This document shows, in pieces, positions 1 through 64,000 of a stretch of DNA of 64,000 nt; positions within the stretch are counted from its first letter, which is position 1; each line of letters begins with the position of its first letter. A program made the translations under genes and the position numbers. The DNA is from Auanema rhodensis (Eukaryota > Animalia > Nematoda), in assembly GCA_964057225.1 (NCBI GenBank), contig OZ059898.1, forward strand, positions 6,448,001 through 6,512,000, in the 5' to 3' direction. The notes under the pieces were generated by a model. It was not told where the DNA came from, made no database searches, and saw nothing but the letters and a program-made list of their open reading frames with translations.

Positions 1-1106
1 GGTCATTCGCAACAGAATGAAACTTTTTTTTGCAACAATGAAGTTAGTTTTCCGGATAATATCGTCGGGAATTGGGGAAGAAGATAGTAGTTGGCTTGTT
101 CCGATCAGCAAAATCAAATTTGTCGATCATATTATCTTAATTTGGTAATTTATGGAACATTTTTACTCAATTTTATAAAAAGAATTGTGATTTCTATTTA
201 ATAAAATGATCTAATTGATAGATAAAACTATATATAATAATATATATATATTAACTATATCATATAATAATGAAAATAACTAATATAAGACATAATTTAT
301 TCAATATATAAACTTCATTCACTTCTTTAACAGGTAATTTCAGAAGTTAAGAATGTCTTATCCGATTTTTTTCAAAAAAAAAATTATATAACATCAGTTG
401 AAATCAACAAGCTTGGTAATGGTTGTTGTTTGGGATGAGAGAGATAGCTCACTTGCAGACCAAAAGTTTCGAAAAGTCAAATTGCCTCAAGCAATTACCG
501 TGTGGACTTTAATTGAAAATGAGCCTTCCTAACCAAATGGAAAGCTTACATAACGTGACGAAGAACTGAGCAACTCATATCTTTGGCTATCTCTCTCTTT
601 CTCTCTCTATGTTTGCGAAGGTTTTTTTCAAGCTGTGAGACCCACCTTAGCCTTATTATCATTGAATAACTTATTTTTAAATATTTTTATAAATAACTAT
701 AAACAATTGTTTTACTATATAGTTTTCATAAAAATATTTTTTAAATTCTTAACGATAATCTTTCTTTTCTCATTTTTTCTGTAAAAGCATGAACATAAGA
801 TTATACTTTTTTTCTGCGAAAAACATAGCTACTGTGTTGTGATGTTTTTCCCACATTTTTTTTTATTTAAATAGCCAAAAATAGTAAAAAAAGGTTGAAA
901 TAAATGAAAAAAAAAATAAAAAAATATATTTGTTAGATGTGTAGTATAAAAAAATGTCATTTAGTTATATTGTACTAGTAGTTTAGTTTAATAGCTACAT
1001 ATAAACGTCATAAAATCATCATTTTTCTTTAAATTTTAAATATAATTTTTGTATTTATTATATATTATTATTATTATTATATTATAGATGAAAATATAGG
1101 CATTCA

Positions 1107-4100
1107 TGTTAGCTGGAAATAAAGCTTTCGGATATCGTCCGTTAACACATCGATCACAATCTCGGAAATCTGTGAAACGCAGAAAACAACGAGTAGAAGG
1201 ATATGTACTTACAACAGGTATCTATTATCCATTTCTTTATCATTTTTTAAAGAAATAATCTGTTAAATTTCTTTTTTTCTTTATTTTACTTGTTACTTCA
1301 TGATGTTTCAGTACTATATACTGCCTAACACATAACGTTGATTAATGCTTGATGGTCCTATGGGGCCCACATTAAACTTTTAGTCAGCAACAAATGATGA
1401 GGAAAAAATGCCTAAAAAAGGCAATGAACATGTGTAGAAAAGACTATCAGAGAGTTACTCTTTCCTCTTTTTCCGTCTTCTCCTTCTTCTTCAAGTCCTT
1501 CCCATCATTGTCATTTCCGAGGCTGTGACAAATAGCTCCCGAGACTGAGGCCACACCCCTTTTCCCCTCAGGGCTTGTAAGGGCTCGATTTGCCCCTTCA
1601 TGCTTGAAGTGGTTCGCAATTGTTTTAACTTACATTTCATGATTCTTAACTATATCATTCATGACAAAAGCTCAAACGTTTTTCCGCTGATTTTTTGACT
1701 TTCGTGTTCAATTTAGAAAATTTTTTTTTCGTTTAAATCGAGTAAAACAACAATGAATATCTCTTACCAAAATCTTTACAACCACAGTCTCTCTATCGTT
1801 CTCTCTCTATATCATTCTGTCTCTCTATAATTTTCTCTCTTTATCTCTCAAAAAGTTATAATCATACTATATATTCAATTTGATAATTTTTTTTTCTTAT
1901 ATTCTTTACTTTCTTCCCTATCTATAGTATACATATAGGCATATGATGTGTATCTTGTCTACCTTGCTTATGACTTTCAAATAATATTAAGTGACATCAA
2001 AAGAATAATGAAATACAATACTATTTCCAACTTTTACTCTATCTAAATTCAAATATTATAAGTACATAATAATGTCTTTATTAACAAAATATTTCATATT
2101 AAATTCTATAAAAAAATATTTTAATTTTTTTTTTATAAAATATTTTTTAAATTAATTATGTGATTAAAATAATTATTATTGTATCTGTTCATTCTATATA
2201 TTCTAAGTTATTTTTTTCATTTTGAACTTTATATTTTATAAATTATAAAACAAACTTACATATTTTTTCAATTGGTTTTCTACTTTTTCAATCTAAAAAT
2301 TAAAAAAATTGTTACCAACTTTTTCGTTAAAATGATATAGCCATGCTGTATTCATCTAAATGATTGACAGATGAAAAAAAACTGAAATGTCTTCGCTTGA
2401 ATTCCCTTAAGACTATCTCAATTCGGACCCCCATATTACCTCAGAATTATGAACTTTTTAATAATTCAAATAGTATTTTATATAATATTTGTAAACAATT
2501 CATATAAATATACAATTTTTCATATTTTTCTCAAAAAATTGTCGATGCGTAACAAAAATATAAAACTCAATCTGGTTTAGTACTCAACTTGATATAAATT
2601 TTTATATGCCTGTGTATATTATGTAATATATACTAAAAAACGTAAATTTTAAGAAAAATTGTTAAAGTAATTTGATTTTTCTATTTTTCAACATTTCAAT
2701 TCAGCCGTAACAACATAAACTTTTACTATATTCCCCCTTCTCGTTTTACTTCTTTTTCCCTCTTCATAACCAAATAGTTATAATTTCACCAGATGAGGTA
2801 CCAGATGTCAACAAATCATTCTAACATTCAGATTTATACGAAAAACTCATTTTTTCCTGGAACAACGATCAAAAAAATTTCTGAAAAATGCTTCAAGTAA
2901 AACTTAACGAAGTTGAAAATTAGAATTAATTCGAATTCATAATTTGAAAAACTGTTTCTAAATGGCCAATCATTTAAAAAAAAATGTTTTTGTTTTGATA
3001 AACAAGATGGATGCGATTTGATAACTTTTAGAGATAGATTGAATATTTTTTAATAATTATGAGGAAAATAAATGCTTTTCTGTTGGATGAAGTAAGTTTT
3101 CAGTGCGTTTCTCGTAAACCAACTATATCTTTGACGCTTCAATTTTGGGACTGACATATCTTCCCCCCACCCTTTCTTGGTACCCTCAAGGGACCAATCT
3201 ACTAGCTTGCTTCCCCTTGGCGTAAAGCTTAGTTCGGACCAAGCCGAGAACCTCGGCACTTGCCAAACCAAAAGAGAAACGAGATAGAAAGAAAATAAAG
3301 ACAAAAGAAGGAAAAGAATACTTTTCTTTTTTTCTCTAAGAAGCTCACTCAATCTTTTGAAATTTTGCTATCCCTTATCTTTCCTTCTTCTGTCTTGATC
3401 TCTCTCACTTCTGCTATAGAAACCTCTTCCTCTCACAATACCACTAAACTTGCCATGTATGTCAATCATCAGATGCTTCCGGTTTTATAGAAACCATCAG
3501 ATTTCAATCTTCGAGTTGAGAAAACATTTGATTTTCTATTTTATAAATAAAATTTATAAAAACATATGTGAATATACTTGTACTCGATGATAAATTGTTT
3601 TTTCGTTGTCGATAGAAAATACGTTTCACATGAAACATTTCATTCTTTTTTGTTTTATTTCAATACAAAGTATACGGTATATCTTACTATACTATATTAA
3701 AATAAATTTTTAATATACAAACAAGACGACTAAAGACACGGTAAAAGAAACAAAGAGCAGTTATTTCTACGTCTTAAACTCATGCTTCACCAATTATACT
3801 CTTTAAATAACTTTATAATTGAGTGATCGGACCCTGTTGCAAGAACGCGCTGACTCGCTTATCCGATTTGTATCCGAAAATCCGGTTGACAAGCTTGGTT
3901 TGGCTAGTCATCAACGGTCAAAACTCCTATCATTGCCATCCATTCACTATTTCTCTTTTAGCATTAGATTCAATTCTTTCACCATTTCACGAAATAGTCA
4001 GCGAATTCTAATAATCTTGATAGTTTTTCTTTTAATTTATTTATTATAATATCATTTATAATAAAAAATATATTTTCATAGATAATTTAATCATCTTTGC

Positions 4101-4570
4101 TATCTATTTTTTTAAAAAATATAAATATATAATAGAATAATAAAATAATATATTCGCTATGAAAAATGAATAATTTTTTTTTTGTTATTGTTCTTATTTT
4201 TTTTATTCGTTTTTCCTTTATTTTTCATCTTTTCTTTCATCAACTACCTTCATTTCAATATTTATCCACAGCCATCTTACTTTTTTTTTCAAATAAATTA
4301 CCTTTACATACACTCTCATATACATCTAAAGATAGATATCTGAATAAGGAAATTTTAAATTTTTCAATAAATATATTTAAAGATGGGCAAACATTTCCTT
4401 GTCAAAGTTCAAAAATGATATATCACTTGTCTTCATCAATTTATATTTTTGACAAAAACTTCAAAATACTACCATGACCTTTGCTTTCGTTTTTAGCATA
4501 GTTTATAGGATAAGAGTGATGTAAGAACAAACGGGCAATATAGTCAGAATTCTGATTTTCTTATTTTCTT

Positions 4571-4629
<59 letters not shown>

Positions 4630-7600
4630 ATATCTCTCTTTCTCTCTATATCTCTCCCTCCTTCTAGCTATATCATAGAACAGACTAGTTTAGTCTTCAG
4701 TTTCACAATATGACAATGCCCTGAGGGCGTGTATACATAGGAACGAAAAGCTCAAATTTGTTTGTTGCTTTATTTAGACGAAGTTCACAATGAGTAATTC
4801 TAGTGCATCCTCTTTATTCTGTTTATTTTGATATAATTTGATGATAATATCCGTTTTATATGTTATTTATATACATATATTTATATTTTTTAATAACTTT
4901 ACTTACCAATTCATTCATTTTTGAACTAAAATCTGTAATCTCTAATATTTCAAAGAAAATATATTATATTTTCTTTTAAATTCTTTGAAGTATTATAAGT
5001 AAAAAAAGGAACATTAAAGTAAAAAATATACAAAAGATTTCATATTTCTTTTTATTTCCATCAACAAACCTTGCAAACGAAACCTCCATAATCTCTGTCA
5101 TTTTTCTTTTTTAATTCATTTCTCTTGCTGTATTGAGCCATGTGATGAGCTTGAAATTCGCAATTCCATAAAGCCACTCTGAATGTTGCGTCTTCTTGCC
5201 AATTGGCCGTTTTTTACTAATTCGAGCCATCTATCTCTCGTTGTTTTTAAGTTTTTTTTCCGAATTTTATCAATACTATTCGATGTATATATTAGTGAAT
5301 TGATACTCATTCATTCAATTTTTTTCCCAATTCAAACAATGATTTACTTGTAATACTTGTGTTATAGATGTATCAACATCCCACAACAATGCACAAATGA
5401 GGAATAAGGGTTATGAACGGGTAGATTCGGAGCCGAATCTGCACGATAACAGTGCCACGACTCTACTCAATGAAGAATTCGGTATCAAATTGAAACTGGG
5501 CACAGCTCGTATTTTACAGTTTTAGCTTCAACTTCCCATGGCCAAATTGAATATGAAGATGGTCCGGAAGATGATATGGAAAGATATGAGTTAGATGATC
5601 ATCTTGGAGAAATTCCGGTTGCATTTCATAGAAGGCAAAGAAGGGTTCGATCTTTTTTTTTTTAATTTTTCAATATTTTGAGCTTATTTCGGCAATATTC
5701 CTTATAGATATTATTATTGGGCATGATGTTAGCTATAGGGAAAATATCGAATATCTATCAGTTTTCATAGCTTATTATGCTTCAAACTTTTATATTTAAT
5801 TCTGAAGCTTTAACTATAACTAGCTTTAATTTTATTTTATTTGCATCAGCATATGTATATGATATTATTATTTATATTATTATATAATTATACTATATAG
5901 ATAGTTTGATAGCTTTCCTATCATTAATATATTAATATCATCTAACTATAATTTTTATAAGTTAAAGCATGATAACAGCATGTGGCTTCTTGTTTATTAT
6001 AGGAAGCTTTATATGGACCAGGATCGCAACGTGGAAGCTATTTAGAAGAAAGTAACTCTATGCTACATTCATGTCATGACGAGGTTTTAATATAATGCCC
6101 TTAGGCATATTTCTATGTGTTGTACTCATATTTTTTTTCAATTTTCTGCACGACTTTTCACTTTTTTTTTAAATTTGAATTCAAGCTGCAGCACTTTGTA
6201 TTTATTTCAATAATATTTAATATTCATATATTTGTAGAGTGGACATGATCATATGGATAATAGTGAAGATTCGAAAGAAGATGATGAAGAAGAATCAGAG
6301 CGTGGCATAAGAAAAGTTATTTTATTATAAATTAAATAATTAAATTAATTATATTATAGTATGCTAAATTAATACTTCCTCATGTTGCATTGGTTTTATT
6401 AACATGTGCTTATACCGTATTAGGAGCTTCAATATTTTACAGTGTTGAAAGACCACATGAATTAGAAACAAAACAACAACAAGTAAAACATATTTCAATT
6501 TCTTTATTTTTTATTTTATTTTTTTCTAGTTACAACAAATTTATACAAGACAAACTGAATTTGTCGATCAACTTGTGCGCTTAGCAGCTCATAATCAAAC
6601 TGGTATCTTCGCTTTTTCTTTTTCTTTTAAAAATTTTCTTATAATTAAGGTCGATTAGAATGGGAAATGATCGCAAGGCAACATATGCATAACATGTCTG
6701 ATCAACTATTTGTTGCTTTTGAGAAATATTTCTTAACATCAACTGAAGTCAAAAAGAACATAACGACCGAAATATGGAGCTTCCCAACATCCATCTTTTT
6801 TGCTGTTACAGTTGTCACAACAATTGGTAATTTCTTATTTTTATTTTATTATTATTTATAAGATTTATTTGATAAATGTTTTTTTTTAGGTTATGGTAAT
6901 CCTGTTCCTGTAACTAATGTTGGTCGAATTGTTTGTATTATGTTTTCTCTTTTTGGAATTCCTTTGACTTTAGTTACAATAGCTGATCTTGGTATGATAA
7001 ACAAAAAATCAAAGCATATATTAGAAAAACAAATATTATTTTAGGTAAATTCTTATCAGAACATCTTATATGGATGTATGGAAATTATTTGAAGTTAAAA
7101 CAATTGATATTTGATCGAGATAAACGAGACCGTGCTCGTGAACATGTTTGTGAACACTGTCAGAGCCAAGGAATAGGCCATAATATGCATATTATTGAAG
7201 AACAAAGGTAATTTAATATCTTTTTATTAAATTTATTATAAAACTTATATATTTTTATAACAAACAAAATGAAAATCTTTATTGAACAATAATAAATATC
7301 AGCATTTTTTTCCAATTTTTAAGAAAAACCTTAAATTATTTTTATTAAAAAATCATATAAGCCTAACTATTAAATAAATATTTCGGAATAAAATTAAATT
7401 TTTAGAATTCCTGCCATTCTGGTGTTAGCAATACTCGTCCTATATACAGCTCTTGGAGGAGTTTTAATGTCAAAGCTTGAACCGTGGACTTTTTTCACCT
7501 CATTCTACTGGTCATTTATTACCATGACTACTGTATGTTTATATATTTTTTAATTTTTAATTAATTGATATTTGATTTGATAATATTTCAGGTCGGGTTC

Positions 7601-8608
7601 GGCGATTTGATGCCGCGTAGGGATGAGTACATGTACATCATATTATTATATATAATTTTAGGTTATTTCTTCTTTTTTTTTTATTTTTTAATATTTAATA
7701 ATAATAAATATTCTTCCAGGATTGGCAATAACAACTATGTGTATTGATTTGGTTGGAGTACAATACATTCGCAAGATTCATTATTTCGGTAGAAAAATTC
7801 AAGATGCACGATCTGCTTTGGCTGTTGTCGGGGGAAAGGTAATCATAAGGCTTTTAGGATTTTTGAAATTTTCCCAGACATCCAGGATGTTCTCATATAT
7901 TTTAGTTTTTTTTGATGCCATATAGAGAAAAGAAGAGAATTTAGTTGAAATACTCTTAAAAGGGCTATAGTTTTTCTATAGCTTTTCGCTTTGATTTCCA
8001 ATTTTATATATTGGAGAAGCATTTAGTGCTATTCTCATACCAAAGACAATCATTTATCATGTACTAATGCTCTGCTTTATTTGAACAAACTGGGCGCTGA
8101 GAAGTTAGTCCTTGGGGAATTATGTCAAGCTTTCGTCTGAGTCATCTGATTTTTTCTGATGTTAAACATCTTTTTTTTTCTGAAGTGAAGTGCACAATCA
8201 AAAATTCACATAGTTCAATTTAATATGTGAAATATAGAAATCTACTTGAAGGGTCTATAAAAACAAAATTGATTAATATTTCAGGTTGTGCTTGTCTCGG
8301 AATTATATGCTAACCTTATGCAGAAGAGAGCTCGAAATCTCTCAAAAGAAGCTTTCATCATTGAGAATTTATACATTTCAAAACATATAATTCCATTCAT
8401 TCCTAGTGATATTCGACTTATAAGGTTGAATAATTAGATTCAAAAAATATAAATCGTACTTTAATTTAGGTACATCGACCAAAATCCAGATGGTACTTTA
8501 TCTACTTCATCTTCATCCATTGATCTACAAAGCTGCCGCTTTTGTCATTCTCGCTTCAGTTTATCTAATCATAATATTCCAGCTTCAACTATCACAACAA
8601 CAGAATAG
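1107..8608 (+). CDS. twk-7: Two-pore-domain (TWK/K2P) potassium channel, TWK-7-like; multi-exon. Optional upstream exon 1107-1218 joins in frame to the exon at 5368; alternative start ATG near 5397
   Basis: Spliced translation gives both pore motifs (SIFFAVTVVTTIGYGNPVP; SFYWSFITMTTVGFGDLMP) with flanking TM helices. N-terminal KGYERVDS...LLNEE resembles C. elegans TWK-7 as recalled. Stop TAG at 8606-8608. The 5' exon is less certain than the core (5368-8608). Confidence 0.85.
4574..4660. repeat. (CT)n microsatellite, about 23 perfect units followed by degenerate CT/AT units
   Basis: Directly visible in the large first intron/upstream region of the K2P gene. Confidence 0.95.
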
Positions 8609-8804
8609 AATTTTTTTATTTTGAATGTTTTAGTACTTAACAGAGGTTTTTATTTACAACAATCATATCATTTTTTTGGCTATGAAAATGTTTTTAATGT
8701 TCTTGTAGTTTATATTATTTTGTAATCTTTATATGAGTAATAATTCTTAATAAAAATCTATTTATTAAAACAACAATAACAACATCATCATCTTTCTATG
8801 CATC

Positions 8805-11005
8805 CTAAACACTACTGGCATCCTTCTTGCCATCCTCAGCTTCTATCTGCTTTTTCGATTTTTCTGAAAGAGTAACGCATTAGACATATCATGATATGGA
8901 GTCCACACCAGCAAACCTCATTTACCAAACATGGAACGTTTTAATTTACTAAAAAATCCGCTAGATGAAGAATCATCCGACTTTTCAGCGGTATTGGTAT
9001 AATCAGAAGATGTAGTAGAAGAAGGAGGAGGAGGAGGAGAAGAAGAAGAAGAAGCTTTACTAGCAAATAGATCTTCAGCTGGTTTTTCCGAAAAAGAGGA
9101 AGGTTCGGAGGCTGGTGGGGACTCCTTTTTATCAATCGTGTCACTTTTACGCTTTTGACTCAAGGATGCTTCTACAAACTAGGGATGGCAACTATTGATC
9201 ATTAGAACTTACTGTAATCATCATATCCTCTAACTGTTCCTGTTTTTGGTTTATCGGTATCAGTCCATTGAAGCATAAGTTCACGTTGAGCTTTGTTTAT
9301 CGAACTTAAAATGAGGTTATAATTCAAGACTGTTCGCGTTAAACATACCTGGGCACAGCAACTTTTACATGAATATATTGATCTCCATATCCTTCCCTAT
9401 TGGATCTTTTGACACCTTTACCAGTAAGTCTATAACAAATAAGTTTCTCATTGGGTTTATTTAATTTTATGTTTACTTCATTTTTGTATGACTAGAAGTT
9501 CCAGGAGATATATGAATATGAGTATCTTCCATGATACCAGGAACCTAAATGTTGGATTATAAGCATTTACAGTGTTCTCCTCACTTTAACAGTTCCGCCT
9601 AGTACAGCTTGAGCTAATGAAATATCAACATCGCAATGAAGATCATCCTTTTCTCGCCGGAATATTTTCGATGGAGCTACATTAAACATCATATAAACTG
9701 GTGTCTGGAAGTTAAACATTTAGCTTTCCTCAACTTAGGAGAATAATACCTTTCCAACTTGGAACCGAACTTTATCCTTATCGTTCGTACCCGCTGGAAC
9801 ATTTAATGTGACTTTTCGTTTTTGAACTGTTTGTCCATGTCCTTCACATTCTTGGCAAGGATTCTGAAAAATTTATAACATAATAATAATTAAAGTCGGA
9901 GTATCAGACCTTGTTGTAATGCCCACTACCATGGCAGCGATTGCATGATGTTTGATAAATGAAACCTCCTTGCAAGCGAGAAGAAACCATTCCTGTGCCA
10001 TTACAATAGGGACAGGATACCTTAACCAAATTAATATAACATCTTTAATATAGATGGAACTTGCCTTTTTGTATCCAGGCTCAACTTGGGTTCCTTTGCA
10101 TTTTAAGCAATCTTCAATCGTATTAACTAGAGTTGATTTAGATGCACCTAAATATCATATATATTTGTAAACTTTAGTTTTTTTCATACCTTTAACAGCT
10201 TCTTCAAACGTAATATCCATAATTAATTCCTCAGCATGTGAATGGCCAAATTGACTATCAGCAAAATCCCAATTCATACCTCCGCCTCCACCTCCCTGCA
10301 AGGTAGTAAAGTTAGCTTTTTAAAAAATTCGATTGAAACCATATTGAATCCGAAGGCTTTCTTAAATATTTCGTTCATATCCATAGTGCTTTGGTATTGC
10401 CAACCACCACGGCCTGCTCCTGCTCCACCTAAATATAAGGTTACTTTTTCAAATTATGTATAAAAGATGTACCAAATCCTCCACCGCCAGCAGGATTAGA
10501 ACCAAACGAATCATATTGTTGCCTCTTGCTATCATCGGACAAAACCTGAATTATAAAATGACTAACATTATTTTCTTTAAAGTGAAACCTCGTAAGCCTC
10601 TGAAATTGCTTGAAACTTTTCTTGAGCTTCTTTAGTTTTATTCACATCTGGATGATACTTTTTAGCTAACTAAACATATTTCTTAAATAAATATCAATGG
10701 TAAAAAAGGTTTACTTGAAAATAAGCCTTCTTTATGCCCTTAGCATCGGATGTTTTACTGACTCCTAATGTTTTATAATAATCTTCTTTCAATTGCGGTT
10801 TTGATATGTGAATATATTTTTTATCTGAAACATTTGAAATACAAGTCGAAAAGATGTACTGAAGTTTACCTGTTAACGTACGATTGGTAGAATTTAATAA
10901 AAGAGGTGAATAAGAAGTAGAGGCTAAATAACTCAGGGAATTGAAAGAATTTATAACAGGTCCGACTCTGGCAGCAACCGAACAACTACGATTTAAAACA
11001 ATCAT
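8805..11005 (-). CDS. dnj-10: Mitochondrial DnaJ/Hsp40 (DNAJA3/Tid1 orthologue); alternative stop at 8918 if the last intron is retained
   Basis: N-terminal presequence-like region, J domain (DYYKTLGV...LAKKYHPDVNK), G/F-rich linker, four CxxCxGxG zinc motifs (CLKCKGT, CPYCNGTG, CNRCHGSG, CQECEGHG), C-terminal GFFSKLKRSMF. Confidence 0.93.
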
Positions 11006-11396
11006 CTATCTGGAAAACGTTTAATCTTTCTCGAAATATTTAAGCAATATGTGAAGATAATAGAGTAAAAATTCCATTAAAACTTAAGGCATGCAATTGC
11101 AAAGATGTTCATAAAAGTAAAATTGAATAGATATAAACAATATAGTTCAATATAATAAGAAAAATCTGTTTGAAATCGAGAAAAATCTTGATTTTTCTTA
11201 ATTTCTAAGTAGAGCTTCGAACATCGAGGCACTAAAGAAAATACGTAAAAACTGAGAATTTCAGCTGACGAGTTCCTACGACTAAAAATTTAAAAATTTT
11301 CATTTTAATGTGAATGTAGTATATGAAAGCCTCTTAAACAAAATATTTAATAATTTCATTTCATTTTAGAATCATTGAATAAGGTATATTTTAAGA

Positions 11397-14741
<3,345 letters not shown>

Positions 14742-15104
14742 AGTTTTCATCTTCTCATTTCATAATGGAATTGTATTTGTATTTACTTATTATGAAGTTA
14801 TTATGTCGAAAGGTCTCACTAAGAATTAAATATTCAAATAAATTATACAGTAAACAATTGTTCATTCATTCAATTGTTTCCGATAATTTTTCTCCAATCT
14901 GCATGTTCTAACCAGAATGGACATGAAATATAACGTTGTAGAGAGAGAGTCCAGAGAAGGATGGCTTGTGTAATATGTGGCTAGCAACTGCTGTTCTCAA
15001 AGAAATGCCTTTTTCATGAATAGTTCTTCATTCTTTTCTATTTATTTTGCGTTTAAAATAATATAAAATTAATATTTTTTAAATGTTTTCGTTTTCTATT
15101 TTGA

Positions 15105-15112
15105 GTCACGTG
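15105..15112 (+). promoter_or_regulatory. CLEAR/TFEB (HLH-30)-type E-box GTCACGTG
   Basis: Exact GTCACGTG in otherwise AT-rich DNA, about 35 nt upstream of the TTTCAG acceptor at 15142-15147 that precedes the RETREG-like gene. Function is inferred. Confidence 0.5.
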
Positions 15113-15325
15113 GTACATGTTTTTAATTTTTATTATTTCTGTTTCAGGCAGTATACCAAAACAGTAAAGTACTTATTGAAAAGAGCATCATAATTACTAT
15201 TTTTGTTTAATAAAATTGAATCATTTCCTCTTACATTTTTTCAATTTATAATAAGTTTGTAATAAAATGTTCTAGGTGAGTTTTATTTATTTACATATTT
15301 TATCATTTGAATTATTGTTATAGTA

Positions 15326-17344
15326 ATGGAATCGATAAGAAATTTCGGAAGATCCATATATTCTTTTTGGAGAGAAGTGGTAGAATGGCGAAGCCCAGCA
15401 ACAGCTCCATATTTAATGCTTATTAACACAGCTTATTGGTAAAATACTTGGAGTTCTATTTTTTAAATTTCATGTTTTAATTGTTATAGGGCTGGCGTTT
15501 TCTATTTGGATGTTCATCATCAACAACTTGCTCTCGTATCTTTAGCTGCTGGTATTTTTAGTTGGGATGTTCTCTCAACACCATCTTATGAAAAGAGTAT
15601 AGCTGTTCATATAGCGAGTTGGCCTGTGCAATCATTATGGAGAGTAAGTTGTTCTCGAGCAAATCTTTAACCTTATTTAATTTATTTAGTCTTTTGCTGT
15701 TGCCTGTTGTTTTTATAGTGTTCATATGTTGAATGCTGCTCGTTTAGAAGTAGCATGTTGGGCAGCATACTCTTCAGGTTTGTATTAAACTTGAAGTTAA
15801 CATTTCAACATTAGTTAAAATTTTCAGTTGGTTCATTGTTAATTAATCCTGTTTGGGGATATTACAAAGTTAATCAAAAAATTTCTAATGTTGGAAAAAG
15901 ATGTGCCACTTCGGTTGGTGATGCTGCCACGGTAATAAAGTTTTAAAAGTCTTTACTTAATATTTTTTTCTCAGTTTGTAATTGTGACTCCCCTGAAAAA
16001 GCTTTACCAGTTAGTTTGTTATATTGTTTTATTTCAATTTGTTCCTGGTAAGAACAACTATTTATTTATTTTTCTTAATTGCCAATATTTAAGATTTATG
16101 GAACTGGATAAAGAGTGCATGTCAAACAATAAGAAATTGGTAAATTTTCGTCCTAGAATAATAAACAAAGTTTTTATTATCAGGTTCAAAGAAGGAATAA
16201 CAGAGCCTATTAAACGGGGCTGGAAAGCATTGAAAGAATTTCTGAGATATTGGTTCTGCGCTCATTGGTGGCCAGGTTTAAAAGCGTGGATTGCTGTTAA
16301 AGTATGATAGACTATTAAGCACAGAAATTAGTTTTTTTTTGGCAGATTGGAGAACCTTGTAAGAGGGCATTCAATTATTTCTGTTTCTGTTTGATTTATG
16401 TGGTGTGTGGTCACTGGGTGCCTCCACTTTTCCGATGGATTAAATCGAAATTATCTGCTTTTGGAGGATTACTCCACCGCACCATCGTTATTCCTGTAAA
16501 AAGGTAGGTTCCCTTGATAATTATATCAGAATTTATCCTTTTCTAACAAATAATTTAATGTTAACATTGAATTCATTTTAGATGGATGTGGGCGAAATTC
16601 GAGCAACTACGTATATGGCTCCGAAGACAATTGCATCGCTTAGCCCTTGCTATCCGTGATTCAGTACTTTGGCCTATTTGTGTACTTATAGTAGACATTG
16701 GCAAGGAGCTATGTGCAATTGTTTACCGGATATTCATGAAGGTTAGCTAGCTTTATGGATTTTTCCTTAAATTATATTTTTGAAGCCTATTGTTGATTAT
16801 ACTTACCACCGCTATAAGATTGTTGAAACAGCTGCTTTGATATATTTCCTGGGACCTGTATGTGAAAAAATTGTCAATAATATCCCCGAGAAGAATCCAT
16901 TTTGCGGTAACTTACGTTCTTGATATTCTAAACCAATTTTGTAATATAGAGGAAAGTGATGTGGAACTGGAAGGAATGCTACCGTCCGATATAGAGGGCG
17001 ATGCTGAAATTGAAGATAACTATTCGGAACACTCTGATTTAATACATCCTTCAACTCCTCTAAATGGTAATTTCTTTTTGTTGTTTCTCATTCACGCTCT
17101 TTTTTGTTTGGCTATTGATAACGTTATCATAGTTTCCGTTTAAATGTTTTTTTTAGAAGATGAGAACGACTTCGTATCGGGGCTTAACTTCCCGACAATC
17201 AATGCTTCAGAGTCCAGTGATGATGAGTTTGATCTTCACAAAGCCTCGAATAGGCCAATTCGACGAAAAAAGAAATCGTCTAATAAGTCCAGCAATCCGG
17301 ATGATGTTGGCTCCCATGATGACGAGTTTGAAGTTTTGCAATAA
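15326..17344 (+). CDS. Multi-pass membrane protein (about 480 aa), FAM134/RETREG-like candidate ER-phagy receptor with C-terminal LIR
   Basis: Twelve coding exons splice through GT-AG introns into one ORF: MESIRNFGRSIYSFWREVVEWRSPATAPYLMLINTAYWAG...Trp-rich helices...EESDVELEGMLP...YSEHSD...STPLNE...FVSGLNFPTIN...DDEFEVLQ*. The gene model is solid; the family assignment comes from recalled motifs. Confidence 0.75.
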
Positions 17345-17907
17345 ATATTGCTCTAATTAAACAGTTACTAACAGTGCCAATGTTTGAAACATAACTAATC
17401 AATGACGTAGTCATTTATACGCTTAGCATACTATGTATATCCATTTAGTGAGACTTGAATCTCGTCTATTCTTGTCATATTAGTTTTATTCGCTTGTTGT
17501 ACATTTTAAAATAATATACGAATGATTATGGGTATCATTTCTTTAAAATAAAATTTATTAAAGTTTACTTATCTTGATGAATATTTGGTTATAACGACAC
17601 CATCTCCATAGTGAGATTGAAAGAAACAGCCTGCGGGATGAGAGAGTACCAGACGACGAGAGTGTTCCATCGCACTCCCCACTAGCCACAACTGAAACGC
17701 ATAACACGGATTCGTGTTTGACGTGGCTATTCTTCGACTCATTGGAATATACTTCTTTACTTCTAATTTTTATATTATTTAAAATTAAAATTAATTTTCT
17801 TTTCAGATAAGATTTTTTTTCGTAATTATTTTTGCTTATTTTGTGATTTATTGAAAACGTGGCTATTATTTTTTAGTTCGTAAGCAGATATCGTCTTATG
17901 TTATTTT

Positions 17908-18756
17908 ATGTCCACAAAAAAAATATTCAATAAAAAATTGCTTTGGCAATACGTAAAAGGCGCAGGAATTTTTGCTTGTGTTGCTCATACCATTAGTGCA
18001 CATGTTGGAGAACTTGTGATATGTTCAGGACCATCTATGCAACCAACTATCCTAGATGGAGATTTAGTTCTAGCTGAAAGATTTAGTGAGTTTTGTTATT
18101 TTTTGTTAACGACTACTTTATTTTGAACGAATATTTATATTTTATTCTAAATTCAACGTTTAGGTGTAAATGGGGGAAACATTCATAGAGGTGATATAGT
18201 CGGATGCTTGAGCCCCAACGAACCTGAACAACTTTTATGTAAAAGAATAGCTGCAAAGGTTTGTTTTTATGTGAATGCAAATTATAGTTTCTAATATTCA
18301 AGGAAAGTGATAGAGTGGATAGTGAGCTATTACCAAATGGAAGAGTTCCACGTGGTCACGTTTTTCTACGAGGTATATTTTAAATATTTGCATTATTCGC
18401 TATTTTATCCCAATTCCTTATCTTTTATTATTATTAGTAGTAATTAATAATCAGATTGTTTTCTGATTATATGTTGATTAATGTTTGGCTTGTTAAGTAA
18501 TATGATTCTCTTCGACTTTTACTCCCACTTTCATTATAGGGGATAATGCGTTAGCCTCAACTGATTCTCGACATTTTGGTCCTGTCCCTGAAGGACTTGT
18601 TCAAATTAGATTGTCTTTAAGAATTTGGCCTCCAAATAGGCATGTTTATTTGAACTTTATAGACTATCAGCTAATTGAAATCAAATGTTTAGAGTTGGAT
18701 GGCTATCAGATCATTGGTTCTGGGAAAGTGAAGAAAATGTAAAGAGCCATAGGTAG
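17908..18756 (+). CDS. immp-1: Mitochondrial inner membrane peptidase subunit 1 (IMMP1L)
   Basis: Catalytic Ser motif CSGPSMQPT, catalytic Lys in LCKRI, VPRGHVFLRGDN...STDSRHFGPVP, RIWPP. Confidence 0.92.
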
Positions 18757-18973
18757 TAATATATATTGTCAGGATTTAGGATTTTCATATTGCTAGCATC
18801 AGTTACTTTTTTTCTTAAATAGCTTTAACAAAGTTGTTAAATTGTATTGATATTTATTATTATTTAAACAAAACAATACTATTTCTTTTATTTATTTTAT
18901 CCGTTAAAGCGATACCGTATTACCTCTCTAATATTCTTTTTTGATTTTTATTGTTTCTTTAGGTAGACATTGT

Positions 18974-21900
18974 ATGGCTGTGAACGGGATTTACATCGTG
19001 CTTGGCGAAGCCAACACGGTTGTAGCCCTGTTGAACAAAGCCAGGAGGTAAATTCATATTTATATTCATTCATCATAAAAAGTGATTTTCAGACAGTTTC
19101 AACTGTCTCAACAGCCCCCTTCTTTGGAAGATACTGACCCGTTATTAAGAAATTTCGCTGATTTAAAAGATGTTTTGAACACGGTAAGTATTGTAATATC
19201 TTTTCTCGTTAACTCGATAATGATTTGCAGGTAGCTGATTTAGGAGATATGAATCCTCTAACTTATTTGTCACCTTTTCTTGATGTTGTGAAAGCAGAAA
19301 ATACTAATGGACCCATAACAGAAGCAGCTCTAGCTTCGGTCGGGAAATTTTTAAGCTATGGGTTGATAGATGCCAGCAGGTCATTCTAATTTTTCTTCTC
19401 TTATTAATGTAAAAATTATAGTATAAAAGCTGCTAACGCAGTGGGAGCTATTGCAACTGCTGTTGTGCAGACCAAATTTATTGGTGCAAAGAGTACAGGA
19501 AGTGATGAATGTGTTCTATATAAAATTTTACATGTAAACATTTATATATTTTAATTGTAACTTTTATTATTTTGTTGAAGGTTTTGCGCTCATTGCTTCT
19601 ATCACCTCCTGGAAGTTTGTTGACTGATGAAGCAGTATGTGAAATGATGCAGTCCAGTTTTCGCATAGCATTCGAAGGAGATCTATCACCATTACTTAGA
19701 AAAGCAGCAGAAGCTACACTTAGCGACATGATCCAGCTTATTTTCACTCGTTTACCTACATTCCATGAAGATATTCGACATCCCTATTATCGAAAGCTAG
19801 TTATGAATGCTAAAGGTGATAAGAAAAAGAGGAGAAGGAGGGCAGTTACGGAACCTACTGCTGACGATACGGATGCAGAAGTAAGCATTTCGGTTAATTT
19901 TCTGTTTGAAATTTCAAAACTACTTTCAGGAGGATTTAGAAGTTTTATCTGGTAATGCTGTCACCAGTACTCCCTCCGTTTCTGTTAATAATGAAGCTAC
20001 AAATTTGGCAGAATCTCAGACTGTTGCAATAACGAATCGTAAATTTTTTTAATTTTCGACATGGGTTAATATGTATAATTAGAACTTAATGTTGGTGCTA
20101 CGGCTGAAACAGTGACCACCGCTACCGAGGAAGATAAAGCAGATGAAGCGGACAGTGAAAGTGATGGTGATCAAAACTATAAAGAAGTATAATATATTAA
20201 TCTAATAGTGTTAAATACTTTACTTTAAGGAGACACATGTTAATAAGCCGATTTTGAAGGCTAAAAAATCAGATGATGAATCTACTCAATGTGTAAGTTC
20301 TTCGGAATTACCTTATGGTCTTCCTTGTTGCACAGAGCTTTTACGGTATTTTTATTTATTCGAACTTCGCTTGAATGAATTATTCTAGTTTTCTTATATC
20401 TATTGCAACTCCAGAAGATCGCCAAAACACAGAATCTATGGTCCTTCTTGGTTTGAATCTTATTACTGTTGCATTTGAGGTAATTATGATAAACAAAGAG
20501 AAATACGTTATTTGTTTTTATTCTCAGGCTGCTGCTGATCATTTATCTAGCTACACCTTCCTTATGTCATATATTAAAGATAATCTATGTAGAGCTCTAC
20601 TTAAGGTTAGGAAGTTGTTTTTAAGATATTGCAGCTTTTTAATTTAGCTTTTGGAAACACAAAAGTTGCCTGTTCTGGCTGCCACCAATAGAGTTTGCTT
20701 CTTGTTGTTCGAATCAATGAGAAGTCAATTGAAATTCCAATTAGAATCATATCTACATGAGCTTAAGAGTATAGTTTTGAGCGAACAAGTATAAAAACCT
20801 TTTTTGTTAGCATCGAAATGATTCAATTTTTAGAACTCGAGTGAGCGAAAGGAAATGGCACTGGAATCGATTGTACAATTATGGAGAATTCCGGGATTAG
20901 TAACAGAATTGTATCTCAATTACGATTGCGATCTTCACTGCAGGTTAGTGACATTGTAGAATAAAAACTATTCGTTATTTTCAGCAACATTTTTGAGGAA
21001 TTAGCAAAACTCTTAGCAGATATGTCGTTCCCAGTTTCTGGGTTAAGACCGTCATCACTGTTATCACTTGATGCTTTGCTTGTTGTTATTGATACAATTG
21101 ACCAAAACTGTATTTGTCGTCAAGCTGGAGGAGCTGTTTGTGGAGCCGAGTATATATACTTTGTTTTATATCCTTATATAGAATTCTGATTTTCCAGTAT
21201 GAGATCTGGACAGTTAGAGTTGCCAATCTTAAGTGGATACGATCTTGGAAAAAAAATATTAAATAGTGAGTCAATGGTCTCCGAAAAAGGTATTTTGTTC
21301 TAAGTATTTAACTATTAATTGTATTATTTAATATGTAGAAACGATCATTGAATCAGAAACTACCGTAACACTTCGTAGTAATAGACATGCTCCTTCCGAG
21401 AAAATGCCGTCAATGACTGAAGTACTCGAACAGAAAGATCGTAAGCGTATTCTAGCCGAAGGAACAGAAAAATTCAATCAAAATCCCAAAGATGGTTTAG
21501 TTTAAAATCAATAAGAAAATTAATCTTCAAGTTACAGGTATAAATTTCCTACGAAGCAAAGGTTTGCTTGGATCTGATGCCGACAGTGTAGTTCATTGGT
21601 TGAGAACAAACCCTCATTTGGATAAGAAAAAGATTGCTGATTATATATGTAGTAGAAAGCATGCTGATGTAAGTTTTTTTTTTCAATTTCATGTTCATGC
21701 TATGTACTGTCCAGGTTCTACAATCCTTTGTTCAATCATTCCCATTCGAAAATACACGATTAGATGAAGCTCTTCGTATTTTCTTGGAAACGTTCCGTCT
21801 TCCCGGCGAAGCTGCCGAAATAGCTATGGTTATGCAACATTTCTCAGAGCAATGGTATAGGGCTAACCATGAACCTTTCAATCATCCTGATGCTGCTTTT

Positions 21901-24900
21901 ACATTGTCATATGGTGTCATCATGTTAAACACTGATCAACATAACCCTCAGGTTCATTTATAATTAAATTATTTCTTATTGAATAATTTTACTGCAGGTG
22001 AAACGTAATCAACCACCAATGACTGTAGATTGCTTCAAACGTAATTTATCTGGAACAAATGGAACAAAAGACTTTGACCCGAAAATGCTTGAAGAAATCT
22101 ATCATGCTATTAAGTAAGCTTACTATAGTGATATTAAGAAGATAATTGCATTATAGGAGCGAAGAAATAGTTATGCCTGCTGAACAAAAAGGAATCGTTA
22201 AGGAGAATTATCTTTGGAAGGTACTCCTACGACGTGGAGCATCCTACGAAGGAACATTTGTTCATGCTCCTACTGGATGGAATGATCATGCTTTATTCTC
22301 CTTGGTTTGGGGACCTGCTATTGCTGCTCTCAGTTATATGTTCGATAAATCGGAACATGACATTATTTTGAAGGTAATAGTGGTGATCCATTTTCTTACC
22401 TAAATTAATAACAGAGAGCACTGAATGGATATCGTAAATGTGCTTCTATCGCTTCGCACTTCGGAATGAAAGATGTTTTTGACAATTTGATTATTCATCT
22501 GTGTAAATTCAGCACTTTGACTTCTTGGAGTGAAGGTTTGTTCAATTACGAAACTTAACTAAGTCGATGTTCAGGAACAGAAGAGCATTTGGAGTCCCGT
22601 AAGCGTGGTTTAGGTGAACTACCCCCTACATCTCCTGAAGCTATAGCTATAAACTATGGAATAAACAGAAAGGCTCAAGAAGCTACTCGTGTGGTGTTTG
22701 AGCTAGTTCATCATCATGGTGATATCCTCAAAGAGGTTTGTTTGGTTATTTTAATTTGCATAATAATATAATGATTGCAGGGGTGGTTAAATATTTTGGA
22801 TGTTTTGGTTCACCTTCTCCATTCTCGCCTGCTTCCACCTAATCTCACTGAAGTTTATGATTTTGTATCTGAGAAAGGATGGGTTTCAATTATTCGATCA
22901 CATTCTAAGTATATTTATTATATGTGTTTTGTTGAAGCTAATAATATGCTTAGGTCTCGCGAAGTGCAAGCTGTGCGAAATGAATCAGGCTTGTTATCCT
23001 GGTTCGGCTTAGGTGGAGGAGCTGCTGAAAATGAAAAGAAGAAACCAACACAAGAAGAAGTTAATGCTATGAAGGTTTGAATAATTAAAGTGGCTTGAAT
23101 AAAAATCATGCTTAAGTTGGCACAATCGGTTATCGCTGACTGCAAGCCATCGCAAATCGTCACCGACAGTAAATACTTAACATCAGTAGCATTATCTGAA
23201 CTATTAACTTCTCTTGTTAATTCGAGTCATGCAATCGTTGAGCCATATATTCGTGGAGAAGGGCAGAAGCCGGTTTCTTATATTATACGAATATATTTAA
23301 TTATCTTTATGTTATAGAAACATATATCAGAATCTGATGAAGATGCTTTAGTTTTCCAATTGGAGTTAATAGTTTCTATTGCTTTGGAGAATAAGGTTTC
23401 ATTATTGTGTAAAAACTTTATAGTTTCATATTTTAGGACCGTTTAACGGTGATTTGGCCAACTGTTTATCGTCATTTGGAATGGCTCTTGTCTCCACATT
23501 TTGGGCATTGCTTGGTACAAAAAGTTAAAAAAAATATTTTAATTAAATGTTCAGATTCTTGTGGAACGTTTTGTTGTTGGTCTTTTAAGACTTGCCAACC
23601 GAAACTTATTCAGGGATAATACTGTCTCTGATGAAGTTTTGAATTCGCTTTCTCTTTTATTAGTAAGTTATATTCCTTGCAATTTATTATATATTGATGA
23701 CTTTAAGAAATTATCTCCAAAAGCTATGTTTGTATATTCAAGACAAATCGCATTTGGTCTTTATGAATTACTTCATAATAATGCTGCTAATTTACATAAG
23801 AAAGAGCATTGGAAGATACTCTTTGCACTTATGGAAGCTTCAGGGGCGGCTCTACTACCTGAAGATGCACAAAGAGACAACGCATCAGATTCGGAGAGAA
23901 GGGCTTACTCTGATGGAGAATATGGGAACAATCGTTCAGTTTGTGAAGATAAAGGGTACACTTCCGATATTCCTCGCACAGTTAGAGAAACTCGTGAGTT
24001 TTGACAGATTTTTCTTCGATTTGCTGCTTTTTTACAGATAGTGGAGAAGCTGGAAGTCAGGGTAGTTCAATATCACTAAGTCAAAGTCGTGAATGGATTC
24101 ATCTAGATCACGGAGATGCTGCTCGTGCTACACAAGAAGCTTTAAGGGCCTTAGGATCCGATAAGCCTTCTCTTGGAAGAGGATCATTGGTATTATGTGA
24201 CGATCTCGGGAGGCATGAACCGGCTGCTTTCATTAAGGTTATTATTTTTTATCTATTTTTTTATATTTTTTCTAATTTTAAGATAGCTGAATGTTTGGCT
24301 TTCTTACTTCGGGATGCTGTTCATGTTACTCCTGATAATCTCGAATCTAGTATTCATTGCTTACGTACAATGGTCGAAGCAGGACTGGATGGGGGGAGGT
24401 AGAATCATTTGGAACATAATTTTGGATACTGTGCATTATATTTCCTTCAGATATGCAGGTGGCCCGATGTCAGGGGAAGCTCAAAACCTTTTAAAATCCA
24501 CAATATCTGGTGGCACTAACAAGACTAAATCTACTGGTAATAGAAGAGACAAGGTAAATTTTATATCTATTTGTAAAGACGTGAAAATCTTTTCAGAAAG
24601 AACTCACAACAGATGTTGTTGAAGAAGATGAAAATGTTAATGAAGAAAACCAACTCTCTGCTAACTATCAGCATGTTTCTCTGCAGTTGCTTGATTTATG
24701 CACAACGGTTCATAGCCTTGCACCTGGCATTCTAACTCAGTGGTCATCCAACAATACAACTGTAAATTTTTCAAATTTGTTACAAAGATAAATTTTTTTC
24801 TTAGGTTGATGCTTCGGTTCGCTCTTTATGGACTCAAGTTTGGAGGCCTTTATTGCAAGCAGTCGCTCGGTTAGGTTGTGATTGTAGACGTAGTGTTAGA

Positions 24901-26077
24901 GCTAGCGCTTTGAATCATTTACAAGTAAATTTATATATTTAATTCATGTTTTTATAATGACATTTCAAGAGACTCTTTATGCCAGCTATAATGGGAGGTC
25001 TAGGTCCTGAAGAATGGGAATCATGTTTTGCAGAGGTTATCAAAATAACTTTATCATATAAACTTTTTATTTTACAGGTGTTGTTCCCTCTCCTCTCAAA
25101 GCTTCTAGATCCGTTTTCTCCTATGGATATAATTGGGATGGAGGATACTCGTGTTCGGGCCATGCAAATAGTATCTAAAACACTGCTAAATCATTTGAGG
25201 TCATATAGTTTTTTTTATAAATACAATGTTTGAATTTCAGTGCATTATCTTCTTTACCGTCTTTCCCTGCCTTGTGGCTTCGCTTACTTGACTTCATGGA
25301 ACGTTATTTGAAAGTTGACAGTTGTGGAAATCTAAATGAAGTAATTTATCCTCGCATTAACAATCTTCATTCTTCTATTATTTTAGGTTGTACCTGAATC
25401 CTTTAAAAATATGCTCCTGGTTTTGGACAATACTGGGTTGTTTAGTATTGTACCTGGTTTATATGAAATGACTACAACACGAATGTCATCCGTATTGCCT
25501 CAGCTTATTAGGGATACTATTCCTAACCCTCCACAAATTTCGCCTGCTCAAACGTTATTTACTCTTTTGTATATTTTATAAGTTATGTCTTTATAGTGGT
25601 GCCTCTAATACTGCTCCAGTAGCCAATACTTTAGCTTCTGGACCTCCTTTAATGCCAAGAGTACAATTAGCTCCTGCTGTACCTACGACTTGTCAGGTTT
25701 TCTAACTATGATGGAACTATTTATATTGTAATTTAATTCAGACGGCTGATCCATTAATGACAGTACAAACAGCTCCTATTGTGCCTCCTGTTGAAATCGT
25801 GGAATTAGTAAGTTTTGTTCCAAAAACAACAAACAAAAACTCATTCGACAAATCGTAACAACTGCTTCTTTGCCTTATAAATATTAAAAAGAATTTATGC
25901 ATGTTTGTAGGATCTTCAGCATAAAATGCCTTTTAATATTGATCGTTTTACGATATGATCTGGTTTCAGACTGAGGTAGTTGTACATTCTGGGGCAACAA
26001 GTCCGAGAGCTGGCAGCCCCCCAAGCAACATTACCACAGTGGAAACAAACGCTACGATGGGTGCCAATAACTCTTAG
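18974..26077 (+). CDS. gbf-1: Large Sec7-domain Arf guanine nucleotide exchange factor GBF1; about 39 introns
   Basis: DCB domain ([23 protein letters not shown]), HUS box (YLNYDCD), Sec7 domain with glutamic finger FRLPGEA and [15 protein letters not shown] domains, [13 protein letters not shown]. Confidence 0.95.
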
Positions 26078-28104
26078 ATTTATCTTCCTGTAATTAATTG
26101 TTCGACGTCTAGTTTCTGGAAATGTGATAACCTAATTTATATTTATAATCTTCAGAAGAGGGTGGTAATAATAAAATATTTCTGTGGACAATTTTTTTCT
26201 TATTCAAAATTTATTTTGATGATATGATTAAGAACAGGTTATATGCACTTGTGCCACTGAATGATGAACATCGCTGTTGCAGTCGACTTAAAGTGAACCA
26301 AATAGACAATGATGTCATTCGACGTTTACTATTTAGACTTTTTGGGCAGACAAACGAAGATGCGGTTTTCAGTTTATTGTACATCCCGTAAGATTAACCT
26401 CTATCTCTCTCATTCTTTCATACTATATTTTAAAATCTCTGATTGCTTGGAACCGGTTTCTATGCTGACTAGCTCGCATACACAAATTATACTGCGTCTT
26501 CCAAATATTTTCTTTCTTGGTATTATAGATTACTAGTGAAAATAGTCTACTTCCTCATATTTTTCTGCTTTCTAATACTACACTATGTAAGTAATGCCAT
26601 ACTACTGTCCATTCGCTATATTTTTCTACTTGCCCGCTCGTCACCATAAACTAATAAGGGCGGGAAGTTCAAAAGTTAGGCTTCAAGTTAAAAAAACGTT
26701 TTACATATCTGTTTATATCTTCTATTGTATTGGGAATATGACTCATTAAATCACGACATTCAATTGATTTCGTACAATAGCTTTTATGTTTTTTTACATT
26801 TGACTTTCAATTCTACAAAGATGTGAGGATCAAGTATTGGCTAGCGCGACAATCTTTTTCACGTAGTGGGACTGACGCTGACCTCGTCCTCACCTGATTG
26901 CTCCCATTTCTATCCTGTGTAGCCCGTCCACATTCATACATCCAGCCAGCTATCTCTATTCCAAATAATGTGTTTTTTAACTTTTCCAGTTGTATGAATC
27001 AATCAAGTTCTCGCATGCACCCACAGTTTAAGCACTCAAAAAATTTTCTTATAGTTTTGAGTAGGATGTTTCAGATCTATTTGATAATTTTTATGTCTAT
27101 ATTAAAAAGGAAACTGAGACCGGTCTTCATTTCTAACCACATTAACCAGCTATATTGACGTTTCTCTGAACGATACATTCTCGGTTTCTAGCCTAGGCTG
27201 GACCAAGTTTCGGCTAATTCACTTCCAAATACGCATTCTTTGCGTAGCTCAGAGGAATGAAAACGAGATTGCTGTTGATCACATTGTTCCACCTTCATAT
27301 TGCCTTACTAACCGTTCAGTTTCTGAATTTACGCTCTAACCCGCTCGTTGTTTTTTGAAAGAAAAAGTAATGACCACTTTTCTCTAAAGAACATAGGTTG
27401 TTTCGAAGTCGTGGTAGTTGTATCGTTTGCTATTCAATCATGCAACAGCTTCAACACTTACCAGTTCAGCACTTTGTTTCATAATAACACTGCGAAATAC
27501 CTTAACCATCTTGTTATTTTCCTTGTATTTCACCTTAATGCTTACATTTCGTTTTTATTATAGTCGTTGTCATCTTCATTTCTAAATTACTGAAACTTTT
27601 TACTTCAACGTTAAAGATTGTGAAATCGTGTTATTCTTTGATATGTTCTGAATCTACCATCCAGCTCGATCCGCATCATTACATTCTGCTCTCCTATCTT
27701 ATTTCGTATAAACGGCCTCTGCATTTTGTAACTGGGTCATAGATTCTTTGTACAATTTCATTTTTACTTTGTTTTTATTCTATGTACTTCGTATCACTTC
27801 TCAGAGTTTTCCTCAACTCATTTATTTACAACAACAACACCAACAACAACAGGCTTGCAAGTTGTTGTTGTGCTAAATGTATTTCCAATTTTTTTATTCA
27901 CGTAAGCTTTTGTATTAAAAATATATTTTGTTCTTATTTTCAAAGTCCAATTCATTTATAACATCACTCATTCTAACATTATTAAAGGGAACAGGTTTTC
28001 TAAGAGAAGAATTGTATTTTTATATTATTCGTATTTTCTACTAGAGTTGATTGTGACCAATTTTATCCTCTGAATGATACTTTTTTTAGTTTCAAGCTTT
28101 TTAG

Positions 28105-30470
28105 ATGGCAGAAAAGAAGCCAGCACAGTGGCGATGGAGGACATTATGCTCTATACTCCTAGGAACGGGTGTTCTCCTGTTAATTTTGGGAATTTCGATG
28201 TATTTTCTTATTATTCCATTTGTTGTTGAGTCAAAGATTCGCGAGGTAATATATTAGTAGTCTGTTTTTAAAAACCTGTCTTAACCTGTTTTTTGGCTCT
28301 GTTTTTATGGTCTTCTACATCTTCAATTTTTATAGGATTGTCAATTAATAGAAGGAAACCGTTTAATGGAAAAATGGAAAAATCCTGAATATCAAATGCT
28401 CTTTAAGATATATGTCTATTCTGTTAAAAATCCAGATGAATTTATGTCTGGAGATATTCCTGTCGTCACAGGCATGGGCCCATATACTTTCCGCGAAAAA
28501 ATGGAAAACAGAGTAATTATAAACATTGTATATGCAAATTTAATGTATATTCTAGGTTGTTGGTAGAAAAGATGGTAAAGTAAAATTTAAAAAAATAAAC
28601 ACCTATCACTTCGATCCTGAACAGTCTTGTCTGACATGCATCCTCGGCAATCGTGTGTGGGTTCCTAATATGATTTATCAAGTAGCTGATGCTCAATTTT
28701 ATTTTCTTAAATAATTATTTGTCTAGAAATTTGTTGAAGCTGCTTCAACAGCTGGCATGAAAGGTGCTGCTACCACTTTAATTTCACAGACCGCTTTCTT
28801 AGAAGTAGAAGTAGGAGAACTACTTTTTGATGGTTATAAAGATCCTTTCTTAGATAAAGTAAGAGAGAAATTTTGAAATTTTCAAAGCAAGTTTTATTTC
28901 AGGTTTGTGAAATACCATTTATGAACTTTGTTTGTGATTCAATTCTTGATTTACCTGATCGTATTGGATTTTTCTATGAGGTACAGTATTCAGTCCAAAA
29001 CAAAATATGATTCAATATGACGTTATGTGGGGTAGGTATCATTTTCGGGCCTGAAATACCACAGAGCGGTTGAATCGTGTTTTTCTTACCGAGTTCGCGA
29101 ACTTATCAAATCATATTCAGAAAAACAACTCTGCACTGAACACTTTCGAGGTATCTGATGGAACGGAATCAGCTGAAACCTTGGGAAGAGTCATGTCTTG
29201 GAATGATAAGCAGATCTTGGACGAATCATGGTATTTAGTTTTAATGGAAAGCAAAATACATTAATGATTAACAGGTGGAGTTCTAAAGAAGCCAGAGAGA
29301 TTCGTGGAACTGACGGCTCCCTTTTCCCACCATTCCTTAAGAAGGAAGATCGATTATGGGTTTTTGTACACGAATTGTGCCGGTAATTGCATTTTTGAAA
29401 CTCCCTACAATATAAATCATTTTAGTTCCATCTACTTAGAATTTGAGAAAGAAATAGAGTATAAAGGAGTTCCTGGATATCGTTTTATTCTACCCGCATC
29501 CGCAATGGACACAACTTTAGAAGAAAACAAGGGATATTGTAATCCAACAGATAAGGTAACATTGCTATGAAAAATTCAACAAGAAATTATATGTTTAGCG
29601 TTTCTTCCCATCACAGAGCGAATCTGGTGATTGTTGGCCGAAAGGTTTACTTGAAGTATCAAAGTGTCAAAGAAGTACTATATTCGTAATACTTTCGTTT
29701 TGTGAAACTTGTCGTTTTTAGGTCAGCCACCTATCATGATTTCACTTCCAAATTTTCTATATGCTGAAGATGAGGTCACAAAATCGGTACAAGGATTAAA
29801 CAAGTCTGACGTTGATAGAGACTCAATTGTGCTTGATATAGAACCAGTATGTTATGTTTCATGTTGTTCAATTTTGAGAAATATCTTTAATCCTGAATTT
29901 AGTTACATTAAACATAACATTAATGAATACATTCCTGTTGTACTTGAAATGTTCTGTTTCAGCGTACTGGTGTTGTCCTTAAAGCTCAACGTCGATCACA
30001 AGTTAACATTGAAATGTGGAAAGGAAAAGATCTGTCATTCCCGTATAATACAAAATTATTTTTACAATTAAATTAATTTTTTGCAGAGCTAGCCTCAAAA
30101 AAATGAAGTCTACTGTTGTACCGGTTCTCATTGTTCATGAAGATGTTACAATTGATGATGATTCTTTAAACACAATAAAAACTGAACTTATTGAAACTGA
30201 ATGGTTAATTTGCATACATGGACTTTATTAATATTATTTAAAATTATAGGCTGGCTCTCACAATAGCTAAAATCATGGCAGCATTAGGATTACTACTTCT
30301 CCTTATTGGTGGCTTCTTAGCCATATACGGGGTATATTTATACTAACTTTTTATATATTGTATATTATGTTTAGATGGGATTTTGTAATAGCTGTTTGAG
30401 TAGACATGGAGGCCATAATATTGCTCCACTACCCAATTATGTTCCTAAAGGTGGAATGGGCAAAGTTTAA
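28105..30470 (+). CDS. CD36/SCARB (LIMP-2-like) class B scavenger receptor; paralogue not determined
   Basis: N- and C-terminal TM helices; GPYTFRE, LLFDGYKDP, IRGTDGSLFPP, ISLPNFLYA, DIEPRTG motifs. Confidence 0.9.
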
Positions 30471-31320
30471 CTGATTTTAAATGTTGTCAAGTTTAATTCT
30501 CATATCGCTTCTGATCTGAAAATTTCTAAATATAGTTGAATCAAAATCTAATATTAATTCACTTGCATGTTTTATCTGATTTTTTACAATTTTAACAATT
30601 TTTAAAAGAATTTAGAAAAAACTAATAGCAGTCCATGACTAGTCGTATCTTAATGGCACAATGATTTTTTTATTGTTCCTTATTATTCCTGTGAAAATTT
30701 TCAGCTTTGGTTATATATAACTTGTTCAATTTTTTTTATATTGCTCATGATGAGATTAGTTTTCTCTTACTGGCACTCGTCTGTAAATTTTACGGGTTTT
30801 GTAAATAATTGATTAAAATATAAAGCTTATAATTTCATGTTATTAACAATTAATGGTTTTTTAATACATACATACATAAATGTGGCTATTAATAGCAAAA
30901 AAACTAGCTTCTCATCAATTATATCACTTCAAGCTACATGAAATTAGTACGAAAAATCATCAGTATTACAATAGTACTTTAATAATACTTTTGCGAAATT
31001 ACATTAACTTTACACTCATCTACCCAATTCTGGATCGCAATTTTGCTAAAATGTGGTTTTCCCCCAGAAGTTATACATACTTCAGACTTCTGTATAACAT
31101 GTGTGTAGATTGAAAAAAACAACAAAAGAAACTACATCAATTTAAAGAAAAAAATTACAAAAAAAAATCGAATTAAACAGAAAATTGATATTTAGTTTAT
31201 TTTCAAAATATCAAATAACTATAATGTTGTTAATTAGTTCTGTATTCTGTCTTAGACAATATAAACAAAGATCTTATGATAAATTTTTATCTACATTTTA
31301 TGCACATATCACTTAGTTTT

Positions 31321-34300
31321 CTATATTATTTTAAAGATTTTCAAAGCTTTGTTGATCATATCAGTTTGTGGAATACTTGCTGCTGCTAGTGTTTCCCATT
31401 TATATCCGATTAAGGAGTTTACAACTTTCTTATTTCTAAAACTTAACATTAAGAATATAGAATATGTTCTAGTTAACAACCTCAATATAATTGCCCATGT
31501 TTCATATTCAGTCCAGGCATTATCAGTATCATTTTCCATTTCAACTACTTTGGAATCAATCCTGATTGGTCCATTTTCAGATAAGGACAATCCGATTGAA
31601 TCAACGCCTAGTTGCTGTTCATGCCGACATACAGACATAGTCTAGTTGTTTAATATATTTATTGTTTATTATTATAATTAATACCTGAACATCATGCTCA
31701 CTAACGCCTATGAGTCGAAGAAGAGCGGCTAAGTTTTCATCTCTTAAACCACCATCTGGATGAGGTTCGTTAGGCAATTGTCCTTTAGAATCAAGTAAAA
31801 TCTGAAACTACATATCATTACAGTATCCCAGAACCTTAAAAACATACTTTAGCTTCTGTTTTGTTATTACCCACAATAAGAATATAGAAAGAATGTCTAT
31901 TACATCCGAATTTCAGATGATTTCCTCGACCTGCTATTCCTGAAAAATATATATATATATTATATACATTTTATAATAATAATATAGTTATCTGAACCTT
32001 TTCTCCCATTTGGATTCAGGGGAAAACCTGCTGAACTGAAAAGCCAATTTCGAGTATGATCTTGAACTTGACGTGTTCTCCACGATCTTCGAAGATCACA
32101 TACATTCTATAATTTCAGACATAATATCTACGTTTCAAAATAAATAATAACAAATAAATTCAAACTTACTTGTTCTGTAGCATTTTCTACAAATCTTGCT
32201 AGTTCAATAGGAAATTCTTCAACCGGTTTACAATAAAACGGAGGATAATATTTGGGTAAAAGAGTAGTCCATGCTCTGTCTTTAGAAGAAACATTAATTC
32301 TATGATGTCCACTATCAGCATAATGTATTAATTCCATCTAACAATAGAAATGTTAAAAACATATTTTTTATATAGAAAACACACCTCTGAACGTAAATTT
32401 CGTGCAGTTTTACTATAATCATTAGTTAAAGAAATCATTTTCAATTGCTGTTGAATTATTTTTAAAAGTGCTTTTGCATCATCAGAATTAGAGTTTTGAG
32501 ATTTTTTATGTTTCTCTTTGAATTCTTCAATAGCCATCTGACGCCAAAAATTATTAGCGAACTCATGTCGTTTATGAGGAACAGAGGGATTCCGGTATAC
32601 GACACCAAAACGATTAGTTGATCGTGATCTGAAAATTATAAATTTTTAATTTTATAAAAGATTCCCTTTCTTTCAAACGTACTTATCTTTATAATTGATA
32701 TCAGGATGATCTGAAGAAGTTAATGAGAAACCAAATAGGTGGCCACGAACACGACAACAAGCTAAAAACAAGAAGAAAAACGGAGTCAGTGGAGGTGGTA
32801 CAGGTGGTCGAACACTGAAACCAAAGCTTATAGACATTAAATAAAAGTTTTATAAACTATATTACCTAAAATCGGAAACTAACGAATACATTTGATATTT
32901 CCAGATCTTGTCGGCTTCTTCATCAACAGCCTTGGCTGTTTTGGCGAAGAAGGCAAAGAGTAAGGGCCAAAGTATAAGCTGAAGATGAAGCTAAAATACA
33001 GAAAAAAACAATTTTAGAAAAACTAACTTTCAAAATGACAAAATATTCGATGAGAACGAAATATGCAGGCCATGATTGGCTGGGACATGTTGGATTACCA
33101 TATTGGCCAATGGATTCACAATATTCTTTTGGAGCACCAAGGAATGTTTTACGACAAGATTCAGATTCTCGTAAACCGAAAACAAAACAATTTTTAGATA
33201 AAATGATTGGCTATGAGCAAACTTGAAAGGTCTGTAGTGAACAGACTTAGCCATACCCATGATAACGAAGAGCGAACGACAGATGAAGATAACTGTTGAT
33301 CAGGATATAATATAGCCTGAATTGATGCAGCACTTCTAAAATTTTATTATTAAAATTACTTTTACGACTAATAAAAACAAATTAACTAACGTTAGCATAA
33401 TTAATCCTATCATAATTAAAAAGTTAGTGAAATCCCTCAATATCATGAGTTTTACACGAACCATCAATGGTCCATATATGTCTGATAATGGAATATAAAA
33501 AAATAATGTGGAATAACACCAATAAAGTAGAAAAACTGCTGAAATAACTCGTGCTGGATACACAGATTCTATTGTCTAAAATAAATCAAATTAATTTATA
33601 AAATAATAAAATGAATAACTTACTAATGACCATGATACTACACCTTCTCCTAATATTTTTAGCGTTAATATTAAAGATAAGAAAATAAATGTTGTTATAA
33701 CATCAAAAACCTGTAACATGCTGAGAATACTGGTGATTAAAACTTAAAACTTACTCTCCAAGGCATTAAAGATAGATCTATACTTTGTAAGCGGACATTT
33801 AGAACCCAAAGGGATTCAACCCACCACAAGAAAGACCAAACCCATACCATAGTATCTAGACTCGTAGATCCACAACCAGGAAGTAAAACCTTTAATATTA
33901 ACTATATCATATAAAACTTTAAAACTTTCTAACAGAATAAGCTAACAGGCAGATATGCATCAAACGGAAAAACAGAGATAGCCAGTATTTAACAATTGGT
34001 GTTGAATAGAACATTCCTATGGACGGCGCTGTCCATTTTCTTATTCTAGTCTAAACAAAAAACTAAACAATTATGAAAATAATAAGATAAAACCTTTTTT
34101 GAAAAATATTTAATATTGGCATCCGTTTCAGGTTCTTCTATATTTAATGGAAATACCATAGATTGAGGAGTCGCTGATTCAGCACCATTGTTTGTACCAC
34201 TAGTTACATGCTGAATATATGAATTTTGATTTTCTGATTAAATATGAATACCTGTAAAGGAAAATTAGCTGACAACGGAGCAGTTATTTGGGTAAGTGCT

Positions 34301-37117
34301 TCACTTCTTGTAGATATGATACTAAAATAATTAAACTATTACTAATTTCTGATATTATGAAACCTATAAGTAGAGACAGCTCTAGTACGTTTAGGCTGTC
34401 GACTACTATGCAGCAAAGCAACTGTAGGACTTGGCTTATCTTCTTTAACAGATCCAGTGTATGACGGTCTTGTGGATATCCACCATTTGATTGGAGCAAT
34501 GAAGAATGCTTCAAATATTACAATTAATTATAATAAATATAAATATATTCACCTGCAAGAAGTATTTTTATCCATCGAGGTAAAATAGATGGCTGAGTTC
34601 TGGCTTGTAAATGGCCATATAGCAAGCGATTAACCCAACGTTGACATGATTCATGAGCAACTAAACTTCTATTATTACACTAAAATGAAAGTATATGCTG
34701 AAAAAATAAATATATTATTACTTGAAAAGCTAATTGAGTTATTGTTTGGTTATTAAAAGCTTCTAAAGGTTGGCATAGTATCTGATAAGCTTTTTGAGGA
34801 GTCTTTTCATGAACTCTAGACAATAAGGATACAGATGTTTGTGATAACTCATTTGCTAAAGCATTTAATGATTCTTCATAGAAAAACCAATCATGAGCCT
34901 AAATATGATATTTATATGATTATAATTATAATTATTAACCTCATGAGCTAATGATCTAGCTATCCTTGATAAAGCAAGAGAGAATGGTAGTGGCTGTTCA
35001 GAGAAAGAACAAAGACATCGGACCATTGAAGGACGATGTAGCAAAAGGCTCCAAATCTGTAAAAATGTATTATAATCAAACTTTAATCTTGAATTAGAAA
35101 AATTATACCGCTAAAACTTTAATTGAAGATTCTCTATCTTTATTAAGTGAATCACCATTGATAGCATTCGGAGAGAAGAGATCCTTTACTCCAAAAGATA
35201 GTTTTCTCTATGAAAATAGAAATTATTATTATATATAGACAATAACTAACAAGAAGTCTATTCAAATCATATGCAAAAGTATCATCAACTTCATCAGGAA
35301 CTGAGGAATAACCTAGGCAACGGCATAGAACAATAGTATGAAAAAAATGCTGAAAATACAAAAGTATTAATATGTTTTCATATTAAATATCGAATATCTA
35401 CCTGATCTGTTGCTCTCGCCATCTTCATTAACATTTGTGAATTTACATTAATTGGCGACTTCAATTCTAGTAATCCAGCTAAGAAATTTACGCGATCATC
35501 ATGAATAACACAATCACACAAAAGAAGAGTCAACGACTATAGAATTTTAAAATATTAAAAACCTTTACTTCAAAACTGACTTCATCATCTAAAACTTCAT
35601 TCAAATTCATTGCAGTTAAAGCAGACGATTGGTTCAAACGACTGGACAGTAACAGCATTTGTTTCATATCCGTATTACCAGAATATGATTGAACACAAAG
35701 ATCTACAACACAACTTCGGAGTTTATTTAACTATAAAATTATATAAATTTATGAAAAAGAAATTTAAAAAAAAACCTCATCAGATTCCAAAAAGTCAATA
35801 AGTTGTGGATCTGTCATTCCAATAGAAAATATTTGTACAATAATATCCACAGCTACTTCTACATTATCCATTGAAATTGAAACTAATTGATCTCGTAACC
35901 AAATAACAAAGCGTTCATGTTCAAATTCAGGAGTTCTATATAGGAGACTAGCATTTCTTAATACAGCACACAATTCACAACTATCCTGTAACAATTAATT
36001 TAAAACTCGATAACATGCATAATCATTGAAATGAGAGTCCAATTAACCTGAAGCACAACCGATGGAATTCCATTTTCCATATAGATTAGAAGTTCTTCTA
36101 AAGCAGCACATGATTCTCCTGTAAAGTTTTGAACGTTACTAATTGCTAAATATACTGGTTAACCAGCAAAAATTGATATTGGCAAAGGTCTTTTATCATT
36201 TGACGGAGATAATAGAATAGGAGGAGAATGACAAGATGTTGATTGTGATAAATGTTCAGAAGGAACTCCTATTAAAAGAGCTGAAAAACTATTTCTTGTA
36301 TAAAACTAATAGAAATATACAAACCGGGTGGAGGATGAGAAAGGCGGACGGTTGCTTGAGCTCTGAATTTAGCTTTTTCCTAAAGAATACTTGGTTATAT
36401 ATTGAAAAAGAGAAAAAAAAAAGAGAAAAGGAATAACTCACAACTGATGATTGTATTTCTTTTCGAGAGACAACGAGAAGAGTATTTAGTGTAGTATCAA
36501 CAAGCTTATGCTCGGAAGAAACACCAATTACTTCATCGGAATTGACTATCAAATGAAGAACTTCCACATGATTATCTGTCTACAAATTAGAGTTTTTAAA
36601 AAAATATTTTTGAAAATCACTTGTGGTAAAACAGTTTTAATAGTATTTGTTGCAGCTCTAGCAAGAGGATCAGAGTGTAAGCCAGATGACACAAACCATA
36701 GTGAACATGATGATACAAAAGGAGTCAAAGCAGCTTGTAATCGACTTGTATACTAATAGAGAAACATAAAATATCAAATAATAAATTTAAAAACCTTAGT
36801 AGACATTTCATTTCCATCAGATATAAGTGCCACAATTAAATGTGGCATACCTTCATCAACTTCACTAGCATTTGCAGCTAAGGAGCTGTAAATGTGCTTA
36901 GAAGCACTTGGCAAAGCCTATGGGTAAATAGGTGAAAAGAAAAGAAGAATATTATAACTAAGGAAGAACGAAAATAAAAAGCGTCTCTTACCTGCGGACT
37001 ACCTAACAACAAAGCTGGACAGAGCTGAACTCCGCCAACATCATCTGCAGCCACATGTACTGCTACAGTATCCGAAATGACGGCAATATCATTAGGGGGA
37101 GTTTCAAAGTCATCCAT
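31321..37117 (-). CDS. ced-11: CED-11-like TRP channel (TRPM-related, TRPS family) with N-terminal SLOG/MHR region and C-terminal NUDT9-homology domain
   Basis: MPHLIVALISDG (SLOG), IYGPLMVRVKLMILRDF (S4-S5), TRP-box-like AVDEEADKIWKYQMY followed by RPPVPPPL, and a NUDT9H tail (AWTTLLPKYYPPFY, GIAGRG, DTDNAWTE). Confidence 0.82.
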
Positions 37118-38951
37118 ACTGGTACACTAAGAAATTATCAGTGGCATTCCCTTAAATCAACAATAAGAAACAAAAAAATATAAGAGAAACTGAGAAGGAG
37201 TTTTATAAATACAAAAGAAAGTACGAGATAGACATAGAAAATTTGGGAATAATATGAGAAAAATTGAAATTGAAATAAAAATAAAATAAAATTTTAAATT
37301 CCAGCAAATATCTAAAGAGGATCTGGAGCTATTGAATGGAGACAGATAACAAATCATTAGATGTACCCGACAACTGTTTAGAAGACATTACAAGAGAAAT
37401 TACGCTGACCCGCTAAATCACAGAAGAAGAAATTATTTTTAGACAAGAAGACCTCAGAGAATAAAAGCTTTACAACTCCAACAATGCTTATAAATCATAG
37501 CATTAATTAAAAGATGGGAGATGATAGCTGTATCAGAGATTAAGAAAATCGATTAATAGTCCACCTAGCCTATGACCATATTGAGAATTGATGAAGAATT
37601 TTGGCGGGAGAAGCCTGAAGCAAGTTTCTTATGGGATGCAGCATGCATGCTAGTTCACTTATTAGTAACGGAATAAAAGAGCAACAGATATAACAAATTG
37701 GAAATTATTCATTAACGTATGCGGAACGAACTTTGATTTCTGTCTGTAATTAATCAAGGAAAGTTTTATAATGTTTCGTTAAAAATGCTCCAGAAGTATC
37801 GAAACTCAAGGTCAATTCATTTGAAGGTTTAACATATCTTATATTCCAGTAAAATGAAATAAATTTATTTGATTCTATACAGTGAAATGCAAAAATGATT
37901 ATTAAATTCCAATATATTTGAAAATATGAGAGGAAATAAAATAAAATGAAGATATGAGATTAGCGTGAAAGTTATGGCTGATGTGACAAAAAGCCACTTA
38001 TCTTCATTATCAATCCATTTCCTTATACAAGAGTCTGATAGAAATAGAAGCGGGCGAAATGATAGTGATGACGAAGTTGATGACAACAGGAGACGATCTT
38101 TCTCTTAACTTCTGGCTTCTAATTGAAGTTCTCTCTTTCGCAGCTGTACTGTACCAGACAACGAAACGAGTTTTATAGAAAATAATATCAATACTCTATC
38201 AGGTACATAAATTTAGCAGAAGAATTATAAAAGGATAAGTTGAATAATTTTCTTTTTTTTTTAATAAATACGAAGTACATTATTATACGAATATCTTGTA
38301 TTTTTGAACACTATAAATGTATTATTGATTATGTTAGTTAAGAATCAATATTGTAAATCATACCTTGTTTAAACTTGTGTATATATCAATCAATGTCTTT
38401 CAAGCAAAATCTAAATATAATTTTTTTCTATCGTACACTATATATTAGATATGTCAATTTCATGTATGAAGAGCAATTTCAATTGCTTACTCCGAATGTA
38501 ATATCGCAAAGTTCTTATCTAAATGGGCAATTTTATCTTGAAAATAAGGGAAAGTATTGTGAGGTAAATAATATTAAACAGGTGGGTACGAATGAAACTT
38601 TTATTCAACAAACGAAATAATCACAATGTTCCAACATCACAATTATGTTTATGGAATTTTAAGACAGGAAAGAACATTGATCGGAAACCTTTTAACCTCA
38701 ATAAGACCTTGTGTTACAAACATCACACTAACAAAAGAAAATTAGCACATTATAGAATAAATAAAGAACAGAGCGGACGTCAACAATCAACAGAAACCTT
38801 GCTCCAAGAACAAGCTAAGAGTTATAGGGTTAGATGACATCTGAGCACTAAATTAATTATGTTAAAGATATGAAACAAAATAAAATACATGTGAGGATAA
38901 CATTACCCCAAATAGGAATATATCATCTAACTATGATTTTTATCCTCTGAA

Positions 38952-40872
<1,921 letters not shown>

Positions 40873-41172
40873 AGTTACAATACCTGAAAAGCTGACTGAT
40901 AATGCATTAACGTGGTCTCATAAAAAATCAATATCTCACAGTGAAAAAGCCACATACACATATACGCAACCAATTAAAGGGAAAAAGAATTGGTTTCCGG
41001 AATTTGGTTCAAATTATTATAAATATTCTATTAGAAAAAAGACAAATGTTTTCTATAATTAACACGACAGCAAACAAAACTTTATTATAAATAACATAAC
41101 CAGTATAAAAGTTCATGAGCTATAATGTATGCAAGTGTAAAACGTTTCAATATAGCGATGCATCAAATTTAA

Positions 41173-42421
41173 TTATTGAGATTTAGCTTTTTTGCGGAGA
41201 GCAGCAGCACGAGTTCCTTTGCTCATTTTATTGATGAAATGTGAAATAATAAACTTTGGTACCCAGTCCATAACCTCAGTCTGCAAAAGCATACATGTTG
41301 TAAAAGTAACTTCACAAGGGTTCGTACCTGAATTTGGTGAGTGAGATAGCCAGTAGTTTCATCTACGATTCCAACTGTTTTCAAAGCAGATTCAGAAAAG
41401 GCAGTAGCGTCGGGAGCGAACAAAGATGTCTTCTTGATCTAGACAACATTTTTAGTAAACGTTATGTTTGCATACGGCCAACCTTGCTCATCTTAGTGGC
41501 GACCATCATTGGGCAAATAGTTTGGAAAATAAGCCCCTGACTAGCGTATTCTTGTCTAAGAGTAGAAGTGAGCCAGTTAACATACTTCTTTAAAATATTA
41601 ATATAATAATAAAATATATATGCATTAGAACAACCTTAGTGGAGGAATAAACAGCCCAAAGAGGCATGATATTCAAGCTAGCTGAGGAAGAAACATTGAT
41701 AATAACACCAGCTTTTCTTTCCAACATTTGTGGAATAACAGAACCACATAGCTTAATAATACATAATAGTAAAACAGTAAGAAACATTAACTTACGAGGG
41801 TTGGGGGAAGGGTATTGATAGTAGTGATATTGGCGAGTTTTTCCAAACCTCCTTCAACTTTGTGGAGAACCTGAATATAATTCAGTATGGTGGTAGGTGT
41901 ATAAAACTAACCTCAGGGTATTCGTAGCTCATTCCGACGTTGTTGACAAGGACTCCAAGATTGACATTATTCAAAGCCTTGTACAGTGGTTCATAAGATT
42001 TTGGATCTCCGGTAGAAAAGTCGAATGCAAAAGTTTCAACTTTGACCTGAACTCACGAAATGATAACACATAACTAATGATGAGCCTACACTGCTGTATT
42101 TTTCTAACAGTTCCTTTTTAGTTTCATCAAGCTTGCTCTGAGTTCTGGAAATCAAAAGAATATTAAATCCACGGCGGGCAAGAGAGAAAGCATAAGCTTT
42201 TCCAATTCCATCAGTGGCGCCAGTAATAGCTGAAATGTTGCTTCTTCTGCATGTTCAAAGTTACGGCACATACCAGCCCAATCTGCTCCTGCTTTTTTCT
42301 TCAAATCAATAGATCCGGCAAAAAGGTAGGGGAATAATACATTATACAAGGAGTTAAGGAATTTGTAAGCTACATATGTAAGAGTAGCATATCCCAAAAG
42401 AGAAAAGCATACGCAAGCCAT
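41173..42421 (-). CDS. let-767: 3-ketoacyl-CoA reductase / HSD17B12-type short-chain dehydrogenase
   Basis: [15 protein letters not shown] Rossmann motif, [10 protein letters not shown], catalytic YSSTK, basic C-terminus ALRKKAKSQ*; TTTTCAG acceptor abuts the ATG. Confidence 0.88.
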
Positions 42422-42710
42422 CTGAAAAATAAAAGAATAACGTTGCGTAAAGGAAACAAATTGTGAAATGAACACCAAGCAATCGCATTGCATCTAAACT
42501 GAAAAGATAAGAATAGGTGACCCCAGTGCAACACTTGGAGACGGTTATCGCGCCATCGAATGATACCCGTAGGTGAAAGAACCAGAAACGAAAAACAGAT
42601 ATTGCACACGAGCAAACGAAAAAATATAATAGTAAAAGAAGATAAATACAGGTGAAAGAACTTTTATGATTAGACAATGTACAGCAATGTCAATAAATTA
42701 ATCATTATGT

Positions 42711-44155
42711 TCAGTCAAGATCCATTGTATCATCATCAGGTTTTCCTTTTTTAGGTACAGGTTCTTTAATATTGTCATCGGAAGATGAAGCTGCTGCCTC
42801 ACCGGTAGTGCCTTGTTCGGTCTCAGTTAGTTTTTTAGCAAATTCGACAAGATCTCAAATTAAAAATATAAATTGTTGGATAAAAAAAACTCACTTCCGT
42901 TCGCAGCAGCTTTACTTGCTTCGGAGGAAATTCCAAATTGTTCTAAAACGGGGCCCATTTGACCAGTTTGTAAAGCATGGCCAAAGGCGTTAGTAGCCTA
43001 TATATTATTATATCACAAACCCAAACACAAGCAATTACCTGCTTAAATTGAGGAGAATGAATTGTTTCGGCCAACTCTGCAGTAGGATCCTCACTTTGAG
43101 GAATATGGGGAAGGAGACGTTCTGAAAAAAGTAATAAACTTAATAACTTTAATTGATTCACCTTGGTTGTTCAAAACTGTTTCAGCAGCTCGCTCGCCAG
43201 AAACGACCTCATCCAGATTCACAGAAGCTTGACTTGTTTCAGGTTGTTGGAACTGGTTAACTAAGTGTTGAAGATCTGCGGAACTCATTACTAAACCACA
43301 GAGAGGTTGTGACATAAGGTAATAACAAACCTGAATCTGTTCCAGCAGCGCTGCTCAGTTGTGCCAATCCGGATTCAGAATTGCTACCCTAATGATATGA
43401 AAAATATGTTACATTAAGTAATTAAACTAACTGGGTTCATGAACTGAAGAAGTTGAACAAGTTGTTGATGATCAATGCCACCAAGAGTTGAGAATTCCTA
43501 ATATTTTTTTCGAAATAACTTAGAAATCGTATTTTAACAAACCTCGGAACCGGGGAATCCAGCGACTGATGGAGCAACATGTCGCTCGCTTGATCCTCCA
43601 CGAGCGCTCATACGCTGTGATGGAGGCTTATTTAAAGTATCATTAACCTGAAAAAGGTATTGATAATTTCTGCTTAAAACGACTTCTAACTTTCTGTACA
43701 ATATCCTTCTCGACTTCGGGTTCTTGAACCCAGAAAAATCGGCGATCATTAGAAGTTTTGAACTTTAGCATGAAAACTTGACCATCGGGGCAGCCCTTAA
43801 CCTCTCTGAACTCTGTATCACCCGGGAAGATGATTAAATCCTATAAAAGTCGTAGTACATTTATAAATCATACAAATAAGATTTACATCAACTACAGCTC
43901 CAGTTTCTCTGTTTTTCCAACAGAAATGCATAAGTTGATCAGAGGATTGCTTGATTATGATAGCTCCTTTACTTTTATCAGCAACAACTTTCATTTTGTT
44001 ATTTTCAGATCCAGGTTGAAGATTAGAGCGTCCAGCCTTTAAAAAAAAATGGCTCTAATTAAGATCATATCCCAAACCTTAAATTCGATCAAGTTCGAGT
44101 TAGACGTTCCTCCACTGGATCCCGTATTACGGGTATTAGCGAACATAGCACTCAT
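42711..44155 (-). CDS. rpn-13: Proteasome ubiquitin receptor RPN13/ADRM1
   Basis: PRU domain LIEFKAGR...MHFCWKNRE...DLIIFPGDTEF...FFWVQEP; DEUBAD-like SPQFKQA...GQMGPV; ends DDDTMDLD*. Confidence 0.92.
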
Positions 44156-44965
44156 TTTCTACAACATTAAAAATAATACATAAATATATTCAGACGTATA
44201 TGAATATTTAACACAAAAATACACTCCAAAAATTAACTATATTAATAATAAAATAACGACTAAACAGTTATATGAACACGGAATGTCCAAGAGGATGATA
44301 ATATAAAAATGAGATTTTGAATGGAGCGCGATTCAAACCAGTAAATATTTTTTTGTTTGTTATTTACTGTAAATAGCAAACTTTTCAGGACTTGCGGTTT
44401 ATATTATAATAGAGTGTTTACTAATCTTTTGGAATAATAGAGTATGGTTTTTTTGTAGCCTAACTTATAGTCTTCTATTATTAATATTTAGTTTTTAGTT
44501 TTTTTTTTCATTCCCCTGTAATATAAATTAGCTTGGAACATTATTGCTAAAATGTAAGTGTTTTATTTGTTTTTGCTCAATATTCCCTGCGTTAGGTAAG
44601 TCTTCATCCAATTTAATATTGATAATAAATAAAAATATTGTTTTCCGAATATTATATGAGATTGACACACTCAGTAATCCAACTACAATCTGACAAACGT
44701 TAAAAAAACAATGTACACATTTTATTTTTTTAAATTAATCAACATATATAATATGACTCAAAATAAATAATTATATACAAAGAAACAGTTAATAACTTGA
44801 CAATACTCATTTCTTCAAAACATAAGGCAACTTTGAAAGTTATCTCCGAGAAGGAATAAGCTTTTGAGTATATGCCAGAAAACCCGTATAAAATGGATTA
44901 TAAATTAGCATATAATATATAAATCATTTTTTCAAAAATATTTCTTTAAAAGTATAGCTGATGTT

Positions 44966-46478
44966 TCATTCTTGAATATTCAAAGTTGTTATATCCATAG
45001 ATAATTGTTTTGTGATAGTATGTTGTGGTAAGGAAGATCTGCGTTGATATCGTACTCTTTGATAATAACCATCTCGAACAGAAGAAAATAATGCTCCAAT
45101 AAGTTGAGACCAAGCTAGTAAAGTATCACAACTGTAATAATAACATTTAGAATGTTAATTCAGATTTTTTCTTTATTACCGCTTATGTACACCTCCATCA
45201 AGCTTAACACATTCAGCTATAGCAGCATCAGCTAAATGTGTGAAGAAATCTGGTCTGAAACCGAACGGACATAGGTCAGCATAAGACATTCCAAATTCTT
45301 TTGCATGTTGTAGTACCTGAAGTTCAAAACAGTTGATATATGAATTATTACATCCTATTAATAAAAGGTTCAACGAAAATATATAAAGATTTCACAAAAT
45401 TAGTTTTTAATTTCGACGTAATTTTGTATGAAAATAAGTTTATCTCTTACCTCATCAGCTTTATCAATATTAACAACTGAGTCATCAATTAGCTCATACA
45501 TTTGGCGAGACATTATTATAAATTGTTCTTCATTTAAACGAGAAAATAAAGCTCGAAGTTCAGCTCTTGAGCTTGCAGCTCTTCTTAGTATAGCTTCACC
45601 AATTGTTGGCCTGAAATTTAAAGAACTATTTTAATGAAATCTCCGGTTGTTATTAAAATTCTATATCTGCGTTCTCTGATCATCAATCTACTTATCTATA
45701 AAGTAATTTCGATGATGCGTGGCTGGGACATTCACATATAGCCTACCCTTAGGCAAAGTAACAGCCCACGTCGTTGAGTTGCAGTAAATCATAAACAAAA
45801 GAAAATTTGATGATGAGAATGACAGAATATTTTTGAGATAAGAAGAGAGAGAAAGAGAATAATGTATAAAAGAGTACGATGAAAAGTGAAAATTAGAGCA
45901 CATGATCTTTTATTTTAAGATATATGGAATATTATAAAATGTAATATAAACTTGGAAAAGAATATGAATGAATCATGCTCATTACATATGAAATATTAAA
46001 TGTCTTTTCAACATACTTCGCCATCTTGTAGCATTGTTGTATGCGCATTCGATTTAAAGATGGAACTAAACCATTAGATGCTTTTCGTCCATTTTCTTTC
46101 TTTGAAGCCGGTAATGGAGAAGGACAAGTTGTTAAAGTCTGGAAATAAGCTTGTAGAAATAATATAATAGAATTTCCTGAAGAATAAAGTACATGAACTG
46201 AGTTTGTACCTACCTGAGCATCTTTTTCTATTTGAACTGCACATAAACTACGACTTCTTTGTCGTTCAGGAATCGGAGCAACGAGAAGCATATCTGTCCG
46301 CGGTGCAGTAACAACCATTTGATCTTAAGCCAATGAATAAAAAATATTTCCAAAGTTTAAGTAAACCTGCGGATGAATTACGATTTAGGGCCATCGGAGA
46401 TTTTGCAGATTTGTTTTCTATGCCGGAATTATATCTTGTATTATTATTAATTGCCCTCTTAGATCTTTTTCGATACAT
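44966..46478 (-). CDS. Nematode globin-domain protein with N-terminal extension and atypical heme ligands; a further 5' exon is possible
   Basis: Globin helix pattern LNRMRIQQCY...IGEAILRR...ELIDDSVVNID...GFRPDFFTHLADAAI...AWSQLIGALFSSVRDGY. Confidence 0.78.
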
Positions 46479-49400
46479 AGGCTCTACACTGACACTGAAA
46501 TACGAGGGAAAAATTTTGATGATGAATATGCCTCTCGAAAACAATTACTCTTATGTTTTTCTCTCTTTTTTCCAAGCCTTGTTTTGTTTTTTTTTTCGAT
46601 GAAGAAAAAATGAATATTATTATTATTGTTGCTACGTTTGCACCTTCTCTTCCTGCAACTTTGCTTGATCATAATTCGTCATAAGAAAAAACAATGAAAA
46701 AACAATCAAGGATAAGTCCCGCACCTATTGCTCTAGCTCTTTCATGAAATATCACTCGGGTTTTTTCCAAGGCTTTTTGGCTCTATATCTGATTTTCTAT
46801 CCACCCGCACTCTAATTAAAGAACAAAATGAAGCAATTGAATCTGTTTCATCGCTCACATGCCTGTTGGATGAAGGACCAAGAAAGTTGCACAATGAATA
46901 AAGAAGAAATGTTCTTTTCAATTTTACTTCTCTTATTCACCCTTTTTCTACTTTCACCGCCCTTTTTACTCGTTTTCTCAATCTTATCTCTTTTCAACCA
47001 TATATTTTCTTATTTTAGCTATCTACTTATAATCAAAAGAGCAGTAAGTAATCTAGCTATATAGAAAGAAGGGACCACCTACTTTTCGCCTTCAACTATA
47101 ATTGGATGATTCTTCTCTTTGTGTGTTTTTCGGATTTTAACCAGAGACGACGATTCGTTGCCCATTTGCTAATCTTCATGAAATCGAATATTAAAGTATC
47201 ATACAACAATACACTTATAGGAATATAGAAGAAGATATTAATATCTCTAAGATTTCTATAAATACTACGAGTGTAATGAAAAAATTGTATTAGATAACTA
47301 AACTTTAAAGAACAATTCTAGAGAGAGAAAGAGAGAGAGAGAAAGTGAAGCAGTGAGTGAGATAGAGAAAATAGAATGAGAGGGAAAGCAACAAAGAATA
47401 AGAGTGATGAGGAGGAGGAGAGAAAATGAAAGAAAGAGAGATAGAAATAAGGAAAACGGCTACTCATTCCTGAACCAATCGACCCACACATACAAACACA
47501 ATGCGATCGCCTTCTTGAAGATAAAGAAGGCGAAGATGATGTATATGACTGATGACTTCATAGAATTATTAGAAGAAACCGTTTTGTCTGCTCAAACTAA
47601 TCAAACTAAAAGATTTACACAAAAAGGAAACTCCATGGTATATCCATATAATGTGAGAAAAAGTGTCAATATCTTGGAGAAAGTTGAAGCTTGGATATTG
47701 CAAACCAATGAAATCGCCATTTCTGTTACTTTTCTTGGCACAATATATTCTGTTGATTGTTATTAGGTAAGAATGGTTTACTGTACTATATATATATACA
47801 AGTATATATATGTAAATATCTATATGAGTATACACATATATACATACATGCTTACACAAATATATATATATATAGTCGGAGAAAATAGATATAATCGTAA
47901 TCATATCTTTTCTATTGTGATGGTTTTAGTAATAGTAAAGATGTGCATCATGTTTTCACGGGGAATTCTATTTTTCGATTATATGAACTCACAAAATCGA
48001 ATTTAAATTTTCGTTTTTCTTGCATAGGACTATAACAAAGGAATGAGGAATTGGCGACAAATTTTCAAATAAAACTATACATGGTAACAATGAAAAACGA
48101 TGAAGAATAAGAAGATGATGATGATGATGGCTCATTCATTTTTATTTCAAAAAAAAAGGAGAAAAAACAAAAGAAGAATAGGAATGAGTCTGGTTATTTA
48201 TCCGAAAAAGATGAAGGAGCTGCGAAGTAATAAAGACGGGAGAGTTATTATGAACGATAAGCAATTATAATTTCCAATGCTTCAACTATATGATAATAAA
48301 GAAAAAGAAATAAAACTAATATTTGGAACTTGGAAAACGTTTGAGAATAGGTTTAATGAACTTGAAATATTGTGCTGGCTGCTTTAAAGTGAAAAAAGAT
48401 AATAGCGAATAGCAACAAAGCTGGATGAGGAAGAAGAGTAAACGATAATTACTTCAAAAGAAAATAGGAAAAGTCTAGTACGTAACAGAGGCACTTGTGG
48501 GACAGCGAAGGTAGAAGCGAAATGAAATAGATGGCTCAGAAAAAATTGGCAAAGCTGCTTAGAAGCTCAACTCAACCCTTCATATGAGCGATTAGTTGAA
48601 GCAGAAGCTTGAGCACGCATGCTCCGAAAGTTGACAACGGAGAGTTGGAGAGGAACATGAAGACAACATATGAAAAAGATGACGGATTCTATGAAAAAAC
48701 TACCGAAAGCAACAACATGCAATCATATCAGCCTCTTTGTGTTCAAAAATAAAATGAGAAGGATATACACACAAAAATTAAACATTTATACAGATATTTG
48801 GTGGGCAAATTCAAATAATTAGGATTTGCAGAGCTTGATGTTAAATTTGGAAAAAAATGTCGCTACGAGATTAAGCTATTTGAACGGAGTCAGCAAATGA
48901 GAGAAGCACTACGCGCTCAAGGGATGGCAGTCTGACATTGGCGCCGCTGGCGGAGTCGTCGTCGACATCATAACAGCTGGAGAAAGATGATGACCAAGTT
49001 CAAGAATGGCGCTTCGAAACATATTACAAAAGATTCTTGAAGCTTAGAGATCTCGAACTAAATGTGTTTAGTAATCCGTTATCTGTTCCTTTGTTTCCGA
49101 CTATATTTCTTAAAAAAATAGGGATGAGCATATGAATTCCTCCTTGGAATTCAGCAGTCACAGGGGGCTGTACAAAGAATGCACACATACACATATATGC
49201 AGACACATGCACACATATAGCATGAGAAATAGAAGATGCGACTTACTAGAGAAAAGAAGAGTATCACGAAAGCAACCAGTCTGCTCATATCATGATGACG
49301 ATTTGGCTGCTCTTTGTTTTTTTTGTTTTCTATCTCTCCTCCTCTTTTCTCTCGTTTGATTTTTTAGTTTCACACTCTTTTCTATATCATTGCGTTGACA

Positions 49401-51934
49401 GTCATCATAATCATCACACGCTTCTCGGTGAACTGCATCTGGAGATGCCTCAAATGCATATGACGACCAACGATCATGTTCAAGTTTCGCACATCATCAT
49501 TGCCGTAAACCAAGTTGAACTTTTCGGGCTAAAGTCCAGTTGTCCAGCTAGCCGAAAAAATGCATATGAGAATGTAATAGAGAAGATACGAAAAGAGGTT
49601 CATCAGATGATGAATATAAACTCCTCAATTATAATTGCTCGTTTTGTTCGCTGCTACTTCATGCTCTTTTCCAATCATCGTTATCCTCGTTATCGTTGTC
49701 CAAGCAGACTGATTCGGGAGGTATTACGATAAAATTTCGGAGACATTTAGAGAACAAGAAGGATATAGGAAAACGAGGAAGACGATGAGGACAAGAGGAA
49801 GAAAAGGCAGTCGGAAAGAGACATCGCTGAATGGACACAGATCAGAAGATTCAGAAAACGCCTAGGCCACAATAAAAGTAGAGTTCGTCGATAACAAATG
49901 CTCTTAGATTGGAAGTCTATCATCTACTCACGGAGTCACGTTGATATAAAATTTCAGGGTATTTGATTTAGAACTCAATTTAAGATTCACAGTGCACTCT
50001 TTTCTAAGAAGAGAGAACTTTATCCATAGCTTCTAAAAAAATTGATAAGTTCATGCGACATTTATGTTTTTGCTCTTAAAAAATCTGAACATCTCATTTT
50101 TTTTCTTGAAAAACTGCTATTGTTACTAAAAACAGAACACGTTAAAGCTTCTTCCATTTCAGAAATCAAAAGAAGCATGTACGAAGAGAAATGATGAAAT
50201 GGCAAAGAAGCATAGAACATGAAAAATAGTCTTTTTGAACAGATGATTATGAAGCAAATAGATGAAAATGATAGTTGATTGAACGCATGTATTGGTAAAA
50301 AAAGGAGGAGTTCTCCGAAATAATGGACTCAAATGGACATTGACACGACAATTTCATCAAAAACCGCAACAGATTCAAACAAATTAGACTTTTCGTCAAC
50401 CGTGAAACTTAATTGCATTGCGAAATGATTTTAGAATGTTGGGCAGATGAGAAAATCTCAGCTAAGATGTCAACTAGAAAGCCTGGTCCAGAATAGTGTT
50501 GATGACTGAGAAGCCGAAAAAGGAAAAGAATAGGAGTTAACTACTGAAACAAGCGCGAAGTCAATTAAACTCAAAATATTGCAACAGAGGATTATATAAG
50601 AGAAATAATAGGTTTTGTTGTTGTTTTAAAGATCGTACGGAAAGCGTTAGAGCAATTATAAGAACAAACGATTAAAAATGAATAGAATAACGACATTAAG
50701 AGGATGACTGAAAAAAATAAAAGACAGCAACAGATTTTTTTATATTTAAATTTTCTAATTGTAATTTACACATCATTTTTTAGTTTATTTTTGACAATAT
50801 AACATTGAGGAAATTTGCATGTATGGCAGTACTTACAGACATTTTATAATGATTAAAAAAATTTCATTTAAGATGAGAATATATTGAGAATCAAGAATGA
50901 AAATCGGTTTTATCCCGTTTTCCCCTCATCACTATGAGAAGATTAGGCTGATAGATAATAGAAGAATATAAGGAGACATCAGAAGCAAACGTAGAATCTG
51001 GATACTTGATGATTGTGCACTATCATGCGATAACGATAGCTTCAATATTATGAATTATTATAAAACAACGAATGTCAAAAAGAAAATAAGATATTATAAA
51101 AATAAAGGAGGGGGGGATTAAAAAAGAGAAAATGTATTTGAACTCGCAAGTCCGAAATATAAGATGGAAGAACAAAAAGCAGCCACAAGACGAATCCTTT
51201 CATCCTACTCCAATTAAAGGATGTCTCACATTTCTCGCCTTCTAATGTATAAATTATTCAGAGACAATGTTGAGGATATAGCCATATATGTCCATTAAGC
51301 TAACCAAAAAAAATTTTTTTAACTGATTTGCTTTAAGCTGATTAGTCAGCTAAACCGCTAAAATCAATTTTAATATTCAGTTTATTCGTATGATTCGTTG
51401 AATTTTTTTGGACTATAACAACACTTTTTTTCAGGTAAAGCCATTGAGAATAAGTTTTTAGAAAAACAAGCTTGATCAACTCTTCAATTTGTATTCAAAA
51501 AGATACAAATTGAAATAATTGAAACCTGATCTTCTATCTACATAATTCTAACAAACCATTTGAAATGTTGGAAAAAGTTTCAGAAAACATAATCAGAACA
51601 AAATAATACAAAAAAAAGAATCAGTTGAAGTTCATTAGTGTTCTATACAATTCAGTATCCGATGAAAACACATATATACATACATATATTTGGTGGTAAA
51701 ATGTAGTTAAAGTTAAAGAAAAGAGATTTTTGAAGAGATAATTACATGTATAACTTATATACTCGTAGAATAGGAAACCAGCTATTATACAAAATTGAAA
51801 TGAAGATAAAAATAATATAAATTATAAATTTGATTAAAAATTAAAATAAGCAAATATTTACAAAACTGTAAACAAACTAATATTTAGTTTGGTTTTCGAT
51901 CCAATCGTCTGATTTATTAAGCCAAATAAACTTT

Positions 51935-53682
51935 TTACGAAGTAATGTTCCTCCGAAGTTCACGTATAACTTCAGCACTAATTTCACAAGCAATTCTAAA
52001 AAAAGATAAAAGAAAAACATTAAAAATCAGCTTCAAAAAAAGAGAACCTCATGGAAACTGAATTGTGACTACTGGATTCATTCTCCAATGAATTTTTAAG
52101 TTGTCCGTCAACCTGAAAAAAAACTTCCCATTTTTTTTCGATTTGCTTCGCAGCTTCTACTATTTTCTCTGAAACACCTATGGTTAATTAATTTTGTTCA
52201 TTATAGCAACCTGAATTTTTAGAATCTTTGGTCGCTAAAGGAAATTTATCACGACTTGCTGCTGTTGTCAAACTACGAGTTCTTTTAATCCTTTGTCGTT
52301 CCTAAATGATAAATTGAAACTTTGTTCTAAAGCTGGAAAACCTTCATGAGTTCAGGTGTAACGAGATATCCAGGACTGCGTCCTTGAACTTGTATCAAAG
52401 GTTTCCTTTTTGTAGTTTTTGGAGTAAAAGCTGTTCGGGTTTTCATGTCTTTTTTTAATTTCATATCCTGGGCCAATTTTTCGTTATAGATCTAAATTTC
52501 TCCACGTTGTACATAATATTTTCAAGAACTAACCAAAACAATCCTACTAACTACATAACGGTTAAAAAGATCAGCTGCACGGCGTATTGCTTTGGAACGC
52601 TGAAAACACTCGTAGTGTTTTTACCAGTATAAAATATATTTAAATATTAACCCTTTTAAAAAAAATTAATGATTCTCTACATAATAGTTCTAATTAAAAA
52701 ATATATGTTCACATTTTCTCATAACCGAATTGCCAACAGCTAGATTTAGTGTCAACTAACATGGTCAGTATAGTACAAAAAACAAATTATAAAGTATTCC
52801 GCCTGTTAGCGCTTTCAGAACAATGCCAGCAAATGAAATATTCCCATATATGTAGTGCACACAAACTTTATAACATTTTGTTTTCTTTTCCTTTTTAGCC
52901 ATTAACCATACAGTTGCATTAGAATAGCTTATGATATCATCATATAAAATATTAACTAACCTCTTCAGAATTTTTCAAGGAACATAAAAGATCTTCCATT
53001 CGATACAACATTTCACAGAAAACAATGACAAAATGGTGTGCTTGTATGATGTTGACCGTCTTATTTCTAAAAAAAAATTTGTGTTGAATTTTTGAGTTTC
53101 AGCATACACAGAACAAAAGTTAATACAAAAGTGCCGGCACAACTGCGACAATCTTCGAGCACATGATGACAATCTAAAACTAGTTGAAAACTAGTATTAA
53201 TATTATGGAATACCTTATTAAAAAAGATTTATGATCTGTGGCACTTGAGTTGGATAACTCAAGCCGATTTAAAAACATCTGGACGTCATACAAATAAGAG
53301 TACTGGCGATTATGAGCAGATTCGTAAATAAAAAAAACATCATTCTCTGTAGAAAACATCATATTAGATTTTACTTTCAAAGTGTTCTAATTACCAGACT
53401 TCATAAAAGTTTCAATTAAATTTTCTACGTTACTGACTAAATTGTATACAAGATCGGTAGAGTTTGCAAGTTGAATATCAACTGCCGGTTTTGGCTTAAA
53501 TTTATTATTTGATAAAAACAATAAAAGGAAAACAAATAAGAAACCTCCTCGATTTCTTCATCTTCAAAAACGAAGTTCTTTTCAATCCTTCGTTCTAAAA
53601 TTTTCAAAAAATCTTTGGACTTTAAAAGTTCTTCTAAAATTTTATCAACAACTACGTCTTCTTGAATAATTAGAGATTCCAT
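51935..53682 (-). CDS. Unrecognised multi-exon protein (orphan or fast-evolving); helical N-terminus and basic C-terminal half
   Basis: Chain of open exons with short GT-AG introns from MESLIIQEDVVVDKILEELL to IACEISAEVIRELRRNITS*. Exon joins around 52700-52960 are ambiguous. Confidence 0.6.
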
Positions 53683-54078
53683 ACTGCTGAATGTAATTTT
53701 TTATGAGAAATATCAGTCTTTGTAGATAAAATAATAAGCCGATTACTTGTTTCATAAGAAATAATCCTATAACTTCAATTAGTAAAAACTTTAATAATTA
53801 TTTATACAAAAAAAACAATAACAACGCAGGAAAATTTTGATTTTTATGAACATAATCAATCACGTAAAAGATGTCTTCTCAAAATTCTCAAACAAAATAT
53901 GAAAGAAACACTAGAATACTCCATATCTAAACTATATTATCTATTAAACTATGATACTCGAAAAGCCGTCAGCGTAATTTTGTATACATATAAGTAATCT
54001 GATTTTCCAAAATTGTTTATTATTTTAATATCAAACTAGACAGCTATTTTCACCACAAAAACAGATTGGATAAAAATA

Positions 54079-54697
54079 TCATAATTTAATAGTATCCGGT
54101 ATATTCTTATGTTCTACATACCCTACTGTCATTCCCACACCCTCTGGTATGTTTCGTTGAATATATTCGAGGAAAGTACTTGCAGTACTGCCAGTTAAAT
54201 TTAAAACCTAAAATAAATGAAAAAGTAATATATTAAAAAATAATTTTACTTCAAATCGAGTGATATGTGTTCTGGTTTCATAATGCAACTTGTATTTTTT
54301 GTGGACGAATTTTGATCGGAGAGTAGGCTGAACCCATCGTACATAAGGAAGCACTTCTGTTTTTCCTCTACTGATGTTCAAATACTGGCATACATTCTGA
54401 TAATGTAAACAGTTTAAGTGATAGATCTAAGGAAGACTTACCTCTAAGAATCCCGTATATGAGTTTAGCACTGCTTTATCATGCCCACGATATTCTATTT
54501 CCAACGAGCTAAAAAAGTTGAAAACATATATGTACGTATAATGAACACAAATTTAGTAACCTGAACAACTGATCCGGCATAACATAATTGGTTTGATCAC
54601 CTATAGGAGTACTACCAGTGTTCCTAATAGATCGACTTGCAGAAGAACTGAGAGATCTAATACATGGTAAGAGTGAACTATTGTAAATACGATACAT
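54079..54697 (-). CDS. mrps-10: Mitochondrial ribosomal protein S10 (uS10m)
   Basis: Presequence, then EIEYRGHDKAVLNSY...LRSKFVHKKYKLHYETRTH...TGSTASTFLEYIQRNIPEGVGM. Confidence 0.93.
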
Positions 54698-54954
54698 CTA
54701 TAAAATACCAATGTTTTTTAATTATTCACAATTTCAAATCTAAATATCAATTTTTGAATACGATACCAGCATAGGTCGTGCTCATGAAAACAGAGGTTCA
54801 TTACGTAATTAGTTCCCTTTTTCTAACGTCTGTTTTTAATCGTGTAATGATAACTAGACTCTTGTATACGTTTAAATTAATAAATGCTTTATTCGAAATT
54901 TATAAATACTGCATACAAAAGAAAAAGAACAAGTCACAATCAGAATAAATCTGA

Positions 54955-55306
54955 TCATCTTACACTAAGAAACAGTACTTCTTCATTTAGTGGAAGATTA
55001 CTATTCATAACATCATCGAAACAAACTTTCTTTTCAGAATCCCCCCCTTCAATATTTATACATACAGAATAGATATTGCTGCCCTTTTTCACATTTGTTA
55101 TGAAACCAGTCTAAAGTTATATTTTGCAAGAAATGACAAGGATTCGAAGTTTGTTATAGTTAGTAGAGTCAGGAAATTAATCTTTTCAGTATTGATCTTA
55201 TTCATCAAGCATCAATTCTAATACAAAAGATACAGCAGTTTTACCAATTAACCGCTTCTTTAAAAATAACTATAATGTCAAAAGATATTGTTAAAACATG
55301 CTCCAT
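54955..55306 (-). CDS. Possible micro-gene (about 65 aa) resembling a kinesin-13 N-terminal Tudor-like domain
   Basis: Terminal exon 55110-54955 has an acceptor, 51 open codons, a TGA and an AATAAA about 60 nt downstream. Upstream exons (MEH|KRLIGKTAVSF) are tentative. Confidence 0.35.
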
Positions 55307-55431
55307 TGATAAACTAACGCTCGCTCAATAAGAGAGTTTACACGATAAAACATAAAATTGGCAGATAAGAAGTGGCATTCTAAAGTGTAACGACTGTCTT
55401 ATCGTTCAGCTATTCTACAATTTTAAGTGCT

Positions 55432-56129
55432 ATGGCTGGTAACCTACTTCGCGTATTCGTTTATGGAACTCTGAAGAGAGGAGAACCGAATCATCATGTG
55501 CTAACACAGACTTCTGGCTCACATAAATTCATTGGAAATGGCAAAACAACAATCAAATTTCCATTAGTTGTTTCTTCCAAGTATAATATCCCAATGCTGT
55601 TGAATCAGCATGGTTCTGGATTGGTAAATAATTTTGTACTAGTGTTCCTTTTTTCTATTAACTTAGCTTATCAACGGTGAAGTATATGAGATAGACGAGC
55701 AGAAATTGGAAATCTTGGACGAACTGGAAGCGTACCCAACTCTCTACGATAGAATTGAAATTCCAGTAAAGATAAAACATCTCAAAGTAATTTAACAAAA
55801 AACTCTCAGATTACTATAGCACCCGGCGAAGAAATAAACGCTCTGGTGTATGTAATGAAATCTTGGAGATCTGATATTTTCGAAGTTTCTAGCCCGCTTA
55901 TGGACAATTATTCGACTAATGGATCTCATGGGAGACGCTATGTTGAAAGGTAACATTGTAAAAAGTCAAAAAAACTGAAACCTTTTTAAGGTATGCTCGA
56001 GCTAAAGATATGATTGATAACCCCACAAATGATTTATATTCTGAGATCCAAGGATGCGTTAGCAACCAAGAGACTCAATACCTAAGTAGAAACAAAGCTT
56101 TGAATGACCTTAGATGTGAAAACAACTGA
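55432..56129 (+). CDS. Gamma-glutamylamine cyclotransferase (GGACT/AIG2-like)
   Basis: VFVYGTLKRGEPNHH signature, GEVYEIDE, LDELEAYPTLYDR with the catalytic Glu. Confidence 0.9.
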
Positions 56130-56558
56130 ATTACTGTTTTAGTGAAAACGTAAGGACCACAGATGAACTTGAAAACTAGACACGGATATCTAATACTGTT
56201 GTGAAATAAAATAATTAAGCGATGTCACACTTATACATAATGTTAAAATTTCCAACACCAGTTTACTGCTATCATATCGTAAGAAAACACCAAAAAGAAC
56301 AGTAAAAGATATTCTAGACAAGTAAACCCAACAAAAATATCTTTTAAACCTATCATAAGATAAGCATACAACAAAACAAAAGAAAAACAGAGATGGGAGC
56401 AACGATAGTAGAACTCTTAAAAGATGGTCACCGACACAAAAAGAAGGCTTTTAACTACGAGAATTTGAATCCTAAACGAATCAGCCTGGACCAATGTAGA
56501 GGCAACAGATAGAACACTGCATAATAAAAATCTTAAGAAAGGCTAGAAATCATCAAAT

Positions 56559-57647
56559 TTATGATCTTAAATGGGGGGGAATGTATTTTCTGTCAGCAGT
56601 ATTAGATGAAGATGAAGATGTAGAAGTTGGGGGAGGGGCAGGAGCAGAAGGTCGTGAAATAGTATTTTCATTAGCGCCAAAAGCCTGTAAGTTTATATTA
56701 GATACATATAAATTACTGCAACATACCTTGGCAGTAGCTAAAGCTTGCTCGCGATCTCTCATGGCTGAAGCTGGAGGTCCAGTCACTCTTGGTCCTCTAT
56801 TATCCATGCTAGGTCCAGTTTTTACCCTATAACACGAAGTATAAAACAGAACTTGCATTTAATGATTACCATCCACCACCAGTCTTATCCTCTTTTTTAT
56901 CTTTTTCCATTTTAGAAGCATCAGCAAGAGATGGGAACATTTCTTGGTTAGACACATCAATATCAGCTCTATGATAACGCTTAAATAGGATTTGACAGGA
57001 TAAAATATATTCGAAAATTTCGATACTTCTCCTCCTCCTCCACCACCCGATCTCAAGCAAGATGGAACAAAAATGTCCGGACGAGCATTTTGTTTCTGAT
57101 AGTTTGCCATATCTGCTGCAGTCTCAACATCATTCTCTTCCTTTTTCTAATAATAAAAAAAAACAAATAAAATAAATAAAATAAAATATCACAAACCTTT
57201 AAATCGACTTGTCCCCAAGTGCGTACAGCTTCTTGTTGTTCTTTCTGATCTTCATTTTCATGCTGTTCTTCTTCAGCATTTTCCGATTCAGCACCCATAT
57301 CTTTGATTTTGAGTCCTTCAAGTCTACAAGCTCAACGTTATAATTAAAATTGTAATAATCATGTAATACCGCCCCTGAACGGAATCTCCATACTCGATCC
57401 ATTCGCTTTCCTCTCCATTCAAAGACCGTTTTGGCTCATCGTCTCCAGTTCTTTTCTCAGCTTCAGCAACTTGCTGATCATGTTCTTCCTGAAATAGTAC
57501 ATATTTCAACAAATATATTTTAGCAATTCCTCCTACCTGTCTTCGAGCCTTGCGCTCTAAAATCTGACCAACATCATCCATTTTCACTACAGTCTTCTTT
57601 TTCTTATCCTTCTTCTTAGCGAAGAAAGCACTCAAGTCGTCCGACAT
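56559..57647 (-). CDS. CDV3-like disordered protein
   Basis: MSDDLSAFFAKKKDKKKK N-terminus, EWIEY, EMFPSL; ends KYIPPHLRS*. Confidence 0.75.
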
Positions 57648-58478
57648 TTTGATTTTGATCAAGAAACCTAAAATAATAATGTTTGTTAGCAAGCTTTTTG
57701 AGCACGATCACGTCCAGAAGCGATAATCTGTTGAATAGCAAACGTAAAATTTTCCACGAAAACATGAAGATGAGCAACAAATAATAAATCAAATTAAATA
57801 TTTTGTACAGATATGAAAAAAGTAAGTGTTAAAATTAAAATATTAAGCGCATAAAGCAGCCTCCACATTTCAAATCTTTTAGTCCCGTTGCGTCATCGTC
57901 TGCTATTTACAACCTTTGTTAAATCAATAAAAACATTAAATCTATTACCTGATTAAAAGATATGTTTTGCTCCAAGAGGAGGATGGCTTTATCTGAAAAT
58001 GGCGATTCCGAATATCCTGAAAAGCCAATTCTCATGCTCCAGATAAGGATTTAAAACGTTAGTTAACAGAGAACACTCGACAATGGTTCGATCCGCACGG
58101 GACCTTTTTTAACGCGCACGGGTACCCTTTAATCAAACCAAATAAACTCAGGAGAGCAAGTATTATTAAAGCTTTTATTCTTATGAGATCATTTTCAATT
58201 ATACTCATACACCATAAAATATGATAAAAAAGACAGTTTCACCTGAGATATCAAGAATATACTCGTCATAGTTACTGAAAATTAGAAATATACATCTGTT
58301 ATAAATTCGAATGAAGATGAAGTTATTAATTACAAGCAAGGAAAATTGAGCTCAAGTAAAACATCACCCTACAATATATTTACAAACTTAAGTTAGAAAT
58401 CAATAAAAAAATATACAGAAAGTTTGACTTCAAATAGTTCTGAGGACTTTCATTTGTAAGATAATGCACGTATTTTTT

Positions 58479-59758
58479 CTACCAAAAATTAGCCATAGGG
58501 GCTGGGTAGACTTGAGGTTGAGGCATGTACCACATATGATTCATATCGTACCACATTGGATTGAAGAACCATTGAGAATCTTGAAAGTCTTTACCGAATG
58601 TCATCGGTGCAGGGAAAGTTTGGAACTAAAAAACAGAATTAAAAATGTAATTTACAGGTGTTATTCTCTACCTTTTGTGGAAATTCTACTGCTCTCTTAG
58701 GAGAAGGTTCATCACAAGTAGGAGGGCTAGTGGAGTTTCTTTTGCGATCAGAATTTTCTCTAAATCCCTTAGCAAATGGATTCATGTCAATCTTCAGTCT
58801 AAAAATTTAAAAAGTAATATAAAAACTAGATTAAATTAATAACCTAGTGATTTCTAAGTTTTGATAAGCAGTTACAGCCACAAAGGATGTGAACGGGTGT
58901 TTGATTGAGGCAACCAAATGGCAACAATCTAAGTTAGGCATAGTAGAATCAATCCAGATTTCAGCTTTAGTTGGTACTTCATAAATCTTGAGTACAGGAA
59001 TATATTTATGCATGGATTGCAGAACAATCTGGAAAGGTAATTCATCAATTACGGGATAATCTCATTATCATATAATAGGTATTGGACTCGTGCCTATTGT
59101 CTAATTACTATATAACTCAAGAGGTCTCTTGTAGTCACCATACCCTATGGCAAAAAATGGTACAAATTGCTTCAGGCATATATAGCATTACACAGAGGAT
59201 AATTAAAAAATTAAACATTTGAGAATCAATTTAAAAAAAAGTTAACTTACTGCGCAGTAATCAGTTGTGTTGATATTATTTGTAAGACGAATACGGTCAA
59301 ATGAATTTTTACGATCCATCCAATATTCTCCAGATTTAACTCCATCATAATGAATAACAGGTCTCTCAATTAGCCTTGGCTCAGCCATACCGTTAGTATG
59401 CCATTCACCAGCACTGAATTTGTATCTAAAGAAGAAAATATAAAGGATTTTTTCTAAATATAGCCTACTTATGATCATCGACCCTCTCCATACTAACAGA
59501 TAACGCATACAGAGCATTAGGATTTAATCCAGTAAGTGTATATTCAAGCTTTGGAAACATTTTTCTGAAAAATTAAACTTTAGGAATCATTTAATTGCAT
59601 AAAAGAAACTACCTTCCAGACTTTGTTACTATCATTTCCATAGTATAACGATAAAATTTTTTCCACATTTCTTCTGTAGTAATACTAGCATGAATTGGAG
59701 AAGAGACTGAATTTGAGCAGTGAGGTGGCATACATAGGTTGCTAACAGCAGGAATCAT
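58479..59758 (-). CDS. Divergent nematode T-box transcription factor
   Basis: MWKKFY...EMIVTKSGRKMFP...YKFSAGEW...LQSMHKYIP...FVAVTAYQN...LKIDMNPFAKGFRE. Confidence 0.92.
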
Positions 59759-59801
59759 TCTGTAAAGGTAATGATTAAGCTTGAAATATAGATGAAAATA
59801 T

Positions 59802-60155
59802 ATCAAAGATGGGAAGCATTTCTGAACAGAAAGTGGAGAGAACACTGAATGGAGCAGAAGACTAAATGTGAATGGAGGTATGACAGGAGCATAACAACCG
59901 TACAAGGTTAAACTCCGCCCTATTTGCCTAGAGCAACTTACAAGGAACGCGTGAGAAATACCTCTAGCTATTTCCACACCTATTCTACCAGGTCCACCTA
60001 ACAATTGCGTATTGGGTTATATTCTTACACCCTAGTCAAACTCTAAATCTATAACGGGTAGACAATATTTAGGCTTTGGCCCTGAACAAATTGCCTGAAG
60101 TTTTGTTGATATGTGAACATCCTTGTTCGATGATAGGTGTGAAACAAGTGTGAAC
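59802..60155. promoter_or_regulatory. Upstream region of the T-box gene with T-box half-sites, CSL-type and TCF-type motifs
   Basis: AGGTGTGAAA 60135-60144, AAGTGTGAAC 60146-60155, TTCCACACCT 59972-59981, CGTGAGAA 59950-59957, ATCAAAG+ATGGGAA 59802-59815. Confidence 0.5.
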
Positions 60156-61409
60156 GGAAAATATTAAAATACTTGTCCAAATTAGACTGATTTGTTTGAT
60201 TCTCTTTTCAATTTTAAAAACAAAGATTAACGAATGTTTAATTACATGTTTCAGATAACAAACTTTATACGAATCATTGAAAAAGACATTATATTATTCA
60301 AAATGAAATGAAAATACAAGAAAAAAAGAATAATTAAGTTTGCAATTAAGATAAATAAGTATTGCTCACATTAAAAACGTTTCAAATTAATTTGAACCGA
60401 TTGAAGGACTACCTCATCATATCATTATAGCACGTTTTTTATTTCATATTATACCTATTTGAATTAATTATTCGTCATATTACTCCCTCCAGATATATCC
60501 AAATATTAATAGTGTGTTGTTAATCTTGATTCTGTTATCTTCTTGTCTTTCCTTTTAACCGCCGCGGTTGTTTAAGTCTCAGACACAAATATGAGGCTGG
60601 CAAATGATATACAACCACTCACAATGTCTTCGTGTCTTCTTTTCTTCATCTCTTTAACATCATTTATGGCTCTTTTCAAGGGTCATATGAACGACAGATG
60701 TAGTGATATTCAAGTTGAAATAATCTGGTAATAGTATAATCAAGTTTTTATATATAATGATTACTTTTATTCTTTTAATATGTTCGAAATTCGAATTAAT
60801 CTTCAATGTCGAACGCTTCGTTATCGCTGTTCAATTCACTAAAATAACAGCTGATTCTGACTATATGATATGAAACCTTTATTAATCAATGATATTAAGT
60901 TGTACAAAGTTCTTTACTCTATCACTGGATCATGGAGACAATTTAGAATTTGTACAAATGAATTTAGTTTTAGTGATTATGATGGAAGTAGCATTCTTGA
61001 ATTAGCATCAATGTTCCCATGTCACCTGAGTTGTGGCAAAGAAATGGTGAAATCCGTATGAATATTAGAGATCGTAAAGTTGTTAAAGGAAACAATTCGA
61101 AAGATAAAATTGAAAATAATCATAGAAAGAATACAAATTTTGAGAAGGTTTACATGAGATATATAATCCAATAGAAAAATAAATTTTAGCTCTAATAGAC
61201 AGACACCCGTTTTCATAGATAAAACCAGGGATATTTGACTATAGTCATGATAAGATGCAACGCCAATTAACGTAATTCCGATTAATCAGAATTGTTCTGA
61301 ATCAATTTGGTAAAGGGCCAATACTACAGTAGTTACAAGCCAATCTACTGCGTTATGTATCTAATTGGGCTATGACCATATAGTCAATCTTCAATCTTAT
61401 AAAACTAAT

Positions 61410-61723
61410 TTAAGAGTTTTGATGATCATCTTGTGTTGATTCATCGCTTTCGTTTCCGACTGTTTCGCCTTCTCCTTTGCTTTCTTTCTTGTGTTTCATC
61501 CGACGATTTTGGAACCATATTTTCACCTGAACAATAACTTATGACACAATTCTCGATAACGCAACTACCTGTCGTTCTGTTAATTGAAGACTTTCACTAA
61601 TTTCTTGCCGTCGCTTTCGAGTTAAATATTTGTTATAGTGGAATTCCTTTTCTAGTTCTAAAGTCTGATTTCTTGAGTAGGTCTGCCGTGTACGTTTAGA
61701 TTCTCCTGTCTTGGTCCCGGCTA
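61410..61723 (-). CDS. mab-5: Hox gene mab-5, last two coding exons (homeodomain); upstream exons not found in the window
   Basis: [45 protein letters not shown]|[15 protein letters not shown]; exons 61723-61569 and 61526-61410. Confidence 0.92.
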
Positions 61724-61879
61724 CTGAAACTACAAAAATATGTTTTATTTCGATCAAAAACATTCTCATTGTAAAGTCCCTTTATTTGTCAAGTTTTCAC
61801 ATGTTTTGCTCATTTTTCTCAAAAACTCAAAGCTTTTCGCACTACAAGCCAGCCGTTAGAAAGAGCTGAGATAGAAAAG

Positions 61880-61970
61880 ACGCGTGGCGGTTGCAATGCG
61901 GCTTCACGACCCTGTGCGGTTTCTTTGATCTGCCCGGGCCACGAGAAATCTGGTGGCCGAGATTTATGAC
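61880..61970. promoter_or_regulatory. Candidate Wnt/POP-1 response element in the mab-5 intron
   Basis: CTTTGAT 61923-61929 within a GC island carrying GCCG-type helper motifs, plus AGATTTATGA 61960-61969. Confidence 0.5.
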
Positions 61971-63508
61971 TATCGAGACGAAGAGGAAAATGAGAAAGAC
62001 TAGGAATTACGATCACTACTGCAGTCAGCCAGGATCTTGTCTCAACAGAAGCAGAAACATCAACAGATTGATAGCAATATGCCCACCGGATGGAACACAA
62101 TACTCTCAGAATCTCCAAAAAGTAAATTTTAAAGTTGATTACTGTGACATTTTAAAACACTGTAGATTTTCATAGATCACAATACCTCTAAACTGTATTG
62201 ATTCTCACATTAAGAGCTAAGGATTAAACGATAAGTACTACTATTAGGGCCTAGATTACCATATTGTCTTAAGGGCGCAAATCTATCCTCATGGCATTCG
62301 ACCTATGGCTAAAAATGATTTGTAATTTTCATCCAAAATTTCAACAGTATATCAAGCTGTTTGTCTGTCATACATTACCAGGAATACATAAATCTTTTTT
62401 TGAGCTGCTCGAAAATAGATCCTGGCTGGGCGCAATATCCATTTGCTTGTTTTCTCCGTGCTATCTTCGTTTAGCACGCTCTCTAGCCGCAAGCGGGATA
62501 CGGTAGCATTTCAGACTGGGTCTCATCATAGATGTTGAAATACAGGTGTCATCTTAATGGAGCACCATTTGCCAATTGGACATGTATAAAAGCCACTATT
62601 TTATGCAAAAAAATCTAGTTGTATTTAAAATAATCACAAAATATTAGTATAAGCTAACTTGTACAATAGAAAATAATTGACAAGTGTAGACCATCAGCTT
62701 TATATAATACGAATTTGATTAACATATTTTCTTTCAAAATTGCTATTAGCTCCGGAAATCATAAAAATTAATCTAAGTTCCCCCTTTATTTCAATCGTTG
62801 TCGCTTAGTTATCACCATCTTACGGTTCAAACACAGGGAAGTGGTGAATTCATCAGGTCAGAAACGTAGTGGAAACGACGTCGGTGATGATCAAGACGAT
62901 GAGAACATATTCCTTTCTTTCTTCATCAACGTCGTTGTCGTCGTTGTCTTTCTCTCTATTGATTTTATCTGTTACGTGAGACCGACCGCACACTGAATAC
63001 TGTAGTCAGTCATCAACTAATGCTAGTATGTCCTCTATACGATAAATAATTGTTTTATATTATGAAGCCATTCTAGCTAGAAAAGATTGATTTATTAATT
63101 TCAAAATTTTCTTGTAGAATCAGGCAAATTGATTACAATAAGTGATTTAATTGGATGACTTCACCTTGTAAGATTAGGCCACTCCAGCTTTATAAGATGG
63201 TAATATTCAACATTACTCTTAGATCAAGAATTTTAAAGAGTTTATTGTTTTCGAATGAAAAATATTACTTATAATATTCTTAATAATAAATTGTCTATTA
63301 ATATTTTATAATATATTTAGTCATAATAACAGTATTCACTATTTATTGGTTATAACTTGAAAATATTTCCACAAAGACCTGTTGAGATAATTTGCTATAT
63401 TTCAAAATCAAGAAGTCTATATGGTCAATAGATATATCAGAAAAGTGGCATAGTAAGATTTGTGTAGACAAGACTGAAAATTGCCTTTTCGGGAGCATAT
63501 GTTGCATG

Positions 63509-63537
63509 GTCGGCGTACATCAAAGACAGAGCCGCAA
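63509..63537. promoter_or_regulatory. Second candidate Wnt/POP-1 response element in the mab-5 intron
   Basis: GTCGGC (GCCGAC reversed), ATCAAAG 63519-63525, GCCGCAA 63531-63537. Confidence 0.5.
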
Positions 63538-64000
63538 AGGATGGACAAAAATTTTATTTTAAATTTCACCCAGCTGAACCATAATTTTGTCTTTCAATGA
63601 ACAAAAAAGCCATGTGTTATTGTTGTATTTTTGCCGGAGATGATATAGACGGTGTGGAAGATTTGAATTTAATATGATGAAGTGAACTAATAGTTTCATT
63701 TCAACATTATTTTTAGAGAGAAATAAAAACTAATGTGAGGAGAGTGTAAAGATTCATGAAAGGTACCATTCGGACAAAGGAGAGAGTTTTCATCGCACCA
63801 CACAGTGGTATCTTACATTCACATCACCTTCACGATGATCTGAAGAAAAAAATGGATAATAAGCAGCTATAAAAGTAACATATTTATGACCAAATATGGA
63901 TTATATTGATTGTATTCCGATAATCTTGAAGAAAATATAATAGACTCTGGTTCGTAATATTCTATCTCATATAGTTTTAACCTTTGAATAACTCTAATAA

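What the first reader, a model, noticed from the sequence alone, without database searches (positions are those of the whole stretch)
15326..17344. Candidate nematode FAM134/RETREG-type ER-phagy receptor hidden by intron fragmentation
Seen: the spliced product has a hydrophobic N-terminal region, a long amphipathic middle, an acidic disordered tail and a terminal DDEFEVLQ*, a canonical acidic [W/F/Y]xx[L/I/V] LIR. Recalled knowledge: vertebrate RETREG proteins open their reticulon-homology domain with LxWxxP...N..FW; here VEWRSP...INTAYW. The RETREG3 tail carries, in order, SEEELAAFCP, DSEHSD, QTPLTE, FARDLPDFPSIN, DDEDD, DDFELL. This protein has, in the same order, SDVELEGMLP, YSEHSD, STPLNE, FVSGLNFPTIN, SDDEFD, DEFEVL. 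Six collinear motifs are unlikely by chance. Inference: this is a highly diverged FAM134 orthologue linking ER membrane to LGG-1/LGG-2. I am not aware of a FAM134 orthologue having been functionally described in nematodes.
Basis: partly seen in the sequence, partly recalled or inferred. Interest (0 to 1): 0.9.

Follow-up and report, generated by a model that had tools for sequence, protein, structure and literature searches.

The report
Nematode FAM134-like ER-phagy receptor candidate
This is a real, expressed nematode gene (the counterpart of the unstudied C. elegans gene C46F11.5) whose protein has a reticulon-type membrane-hairpin domain, a disordered acidic tail and a conserved Atg8-binding motif at its very end, so it is a good, testable candidate for the FAM134-type ER-autophagy receptor not yet described in worms.

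Summary
Window 15326-17344 (+) is a 12-coding-exon, all GT-AG gene for a 479-aa protein. Spliced transcript contigs from four runs of one study reproduce every intron, plus one in the 5' UTR. The gene is single copy in this 181-Mb genome. It belongs to a family found only in nematodes of clades III-V, including C. elegans C46F11.5, with no consistent annotation and no paper found.

AlphaFold2 on an orthologue gives helix, hairpin, short helix, hairpin, long helix over residues 1-175, and a disordered tail. This is the topology published for the FAM134B RHD. A [FY]-E-x-L core within the last ten residues is kept in the complete orthologues. Docking to a nematode LGG-1 got weak support (0.49 against a best control of 0.02).

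Descent from RETREG is suggested, not shown. One of 41 orthologues touches Pfam RHD_RETREG1-3, below cut-off, at the expected position (E 0.021). No RETREG sequence could be fetched, so no profile-profile test was run. New here: a duplicated Trp-rich 35-residue unit, and a LIR without the vertebrate C-helix.

The parts
15148..15275 (+). 5' UTR exon. It follows a ttttcag acceptor at 15141-15147 and is probably SL1 trans-spliced. It holds a two-codon uORF (ATG TTC TAG, 15267-15275).
   Evidence: Transcript contigs start at 15141 with one mismatch in the first bases, as expected if they carry the GTTTGAG end of SL1 in place of the genomic gtttcag (sequence). The SL1 reading is an inference.
15276..15323 (+). 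Intron in the 5' UTR (GT..AG)
   Evidence: Joint 15272>15321 (cut +3) in all four runs
15326..15438 (+). Coding exon 1 (aa 1-38): N-terminal helix, the invariant EWR(S)P turn and the start of hairpin 1
   Evidence: conservation
15490..15643 (+). Coding exon 2 (aa 38-89): rest of hairpin 1, short linker helix, invariant WP
15690..15777 (+). Coding exon 3 (aa 90-119): hairpin 2, first arm and turn
15828..15931 (+). Coding exon 4 (aa 119-153): hairpin 2, second arm (NPVW) and start of the long helix
15975..16047 (+). Coding exon 5 (aa 154-178): end of the 175-residue RHD-like domain, which spans 15326-16040 in all
   Evidence: The domain is 175 residues without gaps in nearly all orthologues.
16094..16139 (+). 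Coding exon 6 (aa 178-193): start of the Trp-rich amphipathic module
16184..16301 (+). Coding exon 7 (aa 193-232). It holds repeat unit 1 (aa 198-232, 16197-16301), with EPxKR ... YWFCAHWWP
   Evidence: hhalign of unit 1 against unit 2 gave probability 94.9%, E 4e-8
16346..16503 (+). Coding exon 8 (aa 233-285). It holds repeat unit 2 (aa 233-267, 16346-16450), with EPxKR ... VVCGHWVPP. Intron 7 (phase 0) lies exactly between the two units.
16582..16741 (+). Coding exon 9 (aa 285-338): amphipathic helix and the conserved LHRLAxAIRDSxLWPIC hydrophobic segment
   Evidence: single copy in the genome
16786..16906 (+). Coding exon 10 (aa 339-379): RYKIxE...LIYxLGPVC...IPEKNPFC, the end of the membrane-associated part
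16950..17066 (+). Coding exon 11 (aa 379-418): start of the acidic disordered tail, with the conserved SDVELEGxLP block
   Evidence: The equivalent part of the orthologue model has pLDDT below 50.
17157..17344 (+). Coding exon 12 (aa 418-479 and stop): FxxGLxFPxIxxSESSDxEFDL block (17171-17236), basic stretch, and the terminal LIR DDEFEVL (17318-17338; core FEVL 17327-17338)
   Evidence: LIR conservation; complex prediction
17345..17530 (+). 3' UTR. The transcript contigs end at 17524-17532.

Best explanation
The locus is an expressed, single-copy nematode gene, the orthologue of C. elegans C46F11.5. Its protein most likely sits in the ER membrane through an N-terminal 175-residue reticulon-homology-type domain (two short helical hairpins flanked by amphipathic helices). 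This is extended by a nematode-specific Trp-rich amphipathic module that includes a tandem duplication of a 35-residue helix-HWxP-helix unit. A roughly 100-residue acidic disordered tail then projects into the cytosol and ends in a canonical acidic LIR (DDEFEVLQ-COOH). The LIR is proposed to bind lipidated LGG-1/LGG-2 on phagophores, so that curved ER fragments marked by the protein are taken up by autophagy. That is the FAM134/RETREG way of working. It is probably a very diverged RETREG relative. Shown here: the gene model and its expression, family conservation, conservation of the LIR, and the predicted topology. Inferred: ER location, Atg8 binding in vivo, ER-phagy function, and common descent with RETREG.
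For: Gene and splicing.
Family: full-length orthologues at 38-52% identity in Rhabditina, Tylenchina and Spirurina, with a gene tree that follows nematode phylogeny. No paralogue in this genome.
Topology: AlphaFold2 on the N-domain of the closest orthologue (pLDDT 82.8, pTM 0.63) gives H2-19, hairpin H26-43/H46-66, H75-85, hairpin H87-104/H108-130, H133-171. The published FAM134B RHD is an N-terminal overhang, TM12 (43 aa), a linker with AH-L, TM34 (43 aa) and AH-C (PMC6542808).
Tail: disordered (pLDDT below 50) and acidic.
LIR: a [FY]-E-[LIVME]-L core preceded by acidic residues lies within the last 10 residues. It is seen in all orthologues whose C-terminus aligns with the family's.
Atg8 binding: the complex of the last 32 residues with a nematode LGG-1 got weak support, score 0.49 against a best control of 0.02. 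The runs agreed in at least 95% of contacts and partner pLDDT was at least 51. The mark was reached by 51 of 78 solved complexes and 2 of 108 mismatched pairs.
RETREG link: Pfam PF24456 RHD_RETREG1-3 is the top hit of the Panagrellus orthologue, residues 11-58 on profile positions 6-51 (E 0.021). The nearest named language-model clusters for the C. elegans N-domain are Reticulon and ARL6IP1 (PF02453/PF24456).
Membrane role: strongylid orthologues carry an insertion after the domain that matches the amphipathic lipid-binding repeats of Pfam Synuclein (E 6e-5), in line with a curvature-related role.
Against: No orthologue reaches the Pfam cut-off for PF24456, and 40 of 41 give no match at all.
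The family HMM found only nematodes at E <= 10, although only 8000 word-sharing candidates were scored.
The language-model scores (0.75-0.76) are in the range that shuffled proteins often reach, and the tail gave no hit.
Fold searches returned only generic helical bundles.
The complex score falls in the band the tool itself calls weak, and LIR-Atg8 complexes are well represented among solved structures, so the model may be scoring from memory.
Hydrophobicity of the hairpins is moderate (maximum Kyte-Doolittle 19-residue mean 1.4-1.8).
Nothing here shows ER localisation.
A published C. elegans screen of ER-phagy receptor orthologues and LIR-bearing ER proteins saw no effect except for tmem-131 (PMC12992112). 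Its gene list could not be read.
Confidence: 0.55

Rival explanations
1. It is a nematode-specific hairpin-plus-LIR autophagy receptor that arose independently of RETREG. The function is the same but there is no common descent, as with yeast Atg40 relative to FAM134B.
For: No significant sequence or profile link to any non-nematode protein. About 200 residues (176-378), including the duplicated Trp-rich unit, have no counterpart in the published FAM134B RHD layout. The linker between the hairpins is about 19 residues, against about 59 in FAM134B. The LIR sits at the extreme C-terminus without the C-helix.
Against: Out of 24736 Pfam families, the one sub-threshold hit in the N-domain is the family predicted beforehand, and it falls at the predicted position. 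The order of parts (RHD-like domain, acidic disordered tail, terminal acidic F-E-L-L-type LIR) is the same as in FAM134. Clade III/IV orthologues keep 'FEILD...' with a short extension after the core.
Confidence: 0.2
2. It is an ER or lipid-droplet membrane-shaping or scaffolding protein and not an autophagy receptor. The conserved acidic-aromatic C-terminus then serves another purpose, for example a di-acidic or C-terminal hydrophobic ER-export signal, or an adaptor-binding signal.
For: Hairpins plus amphipathic helices are also typical of ER-shaping and lipid-droplet proteins. Strongylid orthologues have synuclein-like 11-mer repeats. The complex prediction is only weak support. No functional data exist.
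Against: The terminal motif fits the LIR consensus exactly: acidic residues, F or Y, an acidic residue, then L/I/V and L. The aromatic and the last hydrophobic position are the ones kept across three nematode clades. Both controls with an unrelated partner scored 0.00-0.02.
Confidence: 0.2
3. It is a LIR-bearing receptor on another organelle, such as lipid droplets, Golgi or mitochondria, rather than on the ER.
For: Localisation was not tested. Amphipathic Trp-rich helices can target monolayers or other membranes.
Against: The double-hairpin topology with cytosolic ends is the hallmark of ER reticulon-homology domains (PMC6542808, PMC9126229). The nearest language-model clusters are reticulon and ARL6IP1.
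Confidence: 0.05

Closest known systems
Vertebrate FAM134/RETREG1-3 (ER-phagy receptors)
   Same: N-terminal reticulon-homology-type domain with two hairpins of about 43 residues and flanking amphipathic helices. Both ends are cytosolic. A long acidic disordered tail ends in an acidic F-E-L/V-L LIR. Size is similar (479 aa against 466-544). There is a sub-threshold Pfam PF24456 match at the start of the domain in one orthologue.
   Different: No significant sequence match. The inter-hairpin linker is short. An extra Trp/Cys-rich module of about 200 residues carries an internal duplication. The LIR is followed by a single residue, whereas FAM134B uses the LIR core plus a C-terminal helix for GABARAP binding (PMC8727931). 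There is no N-terminal extension before the domain.
C. elegans RET-1d / mammalian RTN3L (reticulon long isoforms acting as ER-phagy receptors)
   Same: An RHD membrane anchor combined with LIR(s) on a disordered region. RET-1d binds LGG-1 (bioRxiv 10.1101/2024.07.26.605287).
   Different: In reticulons the RHD is C-terminal and the LIRs lie in the N-terminal extension; here the order is reversed. None of the 41 orthologues scanned matches Pfam Reticulon PF02453.
Yeast Atg40
   Same: A small reticulon-like hairpin protein with a C-terminal Atg8-binding motif. It is regarded as the functional counterpart of FAM134B (PMC9126229).
   Different: Fungal, and its Atg8-binding motif is followed by a short helix. 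Sequence similarity to this family was not tested.
ARL6IP1 (RHD protein placed by Pfam in the same PF24456 family description)
   Same: A compact RHD with a short linker. It is one of the two nearest named language-model clusters for the N-domain.
   Different: The matching cluster representative is 146 residues, much shorter than this 479-residue protein. From my own knowledge, not tested here, ARL6IP1 has no long acidic tail and no terminal LIR.

Membership tests
RETREG/FAM134 | Reticulon-homology domain: two short helical hairpins joined by a cytosolic linker with an amphipathic helix, followed by a C-terminal amphipathic helix (PMC6542808) | tested here: met
   AlphaFold2 on the orthologue N-domain gave H26-43/H46-66 and H87-104/H108-130 hairpins, with H75-85 between them and H133-171 after (pLDDT 82.8). 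This is topology only, predicted on a 50%-identical orthologue and not on the window protein itself. The linker is much shorter than in FAM134B.
RETREG/FAM134 | Sequence membership: a match to Pfam PF24456 RHD_RETREG1-3 at its gathering score (27 bits) | tested here: inconclusive
   0 of 41 orthologues reach the cut-off. One (Panagrellus, P0051) scores 14.8 bits, E 0.021, residues 11-58 on profile positions 6-51. The window's exons scanned singly gave nothing. A six-frame scan of the genome with PF24456 gave only two weak matches elsewhere; I read the first as noise and did not examine the second.
RETREG/FAM134 | [quoted passage not shown] | tested here: met
   DDEFEVLQ-COOH follows a roughly 100-residue acidic tail. 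The core is conserved in clades III-V. Complex prediction with LGG-1 gave weak support, 0.49 against 0.02.
RETREG/FAM134 | LIR core followed by a C-terminal helix that strengthens GABARAP binding (PMC8727931) | tested here: not met
   Only one residue follows the core in the window protein and in most Rhabditina. Steinernema, Toxocara and related sequences have 4-7 residues after it.
RETREG/FAM134 | Profile-profile or reciprocal similarity to RETREG1-3 over the domain and the tail motifs | not testable with these tools
   No RETREG sequence could be obtained. The family HMM search listed only nematodes at E <= 10 among 8000 scored candidates. The PDB profile search was empty.
RETREG/FAM134 | ER residence and LIR-dependent ER fragmentation and lysosomal delivery | not testable with these tools
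   Needs experiments.
Canonical reticulons (Pfam PF02453) | A match to the Reticulon domain, with the RHD at the C-terminus | tested here: not met
   No PF02453 hit at E <= 10 in 41 orthologues. The hairpin domain is N-terminal. A reticulon cluster was the nearest language-model neighbour at 0.76, which is a lead only.

The most novel reading that the evidence does not exclude
The C46F11.5 family is the nematode descendant of the metazoan RETREG lineage and the missing FAM134-type ER-phagy receptor of C. elegans. It was remodelled by a duplicated Trp-rich helix-kink-helix module (and, in strongylids, synuclein-like repeats) that adds membrane-bending capacity. Its LIR works from a free C-terminus without the vertebrate C-helix.
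Probability: 0.4. Interest if true: 0.7.

Novelty: new variant of a known kind. Interest (0 to 1): 0.6.

Why it matters
The worm papers I read say ER-phagy receptors are only beginning to be defined in C. elegans. One proposes RET-1d and names SEC62, atlastin and CDK5RAP3 homologues as the next candidates. Another finds TMEM-131. Neither names a FAM134 orthologue in the passages I read. A conserved, single-copy, uncharacterised gene with an RHD-like anchor and a terminal LIR gives worm geneticists a specific candidate with a simple test: knock it out or mutate the LIR, and measure ER-phagy flux. If the RETREG link holds, FAM134-type receptors would reach back at least to the common ancestor of nematodes and vertebrates. 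It would also show how far the family can diverge while keeping its order of parts. The family occurs in parasitic nematodes as well (Haemonchus, Necator, Onchocerca, Toxocara). A practical point follows: a tag fused to the C-terminus would probably mask the LIR.

Tried and rejected
- Pfam on the ten longest exon translations: nothing at E <= 10.
- Pfam on full-length orthologues: nothing significant. The scattered hits (NOD2_WH, Cementoin, BenE, DUF4293 and others) are noise at E 0.03-1.
- A six-frame scan of the genome with PF24456 gave two weak hits on another contig. The first lies beside an RNA-binding-protein gene and I read it as noise. The second was not examined.
It could therefore not be repeated with a family profile.
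- A family HMM against the 5.8-billion set listed only nematodes.
- A profile against PDB sequences found nothing. The tail against PDB gave only a chance hit.
- Language-model and structure atlas searches: no usable hit for the whole C. auriculariae protein or for the C. elegans tail.
- Fold searches of the full model and of the N-domain against the atlas, PDB (Foldseek) and PDB-wide (VIA): only generic helical bundles, best Z 8.5. No RHD structure seems to be in the PDB.
- A metagenome scan with family patterns found no relatives.
- The supplementary gene list of the C. elegans ER-phagy screen is not held.
- A literature search for the peptide string DDFELL returned only 'Oddfellows'.
- Rfam on the window: no RNA family.
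- The spliced protein has no reference, so it could not be handed to the database tools. Orthologue ids were used as proxies and the spliced protein was analysed only in scripts.
- Rejected: polyploid or multi-copy gene; pseudogene or mis-splicing.
Full report
1. The observation

The region reads as a nematode-style split gene. Taking GT..AG boundaries by eye and checking them in a script gives 12 coding exons between 15326 and 17344 on the + strand. They total 1440 nt and encode 479 aa, with no internal stop.

The model does not rest on inference alone. Four runs of one study hold assembled contigs of about 1760 nt. These lie on the stretch with twelve joints, all GT..AG. Eleven of them coincide with my coding introns, and one lies in the 5' UTR at 15276-15323. 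Contigs that skip every intron must come from spliced RNA, so the gene is transcribed and processed as modelled.

The contigs begin at 15141, with one mismatch in the seven bases of the ttttcag acceptor. That is what a GTTTGAG end of the SL1 leader would give, so I infer trans-splicing at 15148. They end at 17524-17532. An in-frame TAA lies upstream of the ATG in the spliced mRNA. The UTR also holds a two-codon uORF at 15267-15275.

Composition fits the description. Residues 1-378 are hydrophobic or amphipathic and rich in Trp and Cys. Residues 379-479 are acidic and free of both.

2. What it belongs to

No spliced product can be passed to the database tools by reference. I therefore used an ORF that reads exon 5 and exon 7 in one frame to search the representative library. 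It returned full-length nematode proteins that align with the spliced protein end to end at 38-52% identity.

Two further searches, one with a single orthologue and one with a 20-sequence profile, listed only nematode proteins. They came from Rhabditina, Tylenchina (Steinernema, Panagrellus) and Spirurina (Toxocara, Onchocerca, Setaria, Gnathostoma, Syphacia, Enterobius). Nothing at all appeared between E 1e-95 and E 10.

A cluster look-up identifies the C. elegans member as C46F11.5 (two isoforms, 488 and 489 aa) and the C. briggsae member as CBG09774. Names given by the sources are 'uncharacterized' or mutually inconsistent automatic labels: RING-type, TLC, Bestrophin homolog, MBOAT_2 and GPCR. 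None says RETREG or FAM134. No paper in the library mentions C46F11.5 or CBG09774.

The gene is single copy in this 181-Mb assembly. A maximum-likelihood tree follows nematode phylogeny. It places the window protein in Rhabditina, near Diploscapter and the Heterorhabditis/strongylid group. This is a vertically inherited orthologue family.

3. Anatomy

The first 175 residues align without a single gap in almost all orthologues. They carry the invariant or near-invariant positions E-W-R-(S)-P, Y, N..FW, Q, WD.LL, H..WP, R, A...AY and NPVW.

AlphaFold2 on this domain of the closest orthologue (50% identical to the window protein) gives pLDDT 82.8 and pTM 0.63. The order of elements is helix 2-19, hairpin 26-43/46-66, helix 75-85, hairpin 87-104/108-130, helix 133-171. 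The full-length model gives the same.

The published model of the FAM134B RHD (residues 80-260) consists of an N-terminal overhang, TM12 (92-134), a linker with the amphipathic helix AH-L, TM34 (194-236) and the amphipathic helix AH-C (PMC6542808). Hairpin lengths (41-44 against 43 residues) and the order of parts agree. The linker is much shorter here, about 19 residues against about 59.

Residues 176-378 are helical at moderate confidence and strongly amphipathic. Within them, profile comparison of sub-alignments shows that residues 198-232 and 233-267 are a tandem duplication (hhalign probability 94.9%, E 4e-8). Each unit reads EPxKR, then an aromatic-rich helix, C-x-H-W-x-P, then a second helix. 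Intron 7, in phase 0, lies exactly at the junction of the two units.

Strongylid orthologues carry an extra insertion directly after the N-domain. It matches the 11-residue amphipathic lipid-binding repeats of Pfam Synuclein (E 6e-5 to 1e-3, one at the gathering score). This spot therefore tolerates, and perhaps selects for, membrane-surface helices.

From residue 379 the model is disordered. The sequence there keeps four conserved blocks: IPEKNPFC-(D/E)(D/E)SDVELEGxLP, FxxGLxFPxI, SESSDxEFDL followed by a basic run, and the terminal motif.

4. The terminal motif

In the window protein the last eight residues are DDEFEVLQ. Across the family, an acidic run followed by [F/Y]-E-[L/I/V/M/E]-L lies within the last ten residues in clades III, IV and V. 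Examples are DDEFELLQ, DDEYELLE, DEDFEVLS, DDSFEVLDK, QFEILDSVDK and QFEILDITRLK. This holds for every orthologue whose C-terminus aligns with the family. Sequences that lack it end earlier or in unrelated sequence, and look like incomplete or mispredicted models.

This fits the canonical LIR and the FAM134 arrangement, a LIR at the end of a disordered region (PMC9126229). It differs in one respect. Vertebrate FAM134B binds GABARAP with the LIR core plus a following helix (PMC8727931). In Rhabditina only one residue follows the core.

The genome encodes both an LGG-1-type and an LGG-2-type Atg8. I fetched a nematode LGG-1 (Litomosoides, 118 aa) and ran it with the last 32 residues of the window protein in the controlled complex test. 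The verdict was weak support: score 0.49, best of three controls 0.02. The runs agreed in at least 95% of contacts and partner pLDDT was at least 51. The mark was reached by 51 of 78 solved complexes and 2 of 108 mismatched pairs. Passes at 0.60 or below are rated weak, and a resemblance to solved LIR complexes may be scored from memory. Given the strong prior from the sequence, I take this as mild extra support.

5. Is it a RETREG?

Direct sequence evidence is thin. Pfam gives nothing above cut-off for any orthologue. However, one orthologue (Panagrellus) has PF24456 RHD_RETREG1-3 as its best hit, at E 0.021 and 14.8 bits.

Hits of this strength to unrelated families occur in the same scan, so taken alone this one is noise-level. 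What counts is that it is the one family named in advance, at the predicted place. Treated as a test of a single model on 41 sequences, the nominal expectation is about 3.5e-5 (my arithmetic). Allowing for the excess of chance hits among membrane families, I put it near 1e-3.

A language-model feature search with the C. elegans N-domain gave Reticulon and ARL6IP1 (PF02453/PF24456) as its only named neighbours, at 0.76 and 0.75. By the tool's own calibration those scores are leads only. The tail gave no hit. Structure searches were uninformative, as expected when no RHD structure has been solved.

I could not obtain any RETREG sequence through the tools. Of those motifs, YSEHSD falls in a segment that is not conserved among nematodes, so it should be discounted. 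The others fall in conserved blocks.

My reading is as follows. An RHD-type domain is likely. The way of working matches FAM134. Common descent with RETREG is more likely than not, but unproven.

6. Mechanism proposed

- The Trp-rich duplicated module, and in strongylids the synuclein-like repeats, add interfacial helices that should increase curvature sensing or induction (inference).
- The acidic tail, with Ser clusters in acidic context that look like casein-kinase-type sites, spans the distance to the phagophore (inference).
- The terminal LIR engages LGG-1/LGG-2 (sequence, conservation and weak in-silico support).

Rivals are convergence without homology, a non-autophagic membrane-shaping role with a different use of the C-terminus, and a non-ER location.

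7. Novelty and value

Papers on worm ER-phagy describe RET-1d and TMEM-131. One lists SEC62, atlastin and CDK5RAP3 homologues as further candidates and leaves room for nematode-specific receptors. No FAM134 orthologue is named in the passages I read. This family is therefore an unannotated, testable candidate. I class it as a new variant of a known kind (RHD plus LIR receptor), with moderate to high interest for autophagy and nematode biologists.

Surroundings

The gene lies between a DEAD-box helicase gene (upstream, +) and an IMP1/2-type peptidase gene, followed by a Sec7 ArfGEF gene (downstream, +). Nothing on the opposite strand overlaps it, and Rfam finds no RNA family in the window.

Noticed in passing
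window 15267-15275: A two-codon upstream ORF (ATG TTC TAG) lies in the 5' UTR exon, just before the UTR intron.
   Followed up: no
window 15141-15148: The transcript contigs start on the ttttcag acceptor with a single mismatch. This fits an SL1 leader end (GTTTGAG) trans-spliced at 15148.
   Followed up: partly
window 16197-16301 and 16346-16450: Two 35-residue units (EPxKR ... C-x-H-W-x-P ... W-I) form a tandem duplication (hhalign probability 94.9%). Intron 7, in phase 0, lies exactly between them.
   Followed up: yes
orthologues P0049 (221-303), P0018 (236-310), P0015 (184-226): Strongylid orthologues have an insertion after the RHD-like domain made of IKNGI-type 11-residue repeats. It matches Pfam Synuclein (E 6e-5 to 1e-3). 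The window protein lacks it.
   Followed up: partly
G000:C5:7438659-7438943 (L006) and G000:C4:8033597-8033954 (L004): The genome has one GABARAP/LGG-1-type and one LC3/LGG-2-type Atg8 gene, each split by short introns.
   Followed up: partly
window 13129-14400, 17908-18126, 19572-24004 (+): The neighbouring genes look like a DEAD-box RNA helicase, a mitochondrial inner-membrane (IMP1/2-type) signal peptidase and a Sec7-domain ArfGEF (GBF1-like). This was read from ORF translations only.
   Followed up: no
orthologue records: Public automatic names for members of this one family contradict each other (RING-type, TLC domain, Bestrophin homolog, MBOAT_2, GPCR). None is backed by a Pfam hit here.
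   Followed up: partly
window 17171-17236: The FxxGLxFPxIxxSESSDxEFDL block is as conserved as the LIR. The Ser cluster in acidic context looks like casein-kinase-type sites next to an F-D-L. It could be a second docking site, for example for FIP200/ATG-11 or a second Atg8 contact, but this is speculation.
   Followed up: no
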